From positions 160,022,001-160,086,000 of the forward strand of contig OZ024743.1 of NCBI GenBank assembly GCA_964016885.1: a DNA stretch of 64,000 bases, written 5' to 3'. Under the pieces are notes generated by a model. It had not been told where the DNA came from. It saw nothing but the letters and a program-made list of their open reading frames with translations, and did not search any database. The DNA is from Eledone cirrhosa. Its lineage: Eukaryota. Below, piece by piece: positions 1 through 64,000 of the stretch (the stretch's first letter is position 1; every line of letters begins with the position of its first letter). The translations under genes were made by a program, and so were the position numbers.

Positions 1-382
1 GCGAAGATGGTGCCAAAACGGCTGAACGATGACCAGAAGGGTCGACGCATGCAAGTGTGCCAGGATCTACTCGAGCGTCTTGAACCCGAACCAGACTTGC
101 TAGGGACAGTCATCACCGGTGATGAGTCATGGATCTTCGAGTACGACCCGGAGGGGACCCGTTTTGCAGACGTGGACGACATCAAAAAGACGTGACGACG
201 GAACTGCGGAGGATCCCGGAAGAATCCTTCCTGGAGTGCATGCAAGAGTGGCAGAAAGGGGTGGAAAAGTGCATTAGACTCCAGGGGGATTACTTTGAAG
301 GAGAGCACTCTTAGTGTGAAGTTTGGGTTTGAAATAAATCTTTTGTGACATCAATCCTGGAACCTTTCTGATACACCTCGTA
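1..382 (+). mobile_element. Tc1/mariner transposon, 3' part, internally deleted
   Basis: VPKRL...VITGDESWIFEYDPE (first catalytic D region) is fused directly to GTRF...KCIRLQGDYFEG (C-terminus). The right end reads as TIR TACGAGGTGTATCAGAAAGG on the minus strand, ending in TA at 381-382. Confidence 0.9.
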
Positions 383-2735
383 TATTCAAATTAAATTCTA
401 AACAAGCAGAAGAATCAGAGTTATTGATATTTCAGTGAAAGCCTGTACATTTATAATAAAAACTACTGCTCTTGCAATCAGCTCCCATACATTATCTAAT
501 ATTCATAGCTGTCAACCTCATTTAAATAAATAAAAGTTAATATATTTTGACATTTCATTTGCTTTGTATCTCGAGTATATTTGGCTTCATTTTCTTTTTG
601 TTCTCCAGGAAATTGCTATTTCCTTTTTTTTCAAATATTACTTAGGGACGTTTAGAAAAAATATTAATACTGTGTACGACATTTAATAGTTTTTGTTTTT
701 CAACTAATATCAATCAGAAGCAGACGTGTATGAATAAATCTGCGTGGAAAATAAATGGAAAATAATGATTATACACGTATAATTAAAGCAAGCGTGTGTG
801 TCTTGTATATTTAATTAATCATTAAATTACGAATATGTAGAAATCGATATAAACACACTGGGAATTGAGTTGAAAAACAATAGTTTTACTTGTAGAAAAA
901 GTAGACCCAGAAAAATCTAATTTAAAGATTACAGGAACAGATTTGATTTGATTTTGCCTCTAGTTGAAGGATGTTGATGAAATAGTTATTATTAATATCT
1001 TCAGGTCTTTGAATCACCATATAAGCTTTAACTCCAAAGACTAACCTTGAGACTAATCAAAAGAAATGAGTAATTCTAGCAGCATGAGTTGGCGGGCACA
1101 CGAACGCAAGTAATACGATTATAAGTAATCTTTAAATTAGAAGCAGGTTAAACCAAACATAAATGTTATATAAGGGAGATTTTTCAGGCTTTGTTTAACT
1201 TTGAAATGTGTATTCTTGCGAAGTCATGTTTGAATTTCAGTTTAATTGCGGTTTGTAAGGATTTCAATTAAACTTAAGTTGTTAATTTTCTTGATATTTT
1301 TTATGGACAATACACATTTGCAATAAACAATAATTATTTCTCCTCATTTTCATATTGCACTCCAGGCTATTAATATTTATCTATTATAACCTAGAAATAT
1401 ACTGCGAAATTCCATATGCAGCTATAAAATTATAGAAAAACATGAACTGCCTGATTTATCTATTTGTTTTAAGTATTTGATTTTTGAGATGTAAATTCCA
1501 CATAGATCGATTTGAAGACGTAGTCTTACATGAGAAAATGTTTGTTATACAGTTGTCTCATCCGTTATCTTCTGAAAGAAACCTCCGTCATACTTGTGCT
1601 TAACTTGATTACTAACGAGGAAGGCATTACCCGGACGACACGTTTCCATTTCTCTTGTCTGACACTTTTGTATAGAGGTTATGAGATCAAAGACGACTGG
1701 AGGTATAGCAGGGTTTCGGTGAGACAAGCAGAGTGATTCCCATTTCTTAGCATCCCACAATGATATTGCTGGATATCGTCTTTCTCCTCCCTCAATTTTG
1801 ACTTGACCACAAACCTAAATAATTTCATGGAGTGATTAAGACAACTTCGACCTGCATTGGCCTGCCTGCCAACAATGTTGTGCGCAAAATGGCAAATGCA
1901 CATATTTTGTGGTTCCTTAGATGAGAAGCAATGGCCGATGAGTTGTCCCGAAAGCAATTGGCAGCACCATTATTATAGGTACTGCCTCTACAACCATATA
2001 GTAATACGAGTAGCCCTTAGTGACTGGTCATAGTACACCTTCCTGAACATTATTTTATTCTGATACGGTCAACTTTAATATATCCTGTGCTGCATGACAA
2101 GCTACTACCCGAGTGCACCAACGATCAATGTATTTGTCTAAAAAAAATTCTACCTTCGATTTATTTATATGTTTGTGTGGTCATTCTATTAATATCTAAT
2201 CGTACCTTATATATAAAACACAAACATTATTTTATCTATCTATGCCTCTTTCTAGAGAATAAAGGACAGGAGAAAAAGAAATGTGAATTGGGATTTGGGA
2301 AGAGAAATGTCGAGAAACAGAGATAGGATTTTAAACATCTACAAGGAACTTCGCATTTACCGTGTTCTGCAGATAGTCCGTCATCGACGGACAAGTCATA
2401 TTTGGAAGAACATTTATGACGTTGCGTGTTTAAATTGAAATGTACATTATTCACAGATTGGTAGGTTGCATGTGCAAACACAATTAGTCAACATGCCTAC
2501 CGTAATGTATATAATTCAAAAAGCGAGGAAAAAGTAGACAAAAGAAAATCTATCTTTTCCTCGAAATCCCAACTGCAGTTTCGCCAAATTGCTTTGTAGA
2601 AATGCTGCCCTATAGAAGTGCCACATCGCTGTGAGGTTGTACGGCTTATCAAGAGACCTCTCAGCTGACTGTTTCTTGACCCGATCGTTATAACTAAATA
2701 ATTTTCGAGAAACGAGGGAGAAATTAACACGGGAT

Positions 2736-2794
<59 letters not shown>

Positions 2795-2904
2795 GGGTTA
2801 TATATATATATGTAGAGGTTATATTTAATTTGTTGGGATACAACAGAATGGTTGCATTTTTTAAGGGTATGTCAATATTTATTTATAAAACTAACCTATA
2901 TTAT

Positions 2905-2968
2905 ATTTTATCTGATGAAAGCGCACCATAGTTTGCCTTGGTGGCCCTTGAAATATGTATAATGAAAT
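2905..2968 (+). ncRNA. Type I hammerhead ribozyme, PLE family A
   Basis: attttat-CTGATGA-helix II (aagcgcacca..tggtggccctt)-GAAA-tatgta-TA-atgaaat; homologous to 16119-16180 and 17344-17404. Confidence 0.75.
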
Positions 2969-3092
2969 AAATATGGTTTTATAAATATAGTTCCATATGT
3001 TAATATATTGTGTGTATATATATATATAAAATGGAAAACGAAGTTGAATATGCATTTGTAGTCTTTAAGAAGGGTTAGTTACACAGCAATTT

Positions 3093-3136
3093 TTAACTTT
3101 ACTGGTTTCACAACTTTCATGATTTTCAAAAGTTAA
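3093..3136 (-). ncRNA. Degenerate hammerhead motif
   Basis: Minus strand ttaactt-TTGAAAA-tcatgaaagttgt-GAAA-ccag-TA-aagttaa; 7-bp helix I intact, core mutated. Confidence 0.4.
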
Positions 3137-3750
3137 GAGAGATGAATAGATGTAAGGCCTTGCCGACTTGTAACTCGCATCTAATTGATGCTGGAAATTA
3201 CTTTCAGTTTCAAGCAAAAAATGTGCCTCAGATTTGATGTACAATTTGATATATTAAGAAAGATAACGTGATTAGGCTTCATATTTTATAGAAAATTCGC
3301 AGAAAAAGTGATTAGGCTTCAGATTTTGTAGTAAATGCCCAGCATCGTGAGTGTCATGGTTCTTTCAGTTTTATGCAGAAAGATGGTTCAAATTCATCTG
3401 TTTAAAGTGAATATGGACATTGGCAAATATTTTCTTTGTTGCAATCCCCAAATGCAAAAATACAGGAATGTTATTTATGCATACATGTGTTTGTGTGTGT
3501 GTGTAGCTAGATTTTTCCTGAGACGTCTGAATAATAATAACAATAAAAACAACAAAAGTAGCAAGAAAAATGTAATACAGGAGAATCGTTATTACATTAA
3601 CAATTAAATAAATCAGATATTGTGTGCTTTTTATTTTTTTGAGACTTAACAATCGCACAGAAATTTTGTTACAAACTATTATATATATATGTGTGTATGG
3701 GTGTATGTATACATATGTATGCATGTATATATTTATATATATATATATAG

Positions 3751-3940
3751 AGAAGGATTTAAATGGATACAGTTCAGTAAAAGGAATTTATTAAATTCCT
3801 TTTACTGAACTGTATCCATTTAAATCCTTCTATTTTCTCCGAATTACTTTTGAAACTACAACTGGAACTGTTGAGCAAACCCTACGTGAGCTGTCCATCT
3901 ACTGTGTGTAATATTCATATTACAACACTACGGAAAATAC
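3751..3940 (+). mobile_element. Fold-back remnant of the PLE family at 19650-22736 (40-bp perfect palindrome plus 3' tail)
   Basis: Arms 3751-3790 and 3792-3831 are perfectly inverted; 3793-3940 matches the reverse complement of 19652-19800; flanked by (TA)n. Confidence 0.8.
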
Positions 3941-4116
3941 TATATATATATAGAGAGAGAGAGAGAGAGATTTTGAGTTTATGTTGGTTGTATACCAACA
4001 CCTCAGTATGCAGGCTGGAGCACTCGACGAAGTGCGCAGGTTGGTTTGGTTACTCCGGAGTAGTGTAAAATAAAGTTAAATAAAAGTCAAATGATTAAAA
4101 TTTAGCTTCGTTTATT

Positions 4117-4171
4117 ACTGCTATATATATTTCAGTTACAGCCATCTTTGGCTGTGACCTCTTCAGGCAGT
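4117..4171 (-). ncRNA. Intact minimal type I hammerhead ribozyme
   Basis: actgc-CTGAAGA-ggtcacagccaaagatggctgtaact-GAAA-tatata-TA-gcagt; helices I and II pair, helix III is palindromic. Confidence 0.9.
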
Positions 4172-4285
4172 TTGAATTAGTATGGTATAGACAAGTACAT
4201 ATGTTGTTTAGGTGTATGATATTGTCAATACTCTGATATGCCCAGTTCCTTGTTGGGTTGTTAATTCACTGGGGAACTGGAGTCA

Positions 4286-4393
<108 letters not shown>

Positions 4394-4520
4394 TAGAAAT
4401 TTCGTATTTCTAAAGAAACACATCTATGCATTTCAGGCTGACTGAGCCAACTTATGCAGATTCATATGCAAATGAGATTAATCACATCATTTACACAGCG
4501 AAATACTTGGAGCGAGATCC

Positions 4521-4593
<73 letters not shown>

Positions 4594-4613
4594 CTCTCTC
4601 TCTCTCTATATAC

Positions 4614-4647
<34 letters not shown>

Positions 4648-4736
4648 ATGTTTAAGGTGAACAGAAATAACAACACAATCGGTACAGTATATGGAAAGTA
4701 TATATTAGGTTAACGCTTGATATAGCAGGAAGAGGG

Positions 4737-4766
4737 TCTTAACGTTTCGGACGCTTCATCAGAAGA
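4737..4766 (-). ncRNA. Hammerhead motif, family E (helix II partly deleted)
   Basis: tctt-CTGATGA-agcgtcc-GAAA-cg-TT-aaga; flank 4650-4790 is homologous to 31445-31590 and, inverted, to 33343-33412. Confidence 0.6.
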
Positions 4767-5075
4767 AAGAATGAGAAATAAAATTGTTTGAGGGGCGGGC
4801 GGGATGTAATTGGAAAAAATGTCTTTAGATAAAAATAACAGGTCCATTCATGTTGACATCTCTTGCAAAACTGTTGGTGCTGGCGTGTTGTGTATGATTT
4901 GTTTTTTATACACATATATATATGTGTGTGTGTGTGTATGTATATATATTTAAATATATGTGTGTGTGTGTACGTATGTATATATATATATATATGTATA
5001 TATTTATATATATACATACATACATATATATATATATACATACATACATATACATACATATATATACATATACAT

Positions 5076-5108
<33 letters not shown>

Positions 5109-5395
5109 CATGTATATATATATATATATATATAGTGGCCGGCCGTTGCAGAAACAAAACCACGCATTCGGCCGGCCCCCCGCGTCATGAAAAGAAAAAA
5201 TATTTCGAGGAAATTATTGGATTTTTCCAAATTTAAATGTTTCTTAGGATCTTTCAATGTTTATTTTAGGTTTTGCCGTCCAAAGAGCTCAGGCTATCAT
5301 AAATGATAGTCATTAGTAGAATATATGTAACGGAGTTTTAAATAAACTCGAATCAACTGAATATGGCCTCAGATCTTTTATCAATATATATATAG

Positions 5396-5775
5396 ATTAA
5401 TAAAAGGAATTCCAACTTTGTCTGATTTACTCGTTTTATTTACAATCCTTTAACATTTATAATAGTATTAGAATGAAATAGTATGGTAGAATATTAAATG
5501 TTAAGTGTTAATTGAACAAGTACTTTCATGCTTTCGCAATCTTCAGGTTCATAATCTGTGGTGACAGTCAAGTTTGCAATTTTCAAATGTGTAATAGTTG
5601 AAAATTGCAAACTTGACTGTCACCACACATTATGAACCTGAAGTTTGCGAAAGCATGAAAGTACATTTAACATTTAATATTCTACCATACTATTTCATTC
5701 TAATACTATTATAAATGTTAAAGGATTGTAAATAAAAGGAGTAAATCAGACAAAGTTGGAATTCCTTTTATTAAT
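5396..5775. mobile_element. ~380 bp fold-back PLE pseudo-LTR remnant
   Basis: Near-perfect inverted arms centred near 5590; contains an HHR on the minus strand and a truncated plus-strand copy at 5633-5665. Confidence 0.8.
5513..5551 (-). ncRNA. Intact minimal type I hammerhead ribozyme
   Basis: tgaac-CTGAAGA-ttgcgaaagcat-GAAA-gtac-TT-gttca. Confidence 0.9.
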
Positions 5776-5824
5776 ATAATCTTCTATACACAATCATACA
5801 CACCCGTGTATATTTATCTCTCTC

Positions 5825-5855
<31 letters not shown>

Positions 5856-6009
5856 TAATATATATGACTGCCGATCACTATATTTGATTTGCAAAGCATG
5901 TCTAAACGTATTGTTATAACTCTGGTCTCCATCGAGTGCTAAAGTTAAATTCCGAATTTGCATTCGTTAGCTTAGCCGCAGCCTAAAGCTTAGTTAAGGC
6001 TGTACTAAA

Positions 6010-6054
<45 letters not shown>

Positions 6055-6139
6055 GATAAATCTACCAAAATATACGGTAGTGTCCAATCCGTATGAAGAA
6101 CTTAATGTAATCCAAATATCATGGAAAGAGAAGATGTAT

Positions 6140-6277
6140 TCATCATTTTACGATCGTTTCTAGGATATATATGTGTGTGTTGGTATGTATATCATATAGA
6201 TCTATGTAAATTTTTTACAAACTATCAGAGAAAATATACATACCTACACATATATATGCTGTCTTCAGAAATAATGA
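6140..6277 (-). ncRNA. Hammerhead ribozyme with ~101-nt helix II
   Basis: tcattattt-CTGAAGA-[atatatatgtgt/acacatatatat and ggtatgtatat/atatacatacc stems]-GAAA-cgatcg-TA-aaatgatga. Confidence 0.8.
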
Positions 6278-7044
6278 TATTTGTTTATTGAAAAAAAACA
6301 ACAAAGATTTAATATAATAGGTCTGTTTGGGAACAGATTTTGAATTGACCAATAGAAAGGTAGTAAGTGGTCAAGATGATAGAATAGTAGTAATAGAAAT
6401 TTAATTTAGTGCTATAGGAAAGCAGACTTCAGTTTTGAATGGAAAGAGTATTTTGAATGAAAAGATTACTTTGGGGATGAAAATAGATAAAGCCGGTGAA
6501 AGGTACACGAACATTTGATGTTATAAAGAATAATGCTAATGTTAAAATCTAAGGAGAATAACATTTTACGATAAATGTGTTAGTGAAAAATATCAATCTT
6601 ATTTAAAGCATAAGGAATTTACATCTATAAAAAGAAAATAAATTAATTTCATTGATAGGTATATTTTCTATTGATAAATTTATATTAATTCATATAGATA
6701 TGATAAATAAGAGTTAGATGTTATTGAAGAATGTTGTTAAAAACAAAGGGAAAGAAGATAAATGTTTGTTGGGGGGGGGGGGGCTAAATGTATTAGTGAG
6801 AAATAACAAATTTATATAGATTACAAGGAATATAGATTCATAACGTGAAATTAAAATAGTTTATATGTATACTTATTGGTATAAATTTTAGGAAAAGATA
6901 GCTGTAAAAGGGAAATAAAATTATGCAGTTCATTAGTAGTAGAATATTAATTATAGGAAAAGTTCTTCTAATTTTATGATTACATGATATAATTAATTCT
7001 TGTCGCTTATTTAATAGGATATCCTTAGATTTAATTATTTCAAA

Positions 7045-8853
7045 ATATGCGACCTTTTATAACGAAGCTTTAGCTAGAAGCGGCCACAAAAAGAAATTAG
7101 TATATATACCTTGTACCAATAATACTACAAACATACAACCCAATATTACTGTGCATTTTCCCTTATTGCGCTGCATTTTCCCCCTACACATAAATATATT
7201 AACATTTTTAATAGAAATACTATTAAAATGTCTTACTCTACGACTCCTAACCTTGCACATAACATCACAGCTTCAAATTTAGCTTAACTACCTAGCCGTA
7301 GGAACACGTGCAACCCTGTATTTAGTACTAACTGTAATTGTAGGAATCGGGTTGATTGCCCCCATCCGGTAAATGCCTCTCTAGTAACATTGTCTACAAA
7401 TGTAAGGTTGAAACACCCACATCCCGTAGGGCCTACATACGGTTAACCGCCAACAGATTCAAGCAGCGTCTTTACATGCATACCCATTCTTTTCGTTACC
7501 CTCTAAGAAGGGATATGACGTCAATTTCAGCTTATACCTGGAGTCAAAAAGACAACCTCATCCAATTTAAGTTACACTGGGAGATCCTAGCTAGTGCTAG
7601 ATTGTATAACGGAAATAAAAGACCATGTGACCTCTGCGCTGCTGAGGCCCTGTTAATACTCTACGCCACAGACCACATCTTAAACAAAAAGTCTGAGGCA
7701 ATTTCGGCTTGTAAACATGAATTGCACAAAGCTTTCCTGTATTACAGACCCACATTATACCCTAACGGATAGTACGATCTATACGTGGATATTTTACGTC
7801 TTGATGTGGTAGCTAAGTATATGTTTTGTTTATACCATCACTTATTTGCATAGGTAAGTATATATTACCTGTATGTTTTGTGAAGGTACGTATACCTTCT
7901 CGTACGTATATTTGTTTGTGTATGTTATGGCGTATAATTTAATATATTCTGGTACATATGGTTTGGTTATGTGTATACGGGAGTTTTGCGTCTGCGTGAG
8001 TATGCAGGTTCCTAGGTATGTATGGTGTGTGTATATGAGTACTTCATGTTTTGGTTGACTTACGTCTCCGAACATTTGTTTATTTACATGTAGGTATGTG
8101 TGTGCGCTTGTTATATACGTATGTATTTATTTATATACGTTTCTTTAATTATTTATTGATTTGTATACACGTACACACAGACACATATTTATATATGCGC
8201 GATTTTGTATACCTATGGCAAGTGTTTTGCGTATGCTTGTGTATGTACGTATTTGCATGCATGTATGCATTTATTTAATTTCTATTACCTCGCTATTGTG
8301 TTTATTTACTTTATTCTTTACTCTGAAGCGGAGATTCATTAGGTTTCCTAATAAGAATTTAGTCTACAACTTCAGCTATACCATTTACGTGGTTTTGTCT
8401 TTGCGTGCAAATGTTCCACAAGCTCCTCATATCACGTATTAATCTTCGTTTTTTCCGTTCATTGCCAGAGAACGTCTCTATGAACCACCTAAGAGAACAT
8501 TAGTCTACGACCTCTTTTATACCATAAACGTGGTTCTGTCTTTGCGCGTAATTAATGACGTATTATATTCGTTTTTCCCATTCTTTGCCAGGGAACGTTT
8601 CCACGAACCAAAGTATCGTCTCCTTGTCTTCCTCCGGTTGCAACGTTTTTTGAAATATCCACTTCTGCGTTTACAGATTGACTTTGTTAGTTTCAGAAGA
8701 TCCCGTTAAGGGTGAAAGCAGAGATTCTTTGCTTAAACTTTAATCTGTTATTTTAATAAATATTTGCTCTACGGTTCTTATATATTTGATATATATTTAT
8801 CCTTATCGAGCCCTCTTTGGATTTTAGTCTTCAAATTTATTATTATTACTACA
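7045..8853 (+). mobile_element. 5'-truncated PLE, family B (degenerate GIY-YIG, 3' UTR, pseudo-LTR)
   Basis: NCNCRN..CP..GKCLSSNIVYKC..AYI..RFKQRLY.H..CDLC..E in ORF 7356-7772; colinear with the minus copy at 23617-25300; internal ~140-bp duplication at 8355-8610; ends near (TA)n. Confidence 0.9.
8689..8739 (+). ncRNA. Hammerhead-like motif with CAGAAGA core, family B
   Basis: agttt-CAGAAGA-tcccgttaagggt-GAAA-gcagagattctttgc-TT-aaact. Confidence 0.7.
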
Positions 8854-8869
8854 TGTATATATATATAAG

Positions 8870-10148
8870 CAGAAGGGGTATTTAATTTGTTGGAAGTCTG
8901 ACAAATATAAATGTTTATAACTGATTTAGACCACTCAAGAGTTTACTGGATTAAATATTCAATGATATTAAATAAATGGAAACTATATTTATAAAACCAT
9001 ATTTATTTTATTATATATATTTCAAGGGTACCACAGTTTCAAAAGCAACCGCGTACCGAAACACAACTTTATCTAGATTCTGCAAATAGTGTATTGAGGA
9101 AATTTTGTATATACTTAAATTTTAAAACTCTTTTAATCTAAGAACGAATTTATTTAATTTTTGTAGACATTCCAGAATTCAACATTCAGAACTATATATA
9201 ACTTATAATTATACTTATATTTCTACTTATTCCATAACAATCTCATCCACTTGCTTTTAATGTATTGATATCTCTAAAACATAACATCAATAACATTTGC
9301 TGTAATTCCACTTCTTAAAGTTTCATAAAATATATACGTATATAATTCTAATCTTTTTTTTTATTTTAATTTAAATTTTAATAATTTTTATTTTTTTTAT
9401 TTCTTTATTTTTATTTCTTTAAAAATTATTTATCTTATAAATTATTTTTTTTTTAATTTTCTCAAATTGTTCAATATTTTTTTAATAATTTTTCAATATT
9501 TTTTCAATACTTTATCAATATTTTTTTCTCTATTTTTCAATAGATTTATAACCACTAACTGATTCTGGCTAAACGTATCTTTCAATATCTCTTATTTTGA
9601 CTAAATCGCATCACTCTAACGAATAAATAAATTAAACCGGAGTTTTTTCCGTATCTTCCCATTCATTTTAAATCATATAAATATAAATATTCTTATTAAC
9701 TCAGTTAATTTAATTTAATTTAAATTAATATTTATTTCATTAAATACAAAACCAATATGCATCATAACTCATTAGAACAATTATCTATAACATTATATAC
9801 CCATCTATTTATTTATTTATTTTCTCTCTCTCGAACTATTTTATCCTTCTTCTCTTATCTCTTCTCTCTTTATGTCCATAGTCGTTTAAATAAACGGTGG
9901 TTTTCAATTATTTATATATTCATTTGCATATTCACACATAAGTTTGAAAAATCCCTAATATATTTCCACTATCCAGTGAATAGCCAACCGATAAGGTATG
10001 ATTTTCATAAATATATCTCTATTTATAAAACAAACTTTGTATTTTATCTAATGAAAGCGTACGAATGTGTCATGGTACCCTTGACATATATATAATAAAA
10101 TAAATATCGTTTTATAAATATAGTTTCCATTTATTTAATATCATTGTA
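8870..10148 (+). mobile_element. PLE family A remnant: inverted 5' pseudo-LTR, AT-rich body, pseudo-LTR with decayed HHR
   Basis: 8958-9032 is the reverse complement of 10073-10147; mutated core CTAATGA..GACA at 10048-10086; (TA)n on both sides. Confidence 0.75.
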
Positions 10149-10154
10149 TATATG

Positions 10155-10185
<31 letters not shown>

Positions 10186-10289
10186 TTTTTTTTTTTTTTA
10201 GGAACGATCGACTTTCGTCAAATCGGACCGAGGGAACAATGTTTCCGTTGGTCTTTCCAATTGCTAATACTATCTATCGGTCGGAACTC

Positions 10290-10419
10290 CAGGTAGAAGG
10301 AGCAACGTGAAATAAAGTGTCTTGCTCAAGGACATAACGCATCGCCTGGTCCAGGAATCGAACTCACAACCTTACGATTGCGAATCCAATTCTCTAACTA
10401 CTCAGCCACACGCCTTCAC
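10290..10419 (-). mobile_element. tRNA-derived SINE, second family
   Basis: Minus strand has A box TGGCTGAGTAGTT and B box GAGTTCGATTCC, followed by gcgttatgtccttgagcaagacacttt. Confidence 0.75.
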
Positions 10420-10547
10420 TAAATACATGTATATACATGTATATACATGTATAAATACATGGTATAGACAGAAGTGTATAGACACACACTATATATATAT
10501 ATATATATATATGTATAATGGATAACAAAATATCGTTATAGGTAATT

Positions 10548-10650
10548 TCTTCTGATGATCTGGTTAAGCTAACAACGTATTTAAAATTGAGTGGCACAGC
10601 TTCAAGTGTTCAGCAATTTTTAGACAACTTAATCAGTGAAACAATTAAGA
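10548..10650 (+). ncRNA. Hammerhead motif with ~79-nt helix II
   Basis: tctt-CTGATGA-t ctggttaag...cttaatcag t-GAAA-caa-TT-aaga; helix III imperfect. Confidence 0.6.
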
Positions 10651-10988
10651 CTGTAAATAAAACCCCTTATTGTACCGTTGACCATGTTATTCTTCACTCT
10701 TTCTCTCTCTATCTCTCTCTCTGTCTATATATATATATAGTATATGTGTCTGTGTATATGTTTATTTATGTATGTATGTATATATATATGTATGTATGGG
10801 TTTATGTGTGTGTGTATATATATGTATATATGTATGCACACATATGTATTTCTCTATGTTGCTATATAGTTTTATATATTATTTGTCTTTCCCTTCTTTT
10901 CCTATGTATATTTTCCGTTATTTTTCCAGCCTCACTTCCAATTTTTAACAGATTTTGAATCGCATTTCATAGTTTTTATCCATAACAT

Positions 10989-11056
10989 CTTTGTCTGACG
11001 ACCGATCCAGACGTATATAATTATTGTCTGGGATCCAGAAACCTTTGGTAATGGAG
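10989..11056 (+). ncRNA. Type I hammerhead ribozyme, family C
   Basis: ctttgt-CTGACGA-ccgatccagac..gtctgggatcca-GAAA-cctttgg-TA-atggag. Confidence 0.8.
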
Positions 11057-11697
11057 TAGTTATATTTTGTCTTGTTCATTTTCTCATTAAATAGCTACGT
11101 TCTAGACATGGAGCACTCTTTTATTCTTTGCTTTTTCTTCGGAATTACCTAACACATAAACCGCTCCTAACGGGAATGATCGACGCAAATTCTGCATATC
11201 TATGAGATTGGCATCTTCCAGTCTGACAAGTTGAGCACTCTACAGTTATAAGGAAATTTACCAACACTAACTATGGATTTATATAAAAACATTCCGACAG
11301 CCTCTAATGCTTCTTACACCAAAATATTGATTGAGAAAGTCGAGAATGTAGTACAAAGAATGAGAAGTTTTTGATAGACAATTCGGTTTAAATTCTAAGG
11401 ACTACTTTGACATCCAGCCATGCAAAAACCCACGAAGAGTTAAGGATATGGTCACTTTTGAATCCAACTTAGTTAATAGGATTAACCAACTAAAATTTCG
11501 TAAGTACAATAATTTTCAAACTAAACTTGCTAATGATATCTCTAATATCAAGTCTTCTAATAATAAATTCGTATCTTCCGATAAGAGTAAAAAACTTATA
11601 TGAAGTAAATAACGATTCATATAACCAGCCTTTAACAGATAGTATCTCTACCAAATATCAAAAAGCCAAAAATAACACATATAATAATATAAATAAT

Positions 11698-11886
11698 TGT
11701 TTCTACTTTTGGCTGAAGGCCAGCAATTACCCAGTGCATTCCTAGTACTTTATTTTATCTACCCCGTAAGGATGAAAGGGAAAGTTAACCTTGGCGGGAT
11801 TTGAACTCGGATTGGAAAGGGCCGTAACTCTATGCGTCAAAGCATGGCGTCCGACCCTCTACCGATACTGCCAATCCACCGCCCTC
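11698..11886 (-). mobile_element. tRNA-derived SINE, main family, with ~24-bp TSD
   Basis: A box TGGCAGTATCGGT, B box GAGTTCAAATCC; TSD aacac(a/c)tataataatataaataat at 11674-11697 and 11887-11910. Confidence 0.9.
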
Positions 11887-13885
11887 AACACCTATAATAA
11901 TATAAATAATGAAGCTAAAGACATCGCAAGTAATTTAAAAATAGACAATAGAACTGAAAGCGTAGCTAAACGTAAAACCTATATTACACTGAAAGATCAC
12001 AAAATAAATTTTAATAATCGACCTAGTTGTAGACTCATTAACCCTGCTAAATCAGAAATTGGTCTTGCCAGTAAAAAAATATTAAGAAATATATTATTAA
12101 AAATAAGAAGTAAAAGAGAAGTTTATCAATGGCTTAATACACCTTCAGTAGTTTCATGGTTTAATATTATACCTGAAAAAAATAAATCTAGATTCACTAA
12201 ATTCGATATAATAGACTGATACCTCTCTATTACTCGATCCTTATTAGCCAAAGCATTATAATTCGCTAAAAATTAAACTAATATATCTGATTTAGAAGAG
12301 GAATTCATTTTACACGCCCGGAAAACTCTACTTTTGGGTAAAAAAAAATCGAACCTTTTGATGTGTCTATGGGTTCCTTTGACAGTGCTGATGTGTGTGA
12401 TTTGGTCGGTTTGTTCCTTCTATATACAATAAGGGAAAAAACTCCCAGGTCACACAATCGGGTTATATCGAGACGACGGACTAGCAGTCTCTCATACCAT
12501 CAATGGCCATGACCTCGGCACTTTTAGTAAAGATTTAATTAACATTTTCTCTGACCTTAACCTTAAAATTACTATAGATACTAATCTTACTAGCGTAAAT
12601 TTCCTTGATATAAATCTTGACTTACCCACTGCTTCATTTAAACCTTACCATAAACCTAATGAGAATCTAAAATATATAAATAAACAATTATGCCATCCTC
12701 CCATACTATTTAAAAACCTCATCCGTAGTATTAGTCTTCTGCAGAAATATTTAATAAAGCAAGCCCTTACTATAATAAGGCCCTTAAAGATAGCGGACAC
12801 CCTTAACAAATTAAATACATTTCTAACCCCTCTAACTCTTCTACATATACTAATAGAAGAGAAAAATAATCTGGTTCACGCCACAATTCCCTTTAGCACT
12901 CAAAACTAATGTAGGTAGAAAGTTCCTTGAATTAGTAGATAAACATTTCCTCCATCACCATAAATATAACAACATTTTTAACAGAAACTGTGTCAAGATT
13001 AGCTATTCTTGCAGTCATTCAATTAAATTGAAAATCACCACCGGTAAAACTGACAGAGGAATCCCAGGATGTTCATGCAGAAATCCAGGTGAATGTCATT
13101 TGCAAGGCAAATGCAACATTAAATCCGTTGTATATGAGGCAATTATATGACATATTCACACCATCCAACCTTCTATCGGAGAGAGTTATGTGTACATGAC
13201 TCAGGATACCTTTAAAAAAAGATACTATGCACACGTCGCTTCCTTTCGATACCAGTATAAAAAGAAAACTACAGCCCTGGCAAATAGAGTGTGGGATCCT
13301 ATATGAAATTGATTGGTCTATTTTAGTTGAATAAAAAGAATATGTTAAAAGCACAAAATGTGTACATTGTGTGTAACAGAAAAATACAGAAATCTAGAAA
13401 ATATGAAATCTCCCAACACCACTAATTCTGAGATATTTAAAATGTGCCCACATATAAGAACTCACCTCTTTTCTCGGCATCAAAACACCATTCTGGAACC
13501 TTACCCACCTTGAACACTCTCTTTTTCACACATTCAACACTTATCTTATATTACACCTTGAACACTCTCTATTACTTCAAACACTATGGACCTTTATCAC
13601 ACATTCAACACTTATTTTATTTTATACTTATTTTATACTTATATTATTCACGTATTGACCTCATCTTTTCCTGAACATTCTCTCTTATTTTAACCACCCT
13701 GGGCCTTTATCACATACTTTCAACAACAAACTATTTTTATGGCTCTGTTCTATAAATAGGGCACTCGTTTTTCCTTTGCTTTTATCACATTCTTTTAACA
13801 ACAAAATATATTTATATATTCATATAGCTCTGTTCTCTACGTGGAGCACTCGTTTTTCCTGTGCTTTTTCTTCGGTATTACCTAA

Positions 13886-14127
<242 letters not shown>

Positions 14128-14273
14128 TAATACATTAACAGAGAAAGCTTTAAGCAATACTCCGACCGACTTCCGTCTCAGTCAACAAACATTATGATAT
14201 ACCTTAGTATAATCCCAATTGCGGATAGCCAGTTGTATTATTATATATGAGACATAATTAAATACATCCCTCT

Positions 14274-14362
14274 TTCCAAACGATCGTTTCATTATGTGTT
14301 TTCTACAAGTTGGGAAAATAATGTCCAGGTTATGTAGAAGCCAACACATAGTCCATAGGAAT
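14274..14362 (-). ncRNA. Degenerate hammerhead with ~60-nt helix II
   Basis: Strong helix tatgtgtt..ttctaca/tgtagaa.aacacata then GAAA-cgatcg-TT; 5' core decayed to CTATGGA. Confidence 0.4.
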
Positions 14363-14405
14363 ATATGCAGGTGGGCACTTAAATCATCAGTGGATGCCCA
14401 ACAAT

Positions 14406-14550
<145 letters not shown>

Positions 14551-14584
14551 GAGAGAGAGAAAGAGAGAGAGAGATAGGGGGGGG

Positions 14585-15415
14585 AGAGAACATTTGAAGT
14601 TGGAAATAGCACGTAAAATATATTTACGGGTCTGTTTTTATTTTTCTTTCGTTGATTCGTCAAAGTGACATTATTGAAAAGATAACATTATTGAAATAAT
14701 GTTAAAGGGCGGTGGATTGGCAGTATCGGTAGAGCATCGGACGCCATGCTTTCCAGCATAGTTACGTCCTTTTACGATCAGAGTTCAGATCCCGCCGAGG
14801 TTGACTTTGCCTAGAATAAAGTACCAGTAATGCACTGGATAATTGCTGGCCTTGTGCCTAAAGTAGAAACAATTATTGAAATAATGAGAGAGACAATTCT
14901 TTTTTAAAAAGTTTTATAATGTATATAAAGAATATAAAATATTTCCGGTTTCGATGTATTATTAAAATTGATCTTATCTATAAATGTTGAAATAAAAATT
15001 GAAAATAATTAATAGGAATTAAAAACTAAATATTAAAGATTTATAATTAAAATCAATGTATTTTCTCCAGACAAATGTTGAGCAAGAAATATGGAAGCAA
15101 ACTTACTCCAACATTTGATTTTAATTTTAAATCTTTAATTTTCAGTTTTTAAATCCTGTTAATTCTTTTTAATTTTTATTTCAATACTCAACATTTGATA
15201 AGATGTATTTTAATAATACATCGAAACCGGTAATTCTTCATATAATTCATATACATTATAAAACATTTTTTTAAAAAGAATTGTCCCTCTCATTTTTTCA
15301 ATAATGTTATCTTTTCAATAATTCACTTTGACGATTCAACGAAAGGACAAAAAAAAAAGAAAAACATACCTTTAAATATATTTTCCATGCTATTTAAAAC
15401 TTCACCTTTTCTCTA
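14585..15415. mobile_element. Old fold-back PLE remnant with decayed HHR pair, interrupted by a SINE
   Basis: 14585-15060 is inverted relative to 15110-15415; TTGATAA-gatgtatt..aatacatc-GAAA-ccgg-TA at 15195-15232. Confidence 0.7.
14702..14871 (+). mobile_element. tRNA-derived SINE with 15-bp TSD
   Basis: TSD attattgaaataatg at 14687-14701 and 14872-14886; absent from the opposite inverted arm. Confidence 0.92.
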
Positions 15416-15496
15416 TATCCACTGTTTTCTCTAGAACCTTACTTCCCTTTTCTAATATATATTATATATCTATATATATATATATATGGTGTGTGT

Positions 15497-15553
<57 letters not shown>

Positions 15554-15916
15554 TGTGGGTGTGTGTGTGTCTGTGTGTGTGTGGGTGTGTATGGGTGTGT
15601 ATGGGTGTGTGTGTGTGTGTATGCGTGTGTTTGTATATATGTATTTAAGTGTGTCGTTATCTGTGTGTGTATTTTTGCATGCTTCAATATGCTTATACTT
15701 CCACTGGACACATACATGCATGTATCCGTCTGTAGTTTTGCGCATGTGATTGTATTTATGTATAAGTCTATCATTATGTGTGTGACGTCTTCGTATCAGT
15801 TTGCCCGACCGCTTATCTATATTATTATTTTATTTTATTTTATTTTATTTTCCCCCCTTGTATTTGTGTATGTATATGTCTGCAGACTAGTGTGTTAATA
15901 CACTTCTGCCTATGCC

Positions 15917-15988
<72 letters not shown>

Positions 15989-16118
15989 AAAAAGATATTT
16001 TATTTGTTGGTTATTGCACACATTTATTTATATCAGATTCGAAGCACTCTACAAGGTTCTTCTGGAGTATAATATCAATGATATTAATAAATGGAAACTA
16101 TCTTTATAAAACCATACT

Positions 16119-16180
16119 TATTTTATTATATATATTTCATGGGTACCAACATTTTTGGTACCCCCTCATCAGATAAAATA
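16119..16180 (-). ncRNA. Intact type I hammerhead ribozyme, family A
   Basis: tattttat-CTGATGA-gggggtaccaaaaatgttggtacccat-GAAA-tatata-TA-ataaaata. Confidence 0.92.
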
Positions 16181-17343
16181 CAAAGGTTGTTTTATAAATA
16201 TTGACATATCCAAAAAACAAGAATTTAGGTTTTAAGTTCAGTTTGGATAGTGAAAGAAATTTTAAATCTTAGGATGAATATGTTTATTAGGCTAAACGTC
16301 CAGTTGAAAAAGATCGTTATATTTAGACTAGGTAAATTTAAATATTTAAGCAAAGAAGAGAGAAAGGTTAATCTTAATATTAGGGTGTAAGAAAATTTAA
16401 GGAATGAGTATAAGAAAAAATATATGTTACAGTTAGGAAATCCCACCGATGTTAACTTTGCCTTTCATCCGTACGGGGTCGATAACATAAAGTACCAGTA
16501 ATACACTAGGATAATTGCTGGCCTTGTGCCAAAAGTAGAAACAATTATTAAGATATAATTGTAGGGATCAAATCAGTGATGGTGTAAAGAGAGTGATACA
16601 ATTATATTTATTTATTTAATTATAATCATACACCCCGGTTGTATCCATAAAATAATCTGAGAACCATAAATGTGTTGAAGTGGTGGAATACCAATTTTAA
16701 AATTGAGAGATACTACTAATTATTGGATCTATTCTAATCATGAGTTTTAATATTATATAGATAATATTTATAAGTATATATTATGAAGAATTAAGGTTGT
16801 AAGTATATTTTACTTCATTATATTACTACAGGTAATGCACTGGGTAATTGCTGGCCTTGTGCCTAAAGTAGAAACAATTATATTACTACAGATTATTTAT
16901 ATAAATATTTATATTAATAATTTTGGTGAGTATATATGTTGTTTTTTTTCAGTAGATAGATAATTTAAATATTTTAATGTTAAGGGTTTCGATGAATTTT
17001 GTGTTTACATTTTCAATATATAGTTAAGAAAAAGGAAGTAGTTCTAGTTTTATTAGAGAAGATTATTTAAAGCATTCTATCGTTCAATCAAGATAGGAAT
17101 ACATTTACAAAGTTTAGTAAGTTAACGAAATTATACAGAAAAATTAATATTAACCTTTCTCTCTTCTTCCCTTAAATATTTAAATTTACCTAGAGTCTAA
17201 ATATAACGATCTTTTTCAACAGTACGTTTAGCCTAATTAACATATTCATTCTAAGATTTGAAATTTCTTTCACTATCCAAACTGAACTTAAAACGATCAG
17301 TTCTTTTTGGGGGGATATGTCAATATTTATGAAACAACTTTTG

Positions 17344-17404
17344 TATTTTATCTGATGAGAGCGTACCAAAATTTTGTTACCCTTGAAATATATATAATAA
17401 AATA
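17344..17404 (+). ncRNA. Type I hammerhead ribozyme, family A
   Basis: tattttat-CTGATGA-gagcgtaccaaaattttgttaccctt-GAAA-tatata-TA-ataaaata. Confidence 0.8.
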
Positions 17405-17452
17405 AATATGGTTTTATGAAGATAGTTTCCATTTTTTAATATCATTGATATA

Positions 17453-17581
<129 letters not shown>

Positions 17582-17680
17582 GTGTGTGCGTGTGCGTGTG
17601 TGTGTATGTGTGTATGTATATGTCTGTCTGTATATGTATCTATGTGTGTGTATTTGTGTATGTCCGTGTACATATATGTT

Positions 17681-17716
<36 letters not shown>

Positions 17717-17798
17717 GATAAATCTACCCTAGAAACGATCGTTAAATAATGAACTTTTTTTGTTTAATATAAGGAATTGTTTATTCATTATTTGTTTA

Positions 17799-17889
<91 letters not shown>

Positions 17890-18107
17890 ATATTTGTCTT
17901 ACTTTTATCTGAATGTGTGTATATGTATGTGTGTAAATGTGTGTGTGTATGTATGCACACATATGTTTTTCTTTATATTGCTATATAGTCTTATATATTA
18001 TTTTTCTTACCCTTCTTTTCCGATGTATATTTCCCGCTACTTTTCCATCCTCACTTCCAATTATTAACAGATTTTAAATCTCATTTCATTTTTTTTTTCC
18101 ATAACAT

Positions 18108-18175
18108 CTCTGTCTGACGACCGATCCAGACGTATGTTATTATTGTCTGGTATTCAGAAACCTTTGGTAATGGAG
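18108..18175 (+). ncRNA. Type I hammerhead ribozyme, family C (solo pseudo-LTR ~17950-18205)
   Basis: ctctgt-CTGACGA-ccgatccagac..gtctggtattca-GAAA-cctttgg-TA-atggag. Confidence 0.8.
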
Positions 18176-18202
18176 TAGTTATATTTTGTGTTGTTCACTT
18201 TC

Positions 18203-18255
<53 letters not shown>

Positions 18256-18302
18256 AATGAATAATAACAGGTAGACATCATAAAAAGGTAATTTATTCCG
18301 AG

Positions 18303-18425
18303 TGCTTACAAATCTTTCAACAGTAGTTATACAGCCTAGTCATGCTATGTGCAGTTGATAATTAATAATTATTTGATTGCAGAAACTCAATTTTCCAATG
18401 CTGCGACTACCATTTCCTCAGAGCA
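18303..18425 (-). ncRNA. Hammerhead motif with ~96-nt helix II, family D
   Basis: tgct-CTGAGGA-aatggtagt...actactgtt-GAAA-gatttg-TA-agca; helix III imperfect. Confidence 0.65.
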
Positions 18426-18520
18426 GAATGGTTAAAATGTAAATACCCTCGTATTTCTTAAAGGAAGTTATTGGAGAAGATATAGTAGAAAGGAAGAGAG
18501 AAAGAAGGGGAGAGGGAGAT

Positions 18521-18612
<92 letters not shown>

Positions 18613-18870
18613 GTTGGGGTTGGAGAAATGGGAGAGAGTGGTTTGAAGAATACAGTTAGCTTAATCAAAATGATGTGGTAGAGGTTTTATTTTACTGTTT
18701 ATTCTCAAGGTGACAGCCTCTTAGGCATTGTGTTGAGGTGGTCAAGATTGGTATTATTTATTGCCACAGAGAGCAGGTTCATTGATGTGGAGAGGGAGTG
18801 TGGTAGACCGAGAGCGAGAGAGATAGAGAAGGAGATATATATATAGAGAGAGAGAGGGGAGAGAGAGAGG

Positions 18871-18942
<72 letters not shown>

Positions 18943-19592
18943 AAGAGAGATAGAGAGGAGACAGACGAAGGCTACGAAATAGGGAATTCATCGAGTTCAT
19001 GGTTGTAGTCTGCAAATCGCACTCAAGTACCCATTTATAATGATAAGCAGGGTATTGGCATGTAGTGTGGGGGTGAGGGATATAGTTATGAAGTAATTAT
19101 TGAGACGAATTAGTTAGCGAGAAAGCGATGTTGTAATCACGGGTTCAAATGTTAAGTTATTTTATAGTGAGAGAATATAGCCTTCAGTTTGTGGTTGCAG
19201 TATAACGATCGTTCGATTCTGTTATTTCTTAATTTGTTTTGGGATTTTAAGATATAAAAGAGTTCAAGGTTGCATAACCTGCAGTATTTCAATCCACTCC
19301 GATATGCACTAGCGCTGAATAGTTTATCCCATTTCAATGTAAACAGCTGGTTGCATTCTCGGAGTTGCCAGGTCCGAGACTGCAACATCGCTTTCTCGCT
19401 AACTAATTCCTCTCAATAACTACTTCCTAACTATATCCCTCACCCCCACACTACAAGCTAATACCCTGCTTATCATTATAAATGGGTACTTGAGTGCGAT
19501 TTGCAGACTACAACCATGAACTCGATGAATTCCCTATCTCGTAGCCTTCGTCTGTCTCCTCTATATCTCGCTTTCTTTCTCTCTCCCTTCCC

Positions 19593-19652
<60 letters not shown>

Positions 19653-19799
19653 TATTTTCCGTTGTGTTGTAATATAAATATTACACACAGTAGATTATCA
19701 GCTCACGTAGAGTTTGCTCGACGGTTCCAGTTGTAGTTCCAAAAGTAATCCGGAGAAAAATAGAAAGATTTGAATGGATACAGTTTAGTTGAAAGGAAT

Positions 19800-19916
19800 T
19801 TATTGACACGTGTTTCTATAACAGTTACATAACCTAAAACAGCTATCTACAAACTTTTAGTTATGCAGACATTCAATATTTCAATGTTATTATTTACTGT
19901 CATTTCATCAGAATAA
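19800..19916 (-). ncRNA. Hammerhead ribozyme with 88-nt helix II (inverted copy)
   Basis: Reverse complement of 22581-22697. Confidence 0.85.
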
Positions 19917-20120
19917 TATTACTGAGGACCTATTTAGTTTTTATAGAGAATATTAGGAGGGAGGGGTGAAGTTGTTAGAAGAATAGTTGAAGGAGTGGTT
20001 TTTCGATAGCAGTGAGAATTCTTGGTGGCAGTGAGTAATTAGATTCCCATCTGTTGTTTTGACATTTTTTATAGAATATATTATTGGTTATTTTTCTAAA
20101 TCTATAGAAGGATTGAAACT

Positions 20121-21632
20121 TTGAATAGAGCCATTAAGTTTGCTAAGGATAACTCTGACCTTACAAACGATGAAATTAAGATTATATTAGAAGCTAGGAA
20201 AACTATAGTCAAATTTGAGAACAGTTATTGGGTACGTAAAGATAGACCCTCTAACTTTGACATAACAATGGGCTCTAACGATTCGGCGGAAATAACTGAT
20301 ATTGTGGGGTTATTTATCGCCTTTAGACTCCAGGAAAAATTCAGCAATCTCCACGGCGGAATATACCGCGACGATGTTCTCCTCCTAGCTAAAAACCTTA
20401 ATAACCAAAAACTAGAAAAACTACGCAAAGATATAAGAAAACTACTACTCGAAATAGGACTAACTATAACATATGAATACAACCTTAAAGTAGTTAACTT
20501 CCTGGATGTCACACTCAATTTAAACTCTGGTTTGATTAAACCGTTTCATAAATTGAATGAAAATCTCAAATACGTAAATGTTGGGTCTAACCACCCCATC
20601 TCTATAATTAAATCTATCCCTAAAAATATTTCCCTTAGAATCTCGGGTCTATCTTCTAACATACAAGTATTTAAGGAACACGCCGAGTACTACGATAACG
20701 CCCTTAGTAAAGCAGGCTACCTCAACAAAATAGAGTACATAGATGGGAACAATCAAAACACCCAAAATAAATCCCACATAGGTAGATATAATAACACAAC
20801 ACCAAACCACACTTACTACCATAGTATGCACACCAGTAAACCAACAAACAAAACTAATAGAAAGCGATGCAAAGAGTACTTATGGTATAGCCCCGAATAC
20901 AATAGCTCCATTAGTACAAATTTACCAGTACTCTTCTTTAAAATAATTAAAAGACATTTTCCCACATCACACAAATACCACAAAATCCTAAACCCTACCA
21001 CTATAAGACTGTCATACTCTACAGCGTTAAACCTTGAACAACACATAAAAAAGATCAATACTAGAAGGTTAAACGAAAACACTAAGAACTTAAGTACAAA
21101 GAACCCCAAAAAAACAGTAGACAATACACTACAGAACATAAATATACCACACCTAAGTTCGTCCGCAATACTACTCCAGAGAAAACCCAACGTACACAAC
21201 TGTAACTGCACCTATCCTGACAACTGCCCCCTCGGCAATAACTGCCTGGAAAAAAATATTATTTATAAGTGTACCATTAAATCCGGAGGCAACGAGTGGT
21301 ATTACGTGGGATCAACGGCAACATCGTTTAAATCTCGATTGTATAGGCATTCTTACTCAATAAAACACCAGAGCCAAAGAAATGTAACAACTTTAGCAGA
21401 AAAAGCTTGGACGCTCAGGGATAGCAATCAAAAGTTTACCCTAAAATGGGAAAAATTAGCTAAAACCCAAAGCTTTTCCAGGAGCCAAAATTTCTGCAAA
21501 TTGTGTAATCTTGAGATTTATTACATAATCACACACAAGAAGAAACTGCTGAATAACAGAATTGAACGAACATTATTCTGCCGTCACAGAACTAAAACCC
21601 TTTTTTCCCACTACAAGCAGAATATTACATAA
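20121..21632 (+). CDS. PLE polyprotein, N-terminally truncated: RT C-terminal half plus GIY-YIG endonuclease
   Basis: FDITMGSNDSAEI.DIVG, GIYRDD, NFLDVTLNL, CNC..PDNCPLG.NCL, IIYKC..YYVGST..FKSRLY.H, CKLCNLE, NNR.E..CRH. The frame begins at the inversion junction, so the start codon is not native. Confidence 0.92.
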   Translation: MNRAIKFAKDNSDLTNDEIKIILEARKTIVKFENSYWVRKDRPSNFDITMGSNDSAEITDIVGLFIAFRLQEKFSNLHGGIYRDDVLLLAKNLNNQKLEKLRKDIRKLLLEIGLTITYEYNLKVVNFLDVTLNLNSGLIKPFHKLNENLKYVNVGSNHPISIIKSIPKNISLRISGLSSNIQVFKEHAEYYDNALSKAGYLNKIEYIDGNNQNTQNKSHIGRYNNTTPNHTYYHSMHTSKPTNKTNRKRCKEYLWYSPEYNSSISTNLPVLFFKIIKRHFPTSHKYHKILNPTTIRLSYSTALNLEQHIKKINTRRLNENTKNLSTKNPKKTVDNTLQNINIPHLSSSAILLQRKPNVHNCNCTYPDNCPLGNNCLEKNIIYKCTIKSGGNEWYYVGSTATSFKSRLYRHSYSIKHQSQRNVTTLAEKAWTLRDSNQKFTLKWEKLAKTQSFSRSQNFCKLCNLEIYYIITHKKKLLNNRIERTLFCRHRTKTLFSHYKQNIT

Positions 21633-21955
21633 AAGAGGGACATCCCCCAACTATATAAACCTTAATCTAGTTAGAAAAATATAAAAACAATCTCTTCTCA
21701 ACATATATTAATAACCTTAAATTACCATACTAATAATGAAAAGATATGCTGATGAGAATAGGTACAAATATGCGATAATGAATGTGTCTAAAAACGTCCA
21801 TAAGTATGTATATATATGTGAAAATGTATATAAATAAGTAAATATATATATATGTTTGATGTGTATAGTTAGATGTAAGTGTATTCATGTATTAAAGTGC
21901 TTATATATATATGTGTGTGTGTATATGTATATATGTGTATATATGTATATGTATG

Positions 21956-22011
<56 letters not shown>

Positions 22012-22580
22012 TATGTGTGTATGTATGTATGTGTATATGGATGTGTATGTATGTGTATGTGTGTACACATGGACTAGAGTATGTATGTATATATGTGTGT
22101 GTCTATACGTGTGTATATATAAAGATAAGTTGAGTATGAAAATGTATACACATGAGCGCGTATGTATGTACATGAATACATGTGTGTATATATATGTGTA
22201 TGCATGTGTATATATATGTAAGTATGAATATGTGAATTGTGAGTATATGTATTTTGTAGAGGTGTGCAAATATATTTGTGTGTGAATGCGTGGGTGAAAG
22301 AATACGTACACTTGAAAGAAAAATTTAAGTCTGAATGTTAAGTGCAAACACAAAACCAACCACGCATATCTTTACTATCTCTAATCCTTCTATAGATTTA
22401 GAAAAATAACCAATAATATATTCTATAAAAAATGTCAAAACAACAGATGGGAATCTAATTACTCACTGCCACCAAGAATTCTCACTGCTATCGAAAAACC
22501 ACTCCTTCAACTATTCTTCTAACAACTTCACCCCTCCCTCCTAATATTCTCTATAAAAACTAAATAGGTCCTCAGTAATA

Positions 22581-22697
22581 TTATTCTGATGAAATGACAG
22601 TAAATAATAACATTGAAATATTGAATGTCTGCATAACTAAAAGTTTGTAGATAGCTGTTTTAGGTTATGTAACTGTTATAGAAACACGTGTCAATAA
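22581..22697 (+). ncRNA. Hammerhead ribozyme with 88-nt helix II and GUC cleavage triplet
   Basis: ttatt-CTGATGA-a atgacagt...actgttat a-GAAA-cacgtg-TC-aataa. Confidence 0.85.
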
Positions 22698-22731
22698 ATT
22701 CCTTTCAACTAAACTGTATCCATTCAAATCT

Positions 22732-22781
<50 letters not shown>

Positions 22782-22981
22782 CCCTCGGTCTACCACACCC
22801 CCTCTCCCCATCTATGAACCTGCTCTCTGTGGCAATAAATAATACTAATCTTGACCACCTCAACACAATGCCTAAGGGCTGTCACCTTGAGAATAAACAG
22901 TAAAATAAAACCCCTACCACAACATTTTGATTAAGCTATCTGTATTCTTCAAACCACTCTCTCCCATTTCTCAAACCCCAA

Positions 22982-23049
<68 letters not shown>

Positions 23050-23052
23050 TCA

Positions 23053-23102
<50 letters not shown>

Positions 23103-23199
23103 CTATCTCCCTCTCCCCTTCTTTCTCTCTTCCTTTCTACTCTCTCTTCTCCAATAACTTCCTTTAAGAAATACGAGGGTATTTACATTTTAACCATTC

Positions 23200-23322
23200 T
23201 GCTCTGAGGAAATGGTAGTCGCAGCATTTGAAAATTGAGTCTCTGCAATCAAATAATTATTAATTATCAACTGCACATAGCATGACTAGGCCGTGTAACT
23301 ACTGTTGAAAGATGTGTAAGTA
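23200..23322 (+). ncRNA. Hammerhead motif with 96-nt helix II, family D (inverted copy)
   Basis: tgct-CTGAGGA-aatggtagt...actactgtt-GAAA-gatgtg-TA-agta. Confidence 0.65.
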
Positions 23323-23526
23323 CTCGGAATAAATTACCTGTTTATGATGTCTACCTGTTATTATTCATTCTTTATCTACACTCCGGAATACAGAAGGATC
23401 TGAAACTAAATTTTCCGGCTATTCTTCGTAACTCGTTAGGTAACCTCTCACGGTACGTCAACTCTATCTAGTGTAGTAATTAACCATTACTGCATTCAGC
23501 ATAACTCTAAGCATTTCTTGCATAAC

Positions 23527-23616
<90 letters not shown>

Positions 23617-23621
<5 letters not shown>

Positions 23622-26232
23622 ATAATAATAAATTTGAAGACTAAAATCCAAAGAGGGTTCGATAAGGATAAATATATATCAAATATATAAGAACCGTAGA
23701 GCAAAGTTTAAGCAAAGAATCGGTACTTTCACCCTTAACGGGATCTTCTGAAATTAACGAAGTCAATCTGTAAACGCAGAAGTGGATATTTAAAAAAACG
23801 TTGCAACCGGAGGAAGACAGGAAGACAATACTTTGGTTCGTGGAAACGTTCCCTGGCAAAGAACGGGAAAAACGAATATAATACGTCATTAATAGGAGCG
23901 GTTAAAAACAATTACACGCAAAGACAGAACCAGGTATATGGTATAAAAGAAGTCGTAGACTAATGTTCTCTTAGGTGGTTCATAGAGACTTTCTCTGGCA
24001 ATGAACAGAAAAAACGAAGATAATACGTCATATGTGTTGCGTGGAGAACAATTGCACGCAAAGACAAAACCAGGTAAATGGTATAGCTGAAGTCGTAGAC
24101 TAAAATTCTAACTAGGAATCCGAATGAATCTCCGCTTCAGAGTTAAGAATAAAGTAAATGATATACAATACGGAGGTAATAGAAACAAATAATACATACA
24201 CGCATGCAAATACGTACATACACAAGCATACGCGAAAACACTTGCCATAGGTATACAAAACCACGCACATATAAATATATGTATGTGTGTGTGTGCGTGT
24301 ATTCAAATAAATAAATAATTAAATAAACGTATATAAATAAATAAATATGTATATAACAAGCGCACACACATACCTACAAGTAAATACACAAATGTTCGGA
24401 GACGACGTCAGCCAAAACATGAAGTACACAATACACACACTCTACATACGTACGAACCTCCATACTCACACATACGTAAAACTCCCGCATACGCATAACC
24501 AAACCATATGTACAAGAATATATAAAAAATTATACGCCATAACATATACAATCAAATATACATACGAGAAAGTATACGTACTTTAACAAAACATACAGGT
24601 ACTGTATAATTACCTATGCAAATAAGTAACGGTATAAACATAACATATACTTAGCTACCACATCAAGACGTAAAATATCCACGTATAGATCGTACTATCC
24701 GTTAGGGTATAACGTGGGGCTGTAAATCATGAAAGTTTTGTGCAATTTATGTTTACAAGCCGAAATTGCCTCAGATTTTTGTTTAAGATGTGGTCTGTGG
24801 CGTAGAGTATTTCCAGGGCCTCAGCGGCACAGAGGTCACATGGTCTTTTATTACCGTTATACGATCTAGCCCTAGCTAGAATCTCCCAGTGTAACTTATA
24901 TTGGGTGTGGTTGTCTTTTAGACTCCAGGTATAATCTGAAAGTGACATCGTATTCCTTCTTAGAGGGTAACGAAAAGAATGGGTATGCAAGTAAAGACGC
25001 TGCTTGAATCTATTGGCGGTTAACCCTATGTAGGCCCTACGGGACGTGGGTGTTTCAACCTTACATTTGTAGACAATGTTACTAGAGAGGTATTTCCCGG
25101 ATAGGAGGCAATCAACCCGATTCCTACAATTACAGTTAGTACTAACTACAGGGTTGCACGTGTTCCTACGACTAGGTAGTTTAGCTAAATTTGAAGCTGT
25201 GATGTTATGTGCAAGGTTAGGAGTCGTAGAGTAAGAATTGTAATAGTATTTCTATTAAATATTTTACTATATTTATGTGTAGGGGGAAAATGCTTCGTAA
25301 TAAAGGAAAGAAAGATCTTAGCTAATGGTGTGGCCACCTCCAAATTATATGGTCGGTTATACAAACAAATGCGACGGGATCTATTTCTTCTAGGTCTATT
25401 TTCGTACTCTGTATATGCTACCTTATAGACAAATCCACTCCGAGCAAGACCTTCATTGTAATAAGTGGAATGGTCGTTGAAAATATGCTCGTTAGTAGAT
25501 AGACGGGAAAGCCTCAACGAAACGTTTCTTACCAGGTTCTTGGTTATGCTGGCAGGATGGTTTGGATGCTTTCTTATGTAATTAAGCGTATCATTCGGCT
25601 TTCTATAGGGGTAATACAACCCATTCGATAAATTGAGGGTAACGCCGAGGTAATTAACGACCGAGAGATTGGCCTCAACCTGTATAGAGAGGTTGAAGCC
25701 TTTAAAGAAGGCTGTGAGTTCTTTTCTGAACCCGTCGCAAGCACGAGGTCCGCACTTAGTCATGGTTAAAAGACCATCATCACGGTACAAACGCGTTGGG
25801 GAATTCGTCCTTGATAGAGAAAAGAAGGAAAAAGGCGGATAAGATCAGTAACCTCCGCAGAATCGCTGGCGCCCATACTCACGCCGAATGGGGTACTATT
25901 GGATTTGTTAATCCAAATAGAGTCGTCGAAATTAATCACCAACTTACGGGCATTGAGGATGACATCAACTTCGAAATCCTTAACCACTGTGAGTCTTTTA
26001 GCGAAATTGCTAGCTCTAAGGAGAAGTGGTAAAGTGATGGAGGAGTAGTAATTGTTGATGTCGAATTGGATAAAACGGCAATGTTCCTTGTTACATATGC
26101 CGTTGAACCAATCAATCACCGCGAAAGAATTGTTCCACAGTGCAAGAGGGGACAAACTTCTAATTTCAGGTGTAATTCTATCAAGAATCCTTTTACTAAG
26201 GGCTTAAACTTTAATCTGTTATTTTAATAAAT
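23617..26232 (-). mobile_element. PLE family B: degenerate RT and GIY-YIG, pseudo-LTR with CAGAAGA HHR at 23705-23755, short inverted 5' piece at 26202-26232
   Basis: FIQFDINNYYSSI, MGASDSAEVTDL, LYRDDGLL, CDLC..E in ORFs 25766-26155, 25185-25790 and 24727-24990. Confidence 0.92.
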
Positions 26233-26265
26233 ATATATATATATATAATATATATATATATATTT

Positions 26266-26332
<67 letters not shown>

Positions 26333-26334
<2 letters not shown>

Positions 26335-26472
26335 CGTTTCTGAATTTGTTTAGCAAGATTCTTTATCTGAAATCGTGTGTTGAAACCGATATTGTTATAG
26401 TTATTGTTATACTTTGGGAGGGTCATGTTGCCAATAAGAAACACACGCACCAGTTGCTTTCACTTCAATTTA
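26333..26472 (+). repeat. Unclassified ~135-bp dispersed repeat (family H)
   Basis: Reverse-complement copy at 57964-58092. Confidence 0.8.
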
Positions 26473-26570
26473 TTATATATTTATAAATTTATAAATTTAC
26501 AAATCTACAAATTTCTAAATTTCTGTTTGGTTGGTTGGTTGGTTCCACAACCAGATAGTTGTTTATATAT

Positions 26571-26615
26571 AGTCATAGTCCTTTCGTCACACACTCTGTG
26601 ACCTCTTCAGTGACT
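26571..26615 (-). ncRNA. Type I hammerhead ribozyme downstream of a GIY-YIG fragment
   Basis: agtca-CTGAAGA-ggtcacagagtgtgtgac-GAAA-ggac-TA-tgact. Confidence 0.85.
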
Positions 26616-26819
26616 GGGGATTCCTTTCTTTGTTTCTGTGCCTTTCCTTTCTTCTGTCCTACGCCATTTTGTTTCTGTGTGTGTGTTGTGTGCTCAGTTT
26701 GCGCATGCGCCACATCCGGGTGTCTGTGTGTGTTTGTGTTCATTTATCTATTTGTTTATTTATTTACATGTTGTTGGTTGGTTGTTTGTTCTATGTGTGT
26801 GTCTGTTTTCATTTTGTCC

Positions 26820-27089
26820 TTAATTGTAAGTTGTGATGTTGCTGTTCCACTCATATTTTCTATTTAATTTTGGTTGTAATTCTTTTATGTTTACTGCCTC
26901 TGTAATTTGTCTAAACATTGCATCTTTTCTGTGTGTAGATTCTATTTTTATTTCTATGTTCTCTAATTTACCCTTGTGTTCTATCTTAGCATGTTGGTAG
27001 AGTACAGATGATTCTTTATTATCTTGAAGGTCTCGCCAGTGTTCATTTATCCGTTCCCCTATACTACGAGCTGTCTCACCTATGTACAC
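26820..27089 (-). pseudogene. PLE GIY-YIG endonuclease fragment of a different clade (Nematis/Neptune-like)
   Basis: YIGETARS..ER..EH...SVL..H....H...RQITEAV.I...P.LNRK.EW. Confidence 0.85.
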
Positions 27090-27885
27090 TATATTTTTGT
27101 TTCTACATTGTCCTTCAGTACATCAAAGTATAACAATATATATATATATATGAATGTACGTATTGTATATTTAATAAAGCACTGTAAATTTCCAATATTT
27201 TGGAATACATTAAAATCTGTATGTAACTTCACAAACAGATACATAAAAAAAGGTAAATAAAAACGGGGGGGGGTACAGGATAAGGTGCGTGTATCCATGT
27301 GATATACTACACACAGGTAGTATGAGGTGCAAACTTAGGTCCCTATATAGAACAAGTAACAGTTACAAAACATTAATGACACTAATAATCATTGTTCCAA
27401 TGTGGAACATGTGGGGAGTATATAGAGACGATTTACGGGGTACACATTCAAGGGGACGCCCGGCCCGGTCACCGTGGGGCATGGCACCGTGGCTGGGGCG
27501 TGCTGTTCTATATGTTTGGGGTATCGAACCGGCCTAGGCGATGTATCTGCCCAATGTTGCGTGCTCGTTCAGGTGTGCCATGATTTACATATGTATCTAT
27601 TTGTGAAGTTACATACAGATTTTAATGTATTGTAAAATATTGTAAATTTATTTATTTTATTTGATTATACTATTGTGTTTATATATGTGTGTTTTTATGT
27701 ATAGACCTATGCGTAGGTATATGTATGTGTGTGTGTATGTAGATATATATATATATATATATATATACGTGGGTGTGCATGGGTGTGTGTATATGTTCAT
27801 GTGTACGCATATGCATGAACTTATGTGCACGTGTGTGTGCATACATGTACATGTATGTACGTATGTGGCTGAGCGTGTGCATATT

Positions 27886-27920
<35 letters not shown>

Positions 27921-28564
27921 ATGTACGTATAGCTACGTATGAGTATGTGTGTGTATGTGGGTGCGTATGTGTACATATATGTGTGGGTGCGGGTGTATGC
28001 ATATGTGGGCCTCTATATATGTATATGTGTATTTGTGTATACTGTATATGTTTGTGTACATCTCACTTGAATGTGTTCGGATGATTATATAAGGATTATA
28101 TATACATTTTATTACTATTATTTTTATTATTTTATCATATATCCATTGTATATATCCGTATATGTATGTATGAATGTGTGTACATGTATATATAGATATA
28201 TATCTATTATATTGTATACTATATTGATATCTAATGTTATGTTATTTTACCGTTATTTTATGGTATATTGTGGTTTTTATTATATAATGTATTTTATTTT
28301 ACGGTTTTGTTTATATATGTATATGTGGAAACATGTGTGTGTAATCAAATTTGCATATGTGCATGTGTCTGCATGTGGCCGTCCGTGTGCGTATGTATAT
28401 GTAGATGTATATATGTCTACATGTATATATGTATGTATATTTGTGGGTGTGCGTATGCATGTAGGTTTTTTTTTGTATAAATATATATATATGTGTGTGT
28501 GTAGGTACGTGTGTATGTAATGTTGTGTACGTATGTGTATTGTGTATGTATGTGTGTGCATGTG

Positions 28565-28638
<74 letters not shown>

Positions 28639-29238
28639 CGTGTGTGTGTGTGTGTATGTATATATGTGTGTGTATGTGTGTGTATATATATGTATATAAG
28701 ATTGTGCGTAGGTATGTGTGCGCGCGTATGTGTGTGTAAATGTGTATGTTTGCGTGGGTCGTGCCTGTCGGACCGGATATATGGCGCGACTTAAGCAGGC
28801 GCTAATAGGCTTGTGGCAGTCGGTATCTAGAAGTGGGTGTACCTGGGTCTGTGGAAGAGAGGGAGAGGGTGTACGTGTATATATATATATATATGTGTGT
28901 GTGGGATGTGTGTGTCTACGCATGTATGCGTACATATGTGTATGCACGCATGTACATGTGTCTGCCTGTGTGTGTATATGTGTGTGTGTGTGTATATGTA
29001 TGTGTGGGTACATACTCTGGAGTGTGAACAGACGTGTGAGAAAACGAACCCAGCATGACTCCATTGAAGTGTGTCGGACGTAAAATGACTGATGACCTGT
29101 GTAGCAGTAAATAGTGACCAGAACTTAAGACGACGTGGTGTAACAGCCAATGGCATGACATGAGTGGAAGAGGTTTTTTGAAGGTTTTTTTTTATGAAAA
29201 CACCCCAGTGATAAAATTTGCTCCGAACGAACTACCCG

Positions 29239-29325
29239 TGTCTGAAAGAACCTGCAGCCGTAGAATTAGCCAGATCCATACAGGGACGATGTCTCGAGCT
29301 ACCTGCCGGCGAAACAATTGTAACA
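29239..29325 (+). ncRNA. Hammerhead motif with 61-nt helix II and an extra A in the core
   Basis: tgt-CTGAAAGA-acctgcagccgtag...ctacctgccggc-GAAA-caattg-TA-aca, followed by AATAAA. Confidence 0.6.
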
Positions 29326-29619
29326 GGCAATAAATTGAGTCCAGATGCATCACTGGTTTTTCGTTTTTTTATACTATCCACACTCTACTCTGTTGAATAT
29401 TGAGTGCTAATGTTGGCATATCGCCTATGGAAGCACCATAGCTACCATTATACACAAGTGTATATGTATATATATGTACATATATATATAAATAAATAAA
29501 TAAATAAATATATATATATATATATATATTTATTGAAATAACAGATTAAAGTTTAAGCAAAGAATCGCTGCTTTTACCCTTAACTTTCATTTAATATATA
29601 TAAATATATATATATATAA

Positions 29620-30543
29620 CATTTGTTGAAAAGGTAACACACTAGAGAGAGATAGTATGCCATCAATAAAAAATAAAACAAGGAAAAACCACCAGTGTAT
29701 GGAATCTATAACCTATGTAAGGCAGAGTAGACACACGATAATTAAAAATATAAATTAAAGTGTATATAAATACCTGTATAACTATATAACACACGTACAA
29801 ATCCAAAGAGATCTGTTTTGCCAATAAGTTGTTGACAGAAATGATATAGCCCATGGTACATCAGCGTGTGTAAGGCTATACATTTCAGACAACTCTAAGA
29901 GAATTTAAATCTAACCGTCCAGCTAAACGTGGGAGAGAAAAGTCACAGCGTGTTTAGGGCAGTGAACCAGTGGCTTTTGTGGGACGAGCTGCTAGAAAGG
30001 GCAGCTCAAAACCACTCATAGAAGTCTGCTCAGCCCAACAGAGAGAGGAAAGACTGTTATAAGGAGCGAAATATCACTATAAATTAACGGAGCCATAGAC
30101 TATCGCTATTGCCTGTCAATAATGTGCTGAAAGGAGAAGGAAGAGTCCTGAGCTCTTTAAAAAAGCTAGACGGTCGTTTTAAATTCTCTTAGAGTTGTCT
30201 GAAATGTATAGCCTTACACACGCTGATAAACCATGGGCTATATCATTTCTGTCAACAACTTATTGGCGAAACAGATCTCTTTGGATTTGTAAGTGTGTTA
30301 TATAGTTATAGAGGTAGGTATTTACACTTTAATTTATATTTTTAATTATCGTGTCTACTCTGCCTTTCATAGGTTATAGATTTCATACACTGGTGGTTTT
30401 TCCTTGTTTTATTGTGTGGCGCACTATCTCTCTCTAGTGTGTTACCTTTTCAACATATTGTATTTTAAAGAGCTCAGGATTCCTTTTCCTTTGAGCACAT
30501 TATTGACAAGGAATAGCGAGAGTCTATGGCTCCGTTAATTCAT

Positions 30544-30552
<9 letters not shown>
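29620..30552. mobile_element. Complex fold-back element with two inverted-repeat pairs and an HHR in each main arm (29790-29870 minus, 30217-30297 plus)
   Basis: 29623-29909 inverted to 30178-30455; 30070-30160 inverted to 30463-30552; consensus cacacg-CTGATGA-..-GAAA-cagatctctttggatttg-TA-cgtgtg. Confidence 0.8.
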
Positions 30553-30640
<88 letters not shown>

Positions 30641-30642
<2 letters not shown>

Positions 30643-30827
30643 AGCTTTGGCCGTATTTTTAGTAAAGAACTTCCAGTCTGATAGAGGGGTTTAGAACCCT
30701 CTAAGAAATGGAAAAAGATGAGTATTGCCGAACATGTACGTCAATACTCATCTTTTTCCATTTCTTAGAGGCTTCTAATCTCCACTATCAGACTAAAATT
30801 TCTGTAGTCAAATACGGTGAATGCTTC
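30641..30827. repeat. ~190-bp imperfect fold-back
   Basis: ctctaagaaatggaaaaagatgagtattg and caatactcatctttttccatttcttagag form perfect inner arms. Confidence 0.85.
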
Positions 30828-31055
30828 TATTTAAAATTCGTTCGCTGTTTAAGAAAAAGTCTTGCTTATATATATATATATTAAAAAACACAAACAAATA
30901 ATCAAAGTTGTTGGTCACACGATTCCCTAGAAATGCATAGCGAAAGGCCTTCTAAATGTTTTTAAATAAGCATACATTACATTATTAAATATAAAATACG
31001 TACATTCATTATTTTAGAGCACCAATACAAATTTCTAATTCATGCTGGGCCGGGA

Positions 31056-31133
31056 ACCGCTCTGTATGCGTTTCAACAGCTCATAATTGGAATTCTATAA
31101 GAATCCAGCTTCTATAGCTTCAGCAAAGGCGGT
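31056..31133 (-). ncRNA. Slightly decayed hammerhead inside a 308-bp terminally redundant unit
   Basis: accgcctttg-CTGAAGC-..agct ggattct/agaattcc..agct..-GAAA-cgca-TA-cagagcggt. Confidence 0.65.
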
Positions 31134-31304
31134 AGAACATGTAGTCTACATAACCGCTAATAAATGAACAATGGTGGCAGTTGATTACTTCCCCCTGTTT
31201 TTGTTGGAGATAGGTATGTGACGTCAGTCGCTATCTTAAAATTTATTGCGAAAGACCTTCAAAATGTTTTAAAATAAACATACATTATATTATTAAATAT
31301 ACAA

Positions 31305-31447
<143 letters not shown>

Positions 31448-31535
31448 ATTTAAAAAGTAATCAGAAGTAATAAAGCAAACTACACAGTACAATGGAGAAA
31501 TATATTAGTTTAATGCTTGAAATAATAGGAAAAGA

Positions 31536-31573
31536 GACTTAACGTTCGGGATAGTAGTCCTTCATCAGAAGAC
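31536..31573 (-). ncRNA. Hammerhead motif, family E (one core A missing)
   Basis: gtctt-CTGATGA-aggactactatccc-GAA-cg-TT-aagtc. Confidence 0.6.
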
Positions 31574-32186
31574 AGAATGGCAAATAAAGCATGTAATAGA
31601 AAGATAAAAAGTGAGAAGAGGAAAGAACGGGATATAAATTGTTTCTACTTTTGAGATATAAATAGTGGGGGTGAGTGATTGTTCATGAGTGTGTTCGTTT
31701 AGATATATAAAACTTTGTTTTCACTGAACAATTGCTTTCCTTGCGTTCCTTGAATAAAGATTTATTTTAGCTACTATTTAGCAATTCCGTTTAGTCGTCA
31801 TGATGACGATGTTATATCCTATCTGGAGATAGAGAATTAAAATTTGCTGCCTATATATTTGGTTTATAATCCTGTTAGTAATAATCTTTTTGCTTGGCTT
31901 TTATGGTGCTTCTTTCAATATATGGCGGTCAGCATCCGCACGTAGGAGGAAGATGATATTATTGAAGTAATCCATTGAAATGAAGGCGAAGCTTAGTAAT
32001 CGCAATGAAATGATTTGAATGGTTTCTTATAGAATTGTAGTTATATTTTCCTCGAAAAAAGTTCAATAAATCTCATTTACTAACACACAACATGTGTCAT
32101 ATATATGTATAAGACAAATCTCTCTCTCTCTCTCTCTCACCCACATATACACACACACACACAAATCACACACACACATATATATA

Positions 32187-32235
<49 letters not shown>

Positions 32236-32468
32236 TTACGTACACACATATATTCAACTCTTGGTAAATAACTATATTTAAAAGTTAAATTTTAAACTTC
32301 TTTAAGGGCACATAGCCTTCTACGTAATGTTATTCCTCAGTTGTTTGTATGTTTCGTATTTAAGTGCATCCTCATGTAATTATTAGTACTCGGTATATTA
32401 AATTTCACACACATCCTTCTACGTGTACGTCACATGTCAGTGCACGTAAGGCATATTTGAAGGGATTA

Positions 32469-32883
32469 CATATTGCTTATTAATAATTGTTTCTACTTTT
32501 GGCACAAGGCCAGCAATCATCCAATGCATTACTGGTACTTTATTTTATCGACTCCGTAAGGATGAAAGGCAAAGTTAACCTCGGCGGGATTTGAACTCAG
32601 AATAGCAAGGTCCGTAACTCTATGCGTCAAAGCATGGCGTCCGACCTTTTACCGATACTGCCAATCCATATTGCTTATTAATAATTGTTTCTACTTTTGG
32701 CACAAGGCCAGCAATTAACCAGTGTATTACTGGTACTTTATTTTATCGACCCCGTAAGGATGAAAGGCAAAGTTAACCTCGGCGGGATTTGAACTCAGAA
32801 TAGCAAGGTCCGTAACTCTATGCGTCAAAGCATGGCGTCCGACCTTTTACCGATACTGCCAATCCATATTGCTTATTAATAAT
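32469..32883 (-). mobile_element. Tandem SINE dimer, 198-bp period
   Basis: SINEs at 32488-32666 and 32686-32864; catattgcttattaataat present three times (32469, 32667, 32865). Confidence 0.95.
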
Positions 32884-33418
32884 AGACACAAGACATATAA
32901 TATTGCAAGTATATCCATTATTATTACAGGCAGAAAATATAAATCCATTCTATATATTAACACAATGTTATATACCTTCAAAGGATTATGCTTTAAAAAG
33001 ACCCGACGAAATCGCTTTCATATCACATTCTACAACTCAATTTAAATTGACCTGTTATTACATTGTCTGGTACATCCTCTAAGACGGTAAAGTGTATTCA
33101 AAATAGATCTTCCTGCTATTTCCAGCAATCCTACCTTACCAAATGACAAAAGTATATATGGGTAAGAATCCACACGTAGCAATAAGTTGATATTGTTGAT
33201 GTAATCCATTGAATTGAAGACGAAATTTTATTAATTCACATGAAATGACTTGCAATGATTCTTATAGAATTTTGGTTACATTTTCCTCGTTTATACAAGG
33301 AAAATGTAACCAAAATTCTATAAGAAAAAAAAAATCAATCACGCCAAGCGTTCACCTAATATATACCTTCCGTATACTGTACTGATTGTGTTGTTATTTC
33401 TGTTTACCTTTTACATAC

Positions 33419-33453
<35 letters not shown>

Positions 33454-34876
33454 AGTGTGTGTGTGTGTATGCGCGCGCGCGCGTGTATGTGTGTATGTGT
33501 GTGTGTGTGTGTCTGTGTGTGTGTGTGTGTGTGTGTATTATGTCAGACAATTCAGAGGATACTCTCGTATCCCAGACACAACTCTCTCATTTTTTCTATT
33601 TTGCACATTCTGTTTACTCCTTTAAAAGAGATGGTTGTGGAATAGGCAGGCAGAGGTATGAAGTACTTCTATTTCAATTCACCAGAGAGATGTATAGGCG
33701 CTGCCTACGATCCTTTCCTGGGTTCTGAAACTGAGGGATGAAAGGAAGGAAGTGAGAAACGGATTCACTAAAGCACACAAGCATCATGTGATGGTGTTTA
33801 AATTTATGGTAAATTAAGTTCAAGTGGGTACACCAGATATTTCATGAGATTTCAAACGTTGCAGCAGGTGACGTTAAGTATTTCCTTTCTATTCATTCAC
33901 ACCATGAAATTAAGTTTCTGTCTAGTTGATCTCATTTTGTAGATTCATACAAAAGACATATAGCATACGTTCCTATTTCATATATCAATCAACACTGTGT
34001 TGCCGCCACAGATTTACAGTAACTTGAAATTTCAGTAATTCAAATAGTATACCGAGACCAGAGACAGAATTCTTTCTAGCATATTTTAATGGTAGAAGGC
34101 TGAAGGTTGAAAACTTCATACCAGTGAGCTAATTAGCAAATGTTTTGAATTAAAACTAAAATTGCTAAAAATAAAATCATCTTATTGTTGTAAATCAAAT
34201 TAAATTCAATCAATTTAAGCGAATGTCAGAAATGGTCAGTTCAGTATCTTAGTAGAATTTTTTGAAGCTCAAAGCATTACTAAATATATCGTCACCAAAT
34301 CGAGGCCACACTGCTATTGTTAAATATTTGCTTCTTCGTTTTTGCTCATTTTGATGGAATTACAGCAATTTATTTTATTCTATTTTATATTTATTTTTTG
34401 TGTATTTTTGTGTTATTAAGCAGAGTATATGCTTTATCAGGACATCGTTTTCTTCAGAGCATCACTGAATCGAATTGATTTTATTTTTAAGGCTATATTT
34501 GTTTCAAAACATTTTCTTATTGTTTTCAGCACTTAAGAAACATTCTGAAGCAATGTTTTACAACTCTAAGTTGTCTAAACCAAGTTTCACATTTTACTCG
34601 ATTTAGCAACATTTATGTCTCTCACCACCACCCCTCTCCCTCTCCCTCTCTCTCTATCTCTCTCTCTCACTCTCTCTCTCTCTATATATATATACTAGAT
34701 GAAATATCAGAACCTCAATAAACAAGAGATTTGATATGTAATAATATACATGACATGTCATCCCAAATGAATATGAACTGGCAACAAGACTTAAAGTATA
34801 TTTTACGCTGTACATAGATTTATTGTCATTCAATAATTCGCAAGTGTGATGAGAAATCAATTCCAGAGTGGTGACC

Positions 34877-34937
34877 GATCGATCACGATTGTACCTTGCG
34901 CTGATCGATCGCGATTGTACCTTGCGCTGATCGATCA
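34877..34937. repeat. 26-bp minisatellite, 2.3 copies
   Basis: gatcgatc(a/g)cgattgtaccttgcgct repeated. Confidence 0.9.
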
Positions 34938-35008
34938 TGAAGCGCGCAGCAGACGAGAATAATCATATTGATACTATATTGAGACCTCGTTCCTAAATTA
35001 TTACTACG

Positions 35009-35226
35009 AGAGTGGAGGATTAACAGTATCGGTTGTGCGTCGTGTGACATGCTTTATGGCATAGAGTTAGGTACCTATATGTTCTGAGTTCAAATTCCGC
35101 CAAGGTTAACATTGTCTTACATCCTTACATGGTCAATAAAATAAAGTACCAGTAACACGTTAGGGTTCGATTTAGTTGACTTTCCTCTTCCCCAAAACTG
35201 TTGGCCTTGTGCCTAAATCGGAAATT
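35009..35226 (+). mobile_element. Older, longer tRNA-derived SINE variant
   Basis: B box GAGTTCAAATTCC, shared core, extra segment before ggccttgtgcctaaa. Confidence 0.8.
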
Positions 35227-35674
35227 ATCATTATTAACGTTTGCGTTTCCTCTTCATTCAGTGTTGTTTACCTTTTTTTGCTAAGCATCTACCTGAGATT
35301 TAGGGCAAATAAACTATACATTGGTGAGCCATTTAACAAAACATATTGATTATATTTACAGCTTTATATATGTATATATGTATATAAATGGAATAGAATG
35401 AAACTAAATTTCATTTCTCACTCTTAGTACAGCACTTACTTAAATGTAAGTATGTATGTATGTATACGTATATACATATATGTATACAGGCGTACAGTAT
35501 TATGTATATATATATATAGATACATGCACACACATATATATATATGCACGAATCGGTTTACCGAACATTTATTATAATGCTCAGTTTATTTATTTGTAAA
35601 AAACAAACAGCCCGAATTACGCCGTACAGTGTTTAGGCAACCACGTCACCTTTTTGTTCAACACTGACACAGGA

Positions 35675-35717
35675 ACGATGTACTAGTTTCAAGCTTATTA
35701 GCTATCGTCAGCATCGT
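35675..35717 (-). ncRNA. Intact minimal type I hammerhead ribozyme
   Basis: acgatg-CTGACGA-tagctaataagctt-GAAA-ctag-TA-catcgt. Confidence 0.93.
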
Positions 35718-35950
35718 ATACCTTCCTGCCAGATGGTTGAACGTCTGAAAGTATATACTTTCCTTATGCATATTAACGGCTGAGCAGCCTAATTTGCATA
35801 TCGAGTGAGTTCAGTCAGCGGAGCACACCGAAAACGATAAATGGAATAGAATGAAACGAAATTTCATTTCTCACCCTATATGGCACTTACTTAAATGTAA
35901 GTATGTATGCATGTATACGTACGTACATACATACATGTATACAGACGTAC

Positions 35951-36037
<87 letters not shown>

Positions 36038-36066
36038 GTTATGTAATAAACAGCATAAGGCAATTA

Positions 36067-36127
36067 TTTCATTTACCAGTGGTTTCTTAAAAGCAAAAAA
36101 ATGTTGCTTTCAATCATCAGAATGAAA
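36067..36127 (-). ncRNA. Type I hammerhead ribozyme, family F (inverted copy)
   Basis: tttcatt-CTGATGA-ttgaaagcaa..ttgcttttaa-GAAA-ccactgg-TA-aatgaaa. Confidence 0.9.
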
Positions 36128-36264
36128 AAATACCGGTGTATTTATTGGCGTTGGATTTTAAAAACAAAAATATAATCTATATGAAAGTGAGGGTGGAAAA
36201 GGAGGAAGGAAAGGAAAAATAAAAACACACATGCAAACACACACACACACACCATTATATACAT

Positions 36265-36347
<83 letters not shown>

Positions 36348-37002
36348 CACATACATATACATACACATATACATACACATACATACATACATACATACAC
36401 ACAATATATACGTATATACACACGTACATACATACACATACATACACACATATATACACCCATACATACGCATGCACAAATATAGAAATATATACTCACA
36501 CCTACATACTCACACACACAAATAAATATGAGCAAAAATATATAATAATAAGAAAAAAATAAAAATGGATAAATGATTAATATAGTGTTGACAGCGATAC
36601 AGGCAACAAATAAATGAACAAACACACGTGGTTAGCAATACACAGAAATGCATGTACACATACATACGTAAAAATAAATACATACACACACACTCTCACA
36701 CATACACATACATATACAAATACATAAACACATACATACGCATACACGTATACATACACATACATATACATATATACATACGCATATACATATATACACA
36801 CACATACGCATATATGTATATATATATATATACATATATATACATACATACATATCCATACATACATACACATACATATACATGCATATCACAAACAAAT
36901 ACATACAAATACAAACACATATATATGTGTGTAAAACTCATTCTTAGATAATTCATATGAACCTTGTTTAACTCTAAAATATATATATATATATATATAA
37001 TA

Positions 37003-39271
37003 TAAGATCAAAAGATGGTTAAAGGAGTTCCATGTATTTTATTATGCGCATTTCAAAAACAAACATCATCATGCAATAATATTTGTGTTTTCATCAGATA
37101 AAACAGGAGAACATGATATGAAGGCTAAAAAACACTTGTGGATAGTGCAGTTTTAAATCAACATATGAAAAGTGGTTTTAGATTGATGTGTGATATTGGG
37201 AAAAATATTTTATTTAGAGAGGGGGGGAGGATGAAAAAGGGGAGGAGATGAGAGGGAGAGATGGGTGGTAGAGAGAAAGAGATAGTTTTTATTACTGAGA
37301 GGAGATATATTGTTTTACATAGAGAGGTTGAAAACCGTTGGAAGATAATGTATAAATTAAAAAAATTTGAAAATTAACGAAAGGAGGATATGTGCGAGGA
37401 AAAAGTATTTTATTTAGGGAGGGGGGTGGAGAGGATGAAAAAAAGGGGGAGGAGATGAGAGTGAAGGTGGAGAGGGAGAGATATTTTTTAGTGCCTTAAA
37501 TAAATGCTTCCCTCCCTCACATATCTATAGTAAAATATTTAACAAACACACCATCAAATTTTCTTATTCCACATCCTCCAATATTTCCAACATCATCTCT
37601 AAACACAACAATAAAATACTAAATACTAAATCTCTTCCTTCCAACATTGAATTTCATAATAACAGTAATAGTACTCCCGACGTCATTGTAAACCCTAGGC
37701 TAACTTCTGTAAACCCAAATACAACGTCAAACACAACTTCGCTAAATGTTCATAATCCAACTCTAAATCAAGAAACTATTATTCCTATTATTACTATCGC
37801 AAACAACTTCTCCAATCCAATTCCTTCTATAGATAACACTAGGTCACTCATTAATAATCTCTCTAATTGCAACTGCCGCATTAAAAATAAATGTCCTCTC
37901 AACAACCATTGTCTCGATAAAAACTTAATTTATGAATGTAAAATTATAACTAGCACCAATTGCTTCACCTATTTTGGCTCCACTTCCACCTCTTTTAAAG
38001 CTCGTCTCTATAATCATCATTCATCTTTCAAATACAAACTTAAAAGAACCAACACTGCTCTCTCAGAACTCATATGGTCCTTAAAAGACAAAAACATTAA
38101 ATATACCATCTTTTGGAAGAAGATTTCTTCTGCATCCTCATACTTGAACAGCTCTCTATCTAAAATCTGTAATCTCTGCCTAAATGAAAAATTTACCATT
38201 ATCTCTAACCTAGATTCTATAATAAATCGACGTACAGATTTGTTTTCTATCTGTCTGCATAAATTCCATAGAACTTTTCACAAAGTATACAGTTAATATT
38301 CAATTATTTATCAATTTAGAATCTTTTCTCAAAGGCACATATACATACACCTCTTTAAAATATACCCATCTTCCTACCATACTTTAAAGGACATTATACA
38401 CTCTATAATACTTGTTTGCGCATTATCTTCACCTTGTAAAATCCTTCATAACATATACATCTGTTTTTTGACGTTAGAATATTCATCCGCAATCATTATT
38501 TTTTTCTCTCTATCATAAATCTTTTTAATCTCAATTTCATCCTTAATTTATTATTATTTTTTTCTCCCCATCAACGAACTCATTCTTAATACATATTAAC
38601 TCTTTATTCGCATATATTATCAATTCCTCCAATATACAAACTTTAACTTCACATTATTTTTCTCAAATCCTTCTACACACAAACCTTAATAATTTTTCTC
38701 TTCGTTAATTTTGAAATTGCCACAATACTTATCAACATACCCTTTTTTGACGTTAGAATATTCATCCACAATTATTATTTCTTCTCTCTATCTTCATACA
38801 TAAATTCCCTTCGTTAATTTTCAAATTTTTTTAATTTATACATTATCTTCCAACGGTTTTGAACCTCTCTATGTAAAACAATATATCTCCTCTCAGTTAT
38901 AAAAACTATCTCTTTCTCTCTATCACCCATCTCTCCCTCTCATCTCCTCCCATTTTCATCCTTTCCACCACCCCCTCTCTAAATAAAATATTTTTCCCAA
39001 TATCACACATCAATCTAAAACCACTTTTCATATGTTGATTTAAAACTGCACTATCCACAAGTGTTTTTTAGCCTTCATATCATGTTCTCCTGTTTTATCT
39101 GATATTATTGCATGATGATGTTTGTTTTTTGAAATGCGCATAATAAAATACATGGAACTCCTTTAACCATCTTTTGATCTCATATTATGTATACTCCAGT
39201 CCTACAAACTGTAGAGTGCTTCTTATCCGATATCTGCATTGCTTTATTGTACTACAATAAAACTCACCTCC

Positions 39272-39275
<4 letters not shown>
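37003..39275 (+). mobile_element. PLE family G, 5'-truncated, with inverted pseudo-LTR
   Basis: 37003-37385 inverted to 38805-39180; HHR at 37037-37103 (minus, intact) and 39093-39148 (plus, core deletion); (TA)n flanks. Confidence 0.9.
37481..38296 (+). CDS. Open frame without start codon: PLE thumb/linker plus complete GIY-YIG domain
   Basis: Hand translation, 271 codons with no stop: FPPSHIYSKIFNKHTIKFSYS...NCNCRIKNKCPLNNHCLDKNLIYEC..TYFGSTSTSFKARLYNH..CNLCLNEK..NRR..CLH. Confidence 0.85.
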   Translation: MFFSALNKCFPPSHIYSKIFNKHTIKFSYSTSSNISNIISKHNNKILNTKSLPSNIEFHNNSNSTPDVIVNPRLTSVNPNTTSNTTSLNVHNPTLNQETIIPIITIANNFSNPIPSIDNTRSLINNLSNCNCRIKNKCPLNNHCLDKNLIYECKIITSTNCFTYFGSTSTSFKARLYNHHSSFKYKLKRTNTALSELIWSLKDKNIKYTIFWKKISSASSYLNSSLSKICNLCLNEKFTIISNLDSIINRRTDLFSICLHKFHRTFHKVYS

Positions 39276-39319
<44 letters not shown>

Positions 39320-39656
39320 TACACAAACATATATATACATATATATACACATATATACCTACACACACATATACATACACATACGTATGCATACATACAT
39401 ACACACACACATATAATTATATATATTAGAAAGAACATAAATATTATATATATAAAAACCTAAATATTTTATGTATAAAAATAAAAATAAAAATAAAAAT
39501 GAAAATAAAAAGTTGGGAATACGACAAATAATAAACAAAATATATTTAGAAATGGGTATAAGTGTTTACAGCAGATTTAGAGCACTCAACATATCCTGGA
39601 GCAAAAGATCAATGAAAATAAGCATTAAATCACGGTATGTAATTATGGATATACAT

Positions 39657-39688
<32 letters not shown>

Positions 39689-39960
39689 GTAGGAGGTGAG
39701 TTTTATTTTAGTACAATAAAGCAATGCAGATATCGGATAAGAAGCACTCTACGGTTTGTAGGACTGGAGTATACATAATATATAAGAACAAAAGATGGTT
39801 AAAAGAGTTCCATGTATTTTATTATGCGCATTTCAAAAACAAATATCATCATGCAATAATATTTGTGTTTTCATCAGATAAAACAGGAAGACATGATATG
39901 AACGTTAAAAAACACTTGTGGATAGTTCAGTTTTAAATCAACTTCCTGTTTTATCTAACA
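39689..39960 (-). mobile_element. Short family G2 copy with intact HHR at 39817-39883
   Basis: ttttat-CTGATGA-aaacacaaatatt..atatttgtttt-GAAA-tgcgca-TA-ataaaa on the minus strand. Confidence 0.85.
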
Positions 39961-40176
39961 ATATATATATATACATATATACATATATATATACACACAC
40001 GCACAAATACAACAGAAATATATAATATACAATTATATATACATATACATATACATAAAGATAGATATAAACATACATACACACACATATATAGATAGAT
40101 ATAAACATACATACACACACATATATAGATACACATATACATATACACACACACATACATACACATATATTTATAC

Positions 40177-40267
<91 letters not shown>

Positions 40268-43042
40268 CACATATACATACATATACGCAACACAAACAAA
40301 TAAATATCTAAAAATAAAAAACAATTTGGTATGTCAAGGGTAAGGCAGAAAGTAGGGGGGAAAAGGGGGAAATAGATGACATGGGAAAAGGTTTAAATAT
40401 AAGGGGAGATAAGGCAGAAAGAGAATACGAGAGTACAGAACGTGTATTCAGCATGTAAAATAACCGTAGTGGAAGTAAAGAGAAGAGCAGGAGTTCAAGG
40501 TGGTTGAGTAATCATAGGAATGTCAATCCAGTTAGAGATCAGATGTGATTTCAGACGGATGAGGACATCTGATGATCTCGGTCTTTGAGTTCAGGCAAGC
40601 AGAAGTAACTTTCAAGATTAGCAAAATCCTATATTTTTCCGTGGTACACAAAGAACAACTCTTTGTGCCCCCTTTGGTACTCCCTCGAATGGTCTAAAAT
40701 AGACCAATCGATAGAGTACGGGATGTTTTTTTATCCTTGAATTCACACACCTTACTTGCGAGGGCCGTTGCTGTTCGTTTATCGGAGTGCTTAAAAGAAG
40801 CGACATGTTCATAACACCTGGTTTGAAACCTGTCATGGGTCATGCCAACATATCGCTCACTCCTGGCTGGCTGGTTGTTGATTAAAGGTGTCACTTTGTC
40901 CTCATAAACAACGGATTTGGTGTTACATTTGTCCTGTAATGGGCATTCATCCGGCTTCCTGCAACTGCATCCTGGATTTGTTCAAAGGTGATTTGAACAA
41001 AGGTGTTTCTAGAATTTTTTAAATTAGAAATATTTCTAATTTTAAAAATTCTACAAACACCTTTGTTCTTTCCGATAAAACTAAAAATCTCTTTGAAGTT
41101 AATAGTATTTTGTATAACCAACTTTTAACTAATAGTATCACCAACAAATAGCAATTAACAAATAATAATACCTACAATACTATTAATAAAGAAGCTAAAC
41201 AACTAGCTAGTTCTTTAAAAATAGACAACCGGATTGAAAGCCTAGCTAAGCGTAAAGAATATATCACCCTTAAAGACCATAAATTAGACTTTACTAATCG
41301 ACCTAGTTGTAGACTGATTAACCCGGCGAAATCCGAAGTTGGCCATGCAAGTAAAAAATTTTAAGAAAAATAATTCTCCAAATTAGAACTAAGACTGATC
41401 TATCAAAATGGTTAAATACTTCCTCTGTTATTTCTTGGTTTAATAATATACAAGTGTAGATTTACCCAATTTGATATTGTTGATTTTTACCCCTCTATTA
41501 CTGTTTCCTTATTAACTAATGCCTGAGAGTTTGCAAGACCCTTCATTAATATTTCTAAATTAGAAGAAGACATTATCTTTCATGCTAGAAAAACTTTACT
41601 CTTTACTAATGAAAGTATTTGGGTTAAAAAGCAAAACCCTGAAAACTCTTTTGATGTTGCAATGGGTTCATATGACAGTGCGGATGTGTGTGACTTGGTA
41701 GGATTATTCCTTCTCCACACCCTCAAAGAGAAATTTCCTTCCCATAATATCGGTTTATACCGTGATGACGGATTGGCAGTTTCTCATACCACCAACGGCC
41801 ATAACCTTGATATATTCCGTAAAGATTTAATCAATACTTTTGCTAATCTTAACCTTAAAATTACTATAGATACGAACCTTACCAATGCTAACTTTCTTGT
41901 GATTAATCTTGATCTACTTACCGCCTCTTTTAAACCTTATCATAAACCTAATGAAAATCTTAGATATATACACAAAGAGTCTTGCCAACCCCTATAGTTT
42001 TAAAGAATCTTATTCCCAACATTGACATGTTTAATAAAGCCGCCCCTTATTATAATAAAGCACTTAATAACAGCGGTTTTACAGAACACATTTATTATTT
42101 ACCTACTCCCCCCCTAAACCTAACCACAATAATAGGAAAAGGAAAATTATTTGGTTTACACTCCCCTTCTCTCTAACTGTCAATACTAATGTAGGAAGGA
42201 AATTCCTTGACCTCTTAGATAAACATTTTCCTCCTAATCATAGATATTATAAGATATTTAATAGAAATGTAGTTAAGATCAGTTACTCTTGTTGCCCATC
42301 AATGAAGTCTAAGATAACTAATTCAAATCGTACGAGAACAAATCCATGATGCAGTTGCAGGAAGCCGGATGAATGCCCATTACAGGGCAAATCTAACACC
42401 AAATCCCTTTTTTATGAGATCAAAGTGATACCTTTAATCAACAACCGGCCAGCCAGGAGTGAACGATATGTTGGCATGACCCAGGACAGGTTTCAAACCA
42501 GGTTTTATGCACATGTCGCTTCTTTTAAGCACTCCGATAAACGAACAGCAACGGCTCTTGCAAATAAGGTTTGGGAATTCAAGGATAAAAACATCCCGTA
42601 CTCTATCGATTGGTCTATTTTAGACCATTCGAGGGAGTACCAAAGGGGCATAAAGAATTGTACTTAGTGTACCACAGAAAAATATAGGATTATGTTAAAT
42701 TTGAAAGCTACTTCTGCTTGCCTGAACTCAAAGACCGAGATCTTCAGATGTTGTCCTCATCTAAAATCATATCTGATCTGTAACTGGATTGACATTCCTA
42801 TGATAACTCAACCACCTTGAACTCCTGCTCTTCTCTTTACTTCCACTACGGCATTTTCACCTGCTGAATCCACGTTCTGTACTCTCGTATTCTCTTTCTC
42901 CCTTATCTCCCCTTATATTTAAACCTTTTCCTATGTCATTTATTTCCCCCTTTTTTCCCCTACTTTATGCCTTTCCCTTCACATACCAAATTTCTTTATT
43001 TTTAGATATTTATTTTTTTGTCTGTTGCGTATATGTATGTAA

Positions 43043-43147
<105 letters not shown>

Positions 43148-43540
43148 TATAAGAACAAAAGATGGTTAAAAGAGTTCCATGTATTTTATTATGCGCATTT
43201 CAAAAACAAATATCATCATGCAATAATATTTGTGTTTTCATCAGATAAAACAGGAAGACATGATATGAAGGTTAAAAAACACTTGTCGATAGTGCAGTTT
43301 TAAATCAACAAGTGTTTTTTAACCTTCATATCTTGTCTTCCTGTTTTATCTGATGAAAACACAAATATTATTGCATGATGATATTTGTTTTTGAAATGCG
43401 CATAATAAAATACATGGAACTCTTTTAACCATCTTTTGTTCTTATATATTATGTATACTCCAGTCCTACAAACTGTAGAGTGCTTCTTATCCGATATCTG
43501 CATTGCTTTATTGTACTACAATAAAACTCACCTCCTACAT
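43148..43540. mobile_element. Family G2 fold-back with two intact HHRs (43184-43250 minus, 43344-43410 plus)
   Basis: 43148-43285 inverted to 43309-43447; tail to 43538; (TA)n flanks. Confidence 0.9.
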
Positions 43541-43620
43541 ATATATATATATATGTATATACGTGCATGTATGGGGGTGTGTATATTTGTGCGTGTATAT
43601 GTATCTATTATATAATGGTT

Positions 43621-43685
<65 letters not shown>

Positions 43686-44197
43686 ATGTATATGCATAAT
43701 TACATACAGTGATTTAATGCTTATTTTCATTGATCTTTTGCTCCAGGAACTTGTTGATTTCTCTAAATCTGCTATAAACACTTATACCCTTTTCTAAATA
43801 TATTTTGTTATATATTATTTGTCGTATTCCCAACTTTTTATTTTCATTTTTATTTTTATTTTATATATACAATAATTAAGTTTTTATATATATAGTATTT
43901 AAGTTCTTTCTCATATATATATATATATAATTATATGTGTATGTGGGTGTGTATGTATGTATACATACGTATGTGTATGTTTATGTGTGTAGATATATAT
44001 GTGTATATATATATATGTATGTGTATATATGTGTATATATATATATTTTAGAGTTAAACAAGGTTCATATGAATTATCTAAGAATGAGTTTTACACACAT
44101 ATATGTGTGTGTTTGTATTTGTATGTATGTTTTTGTGTTATGTATGTATATGTATGTGTATGTATGTATGGATATGTATGTATGTATGTATATATAA

Positions 44198-44264
<67 letters not shown>

Positions 44265-44516
44265 TATGTGTGTGTATATATGTATATGTGTTTGTGTGTA
44301 TACATGTATGCGTATGTATGCGTGTATATATGTGTGTATGTATGTGTGTATGTACGTGTGTATATACGTATGATTGTGTGTATGTATGTATGTATGTGTA
44401 TGTATATGTGTATGTATATGTATGTGTATGTATATATATATATGTATGTGTGTATATATATGTATGTGTGTGTATGTATGTATATATATGTTTATGTAAA
44501 TATATATATATATGCA

Positions 44517-44547
<31 letters not shown>

Positions 44548-44854
44548 ATGCACGTTTGTATATTTGTATGTATGTGTATATGTATGGACATGTTGATATT
44601 TATGTGTGTATGTATGTATGTGTATATGTATGGGTATGTATATATATACACATATATATATGTGTGTGTGTGTGTATGTGTGTGTGTGTATGTATGAGTG
44701 TATGTATATATATATGTGTATGTATATAATTGTGTGTGTGTGTGTGTGTGTGTGTGTTTTTATTTTTCCTTTCCTTCTTCCTTTTCCAGCTTCACTTTCA
44801 TATAGATGATATTTTCGTTTTTAAAATCCAACGCCAATAAATACACCAGGTTTT

Positions 44855-44915
44855 TTTCATTCTGATGATTGAAAGCAACATTTTTTTGCTTTTAAGAAAC
44901 CACTGGTAAATGAAA
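44855..44915 (+). ncRNA. Type I hammerhead ribozyme, family F
   Basis: tttcatt-CTGATGA-ttgaaagcaacatttttttgcttttaa-GAAA-ccactgg-TA-aatgaaa. Confidence 0.9.
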
Positions 44916-45009
44916 TAATTGCCTTATGTTGTTTATTACATAACTATTAAGCTCTGTTACCTACATAGAGCACTCTTTTTTTCCTGGACATTTCCGACGG
45001 AATTACTTC

Positions 45010-45047
<38 letters not shown>

Positions 45048-45052
<5 letters not shown>

Positions 45053-46984
45053 ACGTTAAGAACGGCGTTCGTGAAAGTGAAAGTCAATTTTTTGATAAGT
45101 GAATATGTTTTTTGTTTTTTTTTACAATGAAAGTGTACACACGAAATTGTATGGATTTCTTAAAATATATATATGTGTGGGTGTGTATATGTGTGTATAT
45201 ATGTGTGTACACTGTGAATTTGTTTGTTTATTTACAACAGGTCTCTATAGTGATATGGTGTTAATTAGTATTGCGTGTGTGATTCTTTTTCTTTTTCTTT
45301 TTTTGTGTATTGTGTGTACGGAAAATTTTTTTTTAAATAATGACATTGTGTGTTGAAATAAATAAATTTGTTTTAAATAACTACATAGTTAGACGTTTGT
45401 TGCATATAACATATAAATTGACGTACCTTATCAACATCCTTATTAGACCGTATAAATAGCTGAAATACAGTTGATCATCTCGCCAAACTTCTTTGCACCA
45501 ACTCTCTGCCGCCAAAGAAATTCAGCTAAATATGAGGGGAATAAAGCGTCGCTTGTCCCATGTTGTCGACGAAGCTTTTTCTTTGCACGGCTCCAAGTGT
45601 TCTCTATGAGTTGTGTGTGCACATTAGGGTCTTCAGGATCGACAAAGTTCCGTTGGCGCACAACAACATCATGGAGGTAAATGCCACCTTGAATGTCTTC
45701 AATATCAGAATAGGAAGCCCAACCATCATGATGTGGCTTCCTGGCAAAATCCATTCCTGTATGATGGGGACAAGAGTCTCACGGCTTCGATCTGGGACTT
45801 CGATGAGGCAGCAGCGTCCAGAATGGCGTTCTACAGCGCCGAACACCCAGTGGCCTTGTCTCCACTGGCCACGATGATACTTTCTATGAAAGTATTTTGA
45901 TTCGTCGATCTCTACAATGATCGACGAACCATTCTCATCGAATCCTCCAAGCTGTTGAGGATTCGCCTCCAAATACTGCTCACAGATTTCTCTAAGGAAA
46001 TTGCACCAGTCTATAATTGTCGGCTTGCTAAGTACTGTTTCTCTCATCATCTCAGTTTGGGCATGATCGTTGCACCCCATATACATAATGCCAATAAGTT
46101 GTTCGAGTCGAAGATGGCTTCGATAAAATATAGAATTCCCTCGCACCGATTGACAAAATGTGTCGCGGCAGCATCGCCATCTCCATTTATCAATCCCCTC
46201 AGAATATCTTCTCAATGTGCACGCCTCATTGCAGAGAGAACAAAACACACTGTTCGCCAACAGACGCCGACTCGCAAACCACTGTAACATACACAACGTG
46301 TCACCGTGTATCGCCGGACACAGCGTATACATTGTTTCAAAGTGATTAACAATAGCATTGGTATCCAAAATATCTTCAACTAACTTAACGCGACCAAACC
46401 CTCGTGCAGCCATATTTGATGTGACACTGTATCCAGCCCTTCGGTGCTTCGTTTAGAAAATAAAAAAATGTCCCAGCCCTTCTGACGCCTATCTGCCTTT
46501 CTGACCCCAAGCTGCCCCTCTGACCCAAATCCCTTATCATTCTCTGTCCTTCTTATGACCCGGCTTTAATTTCTTTGTGGACAGATAGTTGGTGCCAACA
46601 ACTTTGGCAAGATATTACAAAAACATCTAAACGATGATGATGACACAAACACATATATATATACAAACACACATATATATATATACATACAGACACACAT
46701 ATATATACACACATATACACACCCACACATATATATATAAGAAAAAATAATCACACACGCAATACTAATTAACACCATATCACTATAGAGACCTGTTGTA
46801 AATAAACAAACAAATTCACAGTGTACACACATATATACACACATATACACACCCACACATATATATATTTTAATGAATCCATACAATTGCGTGTGTATCG
46901 TAACTTTCACTGTAAAAAAAAAAAAAAATTTACTTGTCAAAAAATTTACTTTCACTTTCACGAACGCCGTTCTTAACGTATGTC
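45048..46984 (-). mobile_element. Merlin (IS1595/ISXO2-like) DNA transposon with ~235-bp TIRs
   Basis: TIR GGCATACGTTAAGAACGGCGTTCGTGAAAGTG at 45048-45285, inverted at 46745-46984; flanks compatible with a 9-bp tatatatat TSD. Confidence 0.92.
45443..46413 (-). pseudogene. Merlin DDE transposase with one frameshift near 45730
   Basis: C-x2-C zinc motif, VEIDESKY..RKYHRG..WVFG.VER, PGS.I.[fs]DGW.SY, NFVDP..VHTQ.IENTW. Confidence 0.92.
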
Positions 46985-47269
46985 TATATATATACATTTA
47001 AAAAAAGGAAAATAATGACTTTACTTTTAATTCTAAACAACTTACTTTAATGTTATAATATTATGATTTTACAATTTGGTATATATATATATATATATAT
47101 ATAATTAGAGTTGTAAAGTATATAAATACATACACCTATATATACATACATACACATATCTATACATACAAATAAATAAAATATATCCATGCACGCACAC
47201 ACACACACATACGTACATACACACACACAAACACACACGCACACACATCCACACATACATACAAGGAGG

Positions 47270-47875
47270 AATATTATCCTGACAGAGATAGTTGTCTTCT
47301 CAATATGTGTGAAGTTCCAGTCAAAACATTTTTTATCTTGCAGAGATGGTAAACAAGGGATCATTCTCAAATACTGTTCTGTTCCTTTCTTGATTATCCC
47401 CAGTGTTTCCACAATCACTCGTATTGTACGGCCTTGAGAAGCCACATTTTTTCGATTTCAATAAGCAGATCTTTATATTTTCTTAACTTGTCAAACTCTT
47501 TTGCCGTAATATTGTGACCACATGTGATGCTCCTATCAATTAGTAAACAATATATGATATCTGGTCTATTAACTTTTATGGTCCGGTCAGTATGTACAGG
47601 AAAGTTCCAAAGAATTGTTACTTTTTCTCCTTCAGTTACAACTTCAGGATGATGATTGGACAACTTGTCAGCAGTTTTGATTTTATAATGCCGACATATC
47701 AACCATTGTATATATTGGCCAATTCTGTCATGTCTAGATTTGTACTCTACTGGTGATAAGGCTTTTACACCATGAGATTAAGAAATCCACTGGCTCAATC
47801 TCATCATTGCAGAATCGGCACTTTCGATTTACTCCATTTCTTATCACATTGGCCTGGTAATTCTGTGTCAATAAA
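47270..47875 (-). mobile_element. RLE-type non-LTR retrotransposon 3' fragment (R4/Dong-like)
   Basis: CRFC..E...C...Y..RHD, ILWNFPVHTDRTI..NRPDII, KYKDL.IEIEKMW, LGIIKK. Confidence 0.85.
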
Positions 47876-48529
47876 CAACTTGGGCAGCGAAGTCATATAT
47901 CGTTTGAGAAACATATAGTATTCAGTACATATATATGTGCTGTGACTGGTACATCGGACCTATTTCTAGCGGACGTGACGTCCAGTACTATTTATATCTG
48001 ACAATACTCTTAAATATAAATCCACCTCATGTTATCTCGATTGACTATTACTCTGAACATGACAGATATAACGCTATTGTGTATTTCATTTGAATTTTTA
48101 AGGAGCCGATTTCTTCTTACGATTAGTTCCACGTCTCCCGTAGCTATAACAAAATCGATATTTGGTAATCGATAATCGATTACTTAAATCAATTCCTTAA
48201 ATTGATTTTCTGTCCGGTTCTAGGAGCTATGAAATAGATCCGTAAGGAATTTTAGTTTTTCCACCTTAAAACATATAGATTTCCCAAATATAATATGCTG
48301 TTTTATATATAAGTACAAAACACTGTGTTTTTTCTAACGATATATGGCTATATATATATATAGTTGAACAATTTGAATTATTAATGCTCTGGACAAACGC
48401 CCATTGAGCTTTTTCACTTCGAAACTTATTCATCATACATAATGTATGTGTTATGATACTTTAAATTGCGCATGGATATTTCTACCAAATTTATACTACA
48501 GTAACCAGCTCCAGATGCTTATTGTAACC

Positions 48530-51500
48530 AGCAGATTCATATGCAAGTGTACGACTGGCAAGGCACTGTAACCTGTTGAGCGCTCTTTATATATCCGAGT
48601 ACACGACACAATGTGAAAATGAACCTCCGAGAGTTTGACTACTTCCTGAATGATATACCAACTCCATCACGCAGGTCTTACTCTAAACTCCTGCCCCACA
48701 AAGTTGAAGATGTGGTCAAGCGATTGAGATGGAGGGCACAGGCTTTAGACGGGAAACTATCAAGTTTAAATAATATTTTCAACATGAAGTCTATAAAGAA
48801 CCCATCGGAGGTAAATGAAATCTCTTTTGAAGCTGATCTTCTTAATCTGGTTGCTAACATATGTTTCCACAAACACTCCAATTCCTTTCAGCATAAAGTA
48901 AGTAGAGACATAGAAGACTTCAGATTCTCTGATTGAAATTTCGTTCTATCAGATAAAACTAATAATCTTTATGAGTTAGATCATTCTCCGTACAACCAAC
49001 TTCTGAACAAAAACTATACAGTCTAAATATAAAAAGTCTGACCCTGCTATCTATTATAACATCAATAATGAGACGAAGTATAGAGCCACCACCCTCAAAG
49101 TAGATAACAAGTTAGGGTGCTTGGATAGGAGAGAGACTTATGTTACATTTTAGGATTATAAGGATAAATCAACTAACCCTTTCATAAACCCGTCTAAAAT
49201 AGAGTTAGGACATGTTAGTAAAGACATACTTTAAAATATTAATATAGCCACTAGACAACAGCCCAATCTTAATCAGTGGGATAATAGTCAAGTAGTTATA
49301 GATTGGTTTAACGTCATCAAACATACTAGGTAAGCTAGGAACACTCAATTTGATATAGTTGATTTTTACACCTCGATATCCAGGGCCTTGCTTGATAACA
49401 CCCTTGATGCCGATAACAATTTCACTAATATAGAGAATTAGATCGATTAGTCACATCCCACTGCAGAAAAACCTCTCTACTTTAATAATGATGACCCCTG
49501 ACCCCTGGATAAAGAAATCCATTAACAACGACCCATTTGATGTGCGATTGGATCATTTAACAGTGCTGATATATGCGATTTAGTGGGCCTCTTTATTTTA
49601 GACACACTACGTAAGATATTTCCTGACGTCCATCCGAGCATATATCGTGATGGCGTTCTGGCACTACCCAGCCATAAAAACCCTCATCACTAACTTTAGA
49701 CACCCTACGCTTAACAATTACTATATACACCAACCTCCCCATACAGACCATTCCACAAACCCAATGATAAAAGTAGGTACATTCATAAGGAGTCTAGCAA
49801 CCCCTATAGTTTAAACAAATCTTATTAATAACATTAGTAAGAGGGTACCCAATCTCTCTTTTAGCAAAACCATCTTTCATAGGGCATCACCGTACAACAA
49901 CTCAAAAGTAAACCACAGCAGCTACTCCGAAAAGTCATTTACTTTCCATATCCCGGCCCTACATCTAGAAAGAAAAAAATAGGCATCAGGAAGTCATGTG
50001 GTTGGCATCACCTTTCGCACTAAATGGGTAAACCAATGAAGGTAGAAAATTCCTAGGCCTCTAAGATATTCACTTCCTTGTTGGCCATAAATACCGACAG
50101 ATATTCAATAGGCATACAGTGACAGTAGGCTACTCGTGTACCAATAACATTAAATTCCATATCACCGGCAAACGCAAAAGCCCTACAGCTTATGAATGCT
50201 CATGCAGACGATCCAAGGACATGCCAACTAGGCCAACAGTGCAACACTCCAGTGGTGATATATCAAGCAGAAGTGTCCTCCACCAACTAGAACCACCAAA
50301 CTGAAGCCTGGACGTATGTCACAATGTCCGAGAACATGTTCAAAAGCAGGTACATGAACCATGAAACAAGCTTCAGATAACCCTGCAAAAAGATGCCACC
50401 TACCTAGCAAACCATGTGTGCAGCCTTGAAAACATTGTCAAACCTTTTTCCATTAAATAGAGTATATTGGAAAAATCTAGCCCATATGTTAATGTGACGA
50501 AATCTTGCCGGCTACGTATCTCACACAAGTAGCTTCAGAGAAACACTGCTTAAATTTATGCTTCACTGCTTTAGTCGCTGTCCACATGAAGTGATATTTA
50601 TTCTGAGAAAAAGGTATAGACCAAACTAATTGTTTCGAATGTCAAGGATTTAATTTCTTTGAATTACTAACTAATTTGAATTTCAGGGACTTTGATATCT
50701 ATGAATTACTAACTTCACACAAGTTCCCTACCTTTGAAATATTTCGATAGTTACTTCCCTTTACACTATCTCAAAATGTTGTTTCTTTACAGGTTAAATT
50801 GAAATGACCTGCCGTTGAGCTCTTGCGTAATTTTAAAATATCCTGCAATCAATCGTCTCCTTCTTATATAATTCTTATATAATCGTTCAATATATGGATA
50901 ATATATCTGTAATATTGATCCCCCTTTCAAAACTTCTTACTATAATTTAAACATCTCCCTATTTATTAGTCATTATATGTACATCATTTTTTTTTACTTA
51001 CTTCAATCAAGATTTTAACTTGTAATATTTTAATTTCTAATTTTCAATCAAAATTTCCACTGTGAAACCATAATACCTAGAAATAAGTATATATTCTCTT
51101 AGCAGGTGATGGTTAATTCTATTGTACATTCATAATTTAGAGGTAGTTTCGGCCAACTGCCACTGGCAGGGCGACTAGCAGCAATCTATAACCGTGTCAT
51201 ATTACAGACCTGGATGGGGTGATTGTTTGGTTGAGAGAGGGACCTTCCTAGGTTGGTTTCGTTGAACTTTGGGGTAGTTGATAGTCAACTTCCTTCGGAC
51301 TTGCGCCTGCGCAGACCAGTGGGTGTGAATTGGGACTCGCAAGGGAACGGGCGATGGATTCAAGAACACGCGCTTTGTCCGTTCCCTTGTCGATTCAATT
51401 TGGATTGCCTTGAAAACATAACCTCATTATGTAAGAAGCTGTCTGAAGATGTCACGGAACTGGATACACAGAAGCGTGTGGCCACTGTCGTCACTGAAAT

Positions 51501-51640
51501 ATGTATCACAGCATTATCATTAAAGGTCTTTCACATCTGAAACTACCTCGCTTTTTCTTATTCGATATACACTCCGTCTCTCCTATGTGGAAAAAGTTCG
51601 TTGAGTGCTTGAATTGAATTGCATGAATATTTACCTTAAG
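48530..51640 (+). mobile_element. Old degenerate near full-length PLE
   Basis: IPTPS..Y.K.L..KVE.V.KRLRW.A at 48613; QFDIVDFY, FNSADICDLVGLF, IYRDG and EN remnants to ~50600; HHR near the 3' end before (TA)n. Linkage of the 3' part to the ORF is inferred. Confidence 0.75.
51438..51512 (+). ncRNA. Type I hammerhead ribozyme with 46-nt helix II
   Basis: gctgt-CTGAAGA-tgtcacg..tggatacac/gtgtggcca..cgtcact-GAAA-tatgta-TC-acagc. Confidence 0.85.
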
Positions 51641-51666
51641 TATATATATATATATATATATATATA

Positions 51667-51768
<102 letters not shown>

Positions 51769-52197
51769 TATTGCACCATATGTGGATTAATAAATATGAG
51801 GGCTGAAATCCAAATTTTCACAGTCCCATTTAGATCAATTATATTTATGTATAATAATATGTATGTAGCATAGAAAGACATCATAGTACACAAAAAATAC
51901 ATCTAAAGGAAAACCTAGTTCTATTTACAAATCTGCTTAGACTCCGCATTTGGATGACAAAAAAAATGATACTTATTAAAATAATTAAAATGGTTAAATA
52001 GTAAATTGAACAGTCAACCTTTTCAGTAAGCATAGTCTTACGAAATATATTTTCAGACTTTTAAAAGAAAATTGCTTTGTGTTGGTAACAACGTCAAGAA
52101 TACAATTAAAATTACAACTAAAAAGATACATGTATATTAGATACACCAAGCGTTTTTTGCTTTAAAAAGCAGTCAGTTCAATGTTAAAATACTAGGG

Positions 52198-52307
<110 letters not shown>

Positions 52308-52915
52308 TGTGTGTGTTTGTGTGTGTGTGTGTGTTCGTGCGTGTGTTATGGGGAATTTAGATCGATACAACGCTAAAGGCATAAATGTCAATGTAATCAT
52401 TTCGACTATTACCCCCTAGAGAACTCTCAACTATAAAGAGAAATTGTTACGGAGCAAATCAAGTGGATACTTTCTTAGGAACGCAATACCCAATAATAGA
52501 ACAATCAAGGAAATCTACGAATCCGGACAATTTAAATAAAAAAGAATTGAAATACTTCATACATATGTCTATATATATCATACATGAAGTTATTTGTCAC
52601 CCATATACAAGACATCTCAATGAATAGATCACTAATATATACTAATTCAGAAAAGCGTATGCATATATAATAAGTTATATGATGTCACCAACGAGCAGAT
52701 CCCTAGTAAAATAATCTAAAGTAAGAAACCTTTCCAAGTGGAGATTCCTAATAATGCAGCATTAAACTATGAGACTCTACTGTGTCCCTTTCTTCAGTTT
52801 ACAGAACTAAGAAACAACATTGACCATCTCAATAGATGAAAACATTCCATCCTGGTAGAAAATTCTTTCATCAGCAGGATTCTTCTCAGGAATAGGAAAA
52901 TAAAAAAAAATAATT

Positions 52916-53095
52916 TTTTTCTACTTTTGGAACAAGGCCAATAATTATCTGAGTGTATTACTGGTACTTTATTTTATCGACCCCGTAAGGATGAAAGGAA
53001 AAGTTAACCTCGGCGGGATTTGAACTCAGACCATAAAATCCGTAACTCTTTGCTGCAAAGCATGGCGTCCGACCTTCTACCGATACTGCCAATCC
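52916..53095 (-). mobile_element. tRNA-derived SINE
   Basis: Matches the main SINE family. Confidence 0.92.
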
Positions 53096-55289
53096 AGAAA
53101 TAATATAACCCTATTAGTAAACAGTATCCATCCTAACAGATACATGGTGCACAAAACAACACGAATGCGCAGATCTACTAACAAGGTATACATTTGTATA
53201 TCATGGACAATATGACGAGTTCAAAATATCGCTAGAAGTAGCTCACAAAATAAACCGCCTATCAACTCAACATTTAAGGTGTAGCAAATATCATTCATAA
53301 GTGTATTTGTTACTAAGTTCACAAGTTTATTTGTTACTAATATTCAAAACATCTCAATGAAAATATCGATAAAATGTATTTAATTCCGAGAAGCATATAC
53401 ATATATAATAATTCATGCACAATCACTGGGTAGATTCCCAGTAAAATAAACTAAAACAAGAACACTTCACAAGCATCTTTGTCTAGGTGTAATTAGATCC
53501 GTATTATAGTAACCTAAATGTCCCCTTACAGCAGTTTCCAAAACCATGGTATTTTGAAATCGTCATATTGTCCGTGATATACAAATATTTATCTTGTTAA
53601 TCGATCTTCTCATGCATGTAAGTTTCTGCACCATGATGGATTGGTTAGGAGCGATTCCGTTTAGTAACTTTTCTAATCATTTTTCTATTTTCTTATACCA
53701 TAAAATAATCTCTCTGGTGAAACAATCTTCTTGCAGAATGGACTATCGTAGTCGTTTGAGATGGTCAGTGCTCAAAGATGTCACCGAGTTGTGCCAAACC
53801 ATTGTCGAATTTATATTAGATCATCTGCGAAGCCACTGGTGTTCACAACACCGAAGTCATCTAATTAAACTGATGGACACCGGATGAACTACTTCCTACT
53901 GGGACACAAGCAGGATTTTATACCGAGGCTTATTCCTCTAGATCCAACCTGTTCTGCCAAAATACTCCATGATAGCCGTTTCAGAGGCACCTCGTGTAGG
54001 ATGTGGTTCTTCGCCACGTTGGTTGGGTTTTGGACTGAGGGAGGCTAGGTGCTTGAGTGAGCATATATTGCGAGTGATCAAGTTCACTCAGTATCCTGCT
54101 GAACAGGCATTAGGACACAAGGGGACGCCACAAAATACCATCCAATGCCGACCAGTGAAAGCTACTATAAATCTGCCCACTTTTAAATTAACAGATAGAT
54201 ATTTTTACTTCCACACAATATATACATATGTATACCAAATTCGTTAGTCTTTGATTCACATGAGTCGTTCTACTGTTTGCCTTTCGTTCTGCAGGGTGTC
54301 CATAATCCTCCACCTCACTAAGCGAGCTTTGTGTTGTTGCCGGTTTAGTTACCGTGGACCCCACCATGTGACAGGTTGTTATAGGGTACATTTTATCAGT
54401 ATATACATATGGTAAAGTTCACCCTCGACATTCCTCTATAAGTTGGCTAAGAGGGATATTTCTCGCACGTGGATATCGAAATTCTTGGCTGTGAACCGTC
54501 ATCCTTTGTCGGCGTGTTAATCTTGTTTGGTCAATGAAGTGTTCCTGACAACCCTTACATCTTATAATCTATATTGAATTTACTGAGTTGTGTGTTTGTG
54601 TATGTGTGTGTTTGCATAAATAACAGTCTCGTTGTCGTACTAAAGACGAGAAAGATATATATTGATTCTATATTAATTGTAAGAAATGTTGTCACTACCA
54701 GCTCCTCTTTCCTTTCAATTCCTATTTTAAGCACTTCTTTATGTTTCGAGATAATTGTTTTCACGCGTTTAATATTGCTTCTATTGCATTAATAATCCGA
54801 AATATCACTATTTCATTAGTCGTATTTTATGACTCATTTATTTTCTCTATATCTACACCCTAATCATGTAGAACGTTGCTTTTCTCTTTAGTTTCTTTGA
54901 AGTTATCTCGCTTTAGTAGTTATTAATCATAATATATAATACAAATAACATTTATTTGTAAATATTTAGAAGATCGTTGCTATGAGCATACGATATATTT
55001 GGCTAAAATCAACGTCATTTGACGTTAAGTTGAGGTTAAGTAACGTTGATGTAATTAATTGCATTTCATATGAATCGTTTTGTAAATTTTTCATGAGAGT
55101 ATGTGCAAACTATATTTTATTAAAGTGATACAAAGACATAATATGAAATCCTGTTATTGCGGATGATGTTTTACACAGTATTGACAGCATGTGTACGTAT
55201 GTATGTTTCTCTTTCTCTTAATTTCGAGTACATATTTGATCGGTCACCTTCCTGGTGGCAAGGTTGTAAAAGAAAAGAAATTGTCATTT

Positions 55290-56160
55290 CTTGAATCGCA
55301 AGAATGTTCTGCAAATTTTAAAGATTCCAGATATCGCAGCCATTTGTAGTCTATGAATTAGGGAGCTGTACTCTTTGTTCACAAATCCATGTTATCTTAT
55401 ACTTTGGCCCAAGTGAGTTGATACATAACCTTTAGCTCCAATAATGATGGGTATGAATCTGAAGACATATCTTGGATACGGGATCTGCAAACTCTTCATC
55501 AATGGTCCGTAGATGTCCTCCTTCTCTTGTATTTTTCTTACAACGTTTACATCAAGTGGGCAGCTGATGTCTACAATAGAGCACGTTTTCAGTGTGTGGT
55601 CCCAAAAAACAATATCAGGCTGGTTGTGCTTTAATTTGCTGGCAGTTTTTATTTTCAGGTTCCACCAGTATCCTTCGGTGCCATTTATCTCAACATATTC
55701 CTCCTCATTTCTTTTTAATTTTGTTTTCCTGAGTGCGTTTCAGATGGTTCTAGCTGTAACTTGGAGACGACATTCTTTCAAAGTTGGCAACAATGTGGCC
55801 TACATCTTCGAATTTTGTTTTACAAAGCCTACAATTATTGACGTCCGATGGCCCTCCTCGTTTGTGTAGCAGATATTTGGTAGGGATTTCTTGTTCCTGT
55901 ATTGCATAGAAATATCCTTCAATGTGCGATGTCATAAAATTGTCGGAACTCCATGCCTGGCATTTTGAATTATTTTTACCCTCTATGGTCTGTGTTTTTC
56001 GTCTCAGGTACACGTGCACAGATTTCTCTGTAAATCGCTCCATTTGTTTTATCGTATTTGAACATTGAATAGGATCTTCCAATATCACTGGGAGAGAGAT
56101 TTATATCAGACCTTATTCCATACTTCTCCTCCAGATCAGTGGCTATCCTAATGATATTAT
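55290..56160 (-). mobile_element. RLE-type non-LTR retrotransposon fragment
   Basis: AIQEQEIPTKYL, CRLC...EDV.HI, HNQPDIV.WD..C.IVDISCPLD, FIPIIIGA.G. Confidence 0.8.
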
Positions 56161-56229
56161 TTCCTTCGTGGATTGGCAGTATCGGTAGAGGGTCAGACGC
56201 CATGCTTTGAAACATAGAGTTACGTCCCT

Positions 56230-56640
56230 TTCTTCTGAAAGTTATAAGAGGCAGCCCTGTCTATTATAGTCCATTGATTTGTATAACTAGAGTTGGATTC
56301 TATTAATTGTGTGATATAGTTACCGAGAGGAGTTGAGTTCGGATGTTTTCTAGGTGGAATCTAAATCCAGTTTTAACATTATTAGAGGTGGATCCTCTGT
56401 AAGATTTAATACTATTATCCGTAGTGACTGTGCACTTATAGATGACATTACTAACTAGGCAATGACCTTGTAGTGGGCAGTTGTTATGGGCCCTACAATT
56501 ACAGTTCCTGTGGTTACTAGGTACTGTTGTATTATGGTGATCATGTATACTGCGGGTGCTAGTAGACATGATACGCATGTTAGCGTTATAACCTCTGCAA
56601 CAATCACAACCCTCATTACTATCGCTAATAATAAAGGAAT
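56230..56640 (-). pseudogene. PLE GIY-YIG fragment
   Basis: NCNCRAHNNCPLQGHCLVSNVIYKC..SY.GST. Confidence 0.85.
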
Positions 56641-56641
56641 C

Positions 56642-56820
56642 ATTGGCAGTATCGGTAGAGGGTCGGACGCCATACTTTAACGCATTGAGTTACGGCCCTT
56701 GCCATTCTGAGTTCAAATCCCGCCGAGGTTAACTTTGCCTTTCATCCTTACGGGGTCGATGAAATAAAGTACCAGTAATACAGTGGGTAATTGGTGGCCT
56801 TGTGCCAAAAGTAGAAACAA
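56642..56820 (+). mobile_element. tRNA-derived SINE (5' fragment also at 56168-56228)
   Basis: A and B boxes, family core, (tta)n tail. Confidence 0.92.
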
Positions 56821-56899
56821 TTATTATTATTATTGTTATTGTTCTTTGATTCTCAGTTATTGATGTTATTTAATTGGGAAGTTTGTTGAAATGAATATC

Positions 56900-57165
56900 A
56901 ACCCGTTACCTGCAGCCTCAGATATTCGGGCCGTATCGGAGGGTTCTTGCTGTTCCCAGCAAGCATGCCAAAAGCGGGACTGGACTAATTTTCTTTAACC
57001 ATCCTTGGAAAGTCTTTGAGATAGTACCTAGTGCGCCTATGACAATCGAGACGACCTTGATTTCATAGCAGTTCCAAACCCTTTTTAACTCCCACTTTAA
57101 GTCCTAGTTACGGTTAATTTTCTCCCTCTCCTTTTCTTGCCCTCTCGTGTCAAATGGGCGGGCTA
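56900..57165 (-). mobile_element. RLE-type non-LTR retrotransposon 3' fragment
   Basis: PFDTR..EKE.EKI...DLKWELKRVW..IKVV.IVIGALGTI. Confidence 0.75.
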
Positions 57166-57198
57166 GATTTATTATTATTATTATTATGATCATTATCA

Positions 57199-57386
57199 AG
57201 GGCGGTGGATTGGCAGTATCGGTAGAGGGTCGGACGCCATGCTTTCCCGCATGGTTACGTCCTTGTAAGATCTGAGTTCAAATCCCGCCGAGGTTGACTT
57301 TGCCTTTCAACCTAACGGGGTCGATAAAATAAAGTACCAGTAATGCACTGGGTAATTTGCTGGCCTTGTGCCTAAAGTAGAAACAA
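57199..57386 (+). mobile_element. tRNA-derived SINE in a (TTA)n tract
   Basis: Full-length family member. Confidence 0.92.
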
Positions 57387-57539
57387 TTATTATTATTATC
57401 ATTATAGTTGCATTTATCTTGCTTTATGTTCATACGAGTTATCACCAAGTCACAACCAGTGACCTCAAGTGACAACAAGGTCCGCCATGTTCAAGAAAGA
57501 ACACACATACACACACATGCATCTTTAGGTGTTTAGACT

Positions 57540-57963
57540 TGTAATGTACTTATATTGACAGAATCTTCTTAATATATGGGCAGGTCCCATTAGTAGTATC
57601 TTTTGTATTTCTCCTATGCGCGGGTTTCCTGGGATTTGCGATAAGTAATACTTAGAGCCCTTAGGTATCATTCCTAGAGCGCCTAAAACCACTGGTATTG
57701 TTTTAGTTCTCAATTTCCACATTTTTCCAATTTTTATCTCCAGGTCCCTATACTTGCTCTATTTTTCAAATGTTTTTATAGATACATTCTTGTCTATTGG
57801 AACGGACATATCAATTAGCAGGCATACCCTATTTTAAAGTCCTTCAGTATTATATCAGGTCTATTTGCATTTATTTTTCGGTCTGTTTGTATGCTAAAGT
57901 TCCACAAGATTGAGATGTGATCTTTTTCAAGTACGGGAGGTGGTTGATGCTCCCACCAATTCT
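57540..57963 (-). mobile_element. RLE-type non-LTR retrotransposon 3' fragment
   Basis: WWEHQP..VLE..ILWNFSIQTDRKI.ANRPDII, KYRDLEI...MW.L.T.TIPVVLGALGMI. Confidence 0.88.
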
Positions 57964-58104
57964 TTAAATTGAAGTGAAAGCAGCTGTTGCATGTGTTTCT
58001 TATTGGCAACATGACCCTCCCAAAGTATAACAATATCGGTTTCAACACACGTTTTCAGATAAAGAAACTTGCTAAACAAATTCAGAAACGACATATATAT
58101 ATAT

Positions 58105-58332
58105 ATTAAAATGACAGATTAAAGTTTAAGCAAAGAATCGCTGCTTTCACCCTTAACGGGATCTTCTGAAATGTTTCAGAAGATCCCGTTAAGGATGAAA
58201 GCAGCGATTATTTGCTTAAACTCTAATCTGTTATTTTAATAAATATTTGCTCTAGTGTTCTTATATATTTGATATATATTTATCCTTATCGAGCCTTCTT
58301 TGGATTTTAGTCTTCAAATTTATTATTATTAC

Positions 58333-58333
<1 letters not shown>
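58105..58333. mobile_element. Family B mini fold-back: two back-to-back CAGAAGA HHR motifs (58124-58171 minus, 58173-58221 plus) plus tail
   Basis: Palindrome centred at ~58172; tail matches 8740-8853. Confidence 0.85.
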
Positions 58334-58367
<34 letters not shown>

Positions 58368-58393
58368 ATGTGTGTGTGTTTGTGTATGTGTGT

Positions 58394-58499
<106 letters not shown>

Positions 58500-58540
58500 G
58501 TAATAATAATAATAATAATGTTAATAATAATAATAATAAT

Positions 58541-58718
58541 TGTTTCTACTTTAGGCAGAAGGCAAGGAATTACCCAGTGCGTTACTGGTAGTTTATTTTA
58601 TCGACCCCGTAAGGATGAAAAACAAAGTTAACCTCGGCTGGATTTGAACTCAGAATGGCAAGGGCCGTAACTCTATGCGTCAAAGCATGGCGTCCGACCC
58701 TCTACCGATAATGCCAAT
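58541..58718 (-). mobile_element. tRNA-derived SINE in a (TAA)n tract
   Basis: Matches the main SINE family. Confidence 0.9.
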
Positions 58719-58999
58719 AATAATAAATAAAAAAGACGGTTTCATACATCCGTACTTATGTTGTTATACATATTTCTAAGATTGTAAGACTGCCCTACGT
58801 GTTCTCTTCAGAGAAAAATCTAAACGAGATGTAAATATCCATCGATATGTTACCGGTCATACCTGTTACTCCCTTCGCCGACCAGTAAGTATATGTCCGA
58901 AATTCTCAAGTAGCAGTTATTAACTGTGTGAGAGATAGATGGTCCAGTTGGCGTTGCTGTTTGTAAACTGGCTAGGGTATCAAGTTACCAGATTGGTCA

Positions 59000-59420
59000 T
59001 TTGATTCCTAGTTAGTCTATTTGTTTAATCTTTTTCATACTAGATTCTATTCACTTAGATACTCATTCTAATTTTAGATATTTGTCCTATGATTCTGATG
59101 TTATAATGTATCTATATATGTGAGAGCTTTTACCAAAAAAGGGAGTATTGCACTTATTTATTAATTAGCGACCACATCAGTTCCGACAAGGTCGTGCTAG
59201 ATCTTTTATCAGCTCTTTTAAACGAGTGGCGATAATTGTACCACCTTTCCTTAAATCTAGTAGAAGTTGCACCAATATATCTATAAATCTTACTACACGT
59301 TTTTACTTCATATTCATAAACAATATTATTCTCTAAAGAGTTATTTTTCATTGGGCAACTATTACGATTTCTGCAATTGCAATTATTGACATTACAATTC
59401 ATTGTTCCTTCCCTGCGTCT
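59000..59420 (-). pseudogene. PLE GIY-YIG fragment
   Basis: NCNCRNRNSCPM..NIVYE..RYIGATSTRFKERWYN..SF..TTLSELMWSL. Confidence 0.85.
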
Positions 59421-59479
59421 GTGTGTCCGTTGGTTTATACACATAGGGATATATTTACATTAGCAGTTATTATTATGGA

Positions 59480-60155
59480 AGTTGAGTGGTTGAAACCGAA
59501 TAGTATCAAACTGAATGCCTTAGTATTTAGTTCCTGTGATACCACGGACTTTGGGATATCCCCTTCTACAGGGGATGGTTCACCCAGTAAACTCTTGAAG
59601 TTGTCAGTCCAGCTCTTTTTCCTAGCTTGTTGAGAGCCTCCTTTGATTATGGGTGAATGCTTTTCTTTTCTGCCAATTATTTCGTTGACTAGAGGCCATG
59701 CAGCTGCGTGCTGCTTATTTATATGAAGGTTCTTAAGTTTGTTTCTTTTTCCTTCTACATACTCTGCAAGAGCAGTTGTGTACGCCTCATCAAGGTATTT
59801 TTTTCATTGGGTTATTTCACTTTTCAGTAAATTAGACTTTGCAAATTTTGCGCGCTGAGGATACTAAGATATGTGAGCTCAACTTCGTAAACTTCCATTA
59901 GGTCTTTTGGGGTAAGCTAGAAAGAGCAACTTCATCATTTGCAACAATTAGGTTGGAGTATTTAGTCCCAATGGAATCATCAGTACAAGACAGCTCAGAG
60001 AACCTATTGTAGACACTAATTGCATACTGGCTAGAGAGCTCCTTATTTGATGACACTAACCTCCAGTCCATTTGTTTCATAGGCTCAGCGGGGACTTTCT
60101 CACGAGCGCGAAAGCTAAAGGTAACTTTGGAAGAGAAAATCATGTGATCAAATCC
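59480..60155 (-). mobile_element. LINE ORF2 fragment (region between AP endonuclease and RT, RTE-like)
   Basis: DH..(end of APE), DW..V..N.EL..QYAISVYNRFSEL, AW.LVNEI.GRK, W..NFKSLLG. Confidence 0.6.
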
Positions 60156-63047
60156 CTCGTTGTAGAAGGAGGAATTGGGTTTCAGAGTCGTGTACACTGT
60201 TTCACAATTTTTCAGATCATTTGTTGGGTCGATTTCGGCTGAGGCCACTCAATGATGAGGATTTAGTTCCATCTTGTTACATTCAAATTCTGCTGTAAGC
60301 TCGAATCATGCGGCAGTCAGCATTCACTTTTATCATTCCCCGGGTTGGGGAACGATAGAATTAAGTAAAACTCACATTTTGATTTTGTTTTCACTTGGAG
60401 GTTCTATAAACTCAATAAGGTGCCCTTACAACGTTGTCAAATATTTTCATTATTATTGCCATGGGTCGTTTTACTGACCGTCCTGTTAAAACGTTTCGTG
60501 CTTAGTTCGTTTCACACCTCCAAGGAAATACGAACTGAGACGCATTTCAAGCAGAGTGGCCAGTCACAAAAATAGCCTGAGAGGAAATGTCAGCGAAAGG
60601 TCGGGCAGATGTGGTGACTGCTTATATCACTTCTATTATTTCTTAACAGCTAACCGTTGAGCAATGACCCAGTTTTTTGTATCATATTGGAGCGTCTGCC
60701 TTTTGGTATTTAAAGAACAGAAGATTTATCTGCTGAAAAGCACTCATTATGGAATGCTTGATGGTGCGCAGGTACTTGTAGTAGCTGCTGCATCTACAGC
60801 GAATCCCAAATAGTGAACGATTTTGATTGTCAATTGTCAGTATGTCATTCTAGTGCTAGTGAAGATCAAGACTATACATTTAGTCGGGTAATTCATTGAA
60901 CAGTTCGTGAAAACCTGTATTATATTCAGGATTCTAACTGAAAAGAGAACCGACTTTGCTCAGGAAGTCTCTAGATGTTGACGATGATCAACTTAACAAT
61001 ATATTCCGGAAGACTAACTTTGTAAAGCCTCTGGAAATAGTTAGCTTTGCAAACCGTCTGGTTGAAATAGCTGTCTCAGTTTTAACTCCACATGTACGCA
61101 AGTATCACCAGCCAGGCCATATCTAGATGCGCGTTAAACGAAGAAAATATTGCCGTATGTAAGAGAGATCCTGTTATCAGCTGATTCAAACGTGTAGATC
61201 ATTTCGCCAAAATCCTTAGCCAGAAAAGGCAGCCAGTTAAGCTGGAAATGATTTTCTTGTAGCCAAGATTAAAATAACTGATGGCATTTTCCTCTTTGAC
61301 CAAGCTTTCGTCAACATTTTTCAATTTTCATTTGGATTGGAAGAGGATGTTGGAGCGGAAGACTTGGCTTTCATTGATTGCCAAAGAGTAACGAAGAGAG
61401 GTAAGAAGTACGCAATAGAATCGTCAAACTATCAAATGAGTCTATAGGCCGGAGAATATGGATGTGAGCTAACACTTGTCATTGATTATCAGCCTAATCC
61501 CAGACTTGTAGTTACTTTGATTAGTTCTTGTGATATATCCCCCAGTTGGGTGGTTTCATCTCATTCAATTTGTATACAGTTGTTATTCATAATCGATAAT
61601 GCACATTCGTTTTTGTTATTTCCTTATTGAAATATGCACTTGCCCATAAATTGGACAAAATGAATTCAGATGACTCTATGGATGACTTTGTCTTTTACCA
61701 TTCTATCAGTCAATTACTGAGGTCGATATATTCGGCTGTTGCCCTCCTTTAAAATAATCTCTTTGTAACTACGTAAGAAATAATATTCATTATAGTTTCT
61801 ATTCTAAAACAGTTGCGCATTTACGTAAATACTCTGCTATTGGCTAAAACTCTAATCACTAATACCTTGTCGCCTTAAAGCTATATACGTATTTTAATTT
61901 TGACGTCCTTCAGCAGATTCTAAATATGAATTTGGAATCATAACAAATCGAATAACTTGCCTTCTTTTGCCGTTGTAATACATGTGGATATTTGCTTTGA
62001 TATTGTTTAGATTAGGCCATCCATGACTGAGCAGCACTGTGATAATACGCATTCAGGCAGTGCACCTCTCACTATTTTATTCTGGTATAGAATATGTACA
62101 AAATGTCCAGTGTGACCATGTCTTTATCTCAGAAGAATTTGAGGGAGATTTAATCTAATTTGCCAGGAGTTAGATAGACACTTGATGAGCTTTCTCACTC
62201 TCCATTTTAGAGTACATGTTTATGTTCATGGTTTTATATAGGTGTGAGTATATACATATGTGCAGTTCACATATCTATGTCTGTGCTAATGCGTGTGTGT
62301 GTGTAACAATTATTGACAACGTAGTTTTTGATACGATGTTTGTCAGTTCTGTCAATTTCTGCCTTCTCACCTCTACACGATTTCCATTTTTGGCTTATCT
62401 CTTGCTCTCAAGATAATTTTTCTCTCACGCCTTCTAATTCTGCCGATGCATCAGTAATACATAATGACATTAGTAGTAACATCACTTCCATTTGATGAGT
62501 TACATGTTATATATATGTACATATATATATATGTGTGTGTGTATGTGTATGTGTGTGTGTGTGTGTATGTGTGTGCGTATCCAAAGATAAATAAATATAT
62601 ATTCGCACAACCAGATAAGATACTTACGGTGAGGCATATAATATATAAATTCTAATTAAGCCTATATTTAAAATAATGTCGATTATCAATTATGCACTGT
62701 GATTTTATTTAATTAGCACGTTGCCGACAAATGAGTGGTTACGAAAACTTGACTGGCTATTTCCTTGGAGTCCTGGAGTTCTATTTCGTATATATAGACT
62801 TCAATCTCTCGGTGGACAGAAATTGAAGGTTCTTGTTCTCTTAAGCATTCGCAAAATCCAATATGACTAAACAATCCCATTTTTGTCCTATCGCTGCAAG
62901 GTATAACATTGTTTACATTTTTCACTATTTGCAACAAAGCTTGTAAGTTAATTGCCATATATATATATAGTTCAAAACGACCAACAAACGCAGGGGTCAA
63001 TTGTTCATAGTTGTATTAGGTTCCAGGCTTGGAGAGAGTGGGGGAGG

Positions 63048-63082
63048 TTCCAACATTTTGGACTTAAGTCCTTCATCAGGAA
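63048..63082 (-). ncRNA. Decayed hammerhead at the 3' end of a minus-strand element
   Basis: ttc-CTGATGA-aggacttaagtcc-AAAA-tg-TT-ggaa; both deviations from the GAAACG seen at 4737-4766 lie at CpG sites. Confidence 0.55.
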
Positions 63083-64000
63083 AGTTGAGAGGAATTCCAA
63101 GAGGGAGTAAGGACGGAAATCGAACAAGAACACGAAAAGGAGGAAAAGTAAAAAATAAAAACAGAATTTAAAAAGAGAAAAATAAAGGTGGTGGAAGGGG
63201 AGGTTGACAAGGGTGTGGTAAGGTGTATAGGGATGGGTGGAGGTTAAAGGGGAGAAAAAGGGTGAGTTGGGAGGGCAAGGAAGGAGTCCGGGCCAGGATG
63301 GTGGAAGGTAAGGTGTGTCTGTATGTGTAGATGTAAGTGTGTGTGTGTATGTGTGGATGTAAGTATGAGAGTCTGGAAGGAAGCGAGTGTATGTGAATGT
63401 AGGTTTCGAAAAAGCATTGTGTGTGTGTGTTGGGGTGGAGTATATATCTGTGCGTGTATAGTCCCTGTATGGGTGTTGGTGTTTATGTGTGTGGGGGGGA
63501 TGGAGGGGGCCGGGTGGGGAAGAACGTGTCAATCCGGAGCCGGTGCGGGGTGAAGTGTGGGTGTATGTGTAGAGGTGAGTGTGTGTGTGTGTGGTTAAAG
63601 GGAGGGGATGCGTGGTGTGTCTGCAGGCGATGTGGATTCGTGAAAGGTGCTTAGTTACATGTGTGCGTAAATGGTGCAAGTGCTTGTTTGTGTCTATGTT
63701 TGTGTATGGATTTTGGTGAGTGAGTGGGTGTGTGGATGGTAAAAACCCGAGGGTACAGCGAGTAGATTACAGCATGGTAAAGTCCCAGTGCGAGGAAGAG
63801 AAATATGGCGATGAGGAAGTGAAATGGCAGTGTGGCGTGCACAACCAGAACTGGTCAAGTCGAAAGAGTGGGAGTAGAGGGTGGTGATGGCAGGTCAATG
63901 TGTGAGAGGGAGGAGAGGATGTGGTGCCAACAAAACAAAACAAGGTGGGTGAGAGCAGTTGTGCCGCTATGTGTACTTGAGCTGTGTAGACAGACAAGTC

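What the first reader, a model, noticed from the sequence alone, without database searches (positions are those of the whole stretch)
6140..6277. Second giant-helix-II hammerhead (101 nt) built partly from microsatellite-like sequence
Seen on the minus strand: 9-bp helix I, CUGAAGA, GAAA, palindromic CGAUCG and GUA. The 101-nt helix II is a long rod made of atatatatgtgt/acacatatatat and ggtatgtatat/atatacatacc. The sequence is unrelated to the 22581 family. A decayed motif with the same CGAUCG helix III and a ~60-nt helix II lies at 14274-14362, and a half motif at 17730-17752. Inference: complementary TA/TG-CA microsatellite tracts were recruited as ribozyme stem.
Basis: partly seen in the sequence, partly recalled or inferred. 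Interest (0 to 1): 0.75.

Follow-up and report, generated by a model that had tools for sequence, protein, structure and literature searches.

The report
Long-armed hammerhead of a Hydra retrotransposon
This is the end of a very common Penelope-like jumping gene, carrying a hammerhead motif predicted to cut its own RNA, whose side arm is about four times longer than in published relatives; the arm's repeat-like look likely comes from point changes in an old hairpin, not from captured microsatellites.

Summary
The motif is real: a type I hammerhead with an intact core, a palindromic helix III and a 101-nt rod-like helix II (z -6.1). It lies in the pseudo-LTR of a Hydra-clade Penelope-like element, about 300 nt before and 750 nt after the RT/GIY-YIG ORF. 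The 96-170-nt form has 12,303 genomic pattern matches (control 21).

Microsatellite recruitment is not supported. The AT run stays at four units, three picked slippage copies are uncompensated, a sister subfamily has GC-rich arms at the same place, and deeper-branching relatives already have a long helix II. Pairing is kept by point covariation. The 14274 motif was misparsed: its helix II is 93 nt and belongs to another family.

About a third of copies stop exactly at the 5' arm of helix I, while at most 0.7% could start at the cut site. So the ribozyme likely sits at the RNA's very 5' end, and uncut RNA is what gets copied. Cleavage is untested and no RNA data were available. The scan has noted long-armed Hydra hammerheads and this fixed 5' end before on other DNA. 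Verdict: a new variant of a known kind, of moderate interest.

The parts
6269..6277 (-). Helix I, 5' arm (UCAUUAUUU); A at 6275 is the fixed 5' boundary of many genomic copies
6262..6268 (-). Core CUGAAGA (C3-A9)
   Evidence: invariant but for position 7 in alignment A2
6161..6261 (-). Helix II, 101 nt: C.A mismatch, 2 bp, C.C mismatch, 12-bp stem (6257-6246 with 6176-6165), 12-bp stem (6244-6233 with 6193-6182), apical hairpin
6149..6160 (-). GAAA, palindromic CGAUCG and UA; ACGAUCGU is self-complementary (dimer helix III); predicted cleavage after 6149 (GUA)
   Evidence: duplex -12.0 kcal/mol; the co-fold forms helices I and III between two molecules
6140..6148 (-). Helix I, 3' arm
6052..6139 (-). 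Element tail ending in the hairpin GTAGATTTATCTAC; this copy lacks about 100 nt of the usual tail, including the nearer of the two usual end points
6018..6051 (.). (TA)n target tract at the element's 3' end
6284..6289 (-). AATAAA conserved across the clade, ending 9 nt before the 5' boundary; possible poly(A) signal
6278..6957 (-). 3' UTR of the Penelope-like element (94% to L010)
6958..7045 (-). [quoted passage not shown]
7036..7149 (+). Inverted, truncated ORF piece of the same element, joined head to head
17730..17800 (+). Truncated copy of the same clade (3' half of hammerhead plus tail), joined to an inverted tail hairpin
14276..14393 (-). Hammerhead of a different family (93-nt helix II here, 95 nt and predicted branched in other copies); somewhat decayed

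Best explanation
The sequence is a type I hammerhead motif, predicted to self-cleave weakly and likely only as a dimer, in the pseudo-LTR of a Hydra-clade Penelope-like retrotransposon, and its 101-nt helix II is an inherited hairpin kept paired by point changes that likely only came to resemble a microsatellite. Shown: the same motif stands about 300 nt upstream and about 750 nt downstream of the ORF; about a third of copies end at the A seven bases before CUGA; almost none begin at the cut site. Inferred: the RNA's 5' end (likely an internal-promoter start site) is at that A. Reverse transcription starts in the tail at a (TA)n target and copies uncut RNA; from the 5' pseudo-LTR it runs off the RNA end and folds back, and from the 3' pseudo-LTR it runs on into the 3' UTR and ORF. 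The long helix II is likely a tolerated extension that must stay closed so the core can form; cutting would remove the first ~125 nt and take that RNA out of the template pool.
For: ORF linkage and Hydra diagnostics in L082: RWR, DKT, YRDD, CxCX5C, CxxC, CxH against Craig 2021 section 11. Copy number 12,303 against 21; 96 of 102 recovered matches are this clade. Helix II pairs in 24 chosen rows: 94.8% of 771 cells paired, 6 of 33 pairs with a double change, slid controls 17-69%. Fixed AT units and a GC-rich sister arm. Boundary step: 9465, 9011, 6150, 5924 copies at -6, -7, -8, -9, a 31.7% loss between -7 and -8 against 4.8% and 3.7% beside it. 1,085 fold-back junctions within 60 nt of the arm, control 0. 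42 of 96 copies break within about 25 nt of CUGA, SINE-joined copies not counted. Only 51 of 7,395 copies of the tested subfamilies lack U16 before the 3' arm. Uncut RNA is the dominant template for the Anolis element in vitro (PMC11167929). Penelope has an internal promoter in its pLTR (PMC2377424).
Against: No cleavage assay and no RNA reads. The canonical G10.1-C11.1 pair is replaced by C.A. The monomer starting at -7 is predicted to misfold, with UUUCU pairing to AGAAA and P(helix I) about 0.07, so activity may be very low. By number of pairs with a double change the structure does not beat the shuffle control (77 of 500; 221 of 500); rows are related and were hand-picked. Three copies of the deepest subfamily fold no better than shuffles (z 0.06 to -1.3). 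About a fifth of the boundary step comes from one SINE-joined subfamily (6 of 30 loci). G is not enriched before the boundary (22 of the first 100), as a copied cap might give. The AT-arm clade has 92/93 support, below the strict threshold.
Confidence: 0.7

Rival explanations
1. The arms began as captured or slipped TA/TG-CA microsatellite, long ago, and were later frozen by selection for pairing.
For: Alternating tracts of 16, 15, 10 and 10 nt, matched in 1 of 2000 shuffles. The 678-nt 3' UTR has only one tract of 10 nt or more. The element targets (TA)n. Tracts of 10-12 nt also occur in the deeper subfamilies.
Against: Unit number fixed at 4; slippage uncompensated in 3 of 3 picked copies; GC-rich arm in a sister subfamily; a long helix II in the deeper branches; short-stem families of this genome open helix II with the same GGC-AUA/UAU-CCC and C.C mismatch.
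Confidence: 0.12
2. The fixed 5' boundary is a cleavage/polyadenylation site (AAUAAA...CA), not a transcription start; the template for short copies would be the uncapped downstream fragment.
For: AATAAA is kept across all subfamilies of the clade while the spacer varies, with CA at the boundary. No overall G excess before the boundary.
Against: The signal ends only 9 nt before the boundary, at the short limit (recalled range 10-30). No polyadenylated copy was found (0 matches; a weak test). An untemplated C follows the 7-nt arm in 12 of 53 junction readings against 0 of 38 shorter arms (by-eye tally, Fisher p 0.001), which fits a cap. Most other families lack AATAAA there.
Confidence: 0.25
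3. The motif no longer cleaves; the hairpin is kept for another role such as protein binding, promoter sequence or template handling.
For: C.A at the core-proximal pair; predicted misfold of the monomer; no copies starting at the cut site.
Against: All core bases and the palindrome are invariant across subfamilies whose endonucleases differ by 30-40%. Core-proximal mismatches are common in published Hydra hammerheads.
Confidence: 0.15

Closest known systems
Hydra clade of C-terminal EN+ Penelope-like elements, including Hydra-1_Obim (Craig et al. 2021, PMC8557442; read: passages, section 11, part 2 of 59 of the supplement with File S2)
   Same: RWK-like, DKT, CxCX5C, CxxC and CxH motifs; single ORF; (TA)n targets; sense hammerhead in the pLTR; inverted 5'-truncated partner; two alternative 3' ends; a mismatch next to the core.
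   Different: The spacer between CUGANGA and GAA is 12-26 nt in the 26 Hydra rows of File S2 (about 50 nt in two spike-moss PLE-X rows) against 99-126 nt here. The optional tail is about 110 nt, not 30-40.
Minimal and short-helix-III type I hammerheads of PLEs (Cervera and de la Pena 2014, PMC4209133; read parts 1-2 of 4. Lunse et al. 2017: not held, known only from a review passage in PMC6765202)
   Same: Type I topology, palindromic helix III, predicted dimer cleavage, no obvious loop-loop contact.
   Different: Published helix II is 6-8 bp with a conserved G10.1-C11.1; here about 35 bp in four segments, opening with C.A.
Poseidon element PAc of Anolis (Frangieh et al. 2024, PMC11167929; read passages and the second half of the main text)
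   Same: Hammerhead upstream of internal RT start sites; two start sites define the tail; uncut RNA is the template.
   Different: PAc's ORF starts inside stem II; here the ATG is about 350 nt downstream of the cut site and helix II is non-coding.
5'-UTR type I hammerheads of chrysoviruses (PMC13725137; read passages)
   Same: Type I hammerhead near an RNA 5' end ahead of an ORF.
   Different: Their 'long' helix II is 6 bp and helix III is stable; cleavage-driven translation is shown there and untested here.

Membership tests
Type I hammerhead ribozyme | Core C3 U4 G5 A6 N7 G8 A9, G12 A13 A14, A15.1-U16.1, NUH | tested here: met
Type I hammerhead ribozyme | Helices I and II can form, with helix I open-ended | tested here: met
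   helix I is weak if the RNA starts at -7
Type I hammerhead ribozyme | G10.1-C11.1 (R-Y) pair closing helix II | tested here: not met
   C.A in most copies; published PLE hammerheads also show U.U or C.A there
Type I hammerhead ribozyme | Site-specific self-cleavage | not testable with these tools
   needs an in vitro assay
Dimeric PLE-type hammerhead | Short palindromic helix III allowing a double hammerhead | tested here: met
   ACGAUCGU; co-fold forms helices I and III between molecules; prediction only
Hydra-clade PLE | Single ORF, RT with C-terminal GIY-YIG | tested here: met
   813 aa from the ATG in L082; Pfam gave no significant family, so this rests on motifs
Hydra-clade PLE | RWK, DKT, CxCX5C, CxxC and CxH motifs | tested here: met
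   RWR 37, DKT 115, CxCX5C 673, CxxC 771, CxH 799
Hydra-clade PLE | (TA)n insertion and pLTR with hammerhead | tested here: met
Hydra-clade PLE | Phylogenetic placement with reference Hydra RTs | not tested
   no reference proteins were fetched
Non-LTR retrozyme | Non-coding tandem monomers, each with a hammerhead | tested here: not met
   copies are ORF-linked, single or inverted
Microsatellite-derived stem | Variable unit number, matched on both arms | tested here: not met

The most novel reading that the evidence does not exclude
The long-armed hammerhead is a fate switch at the very 5' end of the retroelement RNA: born misfolded and uncut it is the template for insertion, and once dimerised (with protein help) it cuts off the capped first ~125 nt and turns the RNA into a cap-independent mRNA, with the long rod setting the balance. 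That would answer the open question of what Penelope-like hammerheads are for.
Probability: 0.2. Interest if true: 0.78.

Novelty: new variant of a known kind. Interest (0 to 1): 0.42.

Why it matters
Published descriptors used short spacers (7-17 nt for the core-only search of Craig 2021) and Rfam missed the motif, so more than 15,000 long-armed hammerheads in this genome (12,303 plus 3,041) fall outside standard searches. The copy ends map a fixed RNA 5' end onto helix I and show that cut RNA is not inserted, which makes the disputed role of PLE hammerheads testable in a young family with an intact ORF. The more striking idea, a ribozyme built from microsatellites, does not hold.

Tried and rejected
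Microsatellite recruitment: rejected as the main explanation. The arm-unit table was not used for the 3' arm, because the pattern also caught CA units and left 37 of 152 unparsed.
Cap-derived G before the boundary: no excess in the first 100 of 2,861 (55 A, 23 T, 22 G); only the fold-back tally favours a cap.
Copies starting at the cleavage site: 51 of 7,395 lack U16; of 30 inspected, 7 are point mutants, 7 are joins between the two arms of helix I, and the rest are truncations.
Polyadenylated copies at the AATAAA site: 0 matches.
RNA evidence: no RNA holder listed. Contigs of three runs of unknown kind cannot show starts or cleavage.
Rfam: no hammerhead hit; the miRNA hits are simple-repeat artefacts. 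Pfam: nothing significant.
Helix II as a duplicate of another part of the element: only self matches and simple-repeat matches.
The x-drop extension lengths are inflated in AT-rich flanks, so only the CAATAAA classification was used.
Alignment A2 holds 24 hand-picked rows; 5 of the 29 rows of A1 were dropped (4 misaligned deep-subfamily rows, 1 with a poly-C expansion).
Literature searches for a long helix II in PLE hammerheads, for octopus hammerheads and for microsatellite-derived ribozyme stems found no description. Lunse 2017 and its supplements were not available and could cover long stem II variants.

Full report
Observation. The minus strand of 6277-6140 holds a complete type I hammerhead: 9-bp helix I, CUGAAGA, a 101-nt insert, GAAA, CGAUCG, UA. 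The insert folds as an unbranched rod (-30.9 kcal/mol, z -6.13, 0 of 200 shuffles). It opens with a C.A mismatch, two pairs and a C.C mismatch, then two 12-bp stems and an apical hairpin. My first descriptor, which required three pairs next to the core, missed it for that reason but listed 11 other matches in the window with spacers of 22-36 nt; two of these are the 22581 family, whose true helix II is 88 nt. Rfam reported no hammerhead. The motif at 14274 was misparsed: its CUGAUGA is at 14390, helix II is 93 nt, and other copies have a 95-nt, predicted branched helix II. The half motif at 17730 is a truncated copy of the present clade.

What it belongs to. A DNA search of the 3-Gb genome scored 40 of 411 candidates and listed 41 full matches at 95-100% identity. 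Pattern counts give 12,303 motifs with a 96-170-nt spacer and 1,085 with 20-95 nt, against 21 each for reversed controls. Of 102 matches recovered from the first 39 Mb of C1, 96 are this clade. Upstream, on the same strand and about 700-750 nt away, is a GIY-YIG domain. L082 has the intact 813-aa ORF with the motif also about 350 nt before the ATG. The protein has RWR, DKT, YRDD, CxCX5C, CxxC and CxH, the diagnostics of the Hydra clade in Craig et al. 2021. Copies end in (TA)n at one of two sites, about 70 or about 180 nt past the cut site. The window copy is 5'-truncated at about 7045, joined to an inverted ORF piece, and lacks about 100 nt of tail.

Is the rod selected? In 24 hand-picked rows spanning the subfamilies, 94.8% of 771 helix II cells pair, 6 of 33 pairs show a change on both sides, and slid partners pair 17-69%. 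A-U to G-C swaps occur with G.U intermediates at arm positions 1 and 3. Against this, the count of doubly changed pairs is not above the shuffle control (77 of 500), the rows are related, and three copies of the deepest subfamily fold no better than shuffles.

Is it built from microsatellite? The arms are unusually alternating (1 of 2000 shuffles), but they do not behave as a microsatellite. AT units number 4 in 63 of 69 5' arms and 59 of 69 3' arms and never more. Three copies picked for extra units have 5-6 on the 5' arm and 4 on the 3' arm. A sister subfamily has GGGTAG/CTACCC at the same place and folds as well (z -5.8). In an 18-row endonuclease tree the clade is supported 98/98; the GC-arm subfamily and a deeper one, both with long helix II, lie outside the AT-arm group (92/93). 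Length changes between subfamilies are apical, including a 10-nt tandem unit. Short-stem families in the genome share the three-position stem plus C.C opening. Two other families reach 88-95 nt with unrelated, non-repeat sequence. Long helix II is thus a recurring trait here, and the repeat-like look is likely secondary.

What the copy ends say. Counting copies that match progressively further upstream of CUGA gives 9465 (-6), 9011 (-7), 6150 (-8), 5924 (-9): a 31.7% drop between -7 and -8 against 4.8% and 3.7% on either side. All 30 inspected non-C loci have foreign sequence upstream; 6 belong to a SINE-joined subfamily, likely one event, which inflates the step by about a fifth. There are 1,085 head-to-head junctions within 60 nt of the arm, control 0. 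In the 96-copy sample, 48 keep the natural upstream sequence, 28 are fold-backs, 6 abut (TA)n, 6 the SINE and 8 other sequence. By contrast only 51 of 7,395 copies of the tested subfamilies lack U16 in front of the 3' arm, so cut RNA is essentially never inserted. An untemplated C follows the 7-nt arm in 12 of 53 junction readings and 0 of 38 shorter ones (by-eye tally of the 50 junctions listed; 7 of 18 against 0 of 9 by script on 15 of them). This fits a capped start at TCA(+1)TT, although G is not enriched overall and a conserved AATAAA allows a poly(A)-site reading.

Mechanism. Shown: element identity, position of the motif, pairing, and the two end-point statistics. Inferred: the RNA starts at helix I; reverse transcription primes in the tail at a nicked (TA)n site, as for the Anolis element, and copies uncut RNA. 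Predicted: the monomer starting at -7 misfolds, while two molecules pair through ACGAUCGU into a double hammerhead. Untested: cleavage, its rate with a C.A closing pair, and any role in translation as shown for viral 5'-UTR hammerheads.

Comparison and novelty. PLE hammerheads, dimer cleavage, (TA)n targeting, inverted partners and an internal promoter are all published. Published Hydra spacers are 12-26 nt. My searches found no account of a ~100-nt helix II in these elements, but Lunse 2017 could not be read. I also read part 1 of 5 of bioRxiv 10.64898/2026.07.22.740005 and passages of PMC6155905; neither part mentions it. Earlier scan notes report the same long arms and a fixed 5' end on other DNA. 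Verdict: a new variant of a known kind, interest 0.42.

Noticed in passing
L105, L108-L112 (G000:C1, e.g. 9905436, 17714905): A subfamily in which a SINE-like 3' end (identified from memory, not by a call) is joined exactly at the 5' arm of helix I; 6 of 96 sampled copies, some still ORF-linked.
   Followed up: partly
window 22586-22692 (+) and 19805-19911 (-): Second long-helix-II family (88 nt, CACGUG, GUC) about 950 nt after a 510-aa PLE ORF piece at 20100-21632; 3,041 pattern matches genome-wide against 3.
   Followed up: partly
window 14276-14393 (-); L031-L057: Family with a 95-nt helix II predicted to form a three-way junction, with covarying subfamilies.
   Followed up: partly
window 2904, 4117, 16127, 17344, 37035, 39815, 43182, 43342: Short-stem hammerheads (26-36 nt) with TATATA or TGCGCA palindromes; several share a 3-bp stem followed by a C.C mismatch with the long clade.
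   Followed up: partly
L133, L134, L142, L144, L150, L154, L158: Junctions where an inverted 5' half of the hammerhead runs straight into the 3' arm and tail, a likely template switch through helix I complementarity.
   Followed up: partly
L082:5761-5849: Possible GT-AG intron in the 5' UTR between the tail hairpin and the ATG.
   Followed up: no
window 36067-36127 (-) and 44855-44915 (+): Inverted pair of hammerheads with a non-palindromic 7-nt helix III segment (CCACTGG) flanking about 9 kb.
   Followed up: no
window 5393-5778, 14872-15305, 30640-30828, 43138-43457, 58099-58246: Long palindromes, likely head-to-head retroelement stubs.
   Followed up: no
window 45604-46452 (-): 282-aa ORF resembling an ISXO2/Merlin-type DDE transposase (recalled from its motif) between inverted repeats 45031-45318 and 46716-47000.
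   Followed up: no

Follow-up and report, generated by a model that had tools for sequence, protein, structure and literature searches.

Penelope-like elements (PLEs) keep hammerhead ribozymes that barely cut and that are dispensable for insertion in vitro, and what they are kept for is a puzzle. The locus described here, which lies in a 64,000-nucleotide stretch of Eledone cirrhosa DNA (contig OZ024743.1; hereafter the window), raises this question for one particular part of the ribozyme. Its two hammerheads, of a family that we call D, carry a helix II arm that, as read from the sequence, is about four times as long as helix II in published relatives. Is such an arm an inherited part of the element, is it kept by selection, and what might it do?

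One inverted insertion carries both family D hammerheads

A hammerhead scanner returned 14 motifs in the window, including both family D arms. The right arm, a type I motif found by motif scan in the sequence directly, lies at 23200..23322 on the plus strand. Its helix I is formed by 23200-23203 and 23319-23322, its core by 23204-23210 and its helix II region by 23211-23306 (96 nt), followed by GAAA, GATGTG and TA, and the position of the motif predicts a cut after 23318. The left arm lies at 18303..18425 on the minus strand, with GATTTG as its helix III 6-mer and a predicted cut after 18307. The pattern CTGAGGA, 96 nt, GAAA, 6 nt and TA spans 23204-23318 (+) and 18307-18421 (-), and the right and left arms differ at 6 of 141 positions. 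A first-pass annotation of this DNA had described the motif in both arms accurately: the core, the 96-nt helix II, the four pairs of helix I (tgct with ag(c/t)a) and nine of nine pairs at the helix II base are all there.

The same annotation had treated the arms as two copies, and this has to be abandoned. Self-comparison reveals one inverted family D insertion, to which both arms belong and which extends to 18252 and 23529. On the minus strand there is a 5′-truncated copy (18252..19391) with an EN C-terminal fragment, a 3′ UTR with microsatellites and the hammerhead, terminating in (TA)n about 55 nt past the cut site. A nested young element of family Y divides the plus-strand copy (19374-23529) at an internal (TA)n: part one (19374..19650) mirrors 18904-19142 and is broken at the internal (TA)n, and part two (22738..23529) ends in (TA)n about 211 nt past the cut site. 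The nested Y element (19651..22737, plus strand) has a 5′-truncated ORF (20100-21632), arms of 355 nt that are 100% complementary, and hammerheads at 22586-22692 (+) and 19805-19911 (-), whose helix II arm is 88 nt long at this locus and whose helix III is CACGTG. The two D arms have two private changes in common, including C15.2 to G, and must therefore come from one template or from conversion; they count as one observation and are not independent. For comparison, the window also holds a hammerhead of a more distant lineage, family F (6149..6268, minus strand), with a 101-nt arm and a single loop copy.

The EN C-terminus of the D fragment (FTLKWDKLF..CRLCNLELF..NNRIER, 19149-19391, minus strand) is 49% identical to that of Y over 77 aa, in agreement with the relationship to the young PLE that had been proposed, and longer D copies align along Y at 50-75% identity. 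The 510-aa Y remnant matched no Pfam family. The Y family itself has many intact 785-aa frames and copies that are 99-100% identical, and the full frame (RT plus C-terminal EN) contains the RWK and DKT motifs that mark the Hydra clade. The CxCX5C linker, as well as CxxC and CxH around conserved E and N, are present in Y and in two D copies (L139 and L049). Judged by these protein motifs, by insertion in (TA)n and by a hammerhead placed in the terminal repeat, the element is a Hydra-type PLE.

The family D core and helix III

Both window arms contain CUGANGA, GAAA and UH in order, that is, a type I core, closed by four pairs in helix I and nine in helix II (base-pair probabilities of 0.87-1.0 at helix II positions 2-9). 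The canonical first pair of helix II, G10.1-C11.1, is absent, being replaced by A-U or a mismatch in 15 of the 15 families tabulated; it is also missing in many Hydra rows of File S2 of Craig et al. (2021, PMC8557442). Rfam hammerhead families gave 0 matches in the window at the gathering threshold and none at E≤10 in 22500-23400, in a test that is insensitive here, as the short-armed motifs of the window were missed too.

A search for family D in the organism's own 3.0-Gb genome gave 2220 first-look candidates, 40 of which were scored, and the statistics on helix III rest on 57 distinct D copies. Helix III had been called imperfect in both arms, and indeed GATGTG and GATTTG place a G·G at 15.2/16.2, a change private to the locus and absent from the other 55 copies. 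From what is known of hammerhead structure, the two window copies are likely to be inactive on account of this change. The family consensus keeps both the core and the helix III pairing: the majority restores C15.2-G16.2 (CATTTG, or CAUUUG in RNA, is the 6-mer in 44/57 copies), and 41/57 copies combine this pair with an intact core. The family 6-mer falls short of a perfect palindrome, and the dimer duplex predicted for it is weak (-2.9 kcal/mol, compared with -10.3 for Y and -3.2 for short-armed TATATA families).

Long arms are frequent and appear inherited within one clade

The pattern CTGANGAAATG N70-100 GAAAC NNNN GTH gave 3214 matches, mostly Y, against 4 in the reversed control, and a variant leaving out Y gave 295 against 6. 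Independently of any pattern for long arms, 600 kb of sequence (60 evenly spaced 10-kb stretches) contained 52 hammerheads against 0 in the reversed sequence. Comparison with the reversed controls (3214 to 4, and 52 to 0) shows that these motifs are not chance occurrences. The helix II regions of the 52 motifs measure 13-18 nt (15 motifs), 26-38 nt (25), 51-61 nt (8) and 94-116 nt (4), and the presence of this last group in an unbiased 600 kb means that short-helix descriptors and Rfam overlook a sizeable class. A metagenome pattern scan was negative: of the 118 loci among the matches listed, not one satisfied the helix I/II filter or had a Hydra-type frame.

Each hammerhead was linked to a family through the nearest upstream EN. 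The links rest on many copies for families Y, D, E, H, F, K, N and R, on three for T and on one each for M, J, Q, O, V and S; that of G was drawn from an inverted copy and from its likeness to F. Trees were built from per-copy rows, 58 of 63 (five short rows being dropped), 35 or 25, with homologue rows as the outgroup. Every tree recovers (J,H),(E,(D,(M,Y))), that is, six groups with arms of 77-96 nt. Support for this long-arm clade is 98/96 in the 25-row tree, with an SH-aLRT of 98 in the 58- and 35-row trees, and a quick version of a mixture-model tree agrees. When 15 families were labelled as long-armed (≥75 nt) or not, the label changed twice on the tree, and two changes or fewer were seen in 4 of 2000 shuffles. 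Placing F/G (101-116 nt) within the long-arm clade gives a p-AU of 0.29. These protein trees support the inheritance of the long helix II arm by one clade of families. Arm length is not random on the tree, and the view taken at first pass, that the expanded helix is an inherited trait, is thus upheld.

Pairing is maintained along much of the arm

Natural covariation had been proposed from the D arms, and two copies at one locus could not show it; the evidence for pairing hence comes from other families, in which covariation is seen. Positions 5 and 6 of helix II are G-C and U-A in families D and M, and in the Y lineage they are A-U and C-G in 33 of 46 copies (a sample not proportional to copy number). 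The remaining 13 carry one or two G·U pairs there, and in none are these positions unpaired. This series from G-C through G·U to A-U can still be followed in living subfamilies and cleanly records how the RNA evolved by compensatory change.

Over 13 anchored families, pairing lay above partner shuffles in five of the five stem classes tested. Paired cells numbered 46/52 in helix I (24.9 in shuffles), 70/78 at the helix II base (55.5), 43/52 in the stem inside loop 1 (29.5) and 33/39 outside loop 2 (19.0), with 0/5000 shuffles as high in each case, these being shuffles that ignore relatedness, on seeds partly pre-filtered for pairing and anchors picked on structure. Furthermore, in 17 of 20 families the arm interior folds more stably than a stretch of upstream UTR of the same length (mean z of -2.0 versus -0.3). 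Family D is the exception, with a z of -0.1 for the family interior and of -0.29 and -0.74 for the window arms, no better than shuffles, compared with -4.35 for Y and -6.13 for F, in a set of folds from which that of L005, being out of register, was left out. The idea that D shares the architecture of its relative is correct as far as the stem at the base, the one following it and the two loops go, but the middle stem is largely unpaired and the arms fold like shuffled sequence. RNAalifold, run on a sequence-only alignment of 16 family majorities that misaligns loop 1 on its 5′ side, found no consensus structure.

Two matching internal loops are conserved in the arm

The arm contains a recurring internal loop in which 5′-A N U-3′ lies opposite 5′-A G-3′, so that A faces G, N is bulged and a U-A pair follows. 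It occurs twice per arm, about 10-12 nt apart. In the right D arm, loop 1 (23224..23291, plus strand) has A23226 facing G23289, a bulged U and the U-A pair (left-arm equivalent 18399/18336), and loop 2 (23236..23282, plus strand) has A23238 facing G23280, a bulged G and the U-A pair (left-arm equivalent 18387/18345). In the 13 anchored families the letters A/U/A/G are kept in 13, 13, 13 and 13 for loop 1 and in 12, 13, 13 and 13 for loop 2, where three second loops were placed by hand and the motif was defined on the same families as tested. Most positions neighbouring the loops agree in just 4-10 of the 13, the bulged base is variable (U, A or G) and loop 1 is closed by C-G in some families and by U-A in others. 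A sequence-only alignment has four invariant columns within the arm, all at loop positions.

The double loop was found in 7 of 14 families, against at most 4 for the best loop type over 300 shuffles; D has both loops yet missed this strict test through its spacing (12 versus 9). For a single loop, with all loop types counted, 10 of 14 families against a shuffled best of 9.7 is not significant. The loop is absent from families I, L and P (3 of 16 of related type) and from AD and AE, and F/G and a family with an arm of 61-63 nt have one loop copy only. In a hold-out of six decayed single copies there were no strict matches and 3 relaxed ones, with 1.3 expected. Next to loop 2, a 3-nt deletion is found in 15 of 36 Y copies, including that of the window. 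In inserted D copies, loop letters change at 15/449 (0.033) and the rest at 137/3648 (0.038); the loop letters decay like their surroundings and are hence not mutational cold spots. We know of no named RNA motif that fits this loop.

Could the arm be tolerated bulk, that is, a free loop II that grew by fold-back copying errors, with selection preserving only the fold that lets the core form and with loops shared by descent? Its length ranges over 75-116 nt across long-armed families, its tip cannot be aligned between families and takes 4 of the 6 shared D indels, and the interior z of D is -0.1, as this account would have it. Moreover, young and abundant families do with short arms (36, 54 and 12 nt in K, R and S), and some long arms have no loop. 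We nevertheless regard it as unlikely, because unpaired letters stay fixed over protein distances of more than one change per site while their paired neighbours swap, and because selection for stability alone would favour a closed A·G mismatch. As for the proposal that the arm is selected, support extends to helix I, the base of helix II, the stem that separates the loops and the letters of the loops themselves, and not to the arm tip or to length as such.

If the loop letters are under selection, they might engage helix I or a partner hammerhead in RNA-RNA tertiary contacts that raise cleavage without protein. Contacts between the loops of stems I and II speed natural hammerheads (PMC3088659), and the distance from loop to core is similar in all families. 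However, the loops are placed 14-32 nt up the arm, past a helix I of 4-6 pairs, and helix I changes freely in sequence when the loop letters do not, which makes such contacts quite improbable in our estimation. Nor do we expect the conserved letters to act at the DNA level, as a promoter or as an endonuclease recognition signal in the terminal repeat, with pairing being secondary. PLE terminal repeats do carry promoters (as reviewed in PMC6765202), but what is conserved tracks base pairing, G·U intermediates included, and the fixed letters are scattered islands of 1-2 nt on opposite strands of a hairpin, so that a DNA signal appears very improbable.

Copies end downstream of the cut site

Termination of copies at the cut site was considered and rejected: none of 118 copies, drawn from five families, stops there, in a count that required no bases 3′ of the cut. 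Copy ends cluster instead at two sites past it, at about +54 and +213 in D and about +42 and +155 in Y, and likewise in the short-armed family K. Ends at two sites downstream of the cut fit internal initiation on uncut RNA, as in the Poseidon element (PMC11167929), a PLE whose hammerhead cleaves only with its protein and in which the template is uncut RNA. An ATG lies 206-209 nt downstream of the cut in three tandem Y copies, and cleavage would therefore define a 5′ end. Contigs of four runs, data of a kind that cannot reveal cleavage, were compared with Y and contained known variants only.

The reading that we favour, and hold to be probably but by no means certainly right, is that the 75-100-nt arm is inherited, that selection keeps it as a folded platform, and that its two identical loops bind the element's own protein, close to the point at which reverse transcription begins. 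RNA serving as the template would retain an uncut 3′ hammerhead, with the arm about 55-210 nt from that point. Intact family copies would be weak cutters that act in pairs, held together by the near-palindromic helix III, and in tandem copies the cut would give the RNA of the next unit its 5′ end. Protein bound at the loops may, in addition, gate cleavage. A more specific version, which we put forward tentatively and consider rather doubtful, would have the tandem loops, spaced by one turn of the helix, bind the (dimeric) RT-endonuclease of the element itself, helix II thereby acting as a docking module. If true, this would be a natural protein-gated ribozyme, in which the protein marks the template and settles whether an RNA is to be cleaved or copied. 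A long arm whose two loops are fixed also offers a precise handle for mutation, in family Y, where intact frames are many.

Comparison with known systems

The Hydra-clade hammerheads of Craig et al. (2021, PMC8557442) resemble those described here, in the available portions of that paper, by a type I core in the 3′ terminal repeat, a short helix I, a short palindromic helix III, (TA)n insertion and the protein motifs RWK, DKT, CxCX5C, CxxC and CxH. The difference lies in the arm: in the 26 Hydra rows of their File S2, loop 2 measures 3-10 nt and the helix II region at most about 24 nt, compared with 75-116 nt plus internal loops here, and the longest helix II in that file (53 nt) belongs to a Chlamys-clade element. 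The minimal, dimeric PLE hammerheads of Cervera and de la Pena (2014, PMC4209133) likewise have a weak palindromic helix III, with dimers predicted to be necessary, and vary strongly between families with compensatory changes; their U3-A8 core variant also occurs in families R and S here. In contrast to those hammerheads, ours lack G10.1-C11.1, and in the portions of that work at hand a "larger" helix II means 6-8 base pairs, with no long arm or internal-loop module found. Poseidon PAc of the green anole (Frangieh et al. 2024, PMC11167929) is alike, as far as the accessible parts of the article go, in its two fixed copy ends downstream of the hammerhead and its uncut RNA template. It belongs to a different clade, its ends are 30-40 nt apart compared with 90-180 nt here, and protein-assisted cleavage was demonstrated there and is a proposal here. 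The parts of the PLE hammerhead literature available to us describe no such long arms, and work on dimeric PLE hammerheads, or supplements, could hold examples. The long arm with its twin loops is a new variant of the known association between PLEs and hammerheads.

Ends and arms of the hammerhead-bearing elements

Two fixed copy-end sites lie downstream of the hammerhead cut, a near one (about +54 in family D, +42 in family Y) and a far one (+213 and +155, respectively). In both nested elements of the window, Y (19651-22737) and D (18252-23529), the copy with the ORF remnant stops at the near site, whereas its inverted counterpart runs on to the far one. This pattern suggests that priming took place twice, each time at a different position on the RNA. 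The window also holds a 282-aa frame (45604-46452, minus strand) that, by motif likeness, is a candidate ISXO2/Merlin-type transposase.

A deletion at a single locus (L138/L037, G000:C1:332.14 Mb) has shortened the arm, the helix II region, of one family D copy to 45 nt and spared its core and base stem. In a hammerhead family of uncertain lineage with 61-63-nt arms, an A·G/bulge/U-A loop occurs once per arm in both of the copies examined (L260:2717 and L117:2147).

Core variants and abundance

The family N hammerhead (window 23601-25309, minus strand; also L310-L328) has the core CAGAAGA, with A in place of U4. Its helix II measures 13 nt and its helix III is a genuine one of 4 pairs; this variant is retained in 13 of the 20 scanned copies. 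The U3-A8 core variant TTGAGAA is found in two young families, R (L435, L389-L394) and S (L436). Because family R combines a 54-nt helix II region with a long helix III, its hammerhead may, we predict, cleave as a monomer.

Sixty evenly spaced 10-kb stretches (L229-L288) yielded 52 hammerhead motifs in 600 kb (~87 per Mb), which, if this sample is typical, would put the genome total on the order of 250,000. One array (L281:4697-9139, G000:C3:255.0 Mb) consists of six 51-nt-arm hammerheads with helix III CTAATTAG, spaced by multiples of ~556 nt, a tandem arrangement that is retrozyme-like.
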